From the IMG/VR virus record IMGVR_UViG_3300049927_000161, positions 1-56,239 of that record: a DNA stretch of 56,239 nucleotides, one strand, 5' to 3'. The DNA comes from a virus (lineage: Duplodnaviria; Caudoviricetes). Position 1 is the stretch's first letter. Each line of letters begins with the position of its first letter. The notes below the pieces were generated by a model. The model had not been told where the DNA came from. It searched no databases and saw nothing but the letters and a program-made list of their open reading frames with translations. The position numbers were made by a program, and so were the translations under genes. Shown one piece after another: positions 1 through 56,239 of the stretch.

Positions 1-15
1 ATTCTCTTTGGGACT
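1..15. repeat. Terminal direct repeat, left copy (ATTCTCTTTGGGACT)
   Basis: Identical to 56225-56239. Confidence 0.9.
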
Positions 16-120
16 CGCCCTCTCCGTAAACATTTTTATTTTTTTCTATTCTGCACTATTTATGAACAATTAAACCATATATGGTATATACAGACTAAAA
101 ATAAATCAGCCTAGCAATTC

Positions 121-774
121 CTATTTTTTGAAGTATTTATTCGCGTTTCTAACAAAAACGCGTTGAGCAAACTTTTCAGTTTTTTGGACTGCAGGAGTAA
201 GCCATGGTTTCTTTTTAATTTCCACATGCTTCCTGGACAGATCATGAATTTTAAATAATTTTAATTTTTTTCTCGGACCTTCTAATCTAAAAATGCCCGG
301 ACGTCCGTTGATATTCAAAACCATCGGTTTAATTTTTCCAGATTTCTTCGCAGCGATTTTAATCGCTATCATTGCATTCTTTTTCCCAGCCGCTATGTGG
401 GGTAAGGTTCCAAGCTTACTTAAGCGTAGCGGAACGATTATCCGCTTCTCCTTCAATTTTTGGACACGAGCAGCGTTCGTTGGGATGCTAGAAATCTTTT
501 CTGTGTCGCCGAGTTCTTGAATTCTCATGTAGTCTTGTACACTTCCCATTTCTGCATAACTTCCTTTAGCGTCCGTCGCTTTGTTGACCCGGACGCTCCC
601 CGTTGTAAAGTTGTTACGAATTATAAATTCTTTAGAAATATTTTTCTGTGCAGTACTACGAGAAATAAAAGCGAGATCGTTAAGCGTATCTCTCTTTAAT
701 TCCGGATAACGTGCTTCCAGTTTTTTTAATTTATTTTTAAAACTCTCAAGACCTGTGAATTTTACGTTTGCCAT
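121..774 (-). CDS. Putative virion morphogenesis/tail-completion protein (HK97 gp10 / lambda gpZ-like)
   Basis: Basic 217-aa ORF; N-term VKFTGLESFKNKLKKL and C-term KKPWLTPAV resemble the gp10-like pattern; ATG at 774 follows a GGGGA SD. Confidence 0.5.
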   Translation of the reverse strand: MANVKFTGLESFKNKLKKLEARYPELKRDTLNDLAFISRSTAQKNISKEFIIRNNFTTGSVRVNKATDAKGSYAEMGSVQDYMRIQELGDTEKISSIPTNAARVQKLKEKRIIVPLRLSKLGTLPHIAAGKKNAMIAIKIAAKKSGKIKPMVLNINGRPGIFRLEGPRKKLKLFKIHDLSRKHVEIKKKPWLTPAVQKTEKFAQRVFVRNANKYFKK

Positions 775-826
775 GAGCAACTTTCCCCATTAGGATTAAA
801 AAATATTTTTAATAAAAGTTTGAATT

Positions 827-1345
827 ATGAGTTTATCAGCAGAAGACGCACGCGAACAACACAGAGTTTTTGACAAATTAAAATCGGGAAAGCCAAATCC
901 TCTAGAAAGAGATGTCTATCCAGAAGAGATTGATCTTGGCACAGACGTTTTGTCAGTAAAAGAATTTGAAGCGTTAACGATAAAAGACATCTGTGTTCGC
1001 TACAACAACATCCCAGCGTTCCTCGCAATCATCAAAAGTCAAAAAATCGTAACCGAGAATGAAATCAAAATGAATGCGCTAAAAGAATCTCGTGGAGAAC
1101 TGATAAGCCGTGATCTTTTGAAAATGGTCTTTGGTTTAATCGACCTAATGAACAAAAGATTGTTGGAGTGTCCACTGAGCTTTGTGAGCCACATAGCCGA
1201 TTTACTCAAAGCAGATCAAGTGTCCGCGGTAAAAGAATCCGAACAAATCATAACGAAGTTAATTTCAAAAATAATTTCAGGTTCAAAGAATGAAATTATG
1301 AAACAGTTAAAAGAGCCACAGAATGATAAAACCCTGGGCGAATAA
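827..1345 (+). CDS. Putative terminase small subunit
   Basis: Overlaps the start of TerL; helical C-terminal half with RGELISR motif typical of Nu1-like TerS. Confidence 0.65.
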   Translation: MSLSAEDAREQHRVFDKLKSGKPNPLERDVYPEEIDLGTDVLSVKEFEALTIKDICVRYNNIPAFLAIIKSQKIVTENEIKMNALKESRGELISRDLLKMVFGLIDLMNKRLLECPLSFVSHIADLLKADQVSAVKESEQIITKLISKIISGSKNEIMKQLKEPQNDKTLGE

Positions 1346-3191
1346 TAACGATAATGAATTTTTACACAATTGCATAGCGTCATTAACCGACGAAAAACTT
1401 TTATTAAAAGTCAGCGAATGGGCTGAAAGAACGCGCTACATGCCGCCCGAATTAACAGCAATGCCCGGTCCTTGGGAAAACTTCCGCTTTCCATACAACG
1501 TCGAAATTATGGATTGCTTCTCTGATATCAGTCCAATACGTGAAGTAGCCTTCATGAAAGGCGCACAAATCGGCGCAACAACAGGAATTTTAGAAAACAT
1601 AATAGGCTATGTGATAGACCATTCTCCCGCCCCCATGATGTTTGTAAGCGCGGACAAGACGTTGGTTGAACAAGCCGTGGAAGTGCGTGTTAACCGCATG
1701 TTGGAATCTTCTAACCTTTCACACAAGATTCAAAGTCAAAGTAGTTCCGGTAGCGCAACCGGTAACACAAAAAGCAAAAAAGAATTCCCTGGCGGATTTT
1801 TATTGGCCGTGGGCGCGATTAATCCTACAAAATTACGTTCGTTCACAATTAAGATTTTGTTAATGGACGAAGTCGATGGCTACAAATTGGAAGCCGGCGA
1901 AGAAGGCGATCCGATATCGTTAGCCAAAAAGCGAACTAACACGTTTGAGCAATCACGCAAAATTCTTTACATAAGCACGCCTCACTTAAAAGGCGTTAGC
2001 AAAATTGAGGCCTTGTACCTACGCGGTGATCAACGCAAATATTTTGTTCCGTGCAAACACTGTGGAGAGATGCAGACATTAGAATTCAATTCTGCTAAAG
2101 GTGGAAAATTAATTTATGACCTGGACAATTTTGGAAATTTAATCGAAGACAGCGTCCACTACGTTTGCCCACACTGTGGCGGTTTGTGGAAAAATTCTGA
2201 TAAAGCGTGGTTTTTGCAGCGCGGCGAGTGGCGCGCAACCGCAACATCTTCCGATCCTACCTTCAGGAGCTATCATTTAAGCGGCCTGTACAGTCCGCCA
2301 AGCACGTATTCCTGGTCAAGTGTGGTTAGGGACTTCCTAGAGGCCATTAAGTCCAATGACAGGATGAAAACTTTTGTGAATACTGTTTTGGGAGAATCTT
2401 ACGAGGAAACTGGAGAAAGTATTCTCTACACAACAATTTTCAAAAATAAAATTGATTATCTGGCTGGCACAATTCCCGACCCCGTTAAATTCTTAACAAT
2501 AGGGGCAGACTTGCACAAAGACCGGATAGACTTGGAAGTAGTGGGCTGGGCAGATAACTACGTAAGCTATTCCATTGACTGGAGATCGTTCAGAGGAGAT
2601 GCGTTGCGTCCAGACAGTCAAGTGTGGCTAGATTTTGATAATTATGTGGCAGAGTTGAATCAAATAAAAAAAGTAAGAGCCGTCATGATTGATAGCGGTT
2701 ATTCAGCAAACACGGTTTATTCATTTTGCGTGGGCTACAAATCTGGAATGTACCCGATCAAGGGTACGGCTCCACCTAAAAATGGCATTGTTAAATCTCC
2801 TTATTACAAGCGAGACATTGATAATTATGGCGGCTTAGTGGGAGTTAATGCGATTGTAGACATTTATAAAGACCGTTTGCATGGGTTTTTGCATCTAGAA
2901 ATTAAAGACAAAGTCGTTCCGCACGGCTATTGTTTTTATCCGCAAGACTATCCAGACGAGTTTTTTAAGCAATATTCTTCAGAAAAAAAATTCATGAAAT
3001 TGAATTCAAAGGGACAAGTTATTGGTTACGAATGGGCAAAGGCCACGCAACACGTTGACAATCACGCGTTAGACTGTAGAGTCTACAATTACGTTGCGTT
3101 GGATTTCTTAATAGACGCCATGAGAGAAAAATATAACAATCCTGAGTTGACTGTGGAACAATTCTTTACTTTAATTGAAAATGAACATTAA
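1323..3191 (+). CDS. Terminase large subunit, lambda GpA family
   Basis: KGAQIGAT Walker A variant, LLMDEVD Walker B, ISTP, CxxC zinc motifs, GADLHKDR nuclease, NHALDCRVY. Confidence 0.95.
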   Translation: MIKPWANNNDNEFLHNCIASLTDEKLLLKVSEWAERTRYMPPELTAMPGPWENFRFPYNVEIMDCFSDISPIREVAFMKGAQIGATTGILENIIGYVIDHSPAPMMFVSADKTLVEQAVEVRVNRMLESSNLSHKIQSQSSSGSATGNTKSKKEFPGGFLLAVGAINPTKLRSFTIKILLMDEVDGYKLEAGEEGDPISLAKKRTNTFEQSRKILYISTPHLKGVSKIEALYLRGDQRKYFVPCKHCGEMQTLEFNSAKGGKLIYDLDNFGNLIEDSVHYVCPHCGGLWKNSDKAWFLQRGEWRATATSSDPTFRSYHLSGLYSPPSTYSWSSVVRDFLEAIKSNDRMKTFVNTVLGESYEETGESILYTTIFKNKIDYLAGTIPDPVKFLTIGADLHKDRIDLEVVGWADNYVSYSIDWRSFRGDALRPDSQVWLDFDNYVAELNQIKKVRAVMIDSGYSANTVYSFCVGYKSGMYPIKGTAPPKNGIVKSPYYKRDIDNYGGLVGVNAIVDIYKDRLHGFLHLEIKDKVVPHGYCFYPQDYPDEFFKQYSSEKKFMKLNSKGQVIGYEWAKATQHVDNHALDCRVYNYVALDFLIDAMREKYNNPELTVEQFFTLIENEH

Positions 3192-3211
3192 CCTTTTTCT
3201 ACGGTGCCATA

Positions 3212-3496
3212 ATGAGAAGTGTAGCAGAGATTCAAACGCAATTAGATCAAGTAACCGCCGCAATTACGAATTCGTTAATTGCTAAAGAGTACATGATCAA
3301 TACTTCTAACATTCAAAACACGGTTAAACGTCAGCCGATTGAGATGCTGCAGAAGCTGCAAGAATCTCTCGTTAGTGAATTAAGCGTGGCAACGCTCAAA
3401 CAGAATGGAAATCAAGTGACCGTGGGCGTTCCAATTAAACCAATTAATTTTTATTTTAATCCACTCGTAGATTGTGCAATAGTTGAAAGCTTATGA
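3212..3496 (+). CDS. Putative gpW-like head-tail joining protein
   Basis: Position between TerL and portal; helix-hairpin-helix pattern like lambda gpW. Confidence 0.55.
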   Translation: MRSVAEIQTQLDQVTAAITNSLIAKEYMINTSNIQNTVKRQPIEMLQKLQESLVSELSVATLKQNGNQVTVGVPIKPINFYFNPLVDCAIVESL

Positions 3497-5100
3497 TATT
3501 ATCCAATTTTTTAAATAAAAAAAATATTCCTGCTCAGCAAGAACTCATTCCTGAAGAGAAAAAGGAACTATTGCACATAGAAGACGTTCCAATAACCGCA
3601 ATATTTGAATTTGTTTCCAACGCGGTAAAAGCCACCAAAAACAATGTCAGTGGTATTGAATTCACCAATATTAGCGGCGTTCCTTATTACCTGTTGCGTG
3701 AAAAAATGCGCCGCATGTACCAGACCAATCTTTTTGTCACCATGTTGATTGATGGCATGGTCACAAACATTATCAACAAAGGTCTGCAAGTTGAATGTTC
3801 GCCAGATCAGAATGTCTTGAAATTAAAAAAGGCTGAGAATTACTTCAATGAGTGGAAATTAAAAACAGAATCTTATTATGAATTGTGGTCGGGTAGTCAA
3901 ATGCCAGACCAACAAGGCATAAAAGCCTTGGGCGAATTAGAACAAACTATTTTTAGAGAAGCATTAATAGAAGGCGACGTTCTTTATATCAATAGAGCGG
4001 ACAAAAAAACTGGGCTTCCAAAAATCGATATTATCAATGCCAGACGTGTAGGATCCATATTGACGGTGGCTCCTTTAAGTAACAATAAAATTATTGACGG
4101 CGTAGAGATTAATTCCTACGGCGAACAAGTGGCTTACTGGGTACAACAGGACGATGATTTTTATGCGCTTACAGAACCAGTAAGAATTGCTCGTTTTGGA
4201 GAAAAAACTGGCCGCCAAATGGCAGGATTAATTTACTGGGAACCGTTAGCCGCTGGAAAAGTGCGTGGTACGCCGTTTATTGCCTCGATTGTTAAAGAAA
4301 TAGAATACGTTTGTCAGTACACAGATTTTGAGTTGATCGCCGCAAAAATCAATGCCTCACTCGCAATGATGGTGGAAAAAACGCAAAATATTGCAGGTAG
4401 TCAGCCACTGGAAGGCGTTCAAAAACGCATAACAGTACCGACTTCTTCTGTTGCTAGGCCGCCCATCAGCATGATGCCTGGCGGAATGATTATTCATGAA
4501 TTAAATTATGGTGAAAAACCAACAAGCTTTAAAACCGACAGACCTAATGTCAATTTTAAAACCTTTGTGGAATGTATGATAAATTTCTTGTGTGCTGCAA
4601 AGGGTATTCCCCCAGAAATTGTTTTACTTAAATTCGATCAAAATTACAGTGCGAGTCGCCAAGCTACGATTGAGCATGGAATATTTATTGAAAAATATCG
4701 ATCGAGTTTTTCAAACCAATTCAGTTCTAGAATTTTCAAAGAATGGTTTACCGTCAGCGTGTTAATGCACGTGATAGAAGCCGATGGCTATGTGGAAGCC
4801 ATGCGCAAAGAAGATTTTTATACGTTGCTTGCATGGCAAAAAGCGAATTATTTGGGCGTGATCAAACCGCATGTAGATCAATTAAGTGAAGCCAAAGCCG
4901 TCACGGAAAATATTAAGAATGGTTTAACAACCCGTGAAAGAGCCGCCGCCAAATTTAATGGCAGTGACTACAATCAAAACGTGGCAATTCTAAAAAATGA
5001 GAATAAACTGCTAGCAGATGCCAATGAGGACTTGATCGCGGCAGAAAATCCAGTTGCTCCAACGGAATCATCAAACTCAAACAAAGACGAAGGTAAATAA
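3493..5100 (+). CDS. Portal protein, lambda family
   Basis: DGVEINSYGEQVAYW, VRGTP, NYSASR, HVDQLSEA, GLTTRE motifs; synteny. Confidence 0.93.
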   Translation: MILSNFLNKKNIPAQQELIPEEKKELLHIEDVPITAIFEFVSNAVKATKNNVSGIEFTNISGVPYYLLREKMRRMYQTNLFVTMLIDGMVTNIINKGLQVECSPDQNVLKLKKAENYFNEWKLKTESYYELWSGSQMPDQQGIKALGELEQTIFREALIEGDVLYINRADKKTGLPKIDIINARRVGSILTVAPLSNNKIIDGVEINSYGEQVAYWVQQDDDFYALTEPVRIARFGEKTGRQMAGLIYWEPLAAGKVRGTPFIASIVKEIEYVCQYTDFELIAAKINASLAMMVEKTQNIAGSQPLEGVQKRITVPTSSVARPPISMMPGGMIIHELNYGEKPTSFKTDRPNVNFKTFVECMINFLCAAKGIPPEIVLLKFDQNYSASRQATIEHGIFIEKYRSSFSNQFSSRIFKEWFTVSVLMHVIEADGYVEAMRKEDFYTLLAWQKANYLGVIKPHVDQLSEAKAVTENIKNGLTTRERAAAKFNGSDYNQNVAILKNENKLLADANEDLIAAENPVAPTESSNSNKDEGK

Positions 5101-5101
5101 T

Positions 5102-6283
5102 ATGCTGTGGCTTTTAAAAAGTGACTTCGCAGAACAGTTTTTGCCAAAATTTTATGAAAATAAAGAACAAGCAAAAGCGTATTCAGATTCTTACAATGCA
5201 GCAACCAACATAAAAATGGGCGACAGTAGTGTTTCAGTTATTGATATTAACGGCGTGTTACAACCGAGTGGTGTTTCATATTATGGAACAACTTATCAAG
5301 AAATTATTGAAAAAGTTGCAATTGCAGAGAGTTCTCCGTCGATTCAAACGATTTTACTAGCAATTAATTCGCCTGGTGGTTCTGTAGACGGCATTATTCC
5401 TGCTATGGATGCCATTAAAAATGCAAAAAAACCGATTTATTCTGTCGTAATTGACCGCGCTACGAGCGCAGCGTACATGTTGGCGAGCCAATCTAAGAAG
5501 ATTTATTCCCTTACAAACCTGTCAGAAGTCGGCAGTGTGGGAGTTGTTGTTGAATTTTTCTCTGCAAAAGACATGCTAGAGAGAGAAGGAATAAAATTTT
5601 ATTCGTTTACTAACACACTTTCTCCTAACAAGAGAATGGATTTGACAACGGAAGCGGGAAAAGAATCGTTAGTTTCTCACCTTGATGAGATTTATTTGGA
5701 ATTAGAATCAAAAATTTCTGCTGGTAGGAATGTTAGTGCGGAATTTATAAGAAAAAATTATGGAAAAGGAAAAGTTATGTTGTCTAAAGAGGCAATATTA
5801 AATAACATGGTGGATGGAATTTTTGATATTAAAAATTTTTCATCATCTAAAAAATTAACGGAGAATTTCAGAATGAGTGAAGCGACAAACAAATTAAGTT
5901 CGGTTTTGGAATTGCGTGCGGCTCATCCTGAGCTAGTAGCAAAGTTAGAAAGTGAGAGTTATGAAAACGGCGTTAAGGCTGAGAAAAGACGCGTAAGCGG
6001 CTGGGTCAAGTTTATTTCTGTTGACGCCAAAGAAGTTCAAGACGGCATTTTAAGCGGAGAAGCTATTGACGCTTCCAGTGCTGCTATTTTAGCTTCCAAA
6101 ATGAATCAAGTTTCTGCTGTAGAAGCTCGTAAGGCTGAGAATGTACAAGCCGTTGCGCATGTATCAAAGCAAGACGAAAAAAACGTTGATGCTAAAAAAG
6201 AAGAAGGCGAAGTCGATCAAAAATTATTAGACGAAATCGTTGCAAAAGCAACGGCTCGCGCTAAATCTTGGGAGGTTAAATAA
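5102..6283 (+). CDS. S49 family head maturation protease with C-terminal scaffold region
   Basis: INSPGG, ATSAAYMLAS, VGSVGVV motifs; ATG at 5102 just after the portal stop; Ala/Lys/Glu-rich C-terminus. Confidence 0.9.
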   Translation: MLWLLKSDFAEQFLPKFYENKEQAKAYSDSYNAATNIKMGDSSVSVIDINGVLQPSGVSYYGTTYQEIIEKVAIAESSPSIQTILLAINSPGGSVDGIIPAMDAIKNAKKPIYSVVIDRATSAAYMLASQSKKIYSLTNLSEVGSVGVVVEFFSAKDMLEREGIKFYSFTNTLSPNKRMDLTTEAGKESLVSHLDEIYLELESKISAGRNVSAEFIRKNYGKGKVMLSKEAILNNMVDGIFDIKNFSSSKKLTENFRMSEATNKLSSVLELRAAHPELVAKLESESYENGVKAEKRRVSGWVKFISVDAKEVQDGILSGEAIDASSAAILASKMNQVSAVEARKAENVQAVAHVSKQDEKNVDAKKEEGEVDQKLLDEIVAKATARAKSWEVK

Positions 6284-6711
6284 TGTCAGTACCAGTTTTA
6301 ACAACGAATCCAGAAATTACTAATATTAATAGTGCGGTTGTTGAGCTTGGCAATAACGAATATCGCCAAGTGACAATTGCTTCCGGCCAAGACTTATTAG
6401 CAGGAACAGTTTTAGGGAAAATTACTTCTTCAGGAAAATATGTTGCTGTGGATAGTACTGCAACAGACGGTTCACAATTAGCCAGAATGATTTTAAGTGC
6501 TGATTGCGACGCTACTGATGCTGACACTTTTGCAATGGCAATTATCACTGGCGATGTTGACGCTGGATTATTACTTTTTCAAAATGCTGATTCGTTGGAT
6601 ACCGTTCCAGCAAGTCCATCGGGTCAACCGGATTCGTATCTAGACCAATTGCGCGATTACACTATTTTCGCAATTACGACCGATCAACTTTATATTGAAG
6701 ACAACCAGTAG
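6283..6711 (+). CDS. Head decoration protein (lambda gpD-like)
   Basis: LLAGTVLGKIT...DGSQ motif; lies before the capsid gene. Confidence 0.85.
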   Translation: MSVPVLTTNPEITNINSAVVELGNNEYRQVTIASGQDLLAGTVLGKITSSGKYVAVDSTATDGSQLARMILSADCDATDADTFAMAIITGDVDAGLLLFQNADSLDTVPASPSGQPDSYLDQLRDYTIFAITTDQLYIEDNQ

Positions 6712-6723
6712 AGGGTAATAAAA

Positions 6724-7818
6724 ATGCTTAATCCAGGAACTCTTACAAAGACTTTTGAGCGTACTTTTGAAAATATGTTCGCTCCTACCAATTTTTTTAG
6801 TGGTATGGCTGTCGACAATGCTCCAACTAACGCGTTATTAATTACAATGGACATCGTCCGCGGTCGTGAAAGAATTGCGGTTGATGTTAAATATGGAACT
6901 GGAGCGAATAAAGTTTATCGTCCACAACCCTATACTAATAAAACTTTCCAGCCGCCAGAATATAACGAGAAAGCCACTTTGACCGCAGACGAATTATTTA
7001 CTCGTTTGACTGGCAAAACAGAATATACCGAGGTTGACTGGGCAATTGAATCAACAGCTATTTTGGCATCAAGCGCAAATGAACTGAAAAAAGACATTCT
7101 TCGCGCGATAGAATGGCAAGGCGTTAATGCGTTTATTACTGGAACCATTCCTTTAATTAACAATGCTACGATTGATTTCCATCGCAAAACAAGCCATGCA
7201 GCAACTGCTGCTACTTCCTGGTCTACTTCTAGTGCTGCTGCAATGTTAGACATTGAATTGTTAGGAGACGTTATTCGCGCAGACTCTGGAAGAGTTCCAG
7301 ATACGTTGATTTTTGGACAAGGCTCTCTTGATGCGTTTTTAGCAAATGACGAAGTACAAAAACGTGCTAATTTTAGACGTGTTGATTATGTTGCTATCAA
7401 GCCGCCGTCTATGAATTCTGCTGGTGCCACTTTCCACGGCGTTTGCACGATCGGTTCATACAATTATGAAATCTGGACATATCCGCAAGTTTACGAAGTA
7501 CCAATGGGCTTTGGTCTTCCAAACGAAGGCGAAAAAGTTAAATACGTTCCTGATGACGTTGTTATCGTTACCTGTAAAGGTTTACGCGCCGACATCTGGT
7601 GGGGCGGCCTGCCACGTTTTGCGGACGGCAATATGGAAGGCGCACAAGCGATTAACTTTGGATCGATCAAGCCTACTGGCAAACCAGTGCGTTATGCTCC
7701 TTATGTTTATTGCAGTAAAGATGGTAAAAATTTAACTGTTGGCTTGCGCTCACGCCCAATGTTCTGCTTAACAGAAATTGATGCTGTGGCAGTCCTCAAC
7801 ACTGATTTGGGAGGCTAG
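6724..7818 (+). CDS. Major capsid protein (lambda gpE family)
   Basis: 364 aa; ILRAIEWQ..AF.TG, IDFHR, SRPM motifs; synteny. Confidence 0.9.
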   Translation: MLNPGTLTKTFERTFENMFAPTNFFSGMAVDNAPTNALLITMDIVRGRERIAVDVKYGTGANKVYRPQPYTNKTFQPPEYNEKATLTADELFTRLTGKTEYTEVDWAIESTAILASSANELKKDILRAIEWQGVNAFITGTIPLINNATIDFHRKTSHAATAATSWSTSSAAAMLDIELLGDVIRADSGRVPDTLIFGQGSLDAFLANDEVQKRANFRRVDYVAIKPPSMNSAGATFHGVCTIGSYNYEIWTYPQVYEVPMGFGLPNEGEKVKYVPDDVVIVTCKGLRADIWWGGLPRFADGNMEGAQAINFGSIKPTGKPVRYAPYVYCSKDGKNLTVGLRSRPMFCLTEIDAVAVLNTDLGG

Positions 7819-7826
7819 GAGTTTAT

Positions 7827-8123
7827 ATGGAAAAATATAAAATTGTAGGCAGGATCAGTATTCTAACTAATCGTGGAATAGCTAGACAAAATTCTCAATT
7901 CAATAAAGACGCTGTAGATAGTCCAGAAGCCTTAGACCGTTATTTAAAATCTGGAAAGATTGTAAAAATTGTTGAAAGCAAAAATACTGAAAAACAAGTT
8001 GTTAAAGAAACTTTGAAAACTGAAAAACAAGTTATTAAAGAAAATTTGAAAGAAGACAAAGTCGAGACTCCAAAATTGGAACCTCGTTCACAGCTTGGAT
8101 TGCAGAAACAAGACAATAAATAA
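7827..8123 (+). CDS. Hypothetical protein (position of FI-like packaging chaperone)
   Basis: SD GGAG; Lys/Glu-rich tail; follows the capsid gene. Confidence 0.5.
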   Translation: MEKYKIVGRISILTNRGIARQNSQFNKDAVDSPEALDRYLKSGKIVKIVESKNTEKQVVKETLKTEKQVIKENLKEDKVETPKLEPRSQLGLQKQDNK

Positions 8124-8464
8124 TGCCTGGTGAAATTCGCGCCTTAGCCTTGCAAGACTTGACCCAACTCTTACAGACAGAGTTGGGTCAAACTATGAAT
8201 ATCACCAATATGAGCGGTCTAACCGTTCAATTTATTGGTTTGACGAATGATACTTTTCAAGAAGTTGAAACAAACACGCAACGAGCAATGGGAAGAATTA
8301 CTCAAGTTGTTTTAAAGCAAAGTGATTGCATAGCAGCTTTTGGACAAATTCCAGTGCATGGATACAAAGTCGAATTTGTTGATCTTCCCGGACAGACATT
8401 TACTGTAAAATCTTATCGCAAAGACAACACGCTGGGCGTGGCAATTTTAGACGTAGGATTATAA
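8123..8464 (+). CDS. Putative head-tail connector (FII-like)
   Basis: Beta-rich 113 aa; coupled TAATG; synteny. Confidence 0.55.
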   Translation: MPGEIRALALQDLTQLLQTELGQTMNITNMSGLTVQFIGLTNDTFQEVETNTQRAMGRITQVVLKQSDCIAAFGQIPVHGYKVEFVDLPGQTFTVKSYRKDNTLGVAILDVGL

Positions 8465-9138
8465 TGGATCAGACTCTACCGTTACTACAACATTCCACTT
8501 TTGAAAATATTTTAGTTCAAATTAATGATATTTTAGTAGCAGAAGAAACCAATCAAGAAGCTCAAGCAGAATTACTCTCTTTAAATCCAGCCGATTTTTC
8601 TTGGCAAAATCGCATGGAAGACTTCCTCATAATTGAGACAGAAACTGAACTTGAAATACCGATCGTTAATGTTTGGTTCAATAATTCTTCTTTTGAGACA
8701 ATTAACAATGGAACAAACATTAATTGTGTTGGAACATATTATATTGACGTCTATTCAGAAGCTCTAACTCCTGAAGATTATTCTCAAATTGGTTTAACTG
8801 CATCCAGTTCTATCAATAATAGAGTGGTTAGACAAATAATTGGAATTTTAATGTCTCCAAAATATTACAAATTAGGTTTTCCGCTTGGGAAAGATGTAGA
8901 TGGGAATTTATATCCAAATTTTATTAAGAAAAGATATATTGAAGACATTACAAAATTTATTCCAGAAAATTCTCCATCAACCACTAACAATACAATTTCA
9001 ACGCGTGTAATATTCAAGGTTGAATTTGTCGAATTAATTAACGATTTAAACGGAGACGCATTGACGTCTGTTTTATCGAATTTGAATACAGAAACTAGCA
9101 GTGAAAACTTAGACGGTGTTTTAGTTAATACGGGGTAA
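8464..9138 (+). CDS. Putative neck/tail terminator protein
   Basis: Acidic ORF directly before the sheath gene; coupled TAATG. Confidence 0.55.
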   Translation: MDQTLPLLQHSTFENILVQINDILVAEETNQEAQAELLSLNPADFSWQNRMEDFLIIETETELEIPIVNVWFNNSSFETINNGTNINCVGTYYIDVYSEALTPEDYSQIGLTASSSINNRVVRQIIGILMSPKYYKLGFPLGKDVDGNLYPNFIKKRYIEDITKFIPENSPSTTNNTISTRVIFKVEFVELINDLNGDALTSVLSNLNTETSSENLDGVLVNTG

Positions 9139-9141
9139 ATC

Positions 9142-10617
9142 ATGGGAATATCACAAGCAATACCACAAGGCTCTATTGCGAGCGGCACAGGCATTAGTTT
9201 TAAGAACGCGCAATTGCGAGTTCAGTCTCCTTTATTGCCGCAACGTGTTGCAGTTCTTGCGAGCGCAAAAACTGGCGTTACCGGATTTACTGATAATGCA
9301 CGCGTTGAAATTTTAAGCATTAAAGACGCTGGTGACACATTCGGTTATGGTAGTCCAATTCACACTATTTGTAGAATTCTTTTTAATCCTCAGCAAAATG
9401 TTGGAACGATTCCTGTTGACGTTTATCCTGTTCCTGCAGGAGCGGATGCTGTTGCGGCAACTGGTTCCATTGCATTTTCTGGCACACAAACAGCTACACA
9501 GCAATATGTTCTTTGTATTGGTAGTGAAGTTTTCACTTTTACTTTGACAGAAGGCACGACTGCCTCAGCCGCAGCAACTCAAGTAAAAAATATGCTGGAC
9601 AGCAATGTTAATTTATTGGTTACGACTGATGACATTGACACTGGATCAATTCCCCTTACTGCTAATTGGGAAGGCTTAACTTCAAACGACATCGGCATTA
9701 GCTTATTTGGAGCCTCTGCAGGAATAACAATTACGATTACCGATATGTCGGGCGGAGACATTGATGCAAATTTAACTGGAGCGTTAGCAAATTTTGGCGA
9801 AGTTCATGAAACAATTGTTGTTAATCAATTTTATGATGCTAGCAATTTAACAAAGTTGATCAATACCAACGAGACATTATGGCAAGCCATTGTGGGTCAA
9901 CCGTTCTATGCGATCTATGGAAGTTTTGAAACCGATCCTACGACTGTCAGTTCTGAAACCGATACAGCAAAAAATGACAGAACCAATTGCAAGTTTCCGG
10001 TTCCTGGCTCTACTAGTGCGCCGTTTGAAATTGCGGCAAGTCTTGCGGCATTAACTGCAATCACTTCCAACAATGATCCTGCCAAACCTTATTACGGCGG
10101 CGTTGTCTATGGCATTGTTCCTGGCTTGGCTCAAGACCAATGGGAATATGCTGAAAGAGATTATATTGAAAAACGCGGTTGCAGTACGAGCTATCTAGAT
10201 AATGGCCAAGTAAAAGTAGGGGACGCATTAACAACGTACCATCCTGCAGGAGTTGACGCGCCTGGATATCGTTACGTTGTCGACATTGCAAAGTCTCAAT
10301 ACATTTTAAACGACTTGCGCACATTATTTGACGGTGACGAATGGAACCAAAAGATTTTAGTTGGTGACAATGATCAAGCGACCAATCCTAATGCACGCAA
10401 GCCCTCTGCAGCTAAAGCAGCAATTCTTGCGCGTGTAGATGATTGGGAAACTAAGGCAATTATTGTTGACGCGGATTATACTCGCAAAAATACACGCGTA
10501 GAAATCGATCCAAGCAATAACAATCGATTAAATTCTGTGATTCCTACTTTTTATAGCGGCGGTGCTAGAATCAAAAGTACCGACTTTTTATTCTCAACCC
10601 AAGTCGGAGGAAATTAA
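9142..10617 (+). CDS. Contractile tail sheath protein (Mu gpL-like)
   Basis: FGYGSP, NDPAKP, GCSTSY, TTYHP, NNRLN motifs; 491 aa. Confidence 0.9.
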   Translation: MGISQAIPQGSIASGTGISFKNAQLRVQSPLLPQRVAVLASAKTGVTGFTDNARVEILSIKDAGDTFGYGSPIHTICRILFNPQQNVGTIPVDVYPVPAGADAVAATGSIAFSGTQTATQQYVLCIGSEVFTFTLTEGTTASAAATQVKNMLDSNVNLLVTTDDIDTGSIPLTANWEGLTSNDIGISLFGASAGITITITDMSGGDIDANLTGALANFGEVHETIVVNQFYDASNLTKLINTNETLWQAIVGQPFYAIYGSFETDPTTVSSETDTAKNDRTNCKFPVPGSTSAPFEIAASLAALTAITSNNDPAKPYYGGVVYGIVPGLAQDQWEYAERDYIEKRGCSTSYLDNGQVKVGDALTTYHPAGVDAPGYRYVVDIAKSQYILNDLRTLFDGDEWNQKILVGDNDQATNPNARKPSAAKAAILARVDDWETKAIIVDADYTRKNTRVEIDPSNNNRLNSVIPTFYSGGARIKSTDFLFSTQVGGN

Positions 10618-10619
10618 TT

Positions 10620-11000
10620 ATGCCAGCATTAGGTGGAAGTTGTGGGAAATTAACCTTATTAGGTCGTCCGTTTAGCATTGTGGGTGACGCTGACATTGGG
10701 CAGAAACTTGTTCGCACGGAAAATGAATCTCAGCCTAACGGTGACGGAACGAGCCGTTTAATTAAAAAGGCAGTCACGCAAAGATTGGAAGGTGTTAACG
10801 TCACAATTGACGACACTCTTTTAGACTTTGAAGCATTGCAAGATTTTGCAGAACTAAAAGACTATATTTCGTTTACTGTTGAACTGCCAAGCGGTGCAAT
10901 TTATTCTGGTAAATGTCAATTAAGTGGCGAAATCAAACGCCAAACAATGAACGCGACATGTGAATTGTCGCTTGACTGCATTAACATGGTATTACAATAA
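10620..11000 (+). CDS. Tail tube protein
   Basis: 126 aa, immediately after the sheath gene, beta-rich. Confidence 0.8.
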   Translation: MPALGGSCGKLTLLGRPFSIVGDADIGQKLVRTENESQPNGDGTSRLIKKAVTQRLEGVNVTIDDTLLDFEALQDFAELKDYISFTVELPSGAIYSGKCQLSGEIKRQTMNATCELSLDCINMVLQ

Positions 11001-11008
11001 GGAGACTT

Positions 11009-11455
11009 ATGGACATTATTAAATTGGGCAGTGCTGACGCATTAATAGAATTTCAAAGAATGATCGATGCGTTTGGTTGCGACATTAACTTAGAAGAAAT
11101 TGGAAAAAGTCCAGAAGAAAGACTAGTTGAGCGTGACAATTCAATTAAAACTGTTTTACGCGCAATTGAGTTAGGACAAATTAGTTTAGAGCAAGAAAAA
11201 GACGAATTTGTCATTGTTCATAATTTGTTTAAGCCATTAAATGAAAATCGACCCACTTTAAAATATAGAATGTTGGACGTGGCCAAGTTAAAGATGTCTG
11301 ACCAATTCAATAATAATCAAGGAATTGGAAAGCAACAAGCCATGATTGCTGCAATGGCTGGAGAAGCCATTGGCATGATCAGTAGAATGCTTGCTCGAGA
11401 TTTCATGATAGCCGTCAAGGTATCAGAAGTTTTTTTTATGGTGCTGGCACATTAA
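11009..11455 (+). CDS. Tail assembly chaperone (G)
   Basis: Between tube and tape measure; ends near a T8 slippery run at 11430-11437. Confidence 0.75.
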   Translation: MDIIKLGSADALIEFQRMIDAFGCDINLEEIGKSPEERLVERDNSIKTVLRAIELGQISLEQEKDEFVIVHNLFKPLNENRPTLKYRMLDVAKLKMSDQFNNNQGIGKQQAMIAAMAGEAIGMISRMLARDFMIAVKVSEVFFMVLAH

Positions 11456-11628
11456 GCAAAGACTGGTATTCAAAACTTGGTTCATTGGTTAATAACGGAT
11501 GGACGGATCACGAAAAGCTTAATCGGATGTCATTGTACGACTTAGACTTTTATTATCGCCTTGTTGAGAAACTCGCCGAGGCGAATGCAAAAGCGGCTGA
11601 AAAGGTGAAAAATGGCAAACGTATTTAA
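11009..11628 (+). CDS. Tail assembly chaperone G-T fusion via programmed -1 frameshift
   Basis: After GTT TTT TTT the -1 frame is open: YGAGTLSKDWYSKLGSLVNNGWTDHEKLNRMSLYDLDFYYRLVEKLAEANAKAAEKVKNGKRI*, stop at 11626-11628. Confidence 0.75.
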
Positions 11629-13435
11629 AGTCAGCGCGATATTTACAGCCTTTGATGAAATCACTAAGCCCTTGCAGAAAATGGGAAAGTCTTTGGACGA
11701 ATTTTCTGCAAAAAATAAAATCTTAATGAAAAATCTTAATACTGCTGGGAGAACGATCGGTAGTGGATTCGGTTCAATTGCTGGTGGAATCATTCAAGCC
11801 ACCATTGCGTTAACTGCTTTTAGATTATTAATCACTGACACGTTTAAAATTGGTATAGACTTTGAAAAAGTTCTCGCGAGTGCCGGAGCCAAGTTTGACG
11901 TTAACATTAAAAAGGGTACGTCTGAATATGCAAAAATAGAAGCAGCCGCTCGCCAAGTTGGCAAAATGACACAGTTTACAGCCGTACAAGCCGCGCAAGG
12001 TCTGGAATATCTGGCCTTGGCTGGCTTTAAAGTAGACCAAGCAATATCTGCTTTGCCTGGTGTTGTTGACCTTGCTACTGCTGCAAATTTGGATCTTGCG
12101 CGTGCGAGCATGATCGCCACAAACAGTTTAGGTGGCTTTGGCTTAATGACAAAAGACACTGAGCAATTAGCGAAGAATTTGGCTAGAGTTAACGATGTAT
12201 TCTTATTAACTTCAACCACTTTTAGTACTGACGTAGAGCAATTATTTGAAGCTGTACGTCAAGCCGCTCCGATTGCAAAACAAGTCGGTGTTAGTGTTGA
12301 GCAGTTTTCCGCTTATGCTGGCGTGCTATCTAACGCAGGCATTAAATCTGAAAGGGCGGGCATTGCTTTAAGAAATATTTTTATTCGCTTTAATGCTTCA
12401 GTTGGACAGGGAACCGCATTGTTACGTAAACTTGGAATCCAAACAAAAGATTCTCAAGGAAACATTATAGATATGACGGATATAATTGGACAGTTAGCAG
12501 AAAAACTTAACAAAATGGGAAGCGCTCAAAGAATTAAATATTTATCCACTATTTTTGGCAAAGAAGCCGTTGCTTCTGCAAGTGTACTTATGGGCAACGT
12601 AGAAGCTATAAAAGAATACACGAAGCAATTAGAACATGCCGCTGGAACCACTGAAAAAATGGCGAAAATTATGAGGGAAACTTTTCAAGGAAGAATATTC
12701 TCACTTATAAGTGCGTTTCAAGATTTACAATTAATATTGATGAATCATGTCTCGCCTGGATTAGGAATTACTCTTGATTTGTTCACAGGATTTTTTAGGT
12801 TAATTGGTCAGCCGGGTCCACTTAAAGAAATTATCAAATGGCTTGTTACAATGCTGGAAGTTTTTATTCCATTAATAACAATTGTAAAACTGGTCACAAC
12901 CGTTATTTGGCTTTTCAATTTGGCGTTGGCTGCAAATCCAATAATTTTATTCACAATTCTTGTCAGTATTTTAATTGGAACATTAATCTATCTATACAAA
13001 AACTGGGACAGACTTAGAGATGGATTTTTTGGTTTCTTAAATACAGCCGCCTCACAATTTCTAGGCTGGGTCATTGCCGTAGGAGACACTATTGTTAATT
13101 TCTTTATTCATCCATTACAGTCTGTGATCGATATGCTTAAATGGGTTTCCAGCTTTTTTAAGTCTGTTGAAACAAAGCCCATTGTTACGACAATTTTAGA
13201 AAAAAAAGAAGTTTCCACAACCGATGACGTTACTCGAAATTATGTTGATAAAGGCGAACAGGGGGAAGACGTTACTTTAAGTTCAAAATTAATTAGACCA
13301 ATTTCTTCCAATGTTAACAATAGAATTGGTGGACAAATTGACGTTAATTTTAATAACGCTCCTAAAGATGCTGAAATAAATACGAAGAGTTACAACGATT
13401 TTGAATTTAATCTAGCGCGGAGTAGCTCATTCTAA
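11612..13435 (+). CDS. Tape measure protein (TP901-family core)
   Basis: TQFTAVQAAQGLEYLALAG, LPGVVDLA, AGIKSERAGIALR, IFGKEA; hydrophobic C-terminal stretch. Confidence 0.93.
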   Translation: MANVFKVSAIFTAFDEITKPLQKMGKSLDEFSAKNKILMKNLNTAGRTIGSGFGSIAGGIIQATIALTAFRLLITDTFKIGIDFEKVLASAGAKFDVNIKKGTSEYAKIEAAARQVGKMTQFTAVQAAQGLEYLALAGFKVDQAISALPGVVDLATAANLDLARASMIATNSLGGFGLMTKDTEQLAKNLARVNDVFLLTSTTFSTDVEQLFEAVRQAAPIAKQVGVSVEQFSAYAGVLSNAGIKSERAGIALRNIFIRFNASVGQGTALLRKLGIQTKDSQGNIIDMTDIIGQLAEKLNKMGSAQRIKYLSTIFGKEAVASASVLMGNVEAIKEYTKQLEHAAGTTEKMAKIMRETFQGRIFSLISAFQDLQLILMNHVSPGLGITLDLFTGFFRLIGQPGPLKEIIKWLVTMLEVFIPLITIVKLVTTVIWLFNLALAANPIILFTILVSILIGTLIYLYKNWDRLRDGFFGFLNTAASQFLGWVIAVGDTIVNFFIHPLQSVIDMLKWVSSFFKSVETKPIVTTILEKKEVSTTDDVTRNYVDKGEQGEDVTLSSKLIRPISSNVNNRIGGQIDVNFNNAPKDAEINTKSYNDFEFNLARSSSF

Positions 13436-14691
13436 TGACGTGGTCAGAAAGATTAAAAGAAGCCTCTTATACTTCACCAAGCGGAGTACGCACCACGTTC
13501 CAATATGAGGACGTGGAAGAAAGTTTTGATAAAAATATTTCTATCTATAGATTTCCAAGTCGTGATGGTGCGTATGTTTTGGGATTAGGCTCAGGCGAAA
13601 AACACTATCCCTTTACCGCTTTTTTAAGCGGAACCAATTATGATTTACGCGCAACCGTTTTTATTAATGCCCTTTATGAGAGCGGCAATGGAATTTTAGA
13701 ACATCCGATGTACGGAACAAAAACCGTGCAAGTCACAAGGGTGATTCGCAAAGACGCTCTAGTCACTGCTGCAAACCAAGCCAGAATAGAAATTGAATTT
13801 GTGGAAAGTACCGATAAAACTTTCCCAGCGACTAATGCAGACGTGGCAAATGATTTATTGCGTCAGCAAGAAGAATTCGATGAATTGGACGCGCAAGACT
13901 ATGCCGACAAAGAAAAATATAATACGCCGCAAGAGCGCGTGGACAGTGAGAGTCGCTGGACAGCATTGCTCAAAATTATAACGGCTGCTTTAACAAAAGT
14001 CGCCCAAATTGAACAGGGAATTAATGCACAGTTCCATAATATCTATAACCAAATTAACAGTAACATTACCACGTTAATTGACGACCCATTGTCCCTTGTT
14101 ATGCAAACAATCACATTGGTAAAAACTCCATCGCGCATGACGCAACAGATTGAGCGCAGATTGAGTGGCTATGCAGATTTAACGCAAAGAATTATTGACA
14201 ATGCAAAAATAAATGATAAAACAAATGACACTCGAAATTCTGTTATTGAAAATTCTGCTGTGCTTGCTGCTGTCGCGGCGGCGGCTGCTCAGGCCACATT
14301 GTTTGCAGAATATAAAACAAAAAGTGAAGCGTTAAAAGCTTCCCAAACTGCATTGGCTATGTATGAGCAAACAAGAAATTATATTGAAACTAGCCAGCAA
14401 CAATTCCAAATTGACGACCTTAATTTAATGCTCTATGGAGATCAAACAGTAGCAGAGAGATTAAATAATATTGCTCAACAAACTTCTTCACGCCTTGCGG
14501 GTCTTGCGTTTACCTTAAAGCAAGAACGGAATGTTATTTTGCAACGGGAAAGAACGATTATAGATTTGTCGTTTGAATTATACGGAAGCTCAAGCGATGC
14601 AATTCTAGACGAGTTAATTTCTATAAATCAATTAGAAGACGAAGAAATAATATTGATTCCTAAAAATAGGAACATTGTTTATTATGCCTAG
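13435..14691 (+). CDS. Mu N/gp43-like DNA circularisation/tail protein
   Basis: MTWSERLKEASY N-terminus, G.LEHP.YG motif, C-terminal LysM-like ELYG..IN.L. Confidence 0.85.
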   Translation: MTWSERLKEASYTSPSGVRTTFQYEDVEESFDKNISIYRFPSRDGAYVLGLGSGEKHYPFTAFLSGTNYDLRATVFINALYESGNGILEHPMYGTKTVQVTRVIRKDALVTAANQARIEIEFVESTDKTFPATNADVANDLLRQQEEFDELDAQDYADKEKYNTPQERVDSESRWTALLKIITAALTKVAQIEQGINAQFHNIYNQINSNITTLIDDPLSLVMQTITLVKTPSRMTQQIERRLSGYADLTQRIIDNAKINDKTNDTRNSVIENSAVLAAVAAAAAQATLFAEYKTKSEALKASQTALAMYEQTRNYIETSQQQFQIDDLNLMLYGDQTVAERLNNIAQQTSSRLAGLAFTLKQERNVILQRERTIIDLSFELYGSSSDAILDELISINQLEDEEIILIPKNRNIVYYA

Positions 14692-15934
14692 AAATTATAT
14701 TGTCAAAACAGGAGATACTATCCAAGCAGTTGCTATACGCATGTATGGAGACGTTTCCAAATATCCTGTTATTTTGCACGCCAATCAACAATTACGACAA
14801 AATGTTCCATTGCAATCTGGCATGGTTTTAGTCATTCCAGACTTAAAAGATGCTCTCGCTCCTATAATACAGAAATCTGACGATCCTGACTTAGTGACCA
14901 TCATTATTGATGGCGTTAGGCTAATTCATTGGTCTGATTTAACGATTGAATTGACCATTGATAAGTTTGCAAACAGCTTTTCATTTTCCGTTCCTTGGGA
15001 CCCAGACGTATTATTGTATCGTAGTTTATTCAGACCATTCACGTATAAGCTTTGCAAAATTTTTATAGGAAATCAATTAATACTGACGGGCAATGTTATT
15101 AATAATAAGCCTAGCAGCGCATACGATAGTAGAACATTAAAAATTTCTGGATATAGTTCTGCAGGAATTCTTAATGATTGTAATTTTCCACAGAGCGCTT
15201 TTCCATTGTATTTTGACGGCCTTACGTTGCCAGAAATTGCTAGAAGTAGTCTAGAGTTTTTTAACTTGGAATTTTTAGACAGTTCAGGCGACACGCAGCC
15301 ATTCGCAGACATTACCGTTAAGCCGCAAGACAAGGTTATCAATTTTTTAATTGATCTTGCAAAGAAACGTGGACTGATATTCCGCAGTACGCCAGATGGA
15401 ACTTTAGAATTAACGAGAGCTTCCACTGTAAAATCTAAATTTACTTTACAGGAAAAAGAAACCAATATTATTGGAATTGAATGTGTACTTGATGGAACAT
15501 TAGGATATTCATCAATCACAGGAATGTTGGGAATGTCGGCAGGATCTAGTGACGAAGAAAACGGAGACCTGTACACGGAAACTGACGAGTTTATAACTGC
15601 TGCAGGAGTATCGCGACCATTTTTATTTGAGTTGGATAATATTGACCAAGGAACAATTGTTGATGCTGTTAAGGCTAAGCATAGAAGGAATTGGTCTGAC
15701 AGAATAAATTATATTTTGACAGTTGAAGGGTGGCGCACGCCGTTAAATGAAATTTGGAGAGAAGACACTCGCCTACAAGTTATTTATCCTAGCGCGTTCA
15801 TCTATATAAATTATGAATTTATTATTAAAACTGTTAGATTAATAACAAGTGCAAATGAGCGCAAAACTGAATTGGAATTGACACTACCGCAAGCATACAC
15901 AAACGAGGAGTTAATAACTTTACCGTGGCTTTAA
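14684..15934 (+). CDS. Baseplate hub protein (Mu gp44/P-like) with N-terminal LysM domain
   Basis: YIVKTGDTIQAVAIRMYG LysM; VEGWR..W and STPDGTL motifs. Confidence 0.85.
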   Translation: MPRNYIVKTGDTIQAVAIRMYGDVSKYPVILHANQQLRQNVPLQSGMVLVIPDLKDALAPIIQKSDDPDLVTIIIDGVRLIHWSDLTIELTIDKFANSFSFSVPWDPDVLLYRSLFRPFTYKLCKIFIGNQLILTGNVINNKPSSAYDSRTLKISGYSSAGILNDCNFPQSAFPLYFDGLTLPEIARSSLEFFNLEFLDSSGDTQPFADITVKPQDKVINFLIDLAKKRGLIFRSTPDGTLELTRASTVKSKFTLQEKETNIIGIECVLDGTLGYSSITGMLGMSAGSSDEENGDLYTETDEFITAAGVSRPFLFELDNIDQGTIVDAVKAKHRRNWSDRINYILTVEGWRTPLNEIWREDTRLQVIYPSAFIYINYEFIIKTVRLITSANERKTELELTLPQAYTNEELITLPWL

Positions 15935-16401
15935 TAGGAAAATTTATACAAGTTGTTGGAAATTTATTGCAGATAAGATATAACTCTATCGCAAATTATA
16001 TTGTTCCTGGACAAGAGTTTTATCCGCCTGGATTTGATTCTAAGCCAATTCCTGGCGACATTCTTTTAGTGGAAAGTGTTATGAGTAGGAACAATCAATA
16101 CGTTATTGGCTGTAAGAAATTACCAGAGGAAAATATTGCGCTTCCTGGTGAAGCCAGAATGTTTAGCCGTGGTGATACAAAAGCTGAAGTCTATTGTGAC
16201 AATGAGGGCGTTGTTAGATTAAACGGAAATTCTTATAGTTTTTTATTATTTGAATTTTTTAGCGCGCATTTTACAGTATTAATCAACGCGTTTAATGATC
16301 ATGTTCATATAGCGAGTGGATCTCCAACGTCTACGCCGACAGTTCCTGTTAGTATTGATATTTCTGATTCTAAAACAACGACGGTAAAAACTGATGGCTA
16401 A
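15925..16401 (+). CDS. Baseplate spike (Mu gp45-like)
   Basis: GFDSKP, PGEARMFS, C-terminal HVH metal-binding motif. Confidence 0.75.
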   Translation: MALIGKFIQVVGNLLQIRYNSIANYIVPGQEFYPPGFDSKPIPGDILLVESVMSRNNQYVIGCKKLPEENIALPGEARMFSRGDTKAEVYCDNEGVVRLNGNSYSFLLFEFFSAHFTVLINAFNDHVHIASGSPTSTPTVPVSIDISDSKTTTVKTDG

Positions 16402-16852
16402 TGAGAATTTATTATTTGAAGGCGACCTAGCTCTTTTTAACAATTTGATCGCCGGAGACATCAATGTTGAGAATGGACAGCCTACAATGGAACAAGGCTT
16501 AGAAACCGCTATTTTTATTTCTTTATATTCTGGCGACAAAAAATCGTATTGGGCTAATGAGAATTTACAACAAACTCCAACGTATCAAATGGGCGGAGAA
16601 TATGAGAAATTGTCGGAAGGTCTAGCATTAAACCCACAAAGCGCACAGCGACTAAATGAGGCAATAAAACGAGATATTCAATGGCTCATTGATGAGAATA
16701 TTGTAAATGAAATCACAACACAATCTTCCATAATAAATGGTGCGTATCAAGTTGTAATTACTGTTTTAAAAAATGATAATAGTACTCAACAATTTAAGTA
16801 TTCCAACAATTGGGTCGGACAGTATTTAAGTCCATCACATGAGAAGAGTTAA
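16394..16852 (+). CDS. Baseplate protein (Mu gp46-like)
   Basis: LETAIFISLY, YWAN, IQWLIDE motifs. Confidence 0.8.
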   Translation: MANENLLFEGDLALFNNLIAGDINVENGQPTMEQGLETAIFISLYSGDKKSYWANENLQQTPTYQMGGEYEKLSEGLALNPQSAQRLNEAIKRDIQWLIDENIVNEITTQSSIINGAYQVVITVLKNDNSTQQFKYSNNWVGQYLSPSHEKS

Positions 16853-16857
16853 AAAAT

Positions 16858-17982
16858 ATGGCTGCTCCAATTATTCCAACAACGACAGAAATTGCGACAG
16901 CCGTAATTTCCGATATTGAAGGAAAAATTGCTCAGTCAATTCCATTTTTGCCTAAAGCTGTTTTCCGTGTTATGGGATTCGCGTGGGCTGGCGTAGCCAC
17001 AATTCTCTACAAATATGCTGGCTGGCAATATTTACAAATATTCCCCATAACCGCAGGAGAGAAAGCTCTTGAATTGTGGGGAGAATTAGTCAATATTATT
17101 CGCGCCCCCGCGCAAAGCGCGCAGCTACAAATTATGTTTGTTGGCACAAACGGACAAACGATTTATACCGGAACGAAGATTTTAAACACCTTAACACAAG
17201 TCGTTTACACGATTGATACCGATGTTACTGTTGTTGACAATGTCGCAACAACCACAATGACGGCAATTACGCCTGGCATTAACGGCAACTTACCGGACGG
17301 TAGTGCCGTGAGTATTGTGACTTCATTGCCTGGAATTAGTAATTCTCCTATTATTACCGACACAATCGTCTTCGGCGCAGACAAAGAAGATCTTGAAGTT
17401 TACCGCGCCCGCGTTGTTGGTAGATTCCAACGCCCGCCGCAGGGTGGTGCATATTCTGATTATAGAATCTGGGCAGAAGAAGTTGCAACGATTATCAACG
17501 CGTATCCTTACGCGGGCGATCAAGAAAGCTATGTTCAAGTCTATAGTGAGTCTGAAATTGGTGTTGACGGTATTCCAGATTCCACAGAATTAACCGCCGT
17601 GTTTGACAGCATCAATTTACCAAACCGTAGACCCGTATGCGCAAGAGTTTTGTCATTGCCGATTTACCGTGCCACTTTTAATGTTAAAATTTATAATTTA
17701 ACTCCAATTAACACCAAAGTTCAAGACGACATTGAAAGTTCTTTAACAGAATATCTATTGAATCGTGAACCGTACATTGACGGACTTTCTGTGAATAACA
17801 AGAGTGTTATAACGTCAACTCAATTGATCAGTGTTATAGATGAGGCCGCACAAGTGAACGGCTCTTCTTTTACTGACGCGCAATTTTTCCTTAGTACCGC
17901 GCCGACGACTGACGTTGCGAAATTTATTTTAGGGGAAGGACAAAAAGCAAAACTTGGCACAATAACCTATGCGACACTATAG
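16858..17982 (+). CDS. Baseplate J-like protein (Mu gp47)
   Basis: GINGN, GADKEDLEVYRARV, PPQGGAYSDYRIWA motifs. Confidence 0.92.
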   Translation: MAAPIIPTTTEIATAVISDIEGKIAQSIPFLPKAVFRVMGFAWAGVATILYKYAGWQYLQIFPITAGEKALELWGELVNIIRAPAQSAQLQIMFVGTNGQTIYTGTKILNTLTQVVYTIDTDVTVVDNVATTTMTAITPGINGNLPDGSAVSIVTSLPGISNSPIITDTIVFGADKEDLEVYRARVVGRFQRPPQGGAYSDYRIWAEEVATIINAYPYAGDQESYVQVYSESEIGVDGIPDSTELTAVFDSINLPNRRPVCARVLSLPIYRATFNVKIYNLTPINTKVQDDIESSLTEYLLNREPYIDGLSVNNKSVITSTQLISVIDEAAQVNGSSFTDAQFFLSTAPTTDVAKFILGEGQKAKLGTITYATL

Positions 17983-18705
17983 ATGGACTATCAAAAACGC
18001 TTTGTAAAAGTCTATAGATTGTTATTGCCCAACGGTAGAGCGTGGAACATTCATCTAAGTAACTTTTTTTTAAAAGTTATTGATGGAATGACGCAAGTTT
18101 GCCATAGACTAAAATCTCTTTTTATTATTATAAAAGAGACGCCTTTTCCGTATTTGACAAATTCAATTGCGGAATGGGAACAGCAATTTTATTTAATAGG
18201 CGTCAATGGAATGACGGAAGAGCAACGCCGTGACAGGTTAGCCGCACAATGGGCAGCGCAGGGAGGGCAAAGTCCAAGTTACATTGAATACATGCTGTCA
18301 ACGATTGGAATTACAGCAAAAGTTTACGAGAATCTAGGACATTATTCCGTAACAATGTTTGACGGTACAACATGCGGTGACGGAGCAACGTGCGATACTG
18401 GAACGTGGTGGGATCCGAATTATTTTATCTCGATTGGCTGTCAACTTTTAGTTAATGGCTTTATTCCAGATAAAACGTATGCGATCTCTCCTAAGCCGAG
18501 TATGTGGGGATATTATTTTGTGGTGGCGGATCCAAGCGGAATTGAAGTTCCGCTAATTATTCCGATAGAATTGCGTAGTACGTTTATAACGACGCTATTG
18601 CAAATAAAGCCCACGAATACACGGGCTTTAATAAATGCGCATTACACGGACGATACAATGGGTGATGGCGCGACAATGGGTGATGGATCTACGATGGTTT
18701 TTTAA
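17983..18705 (+). CDS. Baseplate wedge protein (Mu gp48/DUF2313-like)
   Basis: LLPNGRAW, EWEQQF, GGQSPSY, IKPTNT motifs. Confidence 0.8.
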   Translation: MDYQKRFVKVYRLLLPNGRAWNIHLSNFFLKVIDGMTQVCHRLKSLFIIIKETPFPYLTNSIAEWEQQFYLIGVNGMTEEQRRDRLAAQWAAQGGQSPSYIEYMLSTIGITAKVYENLGHYSVTMFDGTTCGDGATCDTGTWWDPNYFISIGCQLLVNGFIPDKTYAISPKPSMWGYYFVVADPSGIEVPLIIPIELRSTFITTLLQIKPTNTRALINAHYTDDTMGDGATMGDGSTMVF

Positions 18706-18720
18706 TTTGATTGGTGAAAT

Positions 18721-19500
18721 ATGATTGATTTAAACGCGCAAGTTTCCAATACAAATGCTCCAAATGTTGGCGCAGGTCTTGATTATGGTTCTTTTAAAAA
18801 TGACGTCTCTCCTGGCGACCATACCGGAACGCCGTTTGTAGAAATTTATATGAACGACGTTGTTTACGCGCTTTATGCTGTTTTAAAAGAAGCTGCAATT
18901 ACACCAAGCGGCGTTAAAGAAACAACGGCTGTCAGTGATTTTTTAACCGCGTTGAAAAAATTGATTGTGAATAATAATTTTGATCCCTCAGACATTAAAG
19001 TAACATTCAGCGCAACGCCAAAAATTGGATGGATGTTGTGGACAGATTCTACAATCGGAAGCGCAACTTCTGGAGCAGACAGAGCTAATAGTGACACTCA
19101 GGCATTATTTACAGAGTTATGGAATTCAGTTTCAAACACATATTGTTCGGTAAGTGGTGGTCGTGGAGTGAGCGCTGCTGCAGATTGGGCAGCGAATAAA
19201 ACTCTACAACTTCCCCCTACAAATGGAAGAACTCTTGTAAACGTAGCAGGCGGAACTTATAGCTTGGCGGAAGCTTTTGGTGAAGCTACACACACTTTAA
19301 TAGTTACAGAGCTACCTTCGCATAATCATAGCGCATTAGAAGGTGATTTTATTTATGACGTAGGATCAGGTGGCAATGTTGCCGTTAATACAGGTGCGAA
19401 TGCTACGGATAATAAATCAACGACAGCTGACACGGGTGGCGATGGCGCACACAATAACTTGCAGCCCTCAACTGCTGTTTACTTTCACATTAAATTGTAG
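18721..19500 (+). CDS. Tail fibre/collar-domain protein
   Basis: Collar-like GWM..LP..NGR; GEATHTL..ELPSHNH and AHNNLQP motifs. Confidence 0.8.
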   Translation: MIDLNAQVSNTNAPNVGAGLDYGSFKNDVSPGDHTGTPFVEIYMNDVVYALYAVLKEAAITPSGVKETTAVSDFLTALKKLIVNNNFDPSDIKVTFSATPKIGWMLWTDSTIGSATSGADRANSDTQALFTELWNSVSNTYCSVSGGRGVSAAADWAANKTLQLPPTNGRTLVNVAGGTYSLAEAFGEATHTLIVTELPSHNHSALEGDFIYDVGSGGNVAVNTGANATDNKSTTADTGGDGAHNNLQPSTAVYFHIKL

Positions 19501-19511
19501 AGGAAATTTTT

Positions 19512-20177
19512 ATGACAATGATTGTTTTAACAGCAACGACGGAATGGCAATCAACCATTATCACTCAAGAATCTGCTGTATGGACGGACGAATTGGGCGT
19601 TATAGAATTTTCAACTGGAAGCAGTACGCCTTCGTCTGACGATGGAAATTTTTCAGCAATTCCTACAGGAATAATGAACAAACATTTTTTTAAAGAATCA
19701 ACTCAACTTTGGTACAGAAGACGCAAAGGAACTTCACTGTTAAAAATTGATGATCAAATTAGTGATGGTAGTGGACAGAGCGACGTTGTTCCGAATCCTG
19801 TAGTTTTTGGAGCGTTTAGTCCAATTTTCTCACATGGCTCAGATATTACTACAATAAGGAATGTTGTTGGTTCTTATTTTGGAAGTGGTTCAAATGCAGG
19901 CTGTAGAATTATCGTTGTCGTTTCTTTGCAAATTGTTGTTGCTGGAGACCCAGCTACTTTCCAGATGACCAATCCATTAAACGCGAATTTTACTAATAAT
20001 AATCAAGCAGAATTAATCGGTAGCAATATAAAAAGGGCATCGGATTCAGCATTAGTAGACGGCGAGGTATTTACTCTAACAAGCGTTAATGGCGCAGGAG
20101 TTCAAGTACAACTTTCTACAACAATTCCAGACACTTACAATATGACATTCTCTTACATGTATGGTAAACAATCATGA
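19512..20177 (+). CDS. Hypothetical tail-associated protein
   Basis: Beta-rich 221 aa; SD AGAGGA; ATGA overlap with the next gene. Confidence 0.55.
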   Translation: MTMIVLTATTEWQSTIITQESAVWTDELGVIEFSTGSSTPSSDDGNFSAIPTGIMNKHFFKESTQLWYRRRKGTSLLKIDDQISDGSGQSDVVPNPVVFGAFSPIFSHGSDITTIRNVVGSYFGSGSNAGCRIIVVVSLQIVVAGDPATFQMTNPLNANFTNNNQAELIGSNIKRASDSALVDGEVFTLTSVNGAGVQVQLSTTIPDTYNMTFSYMYGKQS

Positions 20178-23100
20178 TTAAAAAATACTTTTCATTTTTA
20201 TTAGCTTTTTTATTTTCGTCTATAGCATTATCTGCTCCTGTTCCGCCACAAAATGGCGGTACGGGTGTTAGTAATGATAATGCAAGTACATTAACGATTA
20301 ACGGCGCTCATCCTTCTACTTTCAATATTACTGGCGATACGAATGTGACGTTCCCAACAAGTGGAACACTGGCTACAACTGGAGAAGTTGGAATTGCAAC
20401 TTTGCAGGATGCGTATGATAACGGAACGGATGGCGCATTAGGCTCTATTCTTCTCAACTCAAACAACTTAAATCCGATTGCTACCTTTAACACAAATTTT
20501 TTACTCGATCAGATTCATTACGCATTAGTGAATTATGTTGATCCGAATACTAATACTCCCTCGCCTTGGGGCATTGATTACCGAGCGGTAATTAGTAACG
20601 GAAATATTAAATCATTCGTTCGTATCGAGGCTATTTCACAAACCCAACTTTCTAGCAGTGAAAACGCAGCGCTCTACGTGATAACAAAAAGTTACGGCGC
20701 GGATGTGACAGCATTAAAAATTGATGGGCAAAATCAGTCTATTTCTTCCGCATGGCCGATGAATATTCCAAACGGCGCTCAGGTATTTCAATCGACACAT
20801 TATGTTACTTCTGACCTCTCTTATGACGGTACGCAGATTGGAACAGTTTTCGTTAGTGATGATGTGGCGGATCATACGGCGACAATTCCTGCCTCGTATT
20901 TTAGCACGAACGCGGACGATTCTTTTTCTGTGCAAACTCGTGCAGTACATTCAATTACGCTCTCTCCCACGGGCGGCGCAACGATCAATGGCTCGTCCTC
21001 CGATTTTGTTATTCCAGCAAATTATCGTGCTGTTGCTCAGTTAGTCAATCCTACAAGCAAAGCTTGGGTAGTCACTTTACAAAGCCCATTGGTAGCCACT
21101 AGCGCAAATACTTTTTCAACTATCGTTGCGCGTGATTCGAGTGGTAATTTTTCTGGCGGAACTTTCTCGGGTATTTTAGACGGATATCTCGCCATAAATA
21201 GTACGTCAGTAAACGCAAATATTTATCCCATTTTATCATCGACGAGCAGCGGAAATAATTCTCCTTTTGTTTCGACAAACTATTCTCTAAATCCATCTAC
21301 GGGAGTTTTAAGTGTTACTGGGGCGCATCTTAGCGGCCTAACGGCTTCGAGTTTAGTTGCTACAGACGCAAGCAAAAATCTCGTTTCAACAAATTTGACT
21401 GGCGATGTGACGAGTAGCGCTGCGACAACAACGCTCGCAACTGTTAACTCAAATGTAGGAACTTTTGGAGACGGAACACACTCTTCTCAGGTTACGGTTA
21501 ATGCAAAAGGATTGGTAACGGCTGCATCAAGCGTTGCAATCACGGGCGCGGCTCCTACCGGCGCGGCCAGTGGAGATTTAACGGGAAGTTATCCTTCTCC
21601 CACACTCGCTACTGTTAATAGTAATGTAGGAAGCTGGGGAACTGCATCATCGGTTTCAACAATTACTGTAAACGCTAAAGGTCTAACAATCGCCGCAGCT
21701 AATACGCCGATCCAAATTTCCGAATCACAAGTCACCAATTTGACTACCGATTTAAATTCTAAGTTGAATTTGAGCGGCGGAACGATGACTGGGGATTTAA
21801 TTTTAAACGCCGATCCCACAAGTTCGTCACAAGCTGTCACTAAAAATTACGTCGACTCAATTGCTGCTGGGTTCAACCAATTTGCGGTTGTTGCGGCTTC
21901 TACGGCTAATTTGACAGGTACGTACAACAACGTGTCATCTGGTCTAGGCGCAACATTCACATTGACTGCAACAGGCGCGTTTAGTCTTGATGGACAATCG
22001 GGAATTTTAAATTCTCAATATCTTTTGAAGGATCAAACGAGCAGTCTTGAAAACGGAATTTACAAACTAACTACCATCGGTGATGTTAGCACTCAAGCTG
22101 TGTTAACTCGCTCTATTGATTACGATACTCCCGCACAAATAACTCCCAGCGATATTATCAATGTGGCTGTGGGTTCTGTTAACGGCGGAATAAGTTATTT
22201 ACAGAATGCAACAGTAGCAACAATTGGGCTCGATGCAATTTCATTTTCTCGCTGGGGTGGACAGTCGATGTCCTATGTGGGTGACGTTTCTGGCAGTGGT
22301 TTTTCACCCGTCACTTTATCAATCGGTTCCGCAAAAGTCTCTAATGCGATGCTCGCTGGAAGTATCGACTCTTCAAAATTAATTGGTTCCGACATCACAA
22401 CAGTTGGAACTATTACTAGCGGCACCTGGAGTGGCTCATTCGGGGCTGTTTCCGGCGCGAACTTAACCAGTCTCACTGCTGCAAATATCTCTGCGGGCAC
22501 GGCGGGAATTAATATTTCTGGAAATTCTGCCACGGTTACTACTAACGCAAATTTAACAGGAGACGTGACCAGTGTCGGCAATGCGGCAACTGTTGTTAAA
22601 ATCAACGGTGCGACATTGGGTACTACTACCGCGACGAGTGGAAACGTGCTCATTGGTTCCGGTACTGTTTGGGACACGCACGCCTTGGGCGGTGACATCA
22701 CCATGAATTTGCTCGGTACAACAACTATCGGTACTAACAAAGTTACTTTTGCTAAATTTCAGCAAGTTGGTGCAAGCAATCTCGTGGGCAACGCGACTGG
22801 CTCACTCGCGAATGCTACGGGAATTTCACTCGGTTCTACCCTGACTTTTTCTGGTGCGGCATTACAAACGCTCGCAATTACCGGCGACGTAACATCCTCA
22901 GCAAATAGTTTTTCGACAACGCTTACAGATAATGCCGTCACGCTTGCAAAAATGGCACAGATGTCTACAGCGTCCTTCCTGGGTCGTAATACGGCAAGCA
23001 CTGGTAACGTCGAGGTATTAAGCGAAGCCACAGCAAAAACGATGCTTAATCTAACAGGAACGAATAGCGGCGATGTAACACTAGCAGGACAAAACTACTT

Positions 23101-23983
23101 ATCTATAAGCAGCCAAGTTATAACTGCAAACGCTGTAGATTTATCCGGTACGAATGCAACCGGCATTTTAGCGGCCGCGAGATTTCCAGCATTAACAGGC
23201 GATGTGACAACATCATCTGGAGCTGTAGCAACAACACTCGCTGCAAACATAGTGACGTATGCTAAGTTCCAACAAGTCGCTGCGAGCAGTTTAGTGGGCA
23301 ATGCAACAGGCTCTCTTGCAAATGCAACAGGCATCACTCTCGGTACGTCTTTAGCTTTCAGCGGTAGCTCACTGAATACAGTTCAAGGAATTCAGACTTC
23401 TGATAGTCCTACGTTTGCCGGCCAAACTTCAAGCGGTACGGGAACGGTGGTAAACACTATCGCTAGTACAACTTCTGGATCATTTAATGAAGCCGCATTA
23501 AACATAGTTCGAAAAGATCAGGCGAATGGATATGCTCAAACGTACTACAAGACTGACACTACCTCGGTATGGCAAACTGGGCTAAGAGTAAACGACGCGA
23601 ACTACCATATCTTAGATGCTGTTAACGGCGTACATCAATTAATAATATCTCAAGGCGCTACAAATACAGGAGTTGCGACATTCGCGGGCAGTGTGAATGT
23701 TGGAAGCGATTTAGTAGTTGCCACGGCAGGGAAAACCGTAAAAATTAAAACAGGCTCAAACGCGTGCATGGGTACAGGCGCGGTTTTATCGTCGGGTTCC
23801 GTTGCTGTTAGTACGACTTGCGCGGCGACTGGCGATGTAATTATGCTTACGAAAACGGCTGCAAGCGGCACAGAGGGTTTTGTGCGATATTCGATTAGTA
23901 ACGGCGTCTCTTTTACTATCACGTCATCGAGCGGATCGGACGTCTCAACATACAGTTGGGTGATTTTTAAAGCAGCTCCTTAA
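20174..23983 (+). CDS. Large Ser/Thr/Gly-rich fibre/adhesin-like protein with N-terminal signal peptide
   Basis: MIKKYFSFLLAFLFSSIALS-A; NGGTG, repeated LTGDVT, GGTMTGDL, VTKNYVD, L.KDQT..ENGIY fibre motifs; internal duplications. Confidence 0.75.
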   Translation: MIKKYFSFLLAFLFSSIALSAPVPPQNGGTGVSNDNASTLTINGAHPSTFNITGDTNVTFPTSGTLATTGEVGIATLQDAYDNGTDGALGSILLNSNNLNPIATFNTNFLLDQIHYALVNYVDPNTNTPSPWGIDYRAVISNGNIKSFVRIEAISQTQLSSSENAALYVITKSYGADVTALKIDGQNQSISSAWPMNIPNGAQVFQSTHYVTSDLSYDGTQIGTVFVSDDVADHTATIPASYFSTNADDSFSVQTRAVHSITLSPTGGATINGSSSDFVIPANYRAVAQLVNPTSKAWVVTLQSPLVATSANTFSTIVARDSSGNFSGGTFSGILDGYLAINSTSVNANIYPILSSTSSGNNSPFVSTNYSLNPSTGVLSVTGAHLSGLTASSLVATDASKNLVSTNLTGDVTSSAATTTLATVNSNVGTFGDGTHSSQVTVNAKGLVTAASSVAITGAAPTGAASGDLTGSYPSPTLATVNSNVGSWGTASSVSTITVNAKGLTIAAANTPIQISESQVTNLTTDLNSKLNLSGGTMTGDLILNADPTSSSQAVTKNYVDSIAAGFNQFAVVAASTANLTGTYNNVSSGLGATFTLTATGAFSLDGQSGILNSQYLLKDQTSSLENGIYKLTTIGDVSTQAVLTRSIDYDTPAQITPSDIINVAVGSVNGGISYLQNATVATIGLDAISFSRWGGQSMSYVGDVSGSGFSPVTLSIGSAKVSNAMLAGSIDSSKLIGSDITTVGTITSGTWSGSFGAVSGANLTSLTAANISAGTAGINISGNSATVTTNANLTGDVTSVGNAATVVKINGATLGTTTATSGNVLIGSGTVWDTHALGGDITMNLLGTTTIGTNKVTFAKFQQVGASNLVGNATGSLANATGISLGSTLTFSGAALQTLAITGDVTSSANSFSTTLTDNAVTLAKMAQMSTASFLGRNTASTGNVEVLSEATAKTMLNLTGTNSGDVTLAGQNYLSISSQVITANAVDLSGTNATGILAAARFPALTGDVTTSSGAVATTLAANIVTYAKFQQVAASSLVGNATGSLANATGITLGTSLAFSGSSLNTVQGIQTSDSPTFAGQTSSGTGTVVNTIASTTSGSFNEAALNIVRKDQANGYAQTYYKTDTTSVWQTGLRVNDANYHILDAVNGVHQLIISQGATNTGVATFAGSVNVGSDLVVATAGKTVKIKTGSNACMGTGAVLSSGSVAVSTTCAATGDVIMLTKTAASGTEGFVRYSISNGVSFTITSSSGSDVSTYSWVIFKAAP

Positions 23984-23989
23984 AGAAAA

Positions 23990-24019
23990 ATTGCGTTGTG
24001 ATATGTATTGCAACGCAAT
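23990..24019. promoter_or_regulatory. Inverted repeat (ATTGCGTTG...CAACGCAAT) overlapping a putative promoter of the beta-barrel gene
   Basis: 9-bp arms; TTGCAA at 24008-24013 with TATAAT/TAATAT at 24029-24036. Confidence 0.4.
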
Positions 24020-24072
24020 CTTAATATATATAATATATTTCCGCGTGTCTAATTTATTAAGGAGGAAACATT

Positions 24073-24780
24073 ATGAAAAAAATTTCTAAATTAGTGTTGA
24101 TATTTTCAATGCTTGAAATTTCTAATGCGGCTCCAATAGGAACCTTTGTCGGCTTTGACGCGGGCTATTCCGTTATTGACACGGACAAGCATAATATTTT
24201 CAATGCAAATAAAAATCCCGCTAGCGGTGACGATTCCATTGCTGTTGAGAAAAATATTCACTCAATTGGTGGACTTGGTGAAAGCATTGTGTTCGGTAGA
24301 AATTTTACTGAAAGATTTGGCCTAACCTTAAGAATGGACAACTATGCAGAATCAAAGTACGAACTTAAAGAATGTTCAGTCTATGAGGGAAAATGTCATT
24401 ACACAGCCGATGGAAAATTATCGATTAACGAACAATCTTTAAAAGTTATCGGCAATTTTTATCAAACACTTTTTGGCAAAACACAATTGAGAGCTGATGT
24501 TGGACTTGCAATGTCTGTCCAAGAGATCAAATACTTTAGCGGTAGCGACAATGAAAATTTTTATGTTGAAAATAGCGCTCAAAAGAATGTGCAGGAAGAC
24601 AAGCAAACTATTGCCGTGGCTCCTGTTCTGGGCATTGGTATTGAGCGTGTCTTTCACAATCAATATTCTGTTGGTTTCACATATCAACGAGTGTTTAATC
24701 GATTCAGCCACAAGACAGATGCTGGAGCTTTTCCAGATCTAGAACTTTTTGATATTGAAATAAAATATTTTGTTGACTAA
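24073..24780 (+). CDS. Outer membrane beta-barrel protein (OmpA-TM/Ail/Lom-like 8-stranded)
   Basis: Signal peptide, FVGFDAGYS first strand, alternating strands (LGIGIE, VGFTYQR), C-terminal EIKYF; SD AAGGAGG. Confidence 0.8.
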   Translation: MKKISKLVLIFSMLEISNAAPIGTFVGFDAGYSVIDTDKHNIFNANKNPASGDDSIAVEKNIHSIGGLGESIVFGRNFTERFGLTLRMDNYAESKYELKECSVYEGKCHYTADGKLSINEQSLKVIGNFYQTLFGKTQLRADVGLAMSVQEIKYFSGSDNENFYVENSAQKNVQEDKQTIAVAPVLGIGIERVFHNQYSVGFTYQRVFNRFSHKTDAGAFPDLELFDIEIKYFVD

Positions 24781-24802
24781 TAGCGGAGTTAGTTTATTTT
24801 AG

Positions 24803-24831
24803 TTGCAAATATTATATTTCATATTTATAGT
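24803..24831 (+). promoter_or_regulatory. Sigma70-like promoter for the H1-like peptide gene
   Basis: TTGCAA-17 bp-TATAGT. Confidence 0.6.
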
Positions 24832-24882
24832 TAGTGTGTCTAACTCAATATGACATTTTATTAATTTACACAGGAAATTTTT

Positions 24883-24978
24883 ATGGCAAAAGCACCCGTT
24901 AAGAAAGCAGCTACTAAAGCTCCAGCAAAAAAGGCTCCAGCTAAAAAAGCAAAAGCTGCTACCAAAAAAGCAAAATAA
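24883..24978 (+). CDS. 31-aa histone H1-like Lys/Ala/Pro peptide (not in ORF track)
   Basis: MAKAPVKKAATKAPAKKAPAKKAKAATKKAK*; SD CAGGA; flanked by its own promoter and terminator. Confidence 0.8.
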   Translation: MAKAPVKKAATKAPAKKAPAKKAKAATKKAK

Positions 24979-24980
24979 TC

Positions 24981-25418
24981 CTACTCTGGAAGTTTAGCCC
25001 TGCTTGCAGGGCTTTTTATTTTTTCATACAGACGCAATATTTCTTCCTCAACTAGACCCCAGTATTGTTTATGCTTGCCCAGCAAAAATATTCCATCCAC
25101 TTCCCATACCCTCTTTGTCTTAAGTTCCTCTGCTTTTGAGCCTTCAAAAATGACATGGCCGATATTCCCGACCTTAACGATGATAAGGGCGCAATTGCCC
25201 GTATTGCAATAATTCATTAGCCATTGCGGCTGTGCGGGGCGGAATTTAACCTTACGATCAATTGTCAGTATATATTTTGCTTCTATCCAGCCGTTCCGGC
25301 CGGAAGACGCGGCAAAGTGGTAGTCGGGCATACCGTTGTCTAAACGGTTTTCTACGCGCCATAAATTAACTTCTTCAATATGTTTCTTTAAATTGTGGTA
25401 AATTGTCTTCTCGCTCAT
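24981..25418 (-). CDS. PD-(D/E)xK nuclease (VRR-NUC/resolvase-like)
   Basis: RVEN...GMPD...WIEAK...RPAQ..W; next to the SNF2 helicase. Confidence 0.8.
   Translation of the reverse strand: MSEKTIYHNLKKHIEEVNLWRVENRLDNGMPDYHFAASSGRNGWIEAKYILTIDRKVKFRPAQPQWLMNYCNTGNCALIIVKVGNIGHVIFEGSKAEELKTKRVWEVDGIFLLGKHKQYWGLVEEEILRLYEKIKSPASRAKLPE
24996..25025 (+). terminator. Intrinsic terminator
   Basis: AGCCCTG-CTTG-CAGGGCT followed by TTTTATTTTTT. Confidence 0.8.
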
Positions 25419-25438
25419 TGAGCTATATTAAGTTATTA

Positions 25439-27112
25439 TCAGCACAAGAAAAAGCTTTTATAGTCCTTCAAAATTTCCGTTGAAACTTCTTTTTTGTTGC
25501 GTAAAGCCGTCAAAATTTTGTCGTCCTGAGTATTGTCTGCCACCAAATCCCATACTGTCAGTTGATGTTTTAAGCCCAGTCTATGCGCGCGCTTCTCACA
25601 TTCTTCTCTGAATCTTAATGAATAGTCGTTGTTATAAAATATAATATTGTTTGCGCTTGTTAGCGTGTGTCCAACTCCCAGCGTCCTTGGCTGTCCGATT
25701 AAAAATCTTGTGTTCGGACATTCCATAAATTTTTGCTTAGCGATGTCGCGTTCTTCTTCGCCAATTCCGCCATGATAGCTGACGGCAATGTCGCCAAAGT
25801 ATTTTTGAATTAATTCTAAATCTGCCCTGAATCTTCCAAAAATAATCACTTTTCCCATATTTGTATGGAGTAAAAGATTTACTAGAGCTTGTAACCGACT
25901 AGGCTCTTCTTCAATAGATTTAAAATTTTCAGCGTGCGGCCACCACCCACTTGCGATCTGTTGCAGCCTCATACTTTTAACAATCGCTAGATGAGCCTCT
26001 AATATTTCATTGTATTCTATTGGTTTTTTTAAATCGTTGCTGAACGTAGTGATGTCTAGCTTTTTAAGTTCGTTATAAATGCGTTGTTCTTTTGACGTCA
26101 GATCAAACCACCATCTTTTATAAATAATGGGTTGTAGACCTAACACGTCTTTTTTAAGTCTAAAAATGTAGGGATTGATTAATTTGTAAAGCTTGTCCAC
26201 GTTTTTGTAAGACTTTATTTCATTAAAATAACCAACGACACAATACTCTGCTCTAAAAGCTGTCCACGTTTTATGTCCAATGATTTTCCAATCTAAAAAC
26301 TTAAATTGAGAATAAGACTCTTCCGCGCCTTCCGCCACAGGCGAGCCGTCTAAAATTCTACGATAGGGCGCAAGTGGAGCTAATTTATCAATAATAAATT
26401 TGGTACGTTTTGTCGAATAATTTTTGATACTTGCGCTCTGGTCAACAACTAACAAGCAACGATTTTCTTTAACGCATCTTAGCAAATATTCTTTTCCTTT
26501 TTTAGAAACACATGCTTCAACATTAAACGTCAAAATCTTAAGACCGTCTTTGTGCGTCATCACTTCTTCAAGCAATTCAAGCCGTTTTTTGCTTAAATTT
26601 GAAGACCAATAAGCGTCTTTGTGATTACAGAAATTAGGCAAGTCTAGCGGTATTTCTGTTTTATTCCAATTTCTATGCAACCCGTTAGGCCATGCAATCA
26701 CCACCAACATGTCTATTCTCCCTTGTTGGTATAAATAGGCTGCTGTGTCCAGCGTTAATTTGGTTTTACCCTCACCTTGCCGTAAGAACAACGCAAAAAA
26801 TGCCTCATCGCGCGTCAAAAGGAAACCTTCCGACTGATGAGGCAGCATGTCACGTTTCGGGACATAAGAGGAGTTAATACTTGGAACTTTTTCTTCAATG
26901 AATTTGTTTTTGATTTCAATCGCGTTATCTTCCCATGTTGCATCGGGGAAGTGACGAACAACATACTTAACATTGTCGTTTGAGGCTTTAATGATTAAAT
27001 CGTGCTTGTACCACTTTTTGTCTTGCAGGTTTGAGAGCAATTCAAAATTGTCCCCGTTGAAGTCTATTTCGGTCAACATTATTTCATGTTCAGATATTTT
27101 TTTTATGAACAT
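25439..27112 (-). CDS. SNF2-like SF2 helicase with altered catalytic motifs
   Basis: HQ, GEGKT, DQSA, DGSP, LQQIASG, YHGG, GVGHTL, RAHRLG. Confidence 0.88.
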   Translation of the reverse strand: MFIKKISEHEIMLTEIDFNGDNFELLSNLQDKKWYKHDLIIKASNDNVKYVVRHFPDATWEDNAIEIKNKFIEEKVPSINSSYVPKRDMLPHQSEGFLLTRDEAFFALFLRQGEGKTKLTLDTAAYLYQQGRIDMLVVIAWPNGLHRNWNKTEIPLDLPNFCNHKDAYWSSNLSKKRLELLEEVMTHKDGLKILTFNVEACVSKKGKEYLLRCVKENRCLLVVDQSASIKNYSTKRTKFIIDKLAPLAPYRRILDGSPVAEGAEESYSQFKFLDWKIIGHKTWTAFRAEYCVVGYFNEIKSYKNVDKLYKLINPYIFRLKKDVLGLQPIIYKRWWFDLTSKEQRIYNELKKLDITTFSNDLKKPIEYNEILEAHLAIVKSMRLQQIASGWWPHAENFKSIEEEPSRLQALVNLLLHTNMGKVIIFGRFRADLELIQKYFGDIAVSYHGGIGEEERDIAKQKFMECPNTRFLIGQPRTLGVGHTLTSANNIIFYNNDYSLRFREECEKRAHRLGLKHQLTVWDLVADNTQDDKILTALRNKKEVSTEILKDYKSFFLC

Positions 27113-27342
27113 TATTCTCTCCAGATTATTTCATAACGGTACGGCAAATTATTGCAGGAGTATCCATCGTTGCTGTCAACTTCCAAGCATTGTTTTGTAA
27201 CATAACTTTTAACAACGACTGGAATACAAACATAGTTCATAAACGAATATGTAAATAAAAATAAAACTAATGTGAACAGCAAATATAAAATAATCTGATC
27301 TTGCTTCATAACGTCCTCCATGACCATATTACACCATTCCAT
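27112..27342 (-). CDS. Small membrane protein
   Basis: One hydrophobic helix; coupled to the helicase start. Confidence 0.55.
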   Translation of the reverse strand: MEWCNMVMEDVMKQDQIILYLLFTLVLFLFTYSFMNYVCIPVVVKSYVTKQCLEVDSNDGYSCNNLPYRYEIIWRE

Positions 27343-27348
27343 ATTTAA

Positions 27349-27693
27349 TTAATTCTCCAACACGAGAGAATTTTTCTGTAATATTTTATTAAAACGCGCT
27401 TCTGTAAATGATCCTCTTTTTAGTTCAAATTGCACGGAGAATTCATCACAACTAGCAAGATTACCGACAATGATTTCATTCACGCAGATATTAAAGTCTA
27501 TTCTTAATTTATCATTGAGCCAGAGAGGCAATATTGTAAATTCAGAACCGTTTAGTTTTTCTAAAAATTCTTTTTTACAATTCACACTATTGAACTCTAA
27601 TTCAAAAACGAGCTTGTTAAAAACAGAAAATACTTCAGCGAAAAAATAGGGCTTTAAATTTTGAGTAAGGTCTTCAGATACCATGAATAGCAT
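27349..27693 (-). CDS. Hypothetical protein
   Basis: SD AAAGGA; in operon orientation. Confidence 0.55.
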   Translation of the reverse strand: MLFMVSEDLTQNLKPYFFAEVFSVFNKLVFELEFNSVNCKKEFLEKLNGSEFTILPLWLNDKLRIDFNICVNEIIVGNLASCDEFSVQFELKRGSFTEARFNKILQKNSLVLEN

Positions 27694-27762
27694 AATTTAT
27701 ATCCTTTTTTAAAAACAATCAGAAGGCTTTTTACAAGAGCCAAAACTTGTTTTTTAGCAGAA

Positions 27763-28251
27763 TCATTCCACCAATATTCTTCCTAATTTAACGTCATGTG
27801 CAAGATCAACTAGGCTACCGCCTTTGCGCCTAAAATCTGTGTACGTCATTCCATTTTCTATCAATTCCCACGTGTCCCAGCCATAAGATTTTTTACGGCG
27901 CGGATTATATTCTAACAATTTATATATCCGCTTGCCGTCAAATTTCCCTTTCTTACCCGTGTGGATATAGTCCCCGATTGTGTAGTCGGGCAACTCAATC
28001 AGCTTCTCTTCTGGGGCTAAAAACTCCAGAGCGGAGATGGCCTTGGGCTTAAGCTTAACCGCCTCATCATATTTTATCTGCAAAAGCCGGAACTCGGCTA
28101 TTCGCTCAACAATATTTTTGACAACGTGCTTTTTTCCGTTGACGGCTTCCGTAATAGCAGAAATTTTTATAAAATCTCTGGGAGAAAGCTCATGTATCTT
28201 TATAACTAAAAACTGCTCTTTAACAGTCAGCTCTGACTTGATCGCAAACAT
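27763..28251 (-). CDS. Hypothetical protein with C-terminal NPRR..GM.Y..F...GG...DL..D domain
   Basis: C-terminal domain paralogous to 38583-38870. Confidence 0.7.
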   Translation of the reverse strand: MFAIKSELTVKEQFLVIKIHELSPRDFIKISAITEAVNGKKHVVKNIVERIAEFRLLQIKYDEAVKLKPKAISALEFLAPEEKLIELPDYTIGDYIHTGKKGKFDGKRIYKLLEYNPRRKKSYGWDTWELIENGMTYTDFRRKGGSLVDLAHDVKLGRILVE

Positions 28252-28261
28252 AACTCACCTA

Positions 28262-28516
28262 TTAGTATTTTTTGAAGTTCTGTTGTTTACGATTAAAAAT
28301 ATTGTCGTTTATGAGTCTTTTTTTAATGTTTGGGGCAAACGGCGGACGGATTTTTAGTTCTGCAGCAATGTTAACGATCTCGATTTTCTGCAGCATTTTT
28401 ACTGATAGATCAATGCAGTCCAAAATCACAGAATCGTCTTTAATGGTGCGGCGGAACTCGTCGCTGACGTTAGCTGCAATGCAGTTTGTACGGGTAAGTA
28501 GTTCTTGATATTTCAT
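28262..28516 (-). CDS. Hypothetical protein
   Basis: SD AAGGAGAG. Confidence 0.55.
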   Translation of the reverse strand: MKYQELLTRTNCIAANVSDEFRRTIKDDSVILDCIDLSVKMLQKIEIVNIAAELKIRPPFAPNIKKRLINDNIFNRKQQNFKKY

Positions 28517-28598
28517 TAGGCTCTCCTTGTAATTAAGTCGTATCCTAACCGCATTTTGCTTACGTTTTTATGTTATTGCCAGAGTTATATATATAAAT

Positions 28599-28632
28599 AG
28601 CCTTTCGCCCATGTCCAAAATGGCGAAAGGCT
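28599..28632 (-). terminator. Stem-loop, probable terminator after the HTH gene
   Basis: AGCCTTTCGCC...GGCGAAAGGCT followed by an AT-rich tail on the minus strand. Confidence 0.6.
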
Positions 28633-28643
28633 TACAAGAAATT

Positions 28644-28898
28644 TTATTTACTTTCCTTTGTAGTCATTTTCGTTAACCGAATCTCAAACGCATAGCCCAG
28701 CGCGTGAATATAACGCTTCAAAAATTTGAGCGTAGGCGAATGTAACGCTTGCTCAAACTGATAGAGTTGCTGGGTGTACGTCACGCCAAGACGTTTACAC
28801 ATAGCGGGTGCCTCAACGCTACCGACGCGTATTTCTGCAAGGTTTTTAACCAGTTCAAATTCCTCGTCTTGGTCACTTTTATAAATCAATTTACTCAT
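28644..28898 (-). CDS. XRE-family helix-turn-helix protein
   Basis: LAEIR...MCKRLGVT..QLYQFE...PTLKFLKRYIHALG..FEI. Confidence 0.75.
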   Translation of the reverse strand: MSKLIYKSDQDEEFELVKNLAEIRVGSVEAPAMCKRLGVTYTQQLYQFEQALHSPTLKFLKRYIHALGYAFEIRLTKMTTKESK

Positions 28899-29086
28899 TT
28901 TTTACCCTTCTGTTCTTCCATTAATTTTTTAAGGCCAAGGCGCACCAGCGCATTAACAATGCCGCCAAACGGTCCGACGCAATAACGACGTATGTCTCGG
29001 AAAACGTCTTGATCAAAATACACGAGTTTGCATGTTTTATTTTTTCTTTCGCCGCAGCCAACGCGACGCACAAATAACTTTTCCAT
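28895..29086 (-). CDS. Putative ribbon-helix-helix DNA-binding protein
   Basis: KLVYFDQDVFRDIRRY...GIVNALVRLGL; SD AAAGGA before ATG 29086. Confidence 0.5.
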   Translation of the reverse strand: MEKLFVRRVGCGERKNKTCKLVYFDQDVFRDIRRYCVGPFGGIVNALVRLGLKKLMEEQKGKK

Positions 29087-29139
29087 TTTGTTCCTTTTAT
29101 ATTGTTCATTAATTAGCCAATGCAATATTGACATGGAAC

Positions 29140-29168
29140 ATTATAACAACAAAATTGTTTGCAAACAA
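29140..29168 (-). promoter_or_regulatory. Promoter with overlapping 14-bp palindrome TTGTTTGCAAACAA (operator candidate)
   Basis: TTGTTT-17-TATAAT with TGn extension; palindrome at 29155-29168. Confidence 0.55.
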
Positions 29169-29174
29169 ATAAGT

Positions 29175-29513
29175 TTAATTAATGGTTATTTTTTTAAAGA
29201 ACTCGTCTATTGTCAACTCGCCGTCAACATTGCGAATACTGAACCACTCGTTTGTATAATAATTGCCCGCGCTGTCAACGATGATGATTTTCATGTTATT
29301 GAACGCAGCTTCGATGATTTCCACTTTAAAACGATAGTCAGGATGTATTTTAGGAAATTTTACACCGTACTCTCCTATTGAAAGAACTATTATTCCTAAC
29401 TCGTCCATTTTTCTAATAAATTCAGACAAAAGAAGTTGGAGTTCGTCTACGCTTTTAAAGTCCCAGTTCTCAATTTTTTGAGCAATTTTTAATAATGCTA
29501 GATTGCGTGCCAT
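29175..29513 (-). CDS. Hypothetical protein
   Basis: SD AGGA; follows the promoter at 29548-29575. Confidence 0.6.
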   Translation of the reverse strand: MARNLALLKIAQKIENWDFKSVDELQLLLSEFIRKMDELGIIVLSIGEYGVKFPKIHPDYRFKVEIIEAAFNNMKIIIVDSAGNYYTNEWFSIRNVDGELTIDEFFKKITIN

Positions 29514-29547
29514 GTTGTATATATCCTATTCAATTAATCACAATACT

Positions 29548-29575
29548 ATTATACAATAAACTTATTTATTTGCAA
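29548..29575 (-). promoter_or_regulatory. Sigma70-like promoter (phage early-type motif)
   Basis: TTGCAA-16-TATAAT; spacer nearly identical to that at 50737-50765. Confidence 0.6.
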
Positions 29576-29580
29576 CAAAT

Positions 29581-32415
29581 TTATTTTAGCTCATACTTTG
29601 GATTACCACTCAGCTTAATGTGCCGCTTTATATTGATCTTACGGAAGCCTTGTTGGCTGAATCCTTTGAAAATGTACCAGTCGCCCATCTTACCATTCTC
29701 TAAAATCTGGACGCCAATCTTAGGATAATCAAAGCGGTTCACACCGCAAATCATCTGACTTGTATCGTCTTCAACTGTCAATGAAAGAAATAGATTTTTA
29801 CCGTCCTCAACCCTTACACCACCATGCTTCTCTAAGTTTAAAAGTTCGTTTCTGTCGCGCAAGTTTTTCTCTGTGATCTTTGCTATAAAGCAGAACTCAC
29901 CTATTGATTCGTGTGTAATTTCTTCTAATTTCGTTAGCGGCGTGACAATGTTGTACTTGCTAGGATCTTTAATAATGTGTCCCCAACGATCTTCGCATTC
30001 AAAAATAGAATCATAGGGCGTGACGCCATGTTCCAGTAATTCGTTTTGACGCTTAGTCAGTGGCTTACCTTCCGCACGCTTTTTCAAGATGTCGTTAGCG
30101 GTTTTTTCAGCTATGCCCTTTATTCCTATAAGGCCACCCACGAGCATTCCATTTTGTACAGACCAATTCACTTGCGACAATTCCTTGTCGTACTTCTTAT
30201 ACTTATACCCTGCTTGTTCAAGTTCCCTCAAAATCTTAACGCTTTTTGATGGATCAATGTCGCCATTACGTAAACATGCCGCGCCATACTCAAGCGGAAA
30301 CTTTGCTTTAAGCAACATGCACCAATAACTTATGATGCCATATGCCACGGCGTGGGAACGATTAAACGCCCATGATCCCATCGTGTTAATGTTGTCCCAG
30401 ATGGTTTGTGCTTGTTCCATCGTTAAACCATTCTTCAACGCGCCCACTTTGAATCTTTCAAAGAAGCTATCGAAGAATTCTTTACCAAGACTTTTCGACA
30501 TTGCTTTGCGTAATGAGCTGACGTCTTCCCACGTCAATTCTCCCACTTCCCGCGCTATCTGCATGACCTGTTCTTGGTAAATAACGATTCCATAGGTCAG
30601 TTTAGTAATGTTCTCACAGAGAGGAAGATGCTCTGTTTCATGCTCTTTGTTGCGTCGTTTTAAAAACTCTGACGCGCCGCCGGAAAAAAGTGGTCCGGGT
30701 CTGCCTAAACTGGTTAAGCTAATGACGTCTTCGATGTTGTCAATAACCAATTGTCTACACAGCGACTGAATGCTAAAGCCTTCAAATTGAAATATTCCTG
30801 CAGGGCGACGTTGATTCATCACTTCAAACGCTGACTTGTCGTCTAGTCTGTAATTCAGCAAAGTTTTTAAGTCCCAGTTAACTTGCGCAAGAGTATCGTC
30901 AATAACCGCTAGTGTGGTTAATCCCAGTACGTCAATTTTAAGCAGATTAAGTTCTTCAGCGTCATATTTATCTATCTGTGCCGCGCCAGTTTGTGCGTCC
31001 ACAGAACAATACCAACTCACTGGGTTTTTAGTAATAATGATACCGGCTGCATGTACGCCCGTATGTCTTGCGTGTGCTTCAATTTCTTCACTGACGCGCA
31101 ATTCTGGGTATTTATCAAGAATCTTACGCGCAATTTCAAGACTATCAAACGTGTCTTTGATGCACATTTTAGCGCGTGCATCGCCTGTACTACGGTTAAC
31201 AATTGCGTTCTTAAGTTCGTTAATTTCCCATAGAGGAATCTTAAGTTCCCGCGCAACGTCTGTAATTGTTACTTTGGCTTGATAACGTGACACAGTGCCG
31301 AGTCGCGCAACGCAATTCGCGCCATATTTTTGTTGGAGATAACTGAAAATCATATCTCTCTTATTATCTGGAAAATCGATGTCGATATCGGGAAGGTCTT
31401 TTCGATTAATGTCGATAAATCGCTCAAACAATAAATCATAAGGAATTGGATCAATTTCAGTGATAGACAATAAGTAGCAAACAAGAGAACCGCACGACGA
31501 ACCTCTGGCAGGACCGACAAGCATGTATTGCTTAGCATATAGGCATAAATCAGAAACAACATAAAAATAATCCTCAAAGTTTTTTTCAGCTATTAACGCT
31601 AATTCACGGTCTAATCTATCCATGTAGACTTTATTTGTTAAATCAATATTGCGTGCGGGGGCGGCGTCAATACACGTTTGACGCAATGACTTCTCCTTGA
31701 CAGGTTCTACAATCTCAGCTTTGGGCAGTTCTGCATTGCATTCTTCAGCGATCCTGTAAGTTGTCGCAATAGCATGATGATTATCACAATAGAGTTTCCA
31801 TTCGTCTTCGCTTAATATGTGCATAGGGCTTGAGCGCAACTCTTTATTTCTGCCAGCAACAATTTCATAAGCATTGCGATCACTTGGCTTAGGATAGTAA
31901 TTATCACTTACTGCAACAACAGCAATTTTTAATTTACTAATCAATTCAATGTCGTTTGGAGTTGTAGACGGAGACATTCCATAATAAACATTATGACGCT
32001 TGGCCAACGATTTAAATTCTTTTGTTTCGTCAAGATTACTTAAAATAATAAACACATTGTCGCTAACATTTTTAACGATGGAAAAATCAATACGAGGAAA
32101 ATAATAAAATTTCTCAGTCGCTATGGAAACTAACTCATAAATTTCCCTTAGCCCATCATTGTTTTTGGCTAAAAAACTCACGTACCTAACACCCTGCTTC
32201 TCCCGCAAGTTAGCATCGTCAACCCAAGCCAATTCCACACCAAAGATCGGCTTGACACCATTCCTCTTGCAAAGCTTTTGCCACGCAACATGTCCCCACG
32301 TTCCCTTGCGGTCGCAGATAGCGGCGGCGGATCCATGATTAGCAGCTAGGACATTTTCAATTTTCCCGTAGGCGCAACCAAAACTGTACTCTGTGCGGTT
32401 CTTTAAATTAATCAT
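29581..32415 (-). CDS. dnaE: DNA polymerase III alpha subunit (family C)
   Basis: PHP domain (RTEYSF, KPIFGVE), GPARGS, LLFERF, PDIDIDF, HAAG, KIDVLG, GIFQFE, YQEQVM, FNRSHA; ATGA overlap at 32412-32415. Confidence 0.96.
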   Translation of the reverse strand: MINLKNRTEYSFGCAYGKIENVLAANHGSAAAICDRKGTWGHVAWQKLCKRNGVKPIFGVELAWVDDANLREKQGVRYVSFLAKNNDGLREIYELVSIATEKFYYFPRIDFSIVKNVSDNVFIILSNLDETKEFKSLAKRHNVYYGMSPSTTPNDIELISKLKIAVVAVSDNYYPKPSDRNAYEIVAGRNKELRSSPMHILSEDEWKLYCDNHHAIATTYRIAEECNAELPKAEIVEPVKEKSLRQTCIDAAPARNIDLTNKVYMDRLDRELALIAEKNFEDYFYVVSDLCLYAKQYMLVGPARGSSCGSLVCYLLSITEIDPIPYDLLFERFIDINRKDLPDIDIDFPDNKRDMIFSYLQQKYGANCVARLGTVSRYQAKVTITDVARELKIPLWEINELKNAIVNRSTGDARAKMCIKDTFDSLEIARKILDKYPELRVSEEIEAHARHTGVHAAGIIITKNPVSWYCSVDAQTGAAQIDKYDAEELNLLKIDVLGLTTLAVIDDTLAQVNWDLKTLLNYRLDDKSAFEVMNQRRPAGIFQFEGFSIQSLCRQLVIDNIEDVISLTSLGRPGPLFSGGASEFLKRRNKEHETEHLPLCENITKLTYGIVIYQEQVMQIAREVGELTWEDVSSLRKAMSKSLGKEFFDSFFERFKVGALKNGLTMEQAQTIWDNINTMGSWAFNRSHAVAYGIISYWCMLLKAKFPLEYGAACLRNGDIDPSKSVKILRELEQAGYKYKKYDKELSQVNWSVQNGMLVGGLIGIKGIAEKTANDILKKRAEGKPLTKRQNELLEHGVTPYDSIFECEDRWGHIIKDPSKYNIVTPLTKLEEITHESIGEFCFIAKITEKNLRDRNELLNLEKHGGVRVEDGKNLFLSLTVEDDTSQMICGVNRFDYPKIGVQILENGKMGDWYIFKGFSQQGFRKINIKRHIKLSGNPKYELK

Positions 32416-33632
32416 GCTTGCACCCACAATAATTTTTTCTTAGCCCGTGTCACGGCTGTATACAGCCACCGACGACGGAACTCCATGTCTTGGCTACGAA
32501 TACGGTCGTCATCTACTATGACGTAATCCCACTCACTGCCTTGAGCTTTGTGACACGTAATCGCATACGCATAATCAAATTCTCGTAAGTCTTGGCGGTT
32601 AAACCACGGCTCTTCCTCGATGGTTTTGTCATAATGTCTTCGGAAAAAATAATCGTAAATCTTAACGTCTTTTATTGGAAGATCATCGTATTCCATGTCT
32701 AAATAGCAATGTCCGTCGTCTGGGCTGTATTCAGCAACGCTGGTTGTTATTGCTTGTATGCCATTAATAAAGCGGAAGTTTCCAGCGTTTTGATTTTTCA
32801 AACAAATAATCTTTTCATTGCGCGCTGGCATTTCACCAAAATATCCAAAATACTTTCTCAGTTCACGATTGATTCTCTGACGATTGAAATTTGAGCCTGT
32901 AATAATTTGGTCTGCTTTTGCAAATTCTTCTATTGAAGTTTGATCACGCTTTGCAAATTTACAATCGTCCGTTGAGTATTCACTTTTCCTAATAGAATTA
33001 TTACGGATCTCCATGCTCATTCTGATAATTGGACTGTCCAACGCTTGACGCTGAATCTCTGTTAGCACAGCATCACTTTTTCCATAGACAAACCATTCGC
33101 TGTCGCCAATGGCTGGCAACTGGCCGTGATCGCCCACAAACAATACTTTGCAGTTTGTTTTCTCAAAGTCTTCAAACATTTTTTTAGTGACCATAGACGC
33201 TTCATCAACAACAATCAATTGTCCTGGGCGAATATCAAAATCGTCTTTTATTGAAAAGCTGATTTTGACTTTAGCAAGTCTCTTTTTCTCTTTATCAATT
33301 TCTTTCATTATGTTTTTATCGTCAGGATTTTTAAGCGCAAGTTCTAATAATTCTTCAAGATAGACTGAGCAAGGCATGAATGGCGTATAAAGCAATTTAT
33401 GAATCGTAATAACAATCTGATTCTTTAGCTTGCGCGCCAAGACGGAAGCCGCTTTGCCAGTGGGCGTGCAACAAATAACGGGTTCTGATGTGGGCAAGTT
33501 ATTAATAAAATGTTGCATCGTAAACGTCTTGCCAGTACCAGCATAGCCCTTAAGCGTAAAAAACCATTTTGAATCGTCAGCAAGCCATTTATTCACGGCC
33601 ATTAACGCTGCGTCTTGCTCTTTTGTTAGCAT
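32412..33632 (-). CDS. RecD/Dda-like SF1B helicase
   Basis: GYAGTGKT, TPTGKAA, VDEASM, GDHGQL, YAITCHKAQGSE, YTAVTRA. Confidence 0.92.
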   Translation of the reverse strand: MLTKEQDAALMAVNKWLADDSKWFFTLKGYAGTGKTFTMQHFINNLPTSEPVICCTPTGKAASVLARKLKNQIVITIHKLLYTPFMPCSVYLEELLELALKNPDDKNIMKEIDKEKKRLAKVKISFSIKDDFDIRPGQLIVVDEASMVTKKMFEDFEKTNCKVLFVGDHGQLPAIGDSEWFVYGKSDAVLTEIQRQALDSPIIRMSMEIRNNSIRKSEYSTDDCKFAKRDQTSIEEFAKADQIITGSNFNRQRINRELRKYFGYFGEMPARNEKIICLKNQNAGNFRFINGIQAITTSVAEYSPDDGHCYLDMEYDDLPIKDVKIYDYFFRRHYDKTIEEEPWFNRQDLREFDYAYAITCHKAQGSEWDYVIVDDDRIRSQDMEFRRRWLYTAVTRAKKKLLWVQA

Positions 33633-33643
33633 ACAATTTCCTT

Positions 33644-34180
33644 TTATAATTTACCGCGTGAATGTAATTCTATGACAATACGTGTTAACGCTTCTACGTC
33701 ATTCATTGCTCTGTGTGCGTCTTTGAATTTTTCATTGAAAAAATGTTGATAGAGTTCGATTAATTTCAATTTTCTATTCTGAATATAGAACGTTCTTTCT
33801 ACAGTACACACATGATTCATAGGCCAAGGAAAATGATGAATCCTGTCAAGACGCATGAGTTCGTACTTCAACATGTCTCTATCAAAAGCGACATTATGTG
33901 CAACCATCGTTCTTTCACCGAGGAAGAATTCGCTTAATACCTTTAAATAAGCGGAGAATGGCGGCTTAGTACTCACCATTTCATTAGTTATACCGCTAAC
34001 TCTTACAGCGTCAGGCTCAATCATTTTATTTGGATTACACATAAACTCCATTCTTCCGATTTCTCGGAATGTTTCGTCGTCAAGTTTGATCGCTGCAAAC
34101 TCAACAATGGAAGTTTGCTTGTCAAGCGGCGTCATTGAAGACTTTGCCAGACCTGTTGTTTCAGTGTCGAAGATTATCAT
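33644..34180 (-). CDS. DEDDh 3'-5' exonuclease (DnaQ/epsilon-like)
   Basis: FDTETTG, HNVAFD, HRAMNDV. Confidence 0.92.
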   Translation of the reverse strand: MIIFDTETTGLAKSSMTPLDKQTSIVEFAAIKLDDETFREIGRMEFMCNPNKMIEPDAVRVSGITNEMVSTKPPFSAYLKVLSEFFLGERTMVAHNVAFDRDMLKYELMRLDRIHHFPWPMNHVCTVERTFYIQNRKLKLIELYQHFFNEKFKDAHRAMNDVEALTRIVIELHSRGKL

Positions 34181-34662
34181 TTTTTATTCCTTAGATTGTG
34201 GATTTCTGTTGTTTGTTCATGGATGTGATGGTCAAGCGAATATAAACTTTCTTTTAGGCGTTTATTCTCATTGCTCAGCTTTTTATTAAGAGCTTTAATT
34301 GCCGTGACTTCATGGGTTAATTTAAGTAAGTTACTTTCTAACTCGTCTTTTTCTTGGGTAAGATCTATAAAAGACTTTTCAAGATCATTATAATCATTTT
34401 CAAGTTTTTCTTTACCGTCCTCAATTTCACCTATTTCATCTTCACGATCAGAGTGGGCAACTTCTAAATCAGTAAATCTTTCTTCAATTTCCACCAATTC
34501 TTTTTCTTTTTCAACAAAATTGTCGCCCATAACTTCAAGCCTTTTTGAAATTTCTAAAACTAATTCAGGACTAAAAGTAACTTCTTGTTTTAAAGAAAGG
34601 CGAATTATTCTGTCTTCAATGAGCAGTAATAATTCTCTGTCCGTCAGTGTTCTATAATTCAT
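34177..34662 (-). CDS. Coiled-coil protein
   Basis: Heptad-rich acidic sequence; ATGA overlaps on both sides. Confidence 0.7.
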   Translation of the reverse strand: MNYRTLTDRELLLLIEDRIIRLSLKQEVTFSPELVLEISKRLEVMGDNFVEKEKELVEIEERFTDLEVAHSDREDEIGEIEDGKEKLENDYNDLEKSFIDLTQEKDELESNLLKLTHEVTAIKALNKKLSNENKRLKESLYSLDHHIHEQTTEIHNLRNKK

Positions 34663-35330
34663 GCTTTCTGCTCCTTATATTGTTCATCCACAAATTGCAA
34701 AATCGCCAAATAAATGCCTGCATCGTGTGCAGAATCTTTGTGGCCACCCGCCATGAAATTATTCGCGTAACGGCATATTTTGCCAATCGTCCATTCCAAG
34801 AGATGGAGCCGCGTGAAGTCTTCTGAATTTTTTAAAGTTAATCCGTTCGGAAACATAGCAGACATCACATTGCCAACTTTAAAAAATGAATTGCCGTATT
34901 GTTTGTTCTTTTCAGTGTAGGTCTTTTGCATTTCTTTAAGAATGTGCATAGCATTTTTATCTGAATATTGTCCATGTGTATTGTTAGGAATTTCATCAAT
35001 GGTTAATGTGTGCGAATCTTCAGCACCATATTTTTCTAATTCATAACCAGCAAAATTAAATAAATAAATAATACTTATAATTTTTTCGCTTAAAATATCA
35101 TATGTAGTACATTCATGACCTTTTCCATCCACGAATATTTTTTCAATAAATTGCTGATAAACTTCAAAATACCTATCATAAATTGCCATGTCAAAGTCGC
35201 CTATAAATCTTCTTCCCCCAAATTCATCTTTATGCGCACGAATAATAGATCTAATTCTTCTTAAAGACTTTAAATAATATTCTATAGGAACTATAACGTG
35301 ATCAAATTTTACATGTGTTATTCCATTCAT
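34659..35330 (-). CDS. Nucleotide-modification-associated (Nmad1/DUF1599-like) all-alpha domain protein
   Basis: C-term EKNKQYGNSF...KICRYAN...DSAHDAGIY matches the KN.DYG...K..R...DT..D..NY pattern. Confidence 0.6.
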   Translation of the reverse strand: MNGITHVKFDHVIVPIEYYLKSLRRIRSIIRAHKDEFGGRRFIGDFDMAIYDRYFEVYQQFIEKIFVDGKGHECTTYDILSEKIISIIYLFNFAGYELEKYGAEDSHTLTIDEIPNNTHGQYSDKNAMHILKEMQKTYTEKNKQYGNSFFKVGNVMSAMFPNGLTLKNSEDFTRLHLLEWTIGKICRYANNFMAGGHKDSAHDAGIYLAILQFVDEQYKEQKA

Positions 35331-36136
35331 TACCGTTGCCCCCCTGCTAAATCAATACAAGAACCGCTTAAGTATTTACGGTCTTGCATTAACAAATCAA
35401 CCACCACTTCTGCAATTTCTTTCTTTGTTAAAAAATTGCCTAGTGGACATTCTGCAGACCAATAAGCTTTAGCTTCCTCATCTGTCAAGTCTCTATAGCG
35501 TTTAAGATCTTGAATGGTTTTTTCTGACATTGGGGAATCTTGTACATTGCTTGGATTAACGCAAAATATTTGGAATCCTTTAGGAGCCAATTCATAAGCC
35601 GCGCATTTTACAAAATGGTTAAGGCCAGCTTTTGCAGCGCAATAAACAGATGAACCATTAAGAACATTTTTATAGGCCATGCTACCAATAAAGACTATTT
35701 TTTTCCAAGAATTTTTTTCATTAAAGTTCTTACAAGCAATGCTCTTTCTTACTATCCAATTTAAAGAAATAATATTAGCAATTAAATTCTTGTTAATAAT
35801 TTCTATAACTCTTTTATCAGTAAGATTTTCTATCCAATCAAGGTGAGTATAACCATTATTAAATACAAAATAGTCAAAGTCTTGGAAGTTGCTTCCATTG
35901 TCACAACCTTTAATAACTTCTCTTTCTTCTGTCTTTAATAAGTCCCATTCTTCCTCAGTAAAAAATTGAACTCTTTTATTTTTATTAACTAATTCTTGAG
36001 CAATTCCATGTCCAATATTATTTTTTTGATAACCAAAAATAGCAGTTCTTGGGGATTCATTTTCAATAATATTTTTTAATAAAGCCTCATGATTATTTTT
36101 TAAATATTCTTTATGTATCTGCCCTTTCGTTCTCAT
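35330..36136 (-). CDS. Short-chain dehydrogenase/reductase (SDR)
   Basis: NNG, IVFIGS, YCAAK (YxxxK), ELAPKG, VNP, IDLAGG; atypical Gly motif GYQKNNIG. Confidence 0.88.
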   Translation of the reverse strand: MRTKGQIHKEYLKNNHEALLKNIIENESPRTAIFGYQKNNIGHGIAQELVNKNKRVQFFTEEEWDLLKTEEREVIKGCDNGSNFQDFDYFVFNNGYTHLDWIENLTDKRVIEIINKNLIANIISLNWIVRKSIACKNFNEKNSWKKIVFIGSMAYKNVLNGSSVYCAAKAGLNHFVKCAAYELAPKGFQIFCVNPSNVQDSPMSEKTIQDLKRYRDLTDEEAKAYWSAECPLGNFLTKKEIAEVVVDLLMQDRKYLSGSCIDLAGGQR

Positions 36137-36137
36137 T

Positions 36138-36623
36138 TTAATACTCTCCTTTTTGACACTGTAAACACGTAATACCGTTGCGACGCCACATTTCAACGAC
36201 TTGATCGCGGTCTTCTACGGCAAATTTAATATTGTAGAATTGATTTAAGTTTTGAAGAATTTCTTCTTTGACTATGTAGTCTGGCCGATGGTCTCCTGTC
36301 CTTCTCATGCGCAACGGATACACGTAAGGAATTCCAATGTGCAAGTCAAGCCAGTCCTTAGTGACAATTCTCCATTTTTCTTCTCGACCCGTCACAATAA
36401 CAATTAAATATTTATAAGAGAAAATTTTTAATAAATCTATTATGTCTTTTTTGGGAATATCACCAACACACAAACTATTAAAATCATCATAATTTTTTTG
36501 CTCACCAGTAACATAGTGCAGTCTATGGGTTATGTCTGCTAGCGTTCCGTCTATATCAAAAATAACGGCGTCCTTTTTATTTACCGTTCTACTCAATAGA
36601 TTTAATTCAACTACATTACTCAT
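36138..36623 (-). CDS. HAD phosphatase (T4 PNKP phosphatase-like)
   Basis: FDIDGTLAD, VTGR, MR..GD.RPD..VK, EDRDQVV.MWR..G. Confidence 0.9.
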   Translation of the reverse strand: MSNVVELNLLSRTVNKKDAVIFDIDGTLADITHRLHYVTGEQKNYDDFNSLCVGDIPKKDIIDLLKIFSYKYLIVIVTGREEKWRIVTKDWLDLHIGIPYVYPLRMRRTGDHRPDYIVKEEILQNLNQFYNIKFAVEDRDQVVEMWRRNGITCLQCQKGEY

Positions 36624-37350
36624 AAGATAAGTCCTTCTTAATTCTGTCAATAAATTTCATGATATTAATAAAATCATCATGATCCATTAGTTCTTTTTCT
36701 ATTAATAAAACAAAATGATTAACAAGTAATTCAAAATCTTTGTAGTCTGGCTTTAAAAACAATTCTGTCCACGGATGAACTTCTATCACGCACGCAATCA
36801 TTTTTTCGACTACGCCGCGATATTCTTCCTGTGTGCGCCAGCCAGTTCTTGCGCGGGCAATTTCGGCTAAGGTTCGCAAATTGAATTGAGCGACGATGTT
36901 TGTATGGATATTGGTGGGGAGTACGCCGCGTGCGTCTTCTGTTTTAATGCCAAGCTTTAATAAGGTATTATAATATTCTTGAATTTGTTCCATACAATGC
37001 TCATACATTGCCTTGGCTGTTGTGTCTTTCTCAATTTCGGGTGGCGTGTGGTAAGTAAACTTTTCCATATTAACCATGCGCATTGTCTGTTGCGCAAAAC
37101 TGCCATGCCTGTTGCGGACAAACTGGTGAGTGAATCCCCTGCTGACGTCTTCAATTAAAAACGTATAACTGACAAACTCCCAACTGCTTGGAATGGTTTT
37201 AGCCATGTATTCTAGTTCTTTTAATTTGTCCTCACGTGGCATTTCAAAAACTTTTTCTAATTCTGCAGCCGTTAGGTTTAGCCGCGTATTTTTAGTCATT
37301 ATCAATTTTTCCATAGCACATTTTGTACTATCAATCAAACTTACTTTCAT
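36616..37350 (-). CDS. thyX: FAD-dependent thymidylate synthase ThyX-like (variant signature)
   Basis: VSRGFTHQFVRNRHGSFAQQTMR, EDARGVLP, NLRTL, QEEYR. Confidence 0.82.
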   Translation of the reverse strand: MKVSLIDSTKCAMEKLIMTKNTRLNLTAAELEKVFEMPREDKLKELEYMAKTIPSSWEFVSYTFLIEDVSRGFTHQFVRNRHGSFAQQTMRMVNMEKFTYHTPPEIEKDTTAKAMYEHCMEQIQEYYNTLLKLGIKTEDARGVLPTNIHTNIVAQFNLRTLAEIARARTGWRTQEEYRGVVEKMIACVIEVHPWTELFLKPDYKDFELLVNHFVLLIEKELMDHDDFINIMKFIDRIKKDLSYE

Positions 37351-37361
37351 ATATTTTCCTT

Positions 37362-38333
37362 TTATTTACTATTAATTAAACGCTTCTGATAACTGTTTCT
37401 GCCTTCTATAAAACTGTCAATTACTTTAACGTCATTAACAATGTCATCCAACAACAACTGTCGCCACGTTGCAAAACGACCCAGACTATAGATGCCGAAT
37501 CTGTCTGACATTTCTACTATAAATTGTTTGCGGAAAGTATCGTCTATTGGGAGAATTTTTCCGTATTTTTGATAACTAACTTTTGCATCGTAAATATCAC
37601 ATACAATTCCAAGACAACGATCTAATAATCCTTCAACTTCTTCCCTGTAATTATCAGTATCAAATATTTCTTTCTCAATAGCATTTTCATGCTTTGTGAA
37701 TTCAATCGTTAATAAATTTCCCGTTATAGAGGCTCTATAAACATTGTCATCGGTCGCTGGATAATAAATTGTTTGATAAACGTCAATTTCAGTATTGAGT
37801 TTGCAAGTAAAGGTATAAATTTCTTTATGATTAAACTTAATTTTTTTATTAGGATTATATCCTAACAAATCCAGTAATCTTTCCATTGGAATTGTACTGA
37901 TGACGGGTATTTCAGTCTTCTTAAAATAATCAATGTGGCTTGAGCTAAACTCTTTATTAAAGCTGATGTTCACATTTTTAGCCAACAACTCAATCAAATT
38001 TTCCGGAGAGATATAACGCTCACAATCATTAAGATTATTTAAACTACGACTATAAATACCACCCGTCACTTTCTTGCTGTACATGTTCTGCATACGCAAG
38101 TCCGCTTTGTCGTGGAGCTTGTCCTCAAAATACACTGCCTTTTTAACATGTACTTTTTTAAATTTTATGCCCGTTGCTTCTGCCACAACATTACTCCTAA
38201 AGCGCAACAAAGCAGAATGATTGTTCGGTAGCGTTGATTGAGCCTCTATAATCAATGGGTTTTTGTGTCGGAGCATGTTAGCAGCGATAAGACCACTCAT
38301 GCCCGCACCGACGATGATGACTTCGTTTTTCAT
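37362..38333 (-). CDS. FAD-dependent oxidoreductase (UDP-galactopyranose mutase/HemY-like fold)
   Basis: IIVGAGMSGL Rossmann motif, ISTIP, LGRFATW. Confidence 0.8.
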   Translation of the reverse strand: MKNEVIIVGAGMSGLIAANMLRHKNPLIIEAQSTLPNNHSALLRFRSNVVAEATGIKFKKVHVKKAVYFEDKLHDKADLRMQNMYSKKVTGGIYSRSLNNLNDCERYISPENLIELLAKNVNISFNKEFSSSHIDYFKKTEIPVISTIPMERLLDLLGYNPNKKIKFNHKEIYTFTCKLNTEIDVYQTIYYPATDDNVYRASITGNLLTIEFTKHENAIEKEIFDTDNYREEVEGLLDRCLGIVCDIYDAKVSYQKYGKILPIDDTFRKQFIVEMSDRFGIYSLGRFATWRQLLLDDIVNDVKVIDSFIEGRNSYQKRLINSK

Positions 38334-38356
38334 TTTGATTCCTTTTATAAATTGTC

Positions 38357-38596
38357 TTACGTTATTTCAGTTTTAGGAAAATGTTTTTTAACAAGCCCTA
38401 TGGTTTCTTTAAAAGTGTTGTATTCAGTTATTGTTTCTAATAATTGAATATTAAGGCGCTCATTTTCCCTGTTGCGCAAAGCAATAAGTCCTTTGAGTCG
38501 TAAATTTTCAATTGTAAGATCCATGGTTCTTGTACGGAATTCTTCAATGCGTTTTGAATTGTCAAATACGTTCCGTATAAATCTAATTAGACACAT
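38357..38596 (-). CDS. Hypothetical coiled-coil protein
   Basis: ATG 38596 with SD; fills the gap in the operon. Confidence 0.5.
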   Translation of the reverse strand: MCLIRFIRNVFDNSKRIEEFRTRTMDLTIENLRLKGLIALRNRENERLNIQLLETITEYNTFKETIGLVKKHFPKTEIT

Positions 38597-38870
38597 CCTC
38601 AAACTCCTGTTGTTTATTCTTACAATCACGTTGCTTGTCGGACAATTCAACATAGCCGTGTTTTAAGTCCCACTTGAGATCCATGTTACGACCACCCATT
38701 TTAATAAATTCCTCGTACCGCATACCGTTCACAATCAATCCGTGTGAGCGATGACCCACAGAGTTTTTTCTCCGTGGGTTTTCAGCAGAGAGTTTATAAA
38801 TATAAAGACCGTTAAACTTTTTATTTCTGCGACGAATTTTTGTCGCGAATGCTTTAATGACTTTGTTCAT
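38583..38870 (-). CDS. Small basic protein, NPRR-domain paralog of 27763-28251
   Basis: ENPRRKNSVG...GMRYEEFIKMGGRNMDLKWDLKHGYVEL. Confidence 0.7.
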   Translation of the reverse strand: MNKVIKAFATKIRRRNKKFNGLYIYKLSAENPRRKNSVGHRSHGLIVNGMRYEEFIKMGGRNMDLKWDLKHGYVELSDKQRDCKNKQQEFEDVSN

Positions 38871-38882
38871 AGTTCCTCTTGA

Positions 38883-39788
38883 TTACATGGGTGAATCTTC
38901 ATCAACTTCTTGTTGCTGATAATGCTGAGCGTCAGTCGCTTTAACATTAAATTTATTTTCATTAATCTGTTTATAAAGATCACGCGCTTTTAAGTAAATC
39001 ATTGAACCGTTTGGCACATTCACAATGTCTCCGTGACGCGTGATAACCCAGCCCATCCATGTTCCTTTTGAATTACTTTCCGGCGTTGTTGATAATTTAA
39101 AAACGGAATAGAACAATGCTGGGTTGTAAAATTTTCCTTTATTGGTCGTTGATTCAACCAACAAACTATTAATCATCGTATTGAGTGTACGAGATTTTTT
39201 AAGCTGTGTGCTAGCCATGCTCAAGACTGCAGGACTAAAAATGCCAGTTTTAATATCAACCAAGTAAACAATGTATTCAGCCGTTGGCGTAATAATGTTT
39301 CCTTCCTTAGTAATATCCCTGCCCTTCTTGTCTTTTGTGCAGCCATTCAAGACGCTGGAGTTACCACCATGATCTTTTACAATGCCGCCGCCACCAGAAG
39401 ATTCTCTGTCACGCCATTCGATATACGCAAATCGATAGGAAGCAGGCACAATATACACGCCTTCCGCGCCGTTATAGAGTTCACGAGTAGTCGTGTTAAA
39501 AATCATGCCGACTTTTGCGCCTTCGATATAATCTTCTTTTGCAGACTCATCAACTTGTGGTGATCCTTTTTGCATAATGTAAAGGCGTGGAATGGCATAG
39601 TCGGAAACTTTCATTTCTTCTTGACCTTTGCCCGCGTCTTCTTCAAACAAATTCACTGCTGCAGAAGGTAAAGTTTCAGCGTGATGAGCTTCCACTAATT
39701 CCATCTGATCTAACTTTCCTGGAACATCCACAATTTTCTCTGCCTGTTGCTGTGCTTTTTGAATTTTCTCTTTCTGTTTAGTTGCCAT
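38883..39788 (-). CDS. Putative single-stranded DNA binding/annealing protein
   Basis: IPRL.IMQ..SPQV, YIEW, MASTQLKKSR, ESN.KGTW; acidic C-terminal tail EVDEDSPM. Confidence 0.6.
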   Translation of the reverse strand: MATKQKEKIQKAQQQAEKIVDVPGKLDQMELVEAHHAETLPSAAVNLFEEDAGKGQEEMKVSDYAIPRLYIMQKGSPQVDESAKEDYIEGAKVGMIFNTTTRELYNGAEGVYIVPASYRFAYIEWRDRESSGGGGIVKDHGGNSSVLNGCTKDKKGRDITKEGNIITPTAEYIVYLVDIKTGIFSPAVLSMASTQLKKSRTLNTMINSLLVESTTNKGKFYNPALFYSVFKLSTTPESNSKGTWMGWVITRHGDIVNVPNGSMIYLKARDLYKQINENKFNVKATDAQHYQQQEVDEDSPM

Positions 39789-39806
39789 TTTCACTTCTCC
39801 TATTGT

Positions 39807-40403
39807 TTACTTTTTACGTACTTTTGCTGATGTAATTTCAGCCTTGCGACCTTCAAAAATCGCAAAAGTATCTGTCGGAACTTTTGCGCCTGCTTTGAGC
39901 TTTTCGCGGATGAACGCGCCCAGTGTTTGATGATTGACGGATTCTTTTTCCTCAACCAACACTGCCAAGCTTTCCGCAAATTCTTTAATTTTCTGAGCGA
40001 CTTCTTTATTGTCTTTGCCAACGTCTGCAATAATTTGATTTTTAATAATGGCCGCGCCGTCATTTTCACGTAACCACTTAAGCCCTTCCAGCCTACGCAA
40101 TTTTGCCGCCATGTCTTTTTCTGCTGCACCTTCCGCGGGCAATGACGAATTAATAAAGCTTTTAATCTTAATCATTGAGCCGTCTGTCAACGTGAATTCT
40201 TTAATTCTGAATTGATCCATCAGGTTTGGAAGATCAACACTTTCAATCCTGTTCAATTCTTCTTGTTCTATTTTTAATTTTTTCTCAATTTCTATAATTA
40301 AATTCTGTTGATAAATAATCTTATTCGCCAACTCAGAAATATTTTTAAAATCGCCTGAAATTGTTTGAACGTCTTCTTCAAAGTTTATGTTATCTGACAT
40401 CAT
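39807..40403 (-). CDS. Conserved phage replication-module protein
   Basis: Coiled coil, then LPNLM, WLRENDG.AIIK, VNHQTL.AFIRE; typically precedes the SSB-like gene. Confidence 0.65.
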   Translation of the reverse strand: MMSDNINFEEDVQTISGDFKNISELANKIIYQQNLIIEIEKKLKIEQEELNRIESVDLPNLMDQFRIKEFTLTDGSMIKIKSFINSSLPAEGAAEKDMAAKLRRLEGLKWLRENDGAAIIKNQIIADVGKDNKEVAQKIKEFAESLAVLVEEKESVNHQTLGAFIREKLKAGAKVPTDTFAIFEGRKAEITSAKVRKK

Positions 40404-40416
40404 AATTGTTCCTTAA

Positions 40417-40797
40417 TTAATAGAGTTCTTTTAAATCGTAACAAACAGGAATGTAATACCCGTCACGGAATATGACGTTGCCTTCTTCGTCTTTTTTGCG
40501 CACACGATTCCAAATTAGAAAATTGATTTTGTCAAGTGACATATAGTTAGACAAAATCATCACGGCAATATGCGCGGCGGAAGGATCACCACCCCACGGC
40601 CACAGAACATAATCTTTTTCAAAATTAAAATCCTTTAGCGCGTCCCTTGCTATGCGAATAGACTTGACGTTATTGCCATTGACTGGATAGCCATTTTCAA
40701 AAATAAATTTTAATTCGCCGTACTTAACAGCGGAACTTAGATCGGGAGTCCATTTTTTTTCTGTTGGGGCAGCTTGATGAGTTACATAGACCGTCAT
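40417..40797 (-). CDS. Hypothetical protein
   Basis: First gene of the leftward operon; DLSSA.KYG, GDP motifs. Confidence 0.6.
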   Translation of the reverse strand: MTVYVTHQAAPTEKKWTPDLSSAVKYGELKFIFENGYPVNGNNVKSIRIARDALKDFNFEKDYVLWPWGGDPSAAHIAVMILSNYMSLDKINFLIWNRVRKKDEEGNVIFRDGYYIPVCYDLKELY

Positions 40798-41034
40798 TAT
40801 AAAAACCTTATTCCTATTTATTTTTTCTACTCTACATATTCTATTTTAAAAAATACAGCTCGCTAATGAGAGTTAATAAAATATTTTTTCATGCGGCTAG
40901 AATACCACAAAAAATATTTTGTAAAAGTGTGCGAATAGAAGAATTATAAAAACTCTGTTATTTATTTTGTTTTAACTTTTTTTAAAAAGACGTAGAGTGT
41001 CTATCCGTTTTTAGAAAAAAATAATTGGATCAAT

Positions 41035-43119
41035 ATGCAAAATTTTGAAAAAATACACGCCGTTTATAAATACTTAATGGCGCAATTAACTCTCAACAAT
41101 GACCATAAAGAAAATTTACTCAAGCGCGGATTCAACGCAAACGACATTGAAGTTCTCGGCTATAAGTCCTTGCCAATCCAGCGCGCGCACATTGCCGCCG
41201 CGTGCGCTAATCAATTTAACAATGATTTAAGTGGTGTTCCGGGCTTTTGGAAAAATGATCATGGCGTGTGGCAGCTTTCCGGCCAAGCCGGATTGTGTGT
41301 GCCAGTACGTAACATAGATGGATTGTTCTCTGCTATTAAAATACGTTCTGACAATTCCAACAGCAAACAAAAATACACGCATCTAAGCAGCAATCCAAAA
41401 ACCGACGCCGACGGCAAAACGAATTATCCGCACGGCACAGCCGCTACAATCTCTGTGCATTATCCTATTATAGAAAGTCGCGGTAAGTTGTTGCGAATAA
41501 CAGAGGGAGAAATAAAATCTGACTTAATCAGTTTGCTTAATGCGACTTATACGATATCCATTCCAGGAATTAACGCGTGGGAATGGGCGTTGGACAGCGT
41601 TAAAATCCTAAAACCAGAACGTGTACTTCTTGCGTTTGATGCAGATAAGAACAAAAGAACTTCTACCAGTACGGGGGCGGACACCGAGCCGTTTGCTGTT
41701 GCGAAGGCTCTCTCACAATTATATCTCGCATTAAAAGAGTTAAAGATCGATGTCGTAATAGAAGACTGGCCGGAAGAACACGGGAAAGGTCTTGATGACG
41801 TGTTGTCCGCTGGGTTTGATCAAATCAGAATTTTAACCGAAAACGAAGCCAAAGAATTTGTAGAAGACGCGCTTAAAAACACAATGCCGACGGACTGGCT
41901 CTACGTAATCAGCGCAAGAAAATTCATCAATTTGACTTCCATGCAAAAATTGGACAAAGAAGGATTTAATGATAAGTTCGCGCCTAACTTTAAAAAAGGT
42001 TCACCAAGCGATGCCGTGTTGCGCAATCCAGCGTTCCCCCGCGTTGATGACCAACTGTTTGAGCCGCGCAAACCCGTGATAATAGAAGAGAATCATCAGC
42101 GTTTTTTAAATCTGTGGCGGCCAAGTGATGTGCAGCCGGAAGCTGGCACGCCGGAAGTTTTCCTACGTCATTGCGAATATTTAATTCCAAACGAAGAAGA
42201 GCGCAACATACTCTATGATTTTTTAGCGCATAATATTCAGCACGAAGGCGACAAAATACGCTGGGCGATTATTTTGCAAACGATTGACGGCACGGGTAAA
42301 AGTTACTTCGGCAAGTTAATGAAAAAATTACTGGGAAAGTGGAACGTCTCAACACCGACTAACAATGAAATTCATCAAGACTTTAACTCATGGCAAAAAG
42401 CGTGTTCGTTTGTTGTCGTAGAGGAAATAATGAGCAAGGGAAAGCTTGATTTAATGAATTCATTGAAGACCGTTATTTCTGAGCCTGACGCAAGAATAAG
42501 GGAAATGCACAGAGATTTCTATTCCACTGAAAATAAATTCAACATGCTGATGTTCACAAACCACCGCGACGCAATCATTGTCGATGAAAATGATCGTCGT
42601 TATTGCGCTATCTATACTGACGCCATACCAAAAGAAACATCGTATTTTAAAACGCTCTGGGACGATACCGAACAAAACGCTGGCAAGATTTTAAACTTTT
42701 TGCAACAGCGTGATTTAAGCAAATTTGAGCCAAAAGCCCACGCGCCAATGACCGCCGGTAAAAAAGAATTAATACGGAATAGTCGTAGCGCGTTAGTTTC
42801 ATGGATGGAAGAATGTATAGAAACGCAAACATGGCCATTCCACAGCGACCTAGTTTCAACGCTACACTTGCTGGAGTGTCTGCCTCACCACTTAAAATTA
42901 ACTTCAATCAATGCGCTGGGCAATGCGTTAACGAAATTAAAATTTGATAAGCCACGCATTGTTAGACTTTCCAACGGATCCAAAGCCCGCGTGTGGGCTA
43001 TACGTAAAAAAGAAATTTATAATTGTGCAACGGAAAAATTTATTGCAGACGAATATGAAAAAGGTCTAAAGGAAAAAATTCCAGGCGCAAATCCTCTATT
43101 AGAAGCAAAACCGTTTTAA
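41035..43119 (+). CDS. Primase (Toprim/DUF3854-like) fused to SF3 helicase (DUF5906-like)
   Basis: ITEGEIK, LAFDAD, KGLDD Toprim motifs; GTGKS, VVEE, FTN, DRRY helicase motifs. Confidence 0.9.
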   Translation: MQNFEKIHAVYKYLMAQLTLNNDHKENLLKRGFNANDIEVLGYKSLPIQRAHIAAACANQFNNDLSGVPGFWKNDHGVWQLSGQAGLCVPVRNIDGLFSAIKIRSDNSNSKQKYTHLSSNPKTDADGKTNYPHGTAATISVHYPIIESRGKLLRITEGEIKSDLISLLNATYTISIPGINAWEWALDSVKILKPERVLLAFDADKNKRTSTSTGADTEPFAVAKALSQLYLALKELKIDVVIEDWPEEHGKGLDDVLSAGFDQIRILTENEAKEFVEDALKNTMPTDWLYVISARKFINLTSMQKLDKEGFNDKFAPNFKKGSPSDAVLRNPAFPRVDDQLFEPRKPVIIEENHQRFLNLWRPSDVQPEAGTPEVFLRHCEYLIPNEEERNILYDFLAHNIQHEGDKIRWAIILQTIDGTGKSYFGKLMKKLLGKWNVSTPTNNEIHQDFNSWQKACSFVVVEEIMSKGKLDLMNSLKTVISEPDARIREMHRDFYSTENKFNMLMFTNHRDAIIVDENDRRYCAIYTDAIPKETSYFKTLWDDTEQNAGKILNFLQQRDLSKFEPKAHAPMTAGKKELIRNSRSALVSWMEECIETQTWPFHSDLVSTLHLLECLPHHLKLTSINALGNALTKLKFDKPRIVRLSNGSKARVWAIRKKEIYNCATEKFIADEYEKGLKEKIPGANPLLEAKPF

Positions 43120-43189
43120 TTTTGCATTGTATATATAGTATAGATCAATTAAAATTATTTTGAATTTATTTAATTAAAAGGAAATATTT

Positions 43190-43558
43190 ATGCTTAACAA
43201 TTCAATGACATTATTCGGTAACAATTCAAATACTGGTATTATTCCACACGCAACGGAAAGTGACGCAATCTACATTATATACGCTGTCGGCGGACTTATC
43301 GGATTGGGCGTCGTCGTTACGTGTTGCATACTGTGCTATCTCAATTTCTGTCAACGAGTGAACGACGAAACTATTATTCCAGCCAGTAGATCATTAACGC
43401 CAGAAGAGGAAGAAGACATAAATTTGAATTACTCAAATATGATTGACGGAACGTCTGAAATTCCACTCGGCGCATTAACAAGCAGTGATGAATTATTGCA
43501 TACGCCCTACGAGAGCGATGTTGAGATGTACGATAATTTACATGTTAGCTTTGGTTAA
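43190..43558 (+). CDS. Single-pass membrane protein with juxtamembrane Cys and acidic Tyr-motif tail
   Basis: TM helix AIYIIYAVGGLIGLGVVVTCCILCYL; own SD AAAAGGA; candidate promoter TTGTAT(43127)-17-TAAAAT(43150). Confidence 0.7.
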   Translation: MLNNSMTLFGNNSNTGIIPHATESDAIYIIYAVGGLIGLGVVVTCCILCYLNFCQRVNDETIIPASRSLTPEEEEDINLNYSNMIDGTSEIPLGALTSSDELLHTPYESDVEMYDNLHVSFG

Positions 43559-44030
43559 TTTTTTTTGCTAAAACATACCCATTCTTTAAAAGATTGACCA
43601 GTATCATTCCCAGTAGATTAACTAGGATCGGATTATGGTGAACTTCAAGGAATGGGCTTTTTAATACTTCGCCTTTTGAATTTTGGTTGTAGGGCGTATT
43701 AGGATTTTCAAAAAAATCATTTTCAAATACCGCACCATACTTACCATTTTCTTCTTTATAAATTCTTAATGACATACGATCAATTTTTAGTGGAATCAAG
43801 TGAAAAATTTCTGCCAAGGTATACGCTGAATAAACAGAAAGTATCTTAATTTCTGCGTCCTTTTCAGCTTCAAAAATTCCCCCTTTACACATGATTTCCT
43901 GCTCTGTGTCGCCGTCTTCTAGATACTTAATTTCTACATGATAATACCAAGATTCTTGACGCACTCCAAGACGGCGAAGTTCTTTTGAAATATAAAGATT
44001 TGTTCTTTCTTCTTCACTTTGTAAAATCAT
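43545..44030 (-). CDS. Hypothetical phage protein
   Basis: SKELRRLGV.QES and SAYTLAEI..LIP motifs common in phage early genes. Confidence 0.7.
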   Translation of the reverse strand: MILQSEEERTNLYISKELRRLGVRQESWYYHVEIKYLEDGDTEQEIMCKGGIFEAEKDAEIKILSVYSAYTLAEIFHLIPLKIDRMSLRIYKEENGKYGAVFENDFFENPNTPYNQNSKGEVLKSPFLEVHHNPILVNLLGMILVNLLKNGYVLAKKINQS

Positions 44031-44203
44031 TTAAAACTCTCCTTGGTGACTTGTAGATTGATACTGTAAATTGTGCATCCAACGTATTTCTCAGAAAAAA
44101 TCTTTACGGCTTCAGGTTCGCTCGTCGCCCACACAGTCGTTTTGAAAATAGAACGCATGGGTGGGCGATGGTATTGCACGTTAAATATTTTCTCTTCATT
44201 CAT
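44027..44203 (-). CDS. Small beta-beta-alpha protein (A.SE.EA family)
   Basis: VWATSEPEAVKIF. Confidence 0.55.
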   Translation of the reverse strand: MNEEKIFNVQYHRPPMRSIFKTTVWATSEPEAVKIFSEKYVGCTIYSINLQVTKESFK

Positions 44204-44447
44204 TTTTACTTTCCTCTTCACAAATTTGACACCACACGGCGTGAACTTTAATGGAATAACTGTAACGATGATACGCGCCGGTTATTCCATTAAAATCAAC
44301 TTCTATTCTTTTAGCCAAACCTTTTCTAATTAAAATTCCAGCGGAATATGGCGGAACTTGACTGTCATTGCTGCAAATTTTATCTAACGCTCTGCGGCAC
44401 GGTCTGGAGAGTTCTTTGATTGTTTTATAAATTTCTTCAGGCGTCAT
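44196..44447 (-). CDS. Hypothetical protein (possible winged helix)
   Basis: LS...RRAL...LIRKGLA. Confidence 0.55.
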   Translation of the reverse strand: MTPEEIYKTIKELSRPCRRALDKICSNDSQVPPYSAGILIRKGLAKRIEVDFNGITGAYHRYSYSIKVHAVWCQICEEESKNE

Positions 44448-44626
44448 TAAAACACTTCCCTAAAGATCTTAACGAGCAATGCAAGTTCTATCACAACACC
44501 AATGAAATCGGCAATGTATTCTATGAGGTCTATTTTAAAATAGATTGAGCCTACAAGTCCGGCGGAGAAAATTATCAGTACAGATAATTGGACTAGGTTT
44601 ATTTTAGTTCTAGTAAGATTCATCAT
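44447..44626 (-). CDS. 59-aa two-TM membrane protein (not in ORF track)
   Basis: MMNLTRTKINLVQLSVLIIFSAGLVGSIYFKIDLIEYIADFIGVVIELALLVKIFREVF*; coupled to neighbours. Confidence 0.55.
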   Translation of the reverse strand: MMNLTRTKINLVQLSVLIIFSAGLVGSIYFKIDLIEYIADFIGVVIELALLVKIFREVF

Positions 44627-44840
44627 ATTCCTCTAAAATTTCATCAAATAATTTATTAATATAAAGTTCTTCTTTCTTTTTTAAGACTGCCAATTTGCGC
44701 TTATAAGATTTTATAGCTTCGCCTAGTTCTGGAAATTCCTTGCAGACAAGTTCAAAACTAGAATAATTTTCTGGATCACGTTCGTCAAAGAAATACCTTA
44801 ACGATTGAACACAACTTAATAATTCTTGCCTATCCATCAT
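44610..44840 (-). CDS. Hypothetical protein
   Basis: ATGA-coupled. Confidence 0.6.
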   Translation of the reverse strand: MMDRQELLSCVQSLRYFFDERDPENYSSFELVCKEFPELGEAIKSYKRKLAVLKKKEELYINKLFDEILEEYDESY

Positions 44841-45058
44841 TCCTTATCATTTTCTTTATAAGTAAAAACAGGACATCGTGTACACTTATATTCAAAAATG
44901 CCGTTTGGCAACGTAAACCTTTCTTCAGCGAAAGTGTGCCAGCCAAAATAACACCGTATTTTTCCGATAAATTTTAGCACCGGATAAAGACAGACGGCGA
45001 CGACTAAGCCAATACAGAGCTCAAGTTGAAGCCACGCGGCCATTTCTTCATTAGTCAT
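44837..45058 (-). CDS. TM plus CYFGxH...CxRC (DUF1660-like) zinc-binding protein
   Basis: KIRCYFGWHTF...YKCTRC; ATG 45058 with SD GGAG. Confidence 0.65.
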   Translation of the reverse strand: MTNEEMAAWLQLELCIGLVVAVCLYPVLKFIGKIRCYFGWHTFAEERFTLPNGIFEYKCTRCPVFTYKENDKE

Positions 45059-45062
45059 ATTC

Positions 45063-45287
45063 TTACTCCAACGCTTTAAAACAACAAATCTGACATCGTG
45101 TACACTGGTATTTAAAAATGCCTTTTTCGATAATTTCTTCAATGTTTGCGTCGAGCATTTCTTCGCGGAATTTATGAAAGCCAAAATAACACTTTATTCT
45201 TCCGATGTACCATTCAAAGCAAATAACAAAGCCCGCGCTCATACAAATCATTAGTGATAAGCTCAGAACTATTTCTGCACCTGTCAT
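45063..45287 (-). CDS. TM plus CYFGxH...CxRC (DUF1660-like) paralog
   Basis: RIKCYFGFHKF...YQCTRC. Confidence 0.65.
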   Translation of the reverse strand: MTGAEIVLSLSLMICMSAGFVICFEWYIGRIKCYFGFHKFREEMLDANIEEIIEKGIFKYQCTRCQICCFKALE

Positions 45288-45490
45288 CGTCTACTCCTTT
45301 TATCACAACCACACCGAATACAATACATATTCGGACAGGAAGAATGCCACACAAAATCATGCAATCCAAAATAACACAGTAATTTTTTCATAAATCGCCT
45401 CACGGTTCTTGATAAAAAACGAATACGAACTCTACAGTACCACACGCGCACTTTAATGAAAATATTAAGCTTCTTTACTAAGTTCCACAT
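45284..45490 (-). CDS. CYFGxH...CxRC (DUF1660-like) paralog
   Basis: KLLCYFGLHDF...YCIRCG. Confidence 0.6.
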   Translation of the reverse strand: MWNLVKKLNIFIKVRVWYCRVRIRFLSRTVRRFMKKLLCYFGLHDFVWHSSCPNMYCIRCGCDKRSRR

Positions 45491-45797
45491 ATTTTTTAAA
45501 CCTTAAAATGTATTTGTTTAACTTATTGCGCTCTTGCAGCGTGCAATGCGTATAGCTTCTAATCGCTGTCAATATTGTGTGCTTGGACTCGTCAAATTCT
45601 TTGTAGGAGAATTTGAAAATCATTATGTCTTCTTTATACATGATCTCAAGATAGCAATCATTGCGCGTTGCTCCGTCAATAAAATTAACGTGCCACGTAA
45701 AAGTAGACTCTAAATAGGCATTGACTTCAGAATCTTTTAAGGGAAATTTTCTCCCCTTAAAAGTAAAAAACCACTGTTTTTTATTTTCCATTGCCAT
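45465..45797 (-). CDS. Hypothetical protein
   Basis: In operon orientation; start uncertain. Confidence 0.5.
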   Translation of the reverse strand: MAMENKKQWFFTFKGRKFPLKDSEVNAYLESTFTWHVNFIDGATRNDCYLEIMYKEDIMIFKFSYKEFDESKHTILTAIRSYTHCTLQERNKLNKYILRFKKYVELSKEA

Positions 45798-45957
45798 GCC
45801 ACCACTTTTTAAATTTAAACGCAATGACGTAAAATATTTCTGCAGATATTACAAGACCAAAGAACAACGCAATGACGTGCAGGGGACGCGGGCTAAAGAC
45901 AATGTCACTTATAAGCAAAATGAACATGAGATATACTACGTTTGTGAGTTGTTTCAT
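45781..45957 (-). CDS. 58-aa two-TM membrane protein (not in ORF track)
   Basis: MKQLTNVVYLMFILLISDIVFSPRPLHVIALFFGLVISAEIFYVIAFKFKKWWHGNGK*; SD GAGGA. Confidence 0.55.
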   Translation of the reverse strand: MKQLTNVVYLMFILLISDIVFSPRPLHVIALFFGLVISAEIFYVIAFKFKKWWHGNGK

Positions 45958-46106
45958 GGAGTTTCCTCGTTAGTTGATAAATTATCAGGTAGTAAAAATG
46001 CCAACGGAACTGATTTTTCTACTGCAATTTTTTCTATTTGTTTTATTATAAATTTTTTCAAAATTTCTTTTTCTTCACTGGTAAGCGTGCATTCTTTTAA
46101 TAACAT
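45954..46106 (-). CDS. 50-aa hypothetical protein (not in ORF track)
   Basis: MLLKECTLTSEEKEILKKFIIKQIEK...*; ATGA-coupled to the next gene. Confidence 0.5.
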   Translation of the reverse strand: MLLKECTLTSEEKEILKKFIIKQIEKIAVEKSVPLAFLLPDNLSTNEETP

Positions 46107-46624
46107 GAAATATTATGCTCCAACATTAGCCTCATAAAGAAATTTCCCCAACATGCATTAATAATCAGCCAACGATCCCATAAGTTTTTATTTTCAATTT
46201 CATGCCAGTGAGTGATTCTGAATCCAGACCTATTATAAATCGTGCGTGCCAAAACAGCGCATCTAAATGAGCCGTCTTCTAATAGCCATTGATCGTCAGG
46301 CATCAATATTGCTCTATAAATTTTACCAGAAAATTCTAGAGCATACACAACACGAGCAGTTCCAGGAAGCGACTCGTCGCAAGATTTCCATGTTGAAGCT
46401 TGTTTTTCCTTAGGATTATATTTTTCCAACACTTTTGGATCAACGCCGCCTTGGTAAACTTCCAAGATTGACTTTTGAGTTCCAGAATGTCTACATTCAT
46501 CATAAAATTCTCTAATCGCAAGTTCTCTACTCTGAGCAGCAATATAAGCAAAGTAATTTTCTCCACTACTTACGTCTTTATAGTGGACGGTATATTGATA
46601 CATGGGCGCGTCTTGATGTTCCAT
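46097..46624 (-). CDS. A.S.E.A-family domain fused to a DUF551-like domain
   Basis: IAAQSRELAIREF; WKSCDESLP...ITHWHEI. Confidence 0.65.
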   Translation of the reverse strand: MEHQDAPMYQYTVHYKDVSSGENYFAYIAAQSRELAIREFYDECRHSGTQKSILEVYQGGVDPKVLEKYNPKEKQASTWKSCDESLPGTARVVYALEFSGKIYRAILMPDDQWLLEDGSFRCAVLARTIYNRSGFRITHWHEIENKNLWDRWLIINACWGNFFMRLMLEHNISCY

Positions 46625-46815
46625 TATCTCTCCTTATTACATTCACTGCATAATTCCACGATTCTTTCAAATCTCCATTGGCTACATTCGCGACGGAAGG
46701 AATCTTTCGCGTATTCCACACTTGTAGCATGGATAATAATCGTGTCATGACACTTAATCATATCGTTATAGAAGTATATCTTAAATGTTTTAATGCCATT
46801 ACTAAAATCCATCAT
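46624..46815 (-). CDS. Small A.S.E.A-family protein
   Basis: IHATSVEYAKDSFRREC. Confidence 0.55.
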   Translation of the reverse strand: MMDFSNGIKTFKIYFYNDMIKCHDTIIIHATSVEYAKDSFRRECSQWRFERIVELCSECNKER

Positions 46816-47096
46816 AACTCTCCTATTTTACGCTCAATTTCGTTGACTATTTGATAATGCGTTTCCTCTGGTACGCCAATACTGCTAACGTATTCTTCTT
46901 TGTTAACGTCATAATAAAACGATTCATACGGGCTTGGAATCGGTCGATGCAGAACTGCTGCAAGATCATTAAAACTTTTAGTCTTATAAAATGACGCACA
47001 GCCTTCAAACAACTCAAAATTAAAATATATTCTGTCTTTACCGTTCTGCATCCAGCGTTTACCGCCGAGTTCAACCATTTTTTGTGTTTTGTGCAT
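46812..47096 (-). CDS. Hypothetical phage protein
   Basis: GGKRW..NGKDRIYFN and FYYDV motifs. Confidence 0.65.
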   Translation of the reverse strand: MHKTQKMVELGGKRWMQNGKDRIYFNFELFEGCASFYKTKSFNDLAAVLHRPIPSPYESFYYDVNKEEYVSSIGVPEETHYQIVNEIERKIGEL

Positions 47097-47098
47097 GG

Positions 47099-47278
47099 TT
47101 ATTCCTCTATTTCTTCTGTTTCGACGATTTCTATAGAATGTTTTTCAATTCCGTCTGAAAAGCTTTCAGCAAACTCTTTTATTAATTCTTTTTCTGCTTC
47201 GTCTTCAGAAACAGCAAGAATTTCATATACTCGATGGTATTTTATTATTGCTGTTATCTCATATTTCTTTAACATCAT
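47099..47278 (-). CDS. 59-aa DpnD/PcfM-like small protein (not in ORF track)
   Basis: MMLKKYEITAIIKYHRVYEILAVSEDEAEKELIKEF...*; SD AAGGA. Confidence 0.6.
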   Translation of the reverse strand: MMLKKYEITAIIKYHRVYEILAVSEDEAEKELIKEFAESFSDGIEKHSIEIVETEEIEE

Positions 47279-47672
47279 TGTTCCTTATTAAGGCTTGCGC
47301 GTATTGCACAGGAAATATAGGAACAAGTCCTTGTCTGTCAATAGAGATTTGACTAACACCGCCGCACGGCTCCCATCCGTTTGCGAGGAAGCTATTAATG
47401 TTTTCAACAAATTCTTTGTAGCCACCAGAAACAACGGTATATTCTTTCGTTAATTTGGCAGGCTCAACAGTCAAATCTTCTGGTTCTTGCATCGCGTTTA
47501 TAAACAATTGCGCTTTAAAATTTTCAACAGCATTTTCAAAATTGTTGCCAAAAACATATCTGTCATATTGCCAATCGTTTTTAATTTTTACATCGACTTT
47601 GTAACGCTGCAAACCATTGTGAGTTTCCTTATAGACAAAATCATATTCTTTCCCGTTCAAATTTATTTCCAC
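47259..47672 (-). CDS. Protein with C-terminal DUF1737-like domain
   Basis: EYTVVS...FVENINSFLANGWEPCGGVS...YAQALIR; N-terminus paralogous to 48966-49184. Confidence 0.65.
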   Translation of the reverse strand: MEINLNGKEYDFVYKETHNGLQRYKVDVKIKNDWQYDRYVFGNNFENAVENFKAQLFINAMQEPEDLTVEPAKLTKEYTVVSGGYKEFVENINSFLANGWEPCGGVSQISIDRQGLVPIFPVQYAQALIRNNDVKEI

Positions 47673-47673
47673 G

Positions 47674-47967
47674 TTAACTGCTCCTTTCCATAATTGCTGA
47701 TCCTTCTAAAATGAGCAAAAGCTCTTTATAGTCTGAAATACTCATGCCAGCCCGCGTTTGACGCGCTTCTTCACGCGTCACCGCGCGACGACAATTGTTT
47801 TGCATGTCTGACGTTATCGATCCTTCTAACACCCACAAGTCTCTGTCGCGCTTTTTTATAAAAACTTTTAATTGACCTGCAATGCTTAGTCTGCCAGACG
47901 CTTTGTTAGGTTCGCCCGTTGTTGTACGCTCATTGCTGTAAAATTCAAAACCGAAATAACGCTTCAT
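47674..47967 (-). CDS. Hypothetical phage protein
   Basis: TTTGEPN..SGRLSIAG motif; SD AGGAG. Confidence 0.65.
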   Translation of the reverse strand: MKRYFGFEFYSNERTTTGEPNKASGRLSIAGQLKVFIKKRDRDLWVLEGSITSDMQNNCRRAVTREEARQTRAGMSISDYKELLLILEGSAIMERSS

Positions 47968-47971
47968 ACTA

Positions 47972-48352
47972 TTAACTCCTATTATGTAATGTGTAACCTT
48001 TTATTGCATTTCTGACTAAGAGATTATGAGAAAATTGACATAGCATTCCAACAGATGCAATAGAATCATTTTTCCACAACGCTATTGAGACTGTTGGATC
48101 AGTAATCATGTCAACTACTTCAATTCGATATTTATTTTCTTCAAAACTAATAGTCACTTCAAATCTTTCTTTAACATAGGCTCCTTCCATGCTGAATACA
48201 AAATTATTGCGTCCGCCATCTTTCTTGTACGTCTCGATAGCTTCTTTAATCGCAAACGCTAGATCCAACACTTCAAGATCAAATTGTGTAAAATTCTTTT
48301 GTGTGTATTTATTTGACATCGTTTTTAAGTTTCTTTCTATAATGAACACCAT
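47972..48352 (-). CDS. Hypothetical protein
   Basis: In operon orientation; start uncertain. Confidence 0.55.
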   Translation of the reverse strand: MVFIIERNLKTMSNKYTQKNFTQFDLEVLDLAFAIKEAIETYKKDGGRNNFVFSMEGAYVKERFEVTISFEENKYRIEVVDMITDPTVSIALWKNDSIASVGMLCQFSHNLLVRNAIKGYTLHNRS

Positions 48353-48485
48353 TCACCAATCCAACAAAACACAGGTACACGCCAGTAAAGATCAACGCGG
48401 CTATAGGAATGTAAATACTAATAGTGGCCATTATTATGATAAATCCAAGTAGAAATAATAATTCACAAAATATTTTTACGCTCAT
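48309..48485 (-). CDS. Small two-TM membrane protein
   Basis: MSVKIFCELLFLLGFIIIMA...; SD AGGAG. Confidence 0.5.
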   Translation of the reverse strand: MSVKIFCELLFLLGFIIIMATISIYIPIAALIFTGVYLCFVGLVNGVHYRKKLKNDVK

Positions 48486-48502
48486 ATTATTGCTCCTAAG
48501 TG

Positions 48503-48763
48503 TTAACTTCTCGATCCCGATAGTGAATAATAACTCGGCTCGTTTAAAATAATGCAATGTTTACTGTCAATGTACACGTTAACATTGTGTTGCGGTCTTT
48601 TAAGTAAATGCTTTATTAATTCACATAATAAAACGCAAGAACACACTGAAAAGCAAGTACCAATAATCGCAAAGCAGAGAATTAATTGCGTGTCAACGTG
48701 GTTGTTATTGATTGTTGTATTAGTATTATTGTTGTAAAAAAAGTTGAATGTTTTGTTTAGCAT
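48503..48763 (-). CDS. Single-pass Cys-rich membrane protein resembling 43190-43558
   Basis: Asn-rich N-terminus, Cys-rich TM, C-terminal Tyr motifs. Confidence 0.6.
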   Translation of the reverse strand: MLNKTFNFFYNNNTNTTINNNHVDTQLILCFAIIGTCFSVCSCVLLCELIKHLLKRPQHNVNVYIDSKHCIILNEPSYYSLSGSRS

Positions 48764-48969
48764 AATGATTCTTCCTTAATTTTTCCATTAACAACAAGCT
48801 TCCTCAAGCCCAACTCTTTGCGGATATTTTTTTCAATTGCATAAGCCAAATTTGAATCTATTCCTCCACATTCTCCGCCTGGGAAATATTCGTCTAATTC
48901 TCCACAGCAAGCGTTGACAGCTTTTTGGAGTATTTTATCAAGATCAATTTGTTCTTTAGTTTTCATCAT
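48757..48969 (-). CDS. Hypothetical protein
   Basis: ATGA-coupled. Confidence 0.55.
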   Translation of the reverse strand: MMKTKEQIDLDKILQKAVNACCGELDEYFPGGECGGIDSNLAYAIEKNIRKELGLRKLVVNGKIKEESLC

Positions 48970-49184
48970 GATTCGTCCTCGTTTACTAATTGAATTTCAA
49001 AATTGACAATGGCGTCTTCTAGATCAATTCCATCAATGGAAGTTTCATAGACAAAAGAAGAATTATTCAAATCTGAAAATGTCTCTTTGTAAACTTTATA
49101 TTTTTCCAACTCTTTACCGTTGAACGTAAACTTACCGTCAAACTCAAAGCGGTACTGTGTGCCTAAAATTTCTCTGATTTCCAT
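48966..49184 (-). CDS. Hypothetical protein, paralog of the 47259 N-terminus
   Basis: MEI...G..Y.F...NG....KYKV...AI.NF..QL. Confidence 0.6.
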   Translation of the reverse strand: MEIREILGTQYRFEFDGKFTFNGKELEKYKVYKETFSDLNNSSFVYETSIDGIDLEDAIVNFEIQLVNEDES

Positions 49185-49657
49185 TATTCTTTCTCCTCGT
49201 TTTTGGACTGTTCCTTAGTCGTTTTCCCAGCCAACACAGACTCAATGTGCTCGTCCAGCCGTTTTATATAATTCAGAAAGCTTTTACGCACGTAAGGATC
49301 TAATGCAACATAATGCACGACAATTTCACCATTCTCCTCACGCTCACACATTAAATTGATGGCGTAGCCGTCAAAGTTAACGTAAAGACCGTCTCCAAGA
49401 TAATCAGGCAATTGGCCTGAGTCTAACATTTCTTTTAAATTATTATTTGATTCTGGAAATTCTTTGTCTTCTACAAAATTAAAAAGATCTTCCGTCGCTT
49501 CATTTAGTCCGCATTGTGGACACAGTTTTATTTCACAGTTGCGCCTTGACATTGCACCGCGCTTAAGATCAGTTTCTTTACAACAAATACCACAGCGTCC
49601 GACTTGATTTCTAGTCAATGCTACTTCTTCTGTTATTCTGATTATAATGTCTGACAT
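49184..49657 (-). CDS. Zinc-finger (CxxC..CxxC) plus YLGDG domain protein
   Basis: CGIC, CPQC; C-terminal domain paralogous to 52721-52936. Confidence 0.65.
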   Translation of the reverse strand: MSDIIIRITEEVALTRNQVGRCGICCKETDLKRGAMSRRNCEIKLCPQCGLNEATEDLFNFVEDKEFPESNNNLKEMLDSGQLPDYLGDGLYVNFDGYAINLMCEREENGEIVVHYVALDPYVRKSFLNYIKRLDEHIESVLAGKTTKEQSKNEEKE

Positions 49658-49666
49658 TTTATTTAT

Positions 49667-49687
49667 TCCTTATTTTGTACGCTCGTT
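49667..49687. repeat. 21-bp direct repeat, copy 1 (TCCTTATTTTGTACGCTCGTT)
   Basis: Exact copy at 50405-50425; partial copy at 50084-50097. Confidence 0.85.
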
Positions 49688-49715
49688 AATCCGTCAGCTT
49701 GACGGTTAATTTTTT

Positions 49716-50036
49716 TTATTCAAAAATATCTTTGTCTACTGCTCGTTGAATGGCTTCTATTATTTTTAATTTTTTTATCAATTTTTCTAAAGTTTCAGAC
49801 TCTCCGTATTTCTCCGCAAATTCGTCTTGAATTTCTGTTGCTGTTTCGTCATCTTCGTCAAGATGACTCCAGCAAGCTAAATTTCCATTCGGAATAGAAA
49901 ATTCTTCATCAGTGCCGTACTGAATCATATATCTATCGTTTATAATTACTTCAGCAGAAAAAACATCTCTATTTTCTGTGCCATCGTCATTTTGTGTAGC
50001 GAATAGTCTTATTTCGGTTATTCTTAAATCTTTCAT
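49716..50036 (-). CDS. Acidic hypothetical protein
   Basis: SD AGGAG; very Asp/Glu-rich. Confidence 0.65.
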   Translation of the reverse strand: MKDLRITEIRLFATQNDDGTENRDVFSAEVIINDRYMIQYGTDEEFSIPNGNLACWSHLDEDDETATEIQDEFAEKYGESETLEKLIKKLKIIEAIQRAVDKDIFE

Positions 50037-50095
50037 TTTAGTTTCTCCTATTATTTAAAATCCGTCACTTGACAGTTTATAAGTTTGAACGCTCG

Positions 50096-50395
50096 TTATT
50101 CACTTAAACTACAAGGATCTACTTCTTGACCATCGCGATCAAATATGATCACTCCACTATAATCTTGAAGTTTTTTATATCTACGCAAAGCAGAATCGGC
50201 ATGTTTATGGCGGCTTGTGCGAATATTGTAATAAGCAGGCGCGGCAACAACGTACTGATACGTTTTTCCAAGGCTAATCTCAGTGTCATATTGTTCTGAA
50301 TTTATTTCATAAATATTTCCGGTATTGGACATTTTTTTAGGAAATAATAAATTATGTTTTCTGCTGGTTTTCACTATTTCAATTGTAGTGCTCAT
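50096..50395 (-). CDS. Hypothetical protein
   Basis: SD AAGGAG. Confidence 0.6.
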   Translation of the reverse strand: MSTTIEIVKTSRKHNLLFPKKMSNTGNIYEINSEQYDTEISLGKTYQYVVAAPAYYNIRTSRHKHADSALRRYKKLQDYSGVIIFDRDGQEVDPCSLSE

Positions 50396-50404
50396 GCTAT
50401 TTAC

Positions 50405-50425
50405 TCCTTATTTTGTACGCTCGTT
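50405..50425. repeat. 21-bp direct repeat, copy 2
   Basis: Identical to 49667-49687. Confidence 0.85.
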
Positions 50426-50692
50426 TAACATCTTTTCCACGGCTGCACGCGCAATGGCGTATAGCGGATGGTCTTCGAATAGTCTTACGCGACCAGCTTC
50501 AATGTAGTCTGTTTGTATGTCACTGTCGTTTTCATACGCGTCACCAAACAACTTGTTGAGCTTATGACCGTAGTCTTTGTCGTAGATCGTTACACAGGGC
50601 TTTTTATCGGCGCGGTTGTCGAGGCTATAAAACACACGGGCTTTGATCTCGCCGTTGGTTACGTGATGTTTGTTGAATTTGATAGGGTTCAT
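50408..50692 (-). CDS. Hypothetical phage protein
   Basis: ENDSDIQTDY.E...VR...HPLY motif; first gene after the promoter at 50737-50765. Confidence 0.7.
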   Translation of the reverse strand: MNPIKFNKHHVTNGEIKARVFYSLDNRADKKPCVTIYDKDYGHKLNKLFGDAYENDSDIQTDYIEAGRVRLFEDHPLYAIARAAVEKMLNERTK

Positions 50693-50736
50693 GTTTATAT
50701 CCTTTTATTGAGTAAGAAACTACTTACTATGGAAAC

Positions 50737-50765
50737 ATTGTAGCAATAAACTTATTTGTTTGCAA
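50737..50765 (-). promoter_or_regulatory. Sigma70-like early promoter
   Basis: TTGCAA-17-TACAAT with TGn extended -10. Confidence 0.7.
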
Positions 50766-50770
50766 CAATT

Positions 50771-51010
50771 TTATTTCGTTAAAACCTTAAGATCTCTTTG
50801 CTGAGCAAGCCATATCACGTCCAGCAAGCATTCAATGGGAATAATATGTGTAGTGGTGTTACGCTGCTTTTCCTTTTTTGAATGCTCTTGTTCAGCTTCT
50901 TTTGTGAGGAACTTATGGGTGGCTTCATATAAATCACACGTGTTTTTTATTTTTGTATATGTCCACATAAAGCCTTTTTTCTCATTCATTATTTTAACGG
51001 ATTTATACAT
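50771..51010 (-). CDS. Paralog of the C-terminal domain of 51003-52154
   Basis: WTYT...DLYEATHKFL; SD AAGGAG before ATG 51010. Confidence 0.6.
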   Translation of the reverse strand: MYKSVKIMNEKKGFMWTYTKIKNTCDLYEATHKFLTKEAEQEHSKKEKQRNTTTHIIPIECLLDVIWLAQQRDLKVLTK

Positions 51011-52154
51011 TGTTTGCTCCTTGTTGAACTTCATAGCCGCTTGCGTGCGCATTATCAATAAGTATTCTTAGTTCTTCACTTGTAACGTGTTCACTTGCAA
51101 ACACCCACTTGTCCTCAGAAACTTTTTCTTCAAACTCTGCCTTCTTTTGCTCACACAGCCACTCATGCGTTTCTTCATAAAGATCTTCACTGTATTGCGT
51201 ATATGTCCACGCGTCGCCACAATCTTCTCTGACGATTCTAAAAATTTTCATTGACTTTTTAATGTATTTTTCAACGTATGTCGCCCTGCCCTTAATCTTT
51301 GGCATATATTTAAGGGGAAAATGGTTAATCATTTCATAGCCTTCAACAATACAACCAACTTTAGGCTCAAATCTAGATTTTATCCACACAGTGTGCTGGT
51401 CTTCTAGCCGGACATGATAAATTGAATATCGTTTATTAACTCGGCGTGCTAAAAATTTGGAAGTCCGTGCGCGTTTCTTGAAGGAAATTATGTCTTCTTC
51501 GTTCATGATTGATTCATACTCAATTATTTTTACTTCAAAATCACTATCTTTGACAATATCAATCAACTGCTGAGAAACTTTAAGCCGAAAAACAGCTCCT
51601 TCTCTGACTTCTGTTGACCAGTTTTTCATTGAGCCGCCGCTCGTTACTTTGCCGCTTAACAGAGCAACGTCTTCACACACTTTTGCGCCAGAATCACGGC
51701 CAAAGGCGCGAGCCAGTGGATAACCTGCAAACGTGACCGCGTCCTTGCCCGTGTAAGTATTTTTAGTCGCAATCAGGTCAACTGTTCTGACGTTTGAATT
51801 GTATTTAAAGTCCAATTCTTCAACCGCGTCTTCAACTATTTTGGGGAAAACCCACACTTTTGCATCAGCGTCCCAACGACCGCCAAGGTTTTGACAAGAA
51901 GCAACAAGCCACTCATTGTATCTATGCTTAAGCGTAACAACGCCTTGATCTTTGACTTCAGACTCTAATTCATAGATAACATCAACGCCGTATTTGGATC
52001 TTACTGAAATATCATTAACAAGGAGTTCTTGTTCGCCTAACGACAAATTTTCGCTTTTTGGAGTGACTTTGAGTTTGACTTCATAACCCTGTTCGTTTGT
52101 GCATTTAAAATAAACGCGGTTCTTTTTGATGACGTTTAATTTGAGAGTTTTCAT
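51003..52154 (-). CDS. Multi-domain hypothetical phage protein
   Basis: LGGRWD....WVF, ARAFGRDSGA, SGGSMKNW motifs; first gene after the promoter at 52195-52223. Confidence 0.75.
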   Translation of the reverse strand: MKTLKLNVIKKNRVYFKCTNEQGYEVKLKVTPKSENLSLGEQELLVNDISVRSKYGVDVIYELESEVKDQGVVTLKHRYNEWLVASCQNLGGRWDADAKVWVFPKIVEDAVEELDFKYNSNVRTVDLIATKNTYTGKDAVTFAGYPLARAFGRDSGAKVCEDVALLSGKVTSGGSMKNWSTEVREGAVFRLKVSQQLIDIVKDSDFEVKIIEYESIMNEEDIISFKKRARTSKFLARRVNKRYSIYHVRLEDQHTVWIKSRFEPKVGCIVEGYEMINHFPLKYMPKIKGRATYVEKYIKKSMKIFRIVREDCGDAWTYTQYSEDLYEETHEWLCEQKKAEFEEKVSEDKWVFASEHVTSEELRILIDNAHASGYEVQQGANNV

Positions 52155-52194
52155 ACTTTATATCCTTTTATATATGGCTTACTGCCATGCGAGT

Positions 52195-52223
52195 ATAATA
52201 ACAATAAATAAGTTTGTTTGCAA
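52195..52223 (-). promoter_or_regulatory. Sigma70-like early promoter
   Basis: TTGCAA-17-TATTAT with TGn extension; shares the TTGTTTGCAACAA motif. Confidence 0.65.
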
Positions 52224-52260
52224 CAAGTTTATTTAACTGGTTTGCACATTATTAATAAGG

Positions 52261-52393
52261 TGGTAGTAGGCAAGATTTTACTTGCTAGGAATGCGTTACA
52301 ACGGCTGTCGTGTGGGGCGACCGTATCATTCCGAGTTATAGCTCTCCACTTGAAACATTTCCACCTGCGTTTCTATCAACGCCGCTACTACCA
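52261..52393 (-). ncRNA. tRNA-like RNA 1 (acceptor, D-arm, large insert, T-arm)
   Basis: Acceptor GTAGTAG/CTACTAC, D-arm GCGT-TGATAGAA-ACGC, T-arm GCAAG-TAAAAT-CTTGC. Confidence 0.65.
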
Positions 52394-52538
52394 TAAATTG
52401 CCTTTTGCTTTAACGTGCAAGTTTGTATGATTGCGCATCATGGTGGAAAAATTCGGCTAGCTCCAATTACTCAAGGAGAAAGGCTACCTACACCGCCCAA
52501 CGCTAAAGCCATATAAAAATATTGTTCCTTATCAATGT

Positions 52539-52720
52539 TCTTATTGAGTAACAACAAGTGGAATCAAACCACATTGCGCCTCATAACCTCTACGGTAAAG
52601 CATCACCCTTGTGGGCTACCAACAGCCAGCTTTTCGCTTAGTCGGGTCACGGGATTAGACCTGCAATCCTACCGACACTGCCTGACTTACTCACAGTCAC
52701 GTTGTTGCCACTCAATAAGA
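52539..52720 (-). ncRNA. tRNA-like RNA 2 with multi-hairpin insert
   Basis: Closing stem TCTTATTGAGT/ACTCAATAAGA plus GCAACAA/TTGTTGT; D-like TGACT/AGTCA; T-arm GTGG-TTTGATT-CCAC. Confidence 0.65.
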
Positions 52721-52936
52721 TCACTCAATCGTTGCTTGATCTTTTAAAAATTTCTCACAATATTTCATTAGTTTACTTAAAACTTCATCGGACAGATAGA
52801 TAACTTCTGGATCGGCTTCTTCAAAAGTATCCGTCGACAATACCATGTGAAAAGAATCGCAATCATAATAAATATTTACGTCTTCCCCAAGAAATTCCTT
52901 TTTAGAGTATATTTCTTTAAATTCTTGACGGTTCAT
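52721..52936 (-). CDS. Hypothetical protein, paralog of the 49184 C-terminal domain
   Basis: EFLGEDVNIYYD...IYLSDEVLSKLMKY; SD AGGAG. Confidence 0.65.
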   Translation of the reverse strand: MNRQEFKEIYSKKEFLGEDVNIYYDCDSFHMVLSTDTFEEADPEVIYLSDEVLSKLMKYCEKFLKDQATIE

Positions 52937-52957
52937 TGTTTGCTCCTATTCAATAAT

Positions 52958-53109
52958 CATAGCGCGTTCCGTCCCCGGATCGAACGGGTCTCTCCTGTCG
53001 GTCAGGTGAAGTTAAGTTTTTCAAACGGCGCGTCCGCCAATTTACTCACGCTTAACTGATCCAGTAATTAACTGGCACTGTTTCCACTACACCACCGGAA
53101 CGCGCGATG
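52958..53109 (-). ncRNA. tRNA-like RNA 3 with ~70-nt expanded variable region
   Basis: Acceptor GTTCCG/CGGAAC (extended by GCGC), D region TGGTGTAGTGGAAACA, arm CCAG-TTAATTA-CTGG, T-arm CCCG-TTCGATC-CGGG. Confidence 0.75.
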
Positions 53110-53110
53110 G

Positions 53111-53665
53111 TTACTTAAATAAATGGTATATTTCAGTCCTTATTTTTTTTAGTTCAGATTCTATTGCGCCTAATGATGCCCTTTCGTCCATGGATAAATC
53201 AAGCGGAGTACTCATTCTTGGGCTAGCAGCAATAATCTTATATCCGTGAATATCAAGTTCTTGTATCTTTTTCATTAGCGCAATGTAGCGTTCTGCACGC
53301 TCGCCCAACTCTGGCATGACGTCCTCATTTTTAAGCCAAAAGCTGACGTGGCAAAAACGCCAACTGACACACAGAATCTCGGCTTGCTCGGGCGTTACTT
53401 TACACAGCGTTTTAAAGCGTAGGTCACACGCCTTATTATAATCTTTAAAGGCTTCAACGTCGCCCATCATGTGCAATACGCCACCACCAAACATTTTAAC
53501 GGTACGCGGCACGGTCATTTTTAACTTTTCAGCGTAGGGCTTTATAAAGAATTTATGGAGTTCTTCGCGGCGTGGGTAAGGCGTGCCTGTGCTTGCGTCT
53601 ACCCATACGCCTTCTTGCTTTTGTGGGTCTTCGGCTTTTAAAAACCAGTCTACGAAGTTTTTCAT
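53111..53665 (-). CDS. Hypothetical protein
   Basis: ATGA-coupled; SD AAGGA. Confidence 0.7.
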   Translation of the reverse strand: MKNFVDWFLKAEDPQKQEGVWVDASTGTPYPRREELHKFFIKPYAEKLKMTVPRTVKMFGGGVLHMMGDVEAFKDYNKACDLRFKTLCKVTPEQAEILCVSWRFCHVSFWLKNEDVMPELGERAERYIALMKKIQELDIHGYKIIAASPRMSTPLDLSMDERASLGAIESELKKIRTEIYHLFK

Positions 53666-53898
53666 GCTGGTTCCTTATTTTCCACTGCTAACAACGGCTG
53701 TAAATAGCGTAATGTTCTACGGGCGCGTTCAACGGCCATTTCTTCGTCTAATGCTTCTATATAAAATAATGCCACTTCGGAATCAATAAGTGAGCCTTTA
53801 AATCGTAGACCCACAGCATACGTAGGAGATTTCGCGAATAATTGTAGGCATGTGTTGGTGACAAACCAGGTATTGTCGTTGAATTCGAATTCTTTCAT
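53662..53898 (-). CDS. Small A.DE..A.ER-family protein
   Basis: FYIEALDEEMAVERARR. Confidence 0.6.
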   Translation of the reverse strand: MKEFEFNDNTWFVTNTCLQLFAKSPTYAVGLRFKGSLIDSEVALFYIEALDEEMAVERARRTLRYLQPLLAVENKEPA

Positions 53899-54143
53899 TG
53901 TTTATGGCTAGCCTCTATAATACGTATAATTTTTCTAACGCGCTCTTCGGCTGCATCTTCATCCTTTGCGCCAATCATAAATAATGGAAAATTATTGTCT
54001 GCAAAGAGTTCGGAACGCACTTCTTTAATGATCTCAGGAAGATCTAACATGTAATACACGCTAAAGAGGTGAATGTTACAAAAGGAATTAATCTGTTCAA
54101 GAACAATCGCTATTTTTCGGCTGCCTACTGTGAATGTTTTCAT
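53895..54143 (-). CDS. Small A.DE..A.ER-family protein
   Basis: FMIGAKDEDAAEERVRK. Confidence 0.6.
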   Translation of the reverse strand: MKTFTVGSRKIAIVLEQINSFCNIHLFSVYYMLDLPEIIKEVRSELFADNNFPLFMIGAKDEDAAEERVRKIIRIIEASHKQ

Positions 54144-54403
54144 TGGTTCACCAGTCCTAAAACAGATTTTGCTCTTAATAAATTAGAGATTCTTTCCTGT
54201 GCATCAATAATATCAAGTCCTTGCGCCGTAATGCCTGTAAAGTTGTATTCACCGAATAGAGCAACTTCTCTGGGTGGGGTTTTTATAGACAATTTATAAT
54301 ATTTAATGGATGAATTGTAGAACTTTTCTTCGCACGCTGGATGCAATTTCAATAAGAGTTCTATGCCAAAGCTTTTAAATTTGAGCTCTTTCATTATGTC
54401 CAC
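54140..54403 (-). CDS. Hypothetical protein (related ..DAQER. motif)
   Basis: ITAQGLDIIDAQERISN; coupled to neighbours. Confidence 0.55.
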   Translation of the reverse strand: MDIMKELKFKSFGIELLLKLHPACEEKFYNSSIKYYKLSIKTPPREVALFGEYNFTGITAQGLDIIDAQERISNLLRAKSVLGLVNQ

Positions 54404-54762
54404 TCCTTAACTATGAATTCGGTCGCACCAGTCGGTTCAGTGAAGCCCATTACTATTGTAGAACCAGAGGTTAGCTCATTAAAGTAGAATTCGATGTGGC
54501 TGTGTACAACACAAAGCTGTTTTGAGTTGTGAGGACGATCAGAAAATTTCGTGGGTATTATCCAATACAGAGTGTTAATGCTGGTTTCCAGCTTCTTTCT
54601 ATAGAGCGTTGTTAAGAGTATTTTGTCGGGTGGAAGTTCCGCATACCCTGCTTTACGGAAAATAGAGAATTCTTTTACGCTGGAATTCGCTGGTTTAGTG
54701 GCTAACACTTGCAGAAAAGAACGATCAACGAACTGTATATCAAATACTTTAGAGATTATCAT
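54394..54762 (-). CDS. Hypothetical protein, first gene of the rightmost early operon
   Basis: SD AAAAGGA; AT-rich promoter-like region upstream. Confidence 0.6.
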   Translation of the reverse strand: MIISKVFDIQFVDRSFLQVLATKPANSSVKEFSIFRKAGYAELPPDKILLTTLYRKKLETSINTLYWIIPTKFSDRPHNSKQLCVVHSHIEFYFNELTSGSTIVMGFTEPTGATEFIVKEWT

Positions 54763-55208
54763 CGGTTATATCCTTTTATCTAGACGGCAATTATAAAAAT
54801 TTGTTTGTTGGTTTGCTACAAGTATCTACATAACTCCACTATTTTTGTCTATTTCTCATTTTAGATTGGGAATGTTCAGCTATTGTTACTAAAATTATGA
54901 CGATTGTTTTTAAACATTGGCGCAAATAAATTGCATAGACAAACCAAAAGCAGAGATTTTGCTCGTGATCAGACCGGATAATAAGAATTAGTATCAATAA
55001 ATAGGCTAGGTTAACAGTGAGTCGAGATGAGGCAAGCATGGCGTTTTATCCTTTTTTAGTGAGCGACTGGTGGATATAAAACCAATCGCTCGTCCCACTG
55101 GCAATTATTTATCCTAAACATTGCCAACTAAGGACTGTATGGTAACTTACATAATGAGAGTTGTATAGTGTTAATTATTGAACAGTGTTCAATTAGTTGT
55201 CTTGTTGA

Positions 55209-55272
55209 TTAGTGTTATTTTTGCACTAGAGCAATTATTGATCTTGTGTTTTAGTGTTATTTTTGCACTAGA
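55209..55272. repeat. Two exact 22-bp repeats TTAGTGTTATTTTTGCACTAGA
   Basis: Copies at 55209-55230 and 55251-55272 (42-bp period); each is a TAGTG...CACTA quasi-palindrome. Confidence 0.85.
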
Positions 55273-55384
55273 CAAATTAATGTACTGAGTATAATAAATA
55301 CTGTACATTATTAATGCAAGAGTAGTGTAAAATTAATGCAAGAGTTAGTGTTAACTTTGAACATTTGTTTACAATTTAGGCAAT

Positions 55385-55706
55385 TTGCCTCACTTGCCTC
55401 ACTCTGCCTCACTTGTACAAAAAATATCAGGCAAAAAAACTGTAGTAGAAACAAGGATGCCTCACTTGCCTCACTTGCCTCACTTATTTTTTAATAATAA
55501 TAATAATAATAATAATAAAGGAAGGAGTGTGGTGTGGCTGGCTAACGCTTCCCCTGTGTGAGTGTGAGGCATGAGGCATGACGACGTGGCTCTTCCTGGG
55601 CGATAACCCAAAAAGGGGTGAGGCAAGTGAGGCAAGTGAGGCACCGTTGTTTCTACTGAAGTTTTTTCGAGGTCGAAGTGAGGCAAGTAGTGAGGCAAGT
55701 GAGGCA
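55385..55706. repeat. Inverted iteron array (TGCCTCAC / GTGAGGCA) around an AT-rich core; putative replication origin
   Basis: 6 forward copies (55386-55483), (TAA)9 at 55492-55518, and 7 full plus 1 partial inverted copies (55564-55706). Confidence 0.8.
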
Positions 55707-56224
55707 AAACGGTAATTTTTGAACACTTGCTAGAAACTCTCAATAACAAGGCGTTATTGAGTAAGACAATACTACAACAAGTATTTATTTAACACAAATA
55801 GTAATATTTATTTTACATTTAAGTGCAATATTCTCCTTATAAACTATTTACTTCTACGTATGTATGTGCTAGCTATAACAAATAGAACATTAATAATACA
55901 AATATAGTGCATTAATAATACAATTGTACATAAATAATATATATATATAGTATATCAAATGTACAATATGTACATATAATAAACTAGAGCACACTTTTAA
56001 TCATATTGCAATACACAAATAATATACATATGACACAATAATATACACATGAAAGAATAATACACTATCTACAACACGTTAAATTTGTCCTACATTAAGC
56101 GATAATTTTAGACGTAAAAAAATATAGAAGACACAGAGATCGTTGCACAGTGAGGCTGTGCTGCTACCACAGTGGCATTTCTACGCTGATCAATTAAGGT
56201 ACTGCTGACCGAATTTTGACCGGC

Positions 56225-56239
56225 ATTCTCTTTGGGACT
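56225..56239. repeat. Terminal direct repeat, right copy
   Basis: Identical to 1-15. Confidence 0.9.

What the first reader, a model, noticed from the sequence alone, without database searches (positions are those of the whole stretch)
33644..38333. Candidate undescribed DNA base-modification/substitution cassette coupled to the phage's own DnaE
Seen: contiguous, mostly overlapping genes in the order FAD oxidoreductase (GAGMSG; UGM/HemY-like GRFATW), ThyX-like, HAD phosphatase, SDR (YCAAK), Nmad1/DUF1599-like, coiled coil, DnaQ, RecD-like, DnaE. Established: phages that replace or hypermodify bases cluster a thymidylate-synthase homolog, nucleotide phosphatases or pyrophosphatases that drain the canonical dNTP, and a dedicated polymerase. 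SDR and flavin-oxidoreductase enzymes are not needed for ordinary dTMP supply. No glycosyltransferase, dCMP deaminase, PurZ or 7-deazaguanine gene is recognisable, so this does not match the classic pathways. Inference: a redox-tailored (possibly sugar-derived) pyrimidine is made at the nucleotide level and incorporated by DnaE as an anti-restriction strategy.
Basis: partly seen in the sequence, partly recalled or inferred. Interest (0 to 1): 0.85.

Follow-up and report, generated by a model that had tools for sequence, protein, structure and literature searches.

The report
Candidate thymidine-hypermodification cassette beside phage DnaE
An uncultured phage carries, next to its own DNA polymerase, a widely conserved set of unusual enzymes that is the best but unproven candidate for making the sugar-like modified thymine recently measured in related Pseudomonas therapy phages.

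Summary
Nine tightly packed minus-strand genes (29581-38333) encode an orphan flavoprotein with a UDP-galactopyranose-mutase-like fold, a ThyX, a T4-PNK-type HAD phosphatase, a classical SDR, a helical protein, a coiled coil, DnaQ, a Dda-like helicase and DnaE. The helical protein is DUF6378-related; DUF1599/Nmad1 was not confirmed.

The core order flavoprotein-ThyX-HAD-helical protein-DnaQ-DnaE recurs in 80 IMG/VR loci and in Pbunavirus, Wifcevirus and Ss1-like phages. The ThyX clade keeps its nucleotide-binding arginines. It lacks His53, usually lacks His79, and never has Tyr91 (0 of 80).

Representatives of other genes in the same slot matched a methyltransferase, a carbamoyltransferase and a sulfotransferase.

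A 2025 preprint (Yee et al.) measured a sugar-like hypermodified thymidine in Pbunavirus F8 and 14-1. It replaces about a quarter of T, in TG context, and no genes were assigned.

A sugar-derived pyrimidine exists in relatives. However, TG specificity argues against simple nucleotide-pool incorporation, and a "dNTP drain" is not shown.

No experiment links these genes to the modification. Plain dTMP supply plus DNA-end repair remains a strong rival. This scan has already reported the same cassette on at least 11 other genomes.

The parts
37362..38333 (-). Orphan FAD-type flavoprotein (323 aa, phrog_4828, virus-only family) with a UGM/PPO-like fold
   Evidence: phrog_4828 E=1e-77. Pfam gives only a sub-threshold NAD_binding_8 match. 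No PDB sequence match at E<=1. AF2 pLDDT 87.1, pTM 0.85. Foldseek top hits are UDP-galactopyranose mutases, E about 1e-10, TM 0.55-0.68, followed by PPO and renalase. 3383 homologs at E<=0.001. Invariant residues include G9, G11, G14, E30, N38, H39, R44, R46, R286, W290, D296, D297.
36616..37350 (-). Atypical ThyX (244 aa): nucleotide-binding arginines kept; His53, His79 and Tyr91 of canonical ThyX replaced (Ile, Asn, Met)
   Evidence: PF02511 133 bits; TIGR02170 101 bits against a cut-off of 87.9. Alignment to T. maritima ThyX. Clade alignment of 80 sequences.
36138..36623 (-). Stand-alone HAD phosphatase of the T4 polynucleotide kinase 3'-phosphatase type. ATG at 36623; the longest ORF starts at TTG 36650.
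   Evidence: PF25109 HAD_PNKP E=3.7e-33. PDB 1ltq E=1.5e-20 and 5uj0 E=3.9e-20. DIDGT motif read. No kinase domain.
35330..36136 (-). Classical short-chain dehydrogenase/reductase (FabG-like). ATG at 36136; the longest ORF starts at TTG 36196. Accessory member of the cassette.
   Evidence: adh_short and adh_short_C2. phrog_3142. YCAAK read. Present in 24 of 80 IMG/VR loci, always beside HAD or the helical protein. 31% identical to mycobacteriophage PLot gp65, which lies directly upstream of PLot DnaE.
34659..35330 (-). 223-aa protein: N-terminal half has no relatives; C-terminal four-helix domain (about 125-220) is DUF6378-related. This domain is fused to the HAD in Pbunavirus.
   Evidence: phrog_4889 C-terminal part, E=3.9e-16. 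1746 matches at E<=0.001 among cluster representatives; every listed match except the query itself covers only the C-terminal part. 12 of 42 aligned members hit PF19905. AF2 pLDDT >=93 over 130-223. No PDB fold match at E<=0.001.
34177..34662 (-). Coiled-coil protein (161 aa), specific to this record
   Evidence: Only coiled-coil type Pfam/NCBIfam matches, all below cut-off. No PHROG. No homolog in the 83 loci.
33644..34180 (-). DnaQ-type 3'-5' exonuclease
   Evidence: PF00929 E=4.5e-27; phrog_192.
32412..33632 (-). Dda/RecD-type SF1 helicase
   Evidence: AAA_30, UvrD_C_2; phrog_325 Dda-like, E=7e-92.
29581..32427 (-). DnaE-type DNA polymerase III alpha (948 aa)
   Evidence: PF07733, PF17657, PHP; phrog_405 E=2e-225. 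36-39% identical to DnaE of Vibrio phage VA-RY-3, Wifcevirus and Pbunavirus.
38883..40797 (-). Three upstream conserved module genes (Pam3 gp34-, gp33- and gp32-like) that travel with the cassette
   Evidence: PF23977, PF23984, PF23992. Found upstream of the flavoprotein in 27-44 of 83 loci. Homologs of 14-1 gp52 and gp53.

Best explanation
The stretch is the enzyme part of a replication and nucleotide-metabolism module that moves between otherwise unrelated phages. Its conserved core has four parts: a UGM-fold flavoprotein, a remodelled ThyX, a PNKP-type HAD phosphatase and a DUF6378-like helical protein.

I think this core most likely takes part in making a sugar- or polyol-type hypermodified thymidine, like the one measured in Pbunavirus F8 and 14-1. 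In this record the SDR would add a redox tailoring step.

Shown:
- gene content, folds and synteny;
- loss of the folate-stacking and general-acid residues in the ThyX clade, with the dUMP-binding arginines retained;
- hydroxyl-tailoring enzyme families among the genes in the variable slot of related loci;
- a non-canonical thymidine in cultured relatives.

Inferred mechanism:
- A flavin enzyme activates C5 or the C5-methyl of a uracil/thymine unit through flavin-iminium or hydride chemistry.
- This couples it to a sugar or a sugar phosphate. One route is oxidative, at the thymine methyl in DNA at TG sites. The other is C-C coupling of an aldose to dUMP.
- Both routes fit the reported masses of 362 and 390.
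- The HAD removes a phosphate, and the SDR reduces or oxidises the sugar part.
- The resulting DNA resists restriction.
For: 1. Conserved block.
   - 78 of 80 IMG/VR loci have ThyX downstream of the flavoprotein. 59 have HAD, 67 the helical domain, 66 DnaQ and 57 DnaE, all collinear.
   - The same trio is present in Pbunavirus Banzai, F8 and 14-1.
   - It also lies within 6 kb in Rhizobium phage RHph_TM40, from another family.
   - In INPHARED the flavoprotein and ThyX counts coincide: Pseudomonas 292 and 292, Escherichia 27 and 27.
2. The module sits in a genome whose terminase is closest to Vibrio siphophages at about 36%. So it is not only whole-genome descent.
3. ThyX clade (n=80).
   - Tyr91 is absent in 80 of 80.
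   - His79 is present in only 9.
   - The His53 position is Ile in 78.
   - The Arg78, 80, 90, 147 and 174 equivalents are invariant.
   - Tyr91/Ser88 are called strictly conserved and critical, and His53 stacks on folate (passages of PMC8316439 and PMC11940539).
4. The flavoprotein has a UGM-like fold. One homolog is fused to a YfbR-like 5'-deoxynucleotidase domain.
5. Variable slot genes. SDR is in 24-26 loci. Representatives of three other slot genes matched a methyltransferase (cluster of 12 loci), a carbamoyltransferase (cluster of 4 loci) and a sulfotransferase (in VA-RY-3).
6. Yee et al. (bioRxiv 10.1101/2025.03.31.646159, sections 8 and 11).
   - F8 and 14-1 DNA carries thymidine derivatives of 362 and 390 U.
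   - They replace about one quarter of T, in TG context.
   - They are read as a tetrose sugar-alcohol and a cyclised aldopentose derivative.
   - Pbunavirus is cited as a case lacking known modification genes.
7. [quoted passage not shown]
8. Mass arithmetic for both routes fits.
Against: - No experiment ties any of these genes to the modification, and this phage's DNA is unknown.
- TG-context marking needs a DNA-level, sequence-reading step. The ThyX keeps all arginines that hold a mononucleotide phosphate, so it looks like a pool enzyme.
- The record passes the curated ThyX equivalog cut-off, and the record encodes no other thymidylate synthase. Plain dTMP synthesis therefore fits.
- The HAD's nearest characterised relatives are DNA/RNA 3'-phosphatases. 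A DenV-like glycosylase sits next to it in 26 loci, which fits DNA repair.
- F8 and 14-1 carry different adducts, yet their flavoprotein (97%) and ThyX (94%) are nearly identical. The strongly divergent gene in the 20 kb compared is gp070/gp71 (57%), and it has no homolog in this window.
- The block nearly always travels with DnaE/DnaQ, so synteny may reflect descent of a replication module.
- An earlier check in this scan priced the same claim at 33/100.
Confidence: 0.42

Rival explanations
1. Ordinary replication-support module. ThyX makes dTMP for phage DNA synthesis. The HAD is a DNA 3'-phosphatase that cleans broken ends, as the T4 PseT phosphatase domain does. The flavoprotein, SDR and helical protein are accessory enzymes for cofactor or redox supply, or have unrelated roles. 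Any hypermodification in relatives is encoded elsewhere.
For: - TIGR02170 equivalog cut-off is passed.
- No other thymidylate synthase is present in the record.
- HAD matches T4 PNK at E=1.5e-20.
- A DenV-like glycosylase lies beside the HAD in 26 loci.
- The block is embedded between helicases, exonuclease and DnaE.
- TG specificity cannot come from a pool enzyme.
- The F8/14-1 adduct difference is not mirrored in the flavoprotein or ThyX.
Against: - The clade lacks residues described as strictly conserved or critical for canonical ThyX catalysis and folate stacking.
- A virus-only UGM-fold flavoprotein has no role in dTMP synthesis, yet co-occurs with this ThyX in equal record counts in the Pseudomonas and Escherichia phage records (292 and 292; 27 and 27).
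- Hydroxyl-tailoring enzyme families (methyltransferase, carbamoyltransferase, sulfotransferase) were found among the genes in the same slot.
- Pbunavirus has few other candidate enzymes, and its modification genes are unassigned.
Confidence: 0.38
2. Nucleotide-level route, as the first reader proposed and as reported for SP-15. A C5-substituted dUMP is made in the pool by the ThyX-like enzyme with a sugar-derived carbon donor. It is tailored by the SDR and HAD, phosphorylated, and incorporated by DnaE in place of some T.
For: - The dUMP-binding arginines are kept while the carbon-donor face is remodelled.
- In SP-15 (5-(4',5'-dihydroxypentyl)uracil) an SDR gene abuts a Thy1-family gene. Titles cited there report ribose-derived label and synthesis as a nucleoside triphosphate (reference list seen; the papers themselves were not read).
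- PLot has SDR-DnaE-ThyX.
- dU + pentose + H2 - H2O = 362.34, and dU + hexose - H2O = 390.35.
Against: - TG-context restriction of the modification in F8.
- SP-15 gp129 and gp130 show no significant BLAST similarity to the window proteins: E=0.038 and E=4.4, the latter an 18-residue hit at noise level.
- No dedicated nucleotide kinase or NTP pyrophosphatase was found.
Confidence: 0.12
3. The flavoprotein, SDR and HAD act on a small molecule unrelated to DNA bases. Examples are NAD(P)H or flavin repair (renalase-like) or a counter-defence metabolite. They are only co-transcribed with the replication genes.
For: Renalase (4zcc) and amine-oxidase/PPO folds are almost as close as UGM. The SDR's best family hits are generic.
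Against: Strict pairing with one ThyX clade and a fusion to a 5'-deoxynucleotidase-like domain both point to nucleotides.
Confidence: 0.08

Closest known systems
TG-context hypermodified thymidine of Pbunavirus F8 and 14-1 (Yee et al. 2025, bioRxiv 10.1101/2025.03.31.646159)
   Same: Flavoprotein (37-38% identity), ThyX (36-37%), HAD (25%), DnaQ and DnaE are shared and collinear with the window.
   Different: The preprint names no biosynthetic genes. Pbunavirus fuses the HAD to the helical domain, lacks the SDR, and has gp066-gp071 genes that are absent here. The structural genes of this record are not Pbunavirus-like. This phage's DNA has never been analysed.
Thymidine hypermodification pathways of M6, ViI, PaMx11, SP10 and PhiW-14 (Lee et al. 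2018 and 2021; passages of PMC8989533)
   Same: Phage-encoded, multi-enzyme, partial replacement of T. A flavoenzyme (PaMx11 gp47) can be a tailoring step. Gene sets vary combinatorially.
   Different: Those pathways start from a ThyA-family dUMP hydroxymethylase and use a 5-hmdU DNA kinase and aGPT-Pplase. Here ThyA and TET/JBP are absent. The flavoprotein is UGM/PPO-fold, not MnmC1/DAO-like.
Canonical flavin-dependent thymidylate synthase ThyX (T. maritima, M. tuberculosis, PBCV-1)
   Same: Thy1 fold and HMM. The arginines that bind dUMP are retained.
   Different: His53, His79 and Tyr91 are replaced across the clade. The gene is always paired with an orphan flavoprotein.
UDP-galactopyranose mutase (Glf)
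   Same: Best structural match. FAD dinucleotide-binding motif and a C-terminal GR..T[WY] motif.
   Different: No sequence-level match to any PDB chain at E<=1, and no GLF Pfam hit. It is 40-60 residues shorter than bacterial UGMs, TM is only 0.55-0.68, and the family is virus-only. A true UGM occurs in the Rhizobium phage RL38J1 DNA-glycosylation cluster (PMC13326640 passages), but there it sits with glycosyltransferases.
Bacillus phage SP-15 (5-(4',5'-dihydroxypentyl)uracil) genes 129-130
   Same: An SDR gene abuts a Thy1-family gene in a phage whose thymine is partly replaced by a pentyl-diol uracil.
   Different: No significant BLAST similarity to the window proteins. SP-15 has glycosyltransferases and a different polymerase. 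The roles of its genes are guesses by its authors.
T4 polynucleotide kinase/phosphatase (PseT)
   Same: The HAD domain is homologous (E=1.5e-20) and has the DxDGT motif.
   Different: No kinase domain. It partners with a DUF6378-like domain instead.

Membership tests
ThyX (flavin-dependent thymidylate synthase) | Thy1 HMM over the curated cut-off | tested here: met
   PF02511 133.4 bits (cut-off 24.8); TIGR02170 101 bits (cut-off 87.9).
ThyX (flavin-dependent thymidylate synthase) | RHRx7-8S signature with His79, Ser88 and Tyr91 | tested here: not met
   The window has RNR...T.RM. In 80 clade sequences His79 occurs in 9, Ser88 in 56 and Tyr91 in 0.
ThyX (flavin-dependent thymidylate synthase) | Folate-stacking His53 | tested here: not met
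   The aligned position is Ile in 78 of 80. Only 2 of 80 have any His in the 12 surrounding columns. The role of His53 is taken from passages of PMC11940539.
ThyX (flavin-dependent thymidylate synthase) | dUMP-binding arginines (Arg78, 80, 90, 147, 174) | tested here: met
   R79, R81, R91, R141 and R168 of the window are invariant in 80 of 80.
ThyX (flavin-dependent thymidylate synthase) | dTMP formation from dUMP, CH2-THF and NADPH | not testable with these tools
   Needs an enzyme assay or a thyA complementation test.
UDP-galactopyranose mutase (GLF) | Three-domain UGM fold with an FAD Rossmann domain | tested here: inconclusive
   Foldseek top hits are UGMs, E about 1e-10, but TM is 0.55-0.68 and rmsd 6-10 A. 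PPO and renalase are nearly as good.
UDP-galactopyranose mutase (GLF) | Sequence membership (GLF HMM, or similarity to solved UGMs) | tested here: not met
   No GLF hit up to E=10. No PDB sequence at E<=1.
T4 PNKP-type HAD phosphatase | HAD_PNKP HMM and DxDGT nucleophile motif | tested here: met
   PF25109 115 bits (cut-off 27.6). FDIDGT read. 1ltq E=1.5e-20.
T4 PNKP-type HAD phosphatase | Fused 5'-kinase domain | tested here: not met
   The 161-170 aa protein matches only the phosphatase part of 1ltq (residues 145-301).
Classical SDR | adh_short HMM, YxxxK catalytic motif, NNAG-type motif | tested here: met
   PF00106 60.7 bits and PF13561 65.2 bits. YCAAK and FNNG read. The N-terminal Gly-rich motif is divergent.
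Nmad1 / DUF1599 | PF07659 HMM match | tested here: not met
   0 Pfam families up to E=10 for the protein. PF07659 has no match in the record at E<=1.
DUF6378 | PF19905 HMM match | tested here: inconclusive
   No direct match at E<=1. However, 12 of 42 aligned members match at E<=0.01, and the Atlas nearest clusters carry PF19905.
Known thymidine hypermodification pathways (5-hmdU route) | ThyA-family dUMP hydroxymethylase or TET/JBP T-dioxygenase | tested here: not met
   PF00303 and PF12851 have no match in the record. The record is 81% complete by CheckV.
Known thymidine hypermodification pathways (5-hmdU route) | 5-hmdU DNA kinase and aGPT-Pplase transferase | not tested
   No model for these families was run. 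None of the ORFs scanned matched a kinase.
DNA base glycosylation systems | Glycosyltransferase | tested here: not met
   PF00534 and PF00535 have no match. Other GT families were not tested.
Pbunavirus-type TG thymidine hypermodification | Shared gene set with F8 and 14-1 | tested here: met
   Flavoprotein, ThyX, HAD, DnaQ, DnaE, two helicases and two Pam3-like genes are shared. gp066 and gp069-071 are not shared.
Pbunavirus-type TG thymidine hypermodification | Non-canonical thymidine in virion DNA | not testable with these tools
   Uncultured IMG/VR record.

The most novel reading that the evidence does not exclude
The UGM-fold flavoprotein and the remodelled ThyX carry out a previously unknown flavin-dependent coupling of a sugar (or sugar phosphate) to C5 or the C5-methyl of uracil/thymine, with no glycosyltransferase, no ThyA-type hydroxymethylase and no dioxygenase. 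This would be a new enzymology for DNA hypermodification. It would be diversified across hundreds of phages by slot-in tailoring enzymes (SDR, methyl-, carbamoyl- and sulfo-transferases), and would account for the unassigned modified thymidine of the Pbunavirus therapy phages.
Probability: 0.22. Interest if true: 0.9.

Novelty: new variant of a known kind. Interest (0 to 1): 0.66.

Why it matters
- **Therapy phages.** Pbunaviruses are among the phages most used in therapy against P. aeruginosa (stated in PMC11990801, section 16, and in the Yee abstract). Their DNA was only recently found to be hypermodified. That modification decides sensitivity to END nucleases and to restriction. No genes are assigned to it.
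- **Candidate genes.** A conserved, phage-only enzyme trio present in all these phages gives three concrete knock-out targets.
- **New chemistry.** If the trio is responsible, it would reveal a new flavin-based route to sugar-decorated DNA. It would also give a sequence marker for predicting hypermodified genomes in metagenomes. The flavoprotein family has 3383 homologs at E<=0.001.
- **If it is not responsible.** The ThyX clade that lacks 'strictly conserved' catalytic residues still needs a biochemical explanation.

Tried and rejected
- **Complex prediction, ThyX alignment A3 with flavoprotein alignment A1.** Verdict 'no answer', score 0.00. This is no evidence either way.
- **Fold search of the 223-aa protein model against PDB.** No match at E<=0.001 (best E=2.2). 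A MazG/NTP-pyrophosphatase reading is therefore unsupported. PF03819 also gave no match.
- **DUF1599/Nmad1 label.** Rejected.
- **Word-based homolog search of the 223-aa protein.** It found only itself. The exhaustive search showed that only the C-terminal domain has relatives.
- **'Longer' search for fusions of the flavoprotein above 566 aa.** None found, which is weak evidence.
- **PDB profile search with A2.** Only chance-level hits.
- **My first impression that HAD-helical-domain fusions are common in the IMG/VR loci.** This was wrong. Only 1 of 80 loci has one (L047). The clustering had merged the two families through the few fusions, including Pbunavirus.
- **SP-15 gp129/gp130 as relatives.** No significant BLAST similarity. 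Kept only as an analogy.
- **F8 against 14-1 comparison, to find the adduct-determining gene inside the core.** Flavoprotein 97%, ThyX 94%, HAD fusion 80% with the differences in the linker. The strongly divergent gene is gp070/gp71, of unknown function. Only about 20 kb of each genome was compared.
- **Literature.**
  - (phage + UDP-galactopyranose mutase + thymidylate synthase + DNA polymerase III): 0 papers.
  - (Pbunavirus + flavoenzyme): 0 papers.
  - (Pbunavirus + hypermodif): 7 papers. I opened 3 (Yee, Banzai, PMC13307970), and none names genes.
  - (DUF1599): nothing useful.
  - The phage K8 paper concerns a 93-kb phage and was dropped.
  - Essoh 2013 reports a PB1-like phage cut by EcoRI, HindIII, Sau3A and AluI, incompletely by the first two. 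This is compatible with Yee et al. but not informative.
- **Not seen.** Supplements and extended-data tables of Yee et al. (restriction sites, MS/MS fragmentation) and BASEL S2 Table. They may bear on the TG claim and on site counts.
- **Not used.** Sequencing-run tools, because the record is an uncultured metagenomic virus.

Full report
**What is there**

The record is an uncultured IMG/VR virus of 56,239 bases. It is linear and 81% complete by CheckV.

On the minus strand, nine ORFs run from 38333 to 29581 with overlaps or gaps of at most 11 nt:

| Coordinates | Product | Evidence |
|---|---|---|
| 37362-38333 | 323-aa flavoprotein | |
| 36616-37350 | ThyX | |
| 36138-36650 (ATG at 36623) | HAD phosphatase | |
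| 35330-36196 (ATG at 36136) | classical SDR | |
| 34659-35330 | 223-aa protein | |
| 34177-34662 | coiled-coil protein | |
| 33644-34180 | DnaQ-type exonuclease | |
| 32412-33632 | Dda/RecD-type helicase | |
| 29581-32427 | DnaE | |

Upstream lie three Pam3 gp32-34-like genes, and on the other strand a primase-type protein. Downstream lies an SNF2 helicase.

**The individual proteins**

*Flavoprotein.*
- It has no Pfam family beyond a sub-threshold dinucleotide-binding match, and no PDB sequence match at E<=1.
- It belongs to PHROG 4828, 'unknown function'.
- It has 3383 homologs at E<=0.001, nearly all from viral-type contigs. The Atlas neighbours are 95-100% viral.
- An AF2 model from 46 sequences is confident (pLDDT 87.1, pTM 0.85).
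- Its best PDB matches are UDP-galactopyranose mutases (E about 1e-10, TM 0.55-0.68). Protoporphyrinogen oxidase and renalase are close behind.
- One homolog (P0099) carries an N-terminal YfbR-like 5'-deoxynucleotidase domain.

*HAD.* It is homologous to the 3'-phosphatase domain of T4 polynucleotide kinase (E=1.5e-20). It has the DxDGT motif but no kinase domain.

*SDR.* It is a generic FabG-like enzyme.

*The 223-aa protein.*
- Only its C-terminal ~95 residues have relatives (1746 matches at E<=0.001).
- That part is a confident four-helix bundle with no PDB fold match.
- 12 of 42 aligned members match DUF6378. DUF1599/Nmad1 does not match.
- In Pbunavirus this domain is fused behind the HAD, in the protein annotated 'polynucleotide kinase/phosphorylase' (phrog_4889).

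**Conservation**

A pattern scan of IMG/VR with the flavoprotein alignment found 533 confirmed loci, of which the best 80 were fetched.

| Feature in the 80 loci | Loci |
|---|---|
| ThyX downstream, same strand | 78 |
| Helical domain | 67 |
| DnaQ | 66 |
| HAD | 59 |
| DnaE | 57 |
| SDR | 21 by tblastn, 24 by ORF blastp |

- The two loci without ThyX, L009 and L033, end within 0.4 kb of the flavoprotein gene. Many other loci are also cut short. All genes found are collinear.
- The same order is annotated in Pbunavirus Banzai, F8 and 14-1.
- Vibrio phage VA-RY-3 has flavoprotein-ThyX followed by two other genes, then DnaQ-DnaE.
- Rhizobium phage RHph_TM40 (Kleczkowskaviridae) has flavoprotein, ThyX and a HAD-like gene within 6 kb.
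- In INPHARED the flavoprotein is in 362 records and ThyX-like genes in 614. The Pseudomonas (292 and 292) and Escherichia (27 and 27) counts coincide.
- The window's terminase is closest to Vibrio siphophages (about 36%). The module therefore sits in genomes with unrelated structural genes.
- The N-terminal half of the 223-aa protein and the coiled-coil protein are unique to this record.

**The ThyX clade**

I aligned the window ThyX with 79 ThyX ORFs from 79 flavoprotein-bearing loci.
- The arginines equivalent to T. maritima Arg78, 80, 90, 147 and 174 are invariant.
- Tyr91 is never present; the position is T, V, I, A, M, K or L.
- His79 is present in only 9 of 80, and is Thr in 65.
- The His53 position is Ile in 78 of 80.
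- Banzai and VA-RY-3 show the same changes at the His79 and Tyr91 positions. PLot has Gln and Phe there.
- Passages of PMC8316439 and PMC11940539 call Tyr91 and Ser88 strictly conserved and critical. They describe His53 as stacking on the folate pterin.

So the nucleotide site looks intact while the carbon-donor and flavin face is remodelled. Against that, the protein still passes NCBI's ThyX equivalog cut-off.

**The variable slot**

Between ThyX and DnaQ the loci carry different extra genes. Only one representative per cluster was scanned.

| Extra gene | Loci |
|---|---|
| SDR | 24-26 |
| DenV-like pyrimidine-dimer glycosylase | 26 |
| Methyltransferase | 12 |
| NodU/CmcH-type carbamoyltransferase, between flavoprotein and ThyX | 4 |
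| Sulfotransferase | VA-RY-3 |

The methyl-, carbamoyl- and sulfo-transferases, and possibly the SDR, are enzymes that decorate or oxidise hydroxyl groups.

**What relatives' DNA looks like**

Yee et al. (bioRxiv 10.1101/2025.03.31.646159; I read the abstract and sections 7, 8, 10 and 11, but not the extended data) report the following:
- F8 DNA is cut by EcoRI, HindIII, XbaI, DraI and BsaI. [quoted passage not shown]
- LC-MS shows novel thymidine derivatives of 362 U (F8) and 390 U (14-1), replacing about a quarter of T.
- These are read as a tetrose sugar-alcohol derivative and a cyclised aldopentose derivative.
- Pbunavirus is an example of a hypermodified phage lacking known modification genes.
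- The words thymidylate and flavin do not occur in the text.

**Reading**

The cassette is real, old and phage-specific. Its cultured carriers have an unexplained sugar-like thymidine. That makes it the best candidate for that pathway, and I give this 0.42.

Two chemistries fit the masses. Both are inference.
- Oxidative coupling of the thymine methyl with a polyol or sugar hydroxyl: dT + tetritol - H2 = 362.33, and dT + pentose - H2 = 390.34. A DNA-level flavoprotein could do this at TG sites.
- ThyX-like C-C coupling of an aldose to dUMP: dU + pentose + H2 - H2O = 362.34, and dU + hexose - H2O = 390.35. The loose precedent is SP-15, where an SDR gene abuts a Thy1-family gene. Those proteins are not detectably similar to the window's.

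**Against**

- TG specificity cannot come from a pool enzyme.
- The HAD's relatives are DNA-end phosphatases, and a DNA-repair glycosylase often sits beside it.
- The F8/14-1 adduct difference is not mirrored in the flavoprotein (97%) or ThyX (94%). In the 20 kb compared, the gene that differs strongly is gp070/gp71 (57%), which is absent from the window.
- The block almost always accompanies DnaE.
- Nothing is known about this phage's DNA.
- Plain dTMP supply plus repair therefore gets 0.38.

**Earlier notes of this scan**

After I had reached the Yee preprint through my own search, I looked at earlier notes. The same cassette has been reported on at least 11 other genomes, with the same reading. 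One such report was later re-priced at 33/100 for the bold claim, on the TG and descent arguments. I share those arguments in part. That note also pointed me to the SP-15 paper, which I then checked.

Noticed in passing
L086:4573-5769 (F8 gp070) and L087:15997-17301 (14-1 gp71): In the ~20 kb compared between F8 and 14-1, whose adducts differ, this unknown-function gene (phrog_5310) is only 57% identical. Its central block is 13-26% identical, while its neighbours are 92-100% identical. It is a candidate determinant of the adduct. The window has no homolog.
   Followed up: partly
L002:8683-9438 (Vibrio phage VA-RY-3): A sulfotransferase-family protein (PF13469, 30.4 bits against a cut-off of 27) sits between ThyX and DnaQ. 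This is the slot that holds the SDR, methyltransferase or carbamoyltransferase in other loci.
   Followed up: partly
L023:10939-12603 (also L024 and 2 further loci): A NodU/CmcH-type carbamoyltransferase (PF02543 plus PF16861) is inserted between the flavoprotein and ThyX.
   Followed up: partly
P0099 (metagenomic protein, 506 aa): Natural fusion of a YfbR-like HD 5'-deoxynucleotidase domain (residues 34-162) to the flavoprotein.
   Followed up: partly
L003:6905-12694 (mycobacteriophage PLot): An SDR (gp65, 31% identical to the window's) lies directly upstream of DnaE (gp66). A ThyX-like gene (gp68, with Phe at the Tyr91 position) lies just downstream and a methyltransferase (gp63) lies upstream. 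There is no flavoprotein. The same SDR position recurs in cluster D mycobacteriophages and in Gordonia phages.
   Followed up: partly
window 1323-3191: The large terminase is closest (about 36%) to Vibrio siphophage terminases, not to Pbunavirus or Wifcevirus. The replication/enzyme module and the structural module therefore have different nearest relatives.
   Followed up: partly
window 38357-38870: Two overlapping small minus-strand ORFs (98 and 95 aa) lie between the flavoprotein and the Pam3 gp34-like gene. Neither has a PHROG match, so which one is real is unclear.
   Followed up: partly
window 34659-35330, residues 1-120: The N-terminal half of the 223-aa protein has no relative among 1.8 billion cluster representatives and is modelled with low confidence. 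The gene may be a recent fusion or extension.
   Followed up: partly

What the first reader, a model, noticed from the sequence alone, without database searches (positions are those of the whole stretch)
52539..52720. Second tRNA-like RNA: long closing helix, T-loop and ~110-nt structured insert
Seen (minus strand): an 11-bp perfect outer stem TCTTATTGAGT/ACTCAATAAGA continuing into GCAACAA/TTGTTGT; a D-like hairpin TGACT-gtgagta-AGTCA; internal hairpins GTCGG..GGATT/AATCC..CCGAC, AGC-gaaaa-GCT and GGCT-gttggt-AGCC; and a T-arm GTGG-TTTGATT-CCAC directly before the 3' acceptor strand. The region is more GC-rich than its flanks, has no credible minus-strand ORF, and starts immediately after the stop of 52721-52936. 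Inference: same architecture as RNA 3 with unrelated primary sequence, which suggests selection on shape.
Basis: partly seen in the sequence, partly recalled or inferred. Interest (0 to 1): 0.75.

Follow-up and report, generated by a model that had tools for sequence, protein, structure and literature searches.

The report
Orphan structured RNA in phage operon
A 182-base non-coding stretch in the early-gene operon of an uncultured soil phage folds into a branched RNA closed by an unusually long helix, but it is not a recognisable tRNA and has no relatives anywhere we could search, so its function remains an inference.

Summary
On the minus strand, 52539-52720 forms a 19-pair uninterrupted closing helix (17 Watson-Crick, 2 G-U). 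Inside are several hairpins, and a 4-bp/7-nt-loop hairpin abuts the 3' strand. MFE is -66.2 kcal/mol, z -4.31, with 0 of 200 shuffles as stable. It lies in the largest non-coding gap of a tightly packed early operon.

Thermodynamic stability alone is ordinary here: rank 34 of 131 loci with z <= -3. The long-range helix is what stands out.

The tRNA reading is weakly supported. ARAGORN and Rfam find nothing, the T-loop has U where tRNA has C56, and there is no GG D-loop.

"Selection on shape" could not be tested. No homologue was found in phage, plasmid, IMG/VR, metagenome or read collections. The flanking 71-aa and 184-aa ORFs are also orphans. Models of this RNA and of "RNA 3" do not hit each other.

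Best guess (0.4): an autonomous RNA domain of the early transcript, excised or processed through its long duplex, with a tRNA-minihelix-like end. This is an unclassified candidate of moderate interest.

The parts
52539..52720 (-). The candidate structured RNA domain (182 nt)
   Evidence: MFE -66.2 kcal/mol, z -4.31. It folds identically as an independent domain when the whole 571-nt gap is folded.
52702..52720 (-). 5' strand of the 19-pair closing helix. It starts one base after the TGA stop of ORF 52721-52936.
   Evidence: inverted repeat I9; p 0.96.
52539..52557 (-). 3' strand of the closing helix
52683..52699 (-). 5'-proximal hairpin TGACT-GTGAGTA-AGTCA (5 bp, 7-nt loop).
   Evidence: Pair probability 0.89.
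52641..52676 (-). Compound hairpin GTCGG..GGATTG/TAATCC..CCGAC
   Evidence: Inner helix p 0.78. Outer helix p about 0.4 with a competing pairing.
52614..52638 (-). Small hairpins AGC-GAAAA-GCT and GGCT-GTTGGT-AGCC
   Evidence: The first has p 0.79. The second is present in the sequence but absent from the MFE and MEA folds.
52573..52613 (-). About 40 nt with no well-determined fold
   Evidence: All candidate pairs have p < 0.5.
52558..52572 (-). T-arm-like hairpin GTGG-TTTGATT-CCAC, directly abutting the 3' strand
   Evidence: p 0.96. The relaxed motif GGTTYRANYCC matches once in the window, here, where 0.41 matches are expected by chance.
52721..52936 (-). 71-aa ORF between the two structured RNAs. 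It has AGGAG 7 nt before its ATG and is an orphan.
   Evidence: HMMER against 1.84 billion representatives finds only itself.
52955..53110 (-). Neighbouring element 'RNA 3'. It has a 10-pair perfect closing helix (23 nt at 83% with the extension), a canonical TTCGATC T-loop and an AGTGG D-loop-like segment.
   Evidence: z -3.29. Inverted repeat I10. ARAGORN with introns at a 95% threshold calls tRNA-Ser(act) with a 45-nt intron at 52964-53101.
52195..52223 (-). Promoter-like site TTGCAA-17-TATTAT (TG-extended) ahead of the 383-aa gene. The structured RNA would therefore lie at the 3' end of the upstream transcription unit.
   Evidence: The TTGCAAACAAA motif recurs at 29159 (+) and 50765 (-).
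52224..52538 (-). Remaining non-coding spacer. It contains a weaker domain closed by GGTAGTAG/CTACTACC (52262-52392).
   Evidence: z -1.86, 8 of 200 shuffles as stable, so not significant.

Best explanation
An orphan, autonomously folding RNA domain within the early polycistronic transcript of a lytic myovirus-like phage. It is transcribed from the minus strand together with the 71-aa ORF that ends one base before it. Its ends form a duplex of 19 pairs (23 with one interruption), and this duplex closes a multi-branched core. The last hairpin of the core stacks on the duplex like a tRNA T-arm on an acceptor stem.

Inferred mechanism:
- The long duplex is a substrate for a double-strand-specific endonuclease (host RNase III).
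- Cutting both strands would release a stable RNA of about 140-180 nt and define the 3' end of the upstream message, ahead of the next promoter at 52223-52195.
- The T-arm/helix stack may in addition attract tRNA-processing or tRNA-modifying enzymes.

What is shown: the fold, its strand bias, its placement and its uniqueness. What is inferred: transcription, cleavage and any trans-acting role.
For: - Fold: z -4.31 with 0 of 200 shuffles. The same structure appears when the whole 571-nt gap is folded.
- Strand bias: the opposite strand gives z -2.95. Both non-Watson-Crick positions in the 19-pair helix are G-U on the minus strand, which would be A-C mismatches on the plus strand. Minus is the coding strand of all neighbouring genes.
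- Helix length: it is the longest uninterrupted long-range helix in the window outside the 55.4-55.7 kb repeat array.
- Placement: the gaps of 566 nt (52155-52720) and 174 nt (52937-53110) are the two largest in an operon whose genes otherwise overlap or sit mostly within 150 nt of each other. The one other gap above 150 nt, 271 nt, lies at the repeat region near 55.1 kb. Each of the two large gaps holds an element with a long closing helix (I9 and I10).
- Both helices reach into the stop codon of the ORF upstream.
- No minus-strand ORF of 30 aa or more. The plus-strand ORF has no homologue.
- A promoter-like site follows downstream.
Against: - No homologue was found, so there is no covariation support at all.
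- The z-score is ordinary for this window: rank 34 of 131 loci, many of them inside coding regions.
- About 40 nt of the core has no defined fold.
- Folded as DNA, both strands also beat shuffles (z -3.35 and -3.66), so a DNA-level inverted repeat is not excluded.
- There is no expression evidence.
- No terminator-like or promoter-like signal defines the RNA's own ends.
- RNase III cleavage is assumed from helix length only.
Confidence: 0.4

Rival explanations
1. A true tRNA mimic or tRNA-derived RNA with a ~110-nt insert. Under this reading the acceptor-like GCAACAA/TTGTTGT, the T-arm and a D-like hairpin rebuild a tRNA elbow. The RNA is then handled by RNase P/Z, CCA-adding or modification enzymes, or acts as a decoy for tRNA-targeting host nucleases.
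For: - The T-arm-like hairpin abuts the 3' strand exactly as in tRNA, and it matches the T-arm motif GGTTCRANYCC (quoted in passages of PMC1920247) at 10 of 11 positions.
- The D-like loop has GA where tRNA has G18G19 and the T-loop has U where tRNA has C56, so an A-U pair could replace the G19-C56 pair (inference).
- The neighbour RNA 3 is much more tRNA-like: TTCGATC loop, AGTGG segment, and an ARAGORN call at a 95% threshold.
Against: - ARAGORN at default finds 0 genes. Rfam gives no tRNA, tmRNA or other credible hit even at E <= 10.
- The relaxed ARAGORN call at 80% comes with 5 other calls in the same 1.5 kb and disappears at 90%.
- Even the 95% intron setting gives 3 calls in 6 phage records, about 313 kb in all, which is roughly noise level.
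- No U8, no A14, no GG in the D-like loop, no encoded CCA.
- The 'acceptor' is buried in a 19-pair duplex, leaving no free 5' leader for RNase P.
- The relaxed T-arm motif alone is expected 0.41 times per window.
- A 20-nt T-arm/acceptor string of RNA 3 hit 4 places in the genome collection, none in a tRNA gene.
Confidence: 0.2
2. A neutral or decaying leftover: a chance or relict inverted repeat in junk spacer DNA of a fast-evolving early region, with no function as RNA.
For: - The whole block is orphan. The 71-aa ORF and the 184-aa ORF match only themselves, and the RNA has no relative.
- The z-score is unremarkable for the window.
- The rest of the spacer folds no better than chance (z -1.86).
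- Part of the core is unstructured.
Against: - By my own rough estimate, 19 uninterrupted pairs with only two wobbles at 100-260 nt span would be expected about 0.005-0.1 times per window. The observed counts of shorter helices fit chance, this one does not.
- Both wobbles are on the transcribed strand.
- A second element of the same kind lies 215 nt away.
- Phage early operons with overlapping genes rarely keep 566 nt of junk (the generalisation is background knowledge).
Confidence: 0.22
3. A DNA-level element: paired binding sites for a regulator or recombinase, a cruciform or single-strand initiation signal, or the terminal inverted repeats of a dead miniature transposable element.
For: - A 22-nt inverted repeat at 86%.
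- DNA-parameter folds beat shuffles on both strands (z -3.35 and -3.66).
- Both repeats (I9 and I10) overlap the stop codon of the gene upstream. An inserted element that supplied a new stop codon could produce that pattern.
Against: - There is only one copy in the record and no other copy in the window by model R1.
- No similar DNA in the phage or plasmid collections.
- No target-site duplication is visible at the ends.
- No transposase, integrase or reverse transcriptase was seen among the genes annotated.
- The internal hairpins and the wobble pattern are not explained by a DNA site.
Confidence: 0.13
4. The region codes for protein: either the plus-strand 70-aa ORF 52535-52747 or an unrecognised minus-strand gene.
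For: An open plus-strand frame of 70 aa exists.
Against: - No homologue among 5.8 billion clustered proteins and no PHROG.
- The ORF runs antisense to a uniformly minus-strand operon.
- No minus-strand ORF of 30 aa or more in 52155-52720.
Confidence: 0.03

Closest known systems
t-elements of plant mitochondria (tRNA-like processing signals inside mRNAs)
   Same: Both are non-canonical tRNA-like folds embedded between coding regions of a polycistronic transcript, recognised through a T-arm plus acceptor-like stem. In plant mitochondria their cleavage by RNase P/Z creates mRNA ends and a small stable RNA (passages of PMC1920247).
   Different: t-elements are about 74 nt and cloverleaf-like, with a conserved GGTTCRANYCC arm. 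The element here is 182 nt with a ~110-nt multi-hairpin insert, a U at the C56 position, and an acceptor-like stem extended to 19 pairs with no free leader. It is in a phage, not an organelle, and no ends have been mapped.
RNase III excision helices (rRNA precursor stems; phage T7 early intercistronic R sites). Recalled from general knowledge, not from a call.
   Same: A duplex of about two helical turns formed by sequences flanking a structured RNA or lying between cistrons. Cleavage separates messages and leaves stabilising 3' hairpins.
   Different: T7 sites are simple ~60-nt irregular hairpins and rRNA stems enclose kilobase RNAs. This helix encloses a 144-nt branched core. No cleavage data exist, and the host, and so its RNase III, is unknown.
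Phage T4 stable RNAs C and D
   Same: Small phage-encoded RNAs of still unknown function (passages of PMC9697503). That they lie in the tRNA gene region and have paired ends is my recollection only.
   Different: T4 RNAs C and D are classed as late RNAs in that paper, whereas this element sits in an apparent early operon.
Bacterial/phage Y RNAs (YrlA, Yrn1)
   Same: The 5' and 3' ends pair in a long stem and the rest contains T-arm- and D-arm-like hairpins. Some are encoded by phages (passages of PMC4201824).
   Different: In YrlA the order is T-arm, acceptor-like hairpin, then D-arm, and the RNA lies next to a Ro60/TROVE gene. The window has no TROVE gene and no Rfam hit. The GNCGAAN0-1G motif is absent from the sequence (read).

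Membership tests
tRNA | Cloverleaf recognised by tRNA detectors | tested here: not met
   ARAGORN at default finds 0 genes in the window. Rfam finds nothing at gathering score and no tRNA hit at E <= 10. ARAGORN with introns makes a call only at the 80% threshold, among 6 calls in 1.5 kb, and none at 90%.
tRNA | T-loop T54-Psi55-C56-R57-A58 closed by G53-C61 | tested here: inconclusive
   The loop is TTTGATT closed by G-C. Positions 54, 55, 57 and 58 fit, but position 56 is U, not C.
tRNA | D-arm with A14, G18G19, A21, and U8 before it | tested here: not met
   The hairpin has a 5-bp stem and loop GTGAGTA, with no GG. It is preceded by CG, not U8.
tRNA | 7-bp acceptor stem with free ends, discriminator base and CCA | tested here: not met
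   The acceptor-like 7 bp continue without a break into 12 more pairs. No CCA is encoded.
tmRNA | tRNA-like domain plus tag reading frame | tested here: not met
   ARAGORN tmRNA search finds nothing, also at the 80% threshold. No Rfam hit.
Y RNA / YrlA | Adjacent Ro60 (TROVE) gene | tested here: not met
   PF05731 matches 0 times in the record at E <= 1, while the control genomes do match. The record is estimated 81% complete.
Y RNA / YrlA | Match to the family model and the GNCGAAN0-1G motif | tested here: not met
   No Rfam hit. The motif, as given in PMC4201824, is not in the sequence.
Plant-mitochondrial-type t-element | T-arm motif GGTTCRANYCC within a foldable tRNA-like unit | tested here: inconclusive
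   10 of 11 positions match (C to T at one). The relaxed motif has a single match in the window, where 0.41 are expected by chance.
Plant-mitochondrial-type t-element | Transcript ends coincide with the element's ends (RNase P/Z cleavage) | not testable with these tools
   No RNA run holds the sequence.
RNase III processing site | Duplex of about 20 bp or more | tested here: met
   19 uninterrupted pairs, 23 with one 1x1 loop.
RNase III processing site | Staggered cleavage of both strands | not testable with these tools
   Needs an enzyme assay or end mapping.
Retron non-coding RNA | Inverted repeats a1/a2 next to a reverse transcriptase gene | tested here: not met
   PF00078 matches 0 times in the record. 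The neighbouring proteins have no credible Pfam family.
Miniature inverted-repeat transposable element | Several copies and target-site duplication | tested here: not met
   One copy in the record. No similar DNA elsewhere. No duplication is seen at the ends.
Any Rfam 15 family | Score at or above the gathering threshold | tested here: not met
   0 matches in the whole window. The 5 sub-threshold matches in 51900-53400 are all at E >= 1.4, and none lies within the element; two lap its 3' edge by 6 and 15 nt.

The most novel reading that the evidence does not exclude
This RNA and its neighbour RNA 3 are a pair of a new class of phage RNAs. In this reading they are tRNA-derived cores that have grown large inserts and long leader-trailer duplexes. 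They would be cut out of the early message by RNase III and act in trans as tRNA mimics, for example as decoys that soak up host tRNA-cleaving defence nucleases or tRNA-modifying enzymes early in infection.
Probability: 0.1. Interest if true: 0.7.

Novelty: new variant of a known kind. Interest (0 to 1): 0.35.

Why it matters
If the element is real and processed as proposed, it would show that double-stranded-DNA phages use tRNA-like or minihelix-capped structured domains with rRNA-style excision helices to punctuate early operons or to make stable small RNAs. Such an arrangement is documented for organelles and for T7-type RNase III sites, but not in this combined form. If it is a trans-acting tRNA mimic, it would bear on the arms race around tRNA-targeting defence systems. 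As it stands it is a single-sequence candidate. Its main value is as a flagged locus to revisit when relatives or transcriptomes appear.

Tried and rejected
Searches for similar DNA
- blastn (distant mode) of the region against 50,697 phage records and 72,556 plasmids: no match.
- Exact 21-mer of the T-arm plus 3' strand in IMG/VR: 0 matches.

Relatives found by protein anchors
- DnaE-type polymerase: 80 loci, best 57% identity.
- Large terminase: 19 loci, best 44%.
- The five closest records share only the replication module at 25-43 kb, not the early region. blastn of 52155-53110 in them gives only 14-18-nt matches at E >= 0.076.
- The 383-aa downstream protein has 104 hits including itself; its N-terminal ~212 aa has relatives up to 61% identical. 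An alignment of these fetched 42 viral loci and 32 metagenome loci. None carries the RNA or any other neighbouring gene.
- Single-protein scans with the 383-aa and 184-aa proteins gave one weak locus each.

Covariance-model searches
- Model R1, built from the single sequence:
  - 50 polymerase-related records: 1 of 50 at E <= 1, a 32-nt hairpin of 9.9 bits, not credible.
  - 36 further records: 0 of 36; L108 was not held and not searched.
  - 45 sources including the window: only itself at 238 bits.
  - 32 metagenome loci: one 9.7-bit hairpin.
- Loop-anchored pattern TGTGAGTAA-N(102-132)-GTTTGATTC in IMG/VR: 33 stretches, about the number I estimated for chance. R1 scores none credibly. The one with an identical 15-nt T-arm (L233) lies inside a 98-aa ORF and has no closing helix.
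- Model R2 of RNA 3: 0 of 50 records; in 43 sources only itself.

Other checks
- A 20-mer of RNA 3's T-arm plus acceptor in 185,579 species genomes: 4 matches, none in a tRNA gene.
- Sequencing runs: no RNA holder listed. The single DNA holder may be the source sample. Laying it gave one identical contig and no variants, so there is no population-level covariation.
- Antisense targets: no complementarity of 13 nt or more to either strand of the window. Two 12-mers, which is about chance by my estimate.
- A fixed-grid MFE scan was out of register with the element and is not used.
- The third domain 52262-52392 is not significant.
- Relaxed ARAGORN calls are rejected as noise.

Tools that could not be used
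- Supplements of the papers cited were not opened.

Full report
**Context**

The window is a single IMG/VR virus record of 56,239 bases, linear, estimated 81% complete. It encodes a large terminase, portal, major head protein, tail sheath and tape measure. It also encodes a DnaE-type polymerase, helicases and a primase.

It therefore looks like a lytic myovirus-type phage. No integrase, reverse transcriptase or Ro60 gene was seen. The only public run holding the sequence is a soil metagenome that may be its own source.

From about 43.5 to 55 kb all genes run on the minus strand. They are small, mostly preceded by AGGAG-like sites, and mostly overlap or lie a few bases apart. Within this block the two largest non-coding gaps are 52155-52720 (566 nt) and 52937-53110 (174 nt). 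The finding occupies the upstream 182 nt of the first gap. "RNA 3" fills the second. A 71-aa ORF lies between them.

**The observation**

Partition-function probabilities:

| Feature | Probability |
|---|---|
| Closing helix, 19 uninterrupted pairs, two of them G-U | 0.96 |
| Hairpin GTGG-TTTGATT-CCAC | 0.96 |
| Hairpin TGACT-GTGAGTA-AGTCA | 0.89 |
| AGC-GAAAA-GCT | 0.79 |
| GGATTG/TAATCC | 0.78 |
| GTCGG/CCGAC | about 0.4 |

GGCT/AGCC is not in the best folds, and roughly 40 nt (RNA positions 108-148) are undetermined.

RNALfold extends the closing helix by four pairs across a 1x1 loop, to 52533-52725. This takes in two bases of the TGA stop of the upstream ORF. The domain folds the same way when the whole 571-nt gap is folded.

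**Is it more than chance?**

- The shuffle test gives z -4.31 with 0 of 200 shuffles as stable on the minus strand. The plus strand gives z -2.95 with 2 of 200.
- A z-score scan of the whole window on both strands is a necessary caution. There are 440 local folds at z <= -3, in 131 non-overlapping loci. This locus (z -4.12) is 85th and 34th respectively, behind many folds inside coding regions. Thermodynamic stability alone would not single it out.
- The long-range helix does. Outside the repeat array at 55.38-55.71 kb, no other uninterrupted helix with an outer span of 100-260 nt reaches 19 pairs, and the next is 17. Helices of 14-17 pairs occur about as often as a simple pairing-probability estimate predicts (my estimate).
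- A T-loop-like hairpin flush against a long-range helix of 10 or more pairs occurs once in the window. It occurs six times, with 10-12-pair helices, in 2.09 Mb of other fetched phage and metagenome DNA. That descriptor was written post hoc.
- Both non-Watson-Crick positions of the helix are G-U on the minus strand, the transcribed strand of the operon, and would be A-C on the other. This is modest evidence that the pairing matters in RNA rather than DNA.
- Against that, DNA-parameter folds of both strands also beat shuffles (z -3.35 and -3.66).

**Is it a tRNA-like RNA?**

- ARAGORN at default finds no tRNA or tmRNA in the window.
- Rfam 15 has no match at gathering score in the window. At E <= 10 in 51900-53400 there are five sub-threshold matches, all at E >= 1.4; none lies within the element, and two lap its 3' edge by 6 and 15 nt.
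- With introns allowed, ARAGORN calls the element "tRNA-Ile with an 89-nt intron" only at an 80% threshold, where it makes six calls in 1.5 kb. It makes none at 90%.
- The T-loop has U in place of C56. The 5' hairpin has neither A14 nor GG, U8 is absent, no CCA is encoded, and the 7-bp acceptor-like segment is buried in a 19-pair duplex.
- What remains tRNA-like is the coaxial arrangement of a 4-bp T-arm on a helix. The hairpin matches the plant t-element T-arm motif GGTTCRANYCC (PMC1920247, passages) at 10 of 11 positions. A GA in the 5' loop could pair with UU in the T-loop in place of G18G19 with Psi55-C56, which is inference.
- The relaxed motif by itself is expected 0.41 times per window.
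- RNA 3 is clearly more tRNA-like: a TTCGATC loop closed by G-C, an AGTGG segment, and an ARAGORN call at a 95% threshold with a 45-nt intron. That setting, however, yields 3 calls in 6 phage records.
- A 20-nt string of RNA 3's T-arm and acceptor matches no tRNA gene in 185,579 species genomes.
- Covariance models of the two RNAs do not find each other. "Same architecture" is a description, not a measured similarity.

**Relatives**

None was found. In brief:

- No similar DNA in the phage or plasmid collections.
- The closest phages by polymerase (57%) and by terminase (44%) share only the replication module.
- 74 loci carrying homologues of the downstream gene lack the RNA and all other neighbouring genes.
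- 86 whole viral records were negative for model R1.
- A loop-anchored pattern scan of IMG/VR gave 33 chance-level hits.
- The 71-aa and 184-aa flanking ORFs match only themselves.
- The one holding run shows a single identical contig.

Covariation, the test that would decide "selection on shape", therefore could not be run.

**Mechanism**

I commit to the following, at about 0.4.

- The element is a self-contained RNA domain of the early transcript.
- Its duplex of 19 (23) pairs is long enough for RNase III. This is general knowledge of the enzyme's substrates, and no assay was done.
- Cutting it would free a branched RNA of about 140-180 nt and end the upstream message. This lies some 300 nt ahead of a promoter-like site (TTGCAA-17-TATTAT, 52223-52195). 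The core motif of that site recurs at two other places in the window.
- The same logic applies to RNA 3, whose 3' arm ends one base before the AGGAG of the 71-aa ORF.
- Because both helices overlap the upstream stop codons, terminating ribosomes would transiently open them. That could couple processing to translation, which is inference.
- Whether the released RNA acts in trans is open. I found no antisense target in the phage.

**Comparison with known systems**

The nearest functional analogues are:

- Plant-mitochondrial t-elements.
- RNase III excision helices of rRNA precursors and T7 early messages (recalled).
- T4 RNAs C and D, which are still of unknown function.
- Y RNAs.

The element fails the tested defining features of tRNA, tmRNA, YrlA, retron RNA and MITEs. 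It meets only the helix-length criterion of an RNase III site.

**Verdict**

This is a real and non-random sequence feature, most likely a structured RNA, but a single-sequence orphan. The tRNA-like label is weak, and its evolutionary conservation could not be tested. Interest is moderate to low until relatives or transcripts are available.

Noticed in passing
window 52955-53110 (-): 'RNA 3' fills the 174-nt gap upstream of the 71-aa ORF. It has a 10-pair perfect closing helix (23 nt at 83% with extension), a canonical TTCGATC T-loop and an AGTGG D-loop-like segment; z is -3.29. ARAGORN calls it tRNA-Ser(act) with a 45-nt intron at a 95% threshold. It has no Rfam hit and no homologue (model R2).
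   Followed up: partly
window 55384-55708: A dense array of direct and inverted copies of TGCCTCACT-type repeats forms the most stable fold in the window (z about -11). It may be an origin, a regulatory region or a terminal region.
   Followed up: no
window 52195-52223 (-), 50747-50765 (-), 29159-29177 (+), 29557-29582: A motif around TTGCAAACAAA recurs ahead of genes. At 52223 it forms TTGCAA-17-TATTAT with a TG extension. These sites may be phage middle promoters or operator sites.
   Followed up: partly
window 52721-52729 and 52709-52716 (-): ATTGAGTG occurs twice, 5 nt apart: once as the last codons plus stop of the 71-aa ORF, and once inside the 5' strand of the closing helix. The 3' strand could therefore pair with either copy, giving an alternative register.
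   Followed up: no
window 51003-52154 (-): The N-terminal ~212 aa of the 383-aa protein belong to a widespread family of unknown function. Members are stand-alone 211-258-aa proteins up to 61% identical, including ones in Vibrio genomes and on 43-57 kb metagenome contigs. The C-terminal half appears to be an addition.
   Followed up: partly
window 8040-8360, 43489-43709, 44243-44297, 20225-20284: Several loci fold better against the z-score model than the finding does (z -5.9 to -6.2). Most lie in or at the edges of coding regions.
   Followed up: no
window 52262-52392 (-): A third possible domain in the same gap is closed by GGTAGTAG/CTACTACC, with a hairpin GCAAG-TAAAAT-CTTGC flush against its 3' strand. 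The layout is the same, but z is only -1.86.
   Followed up: yes
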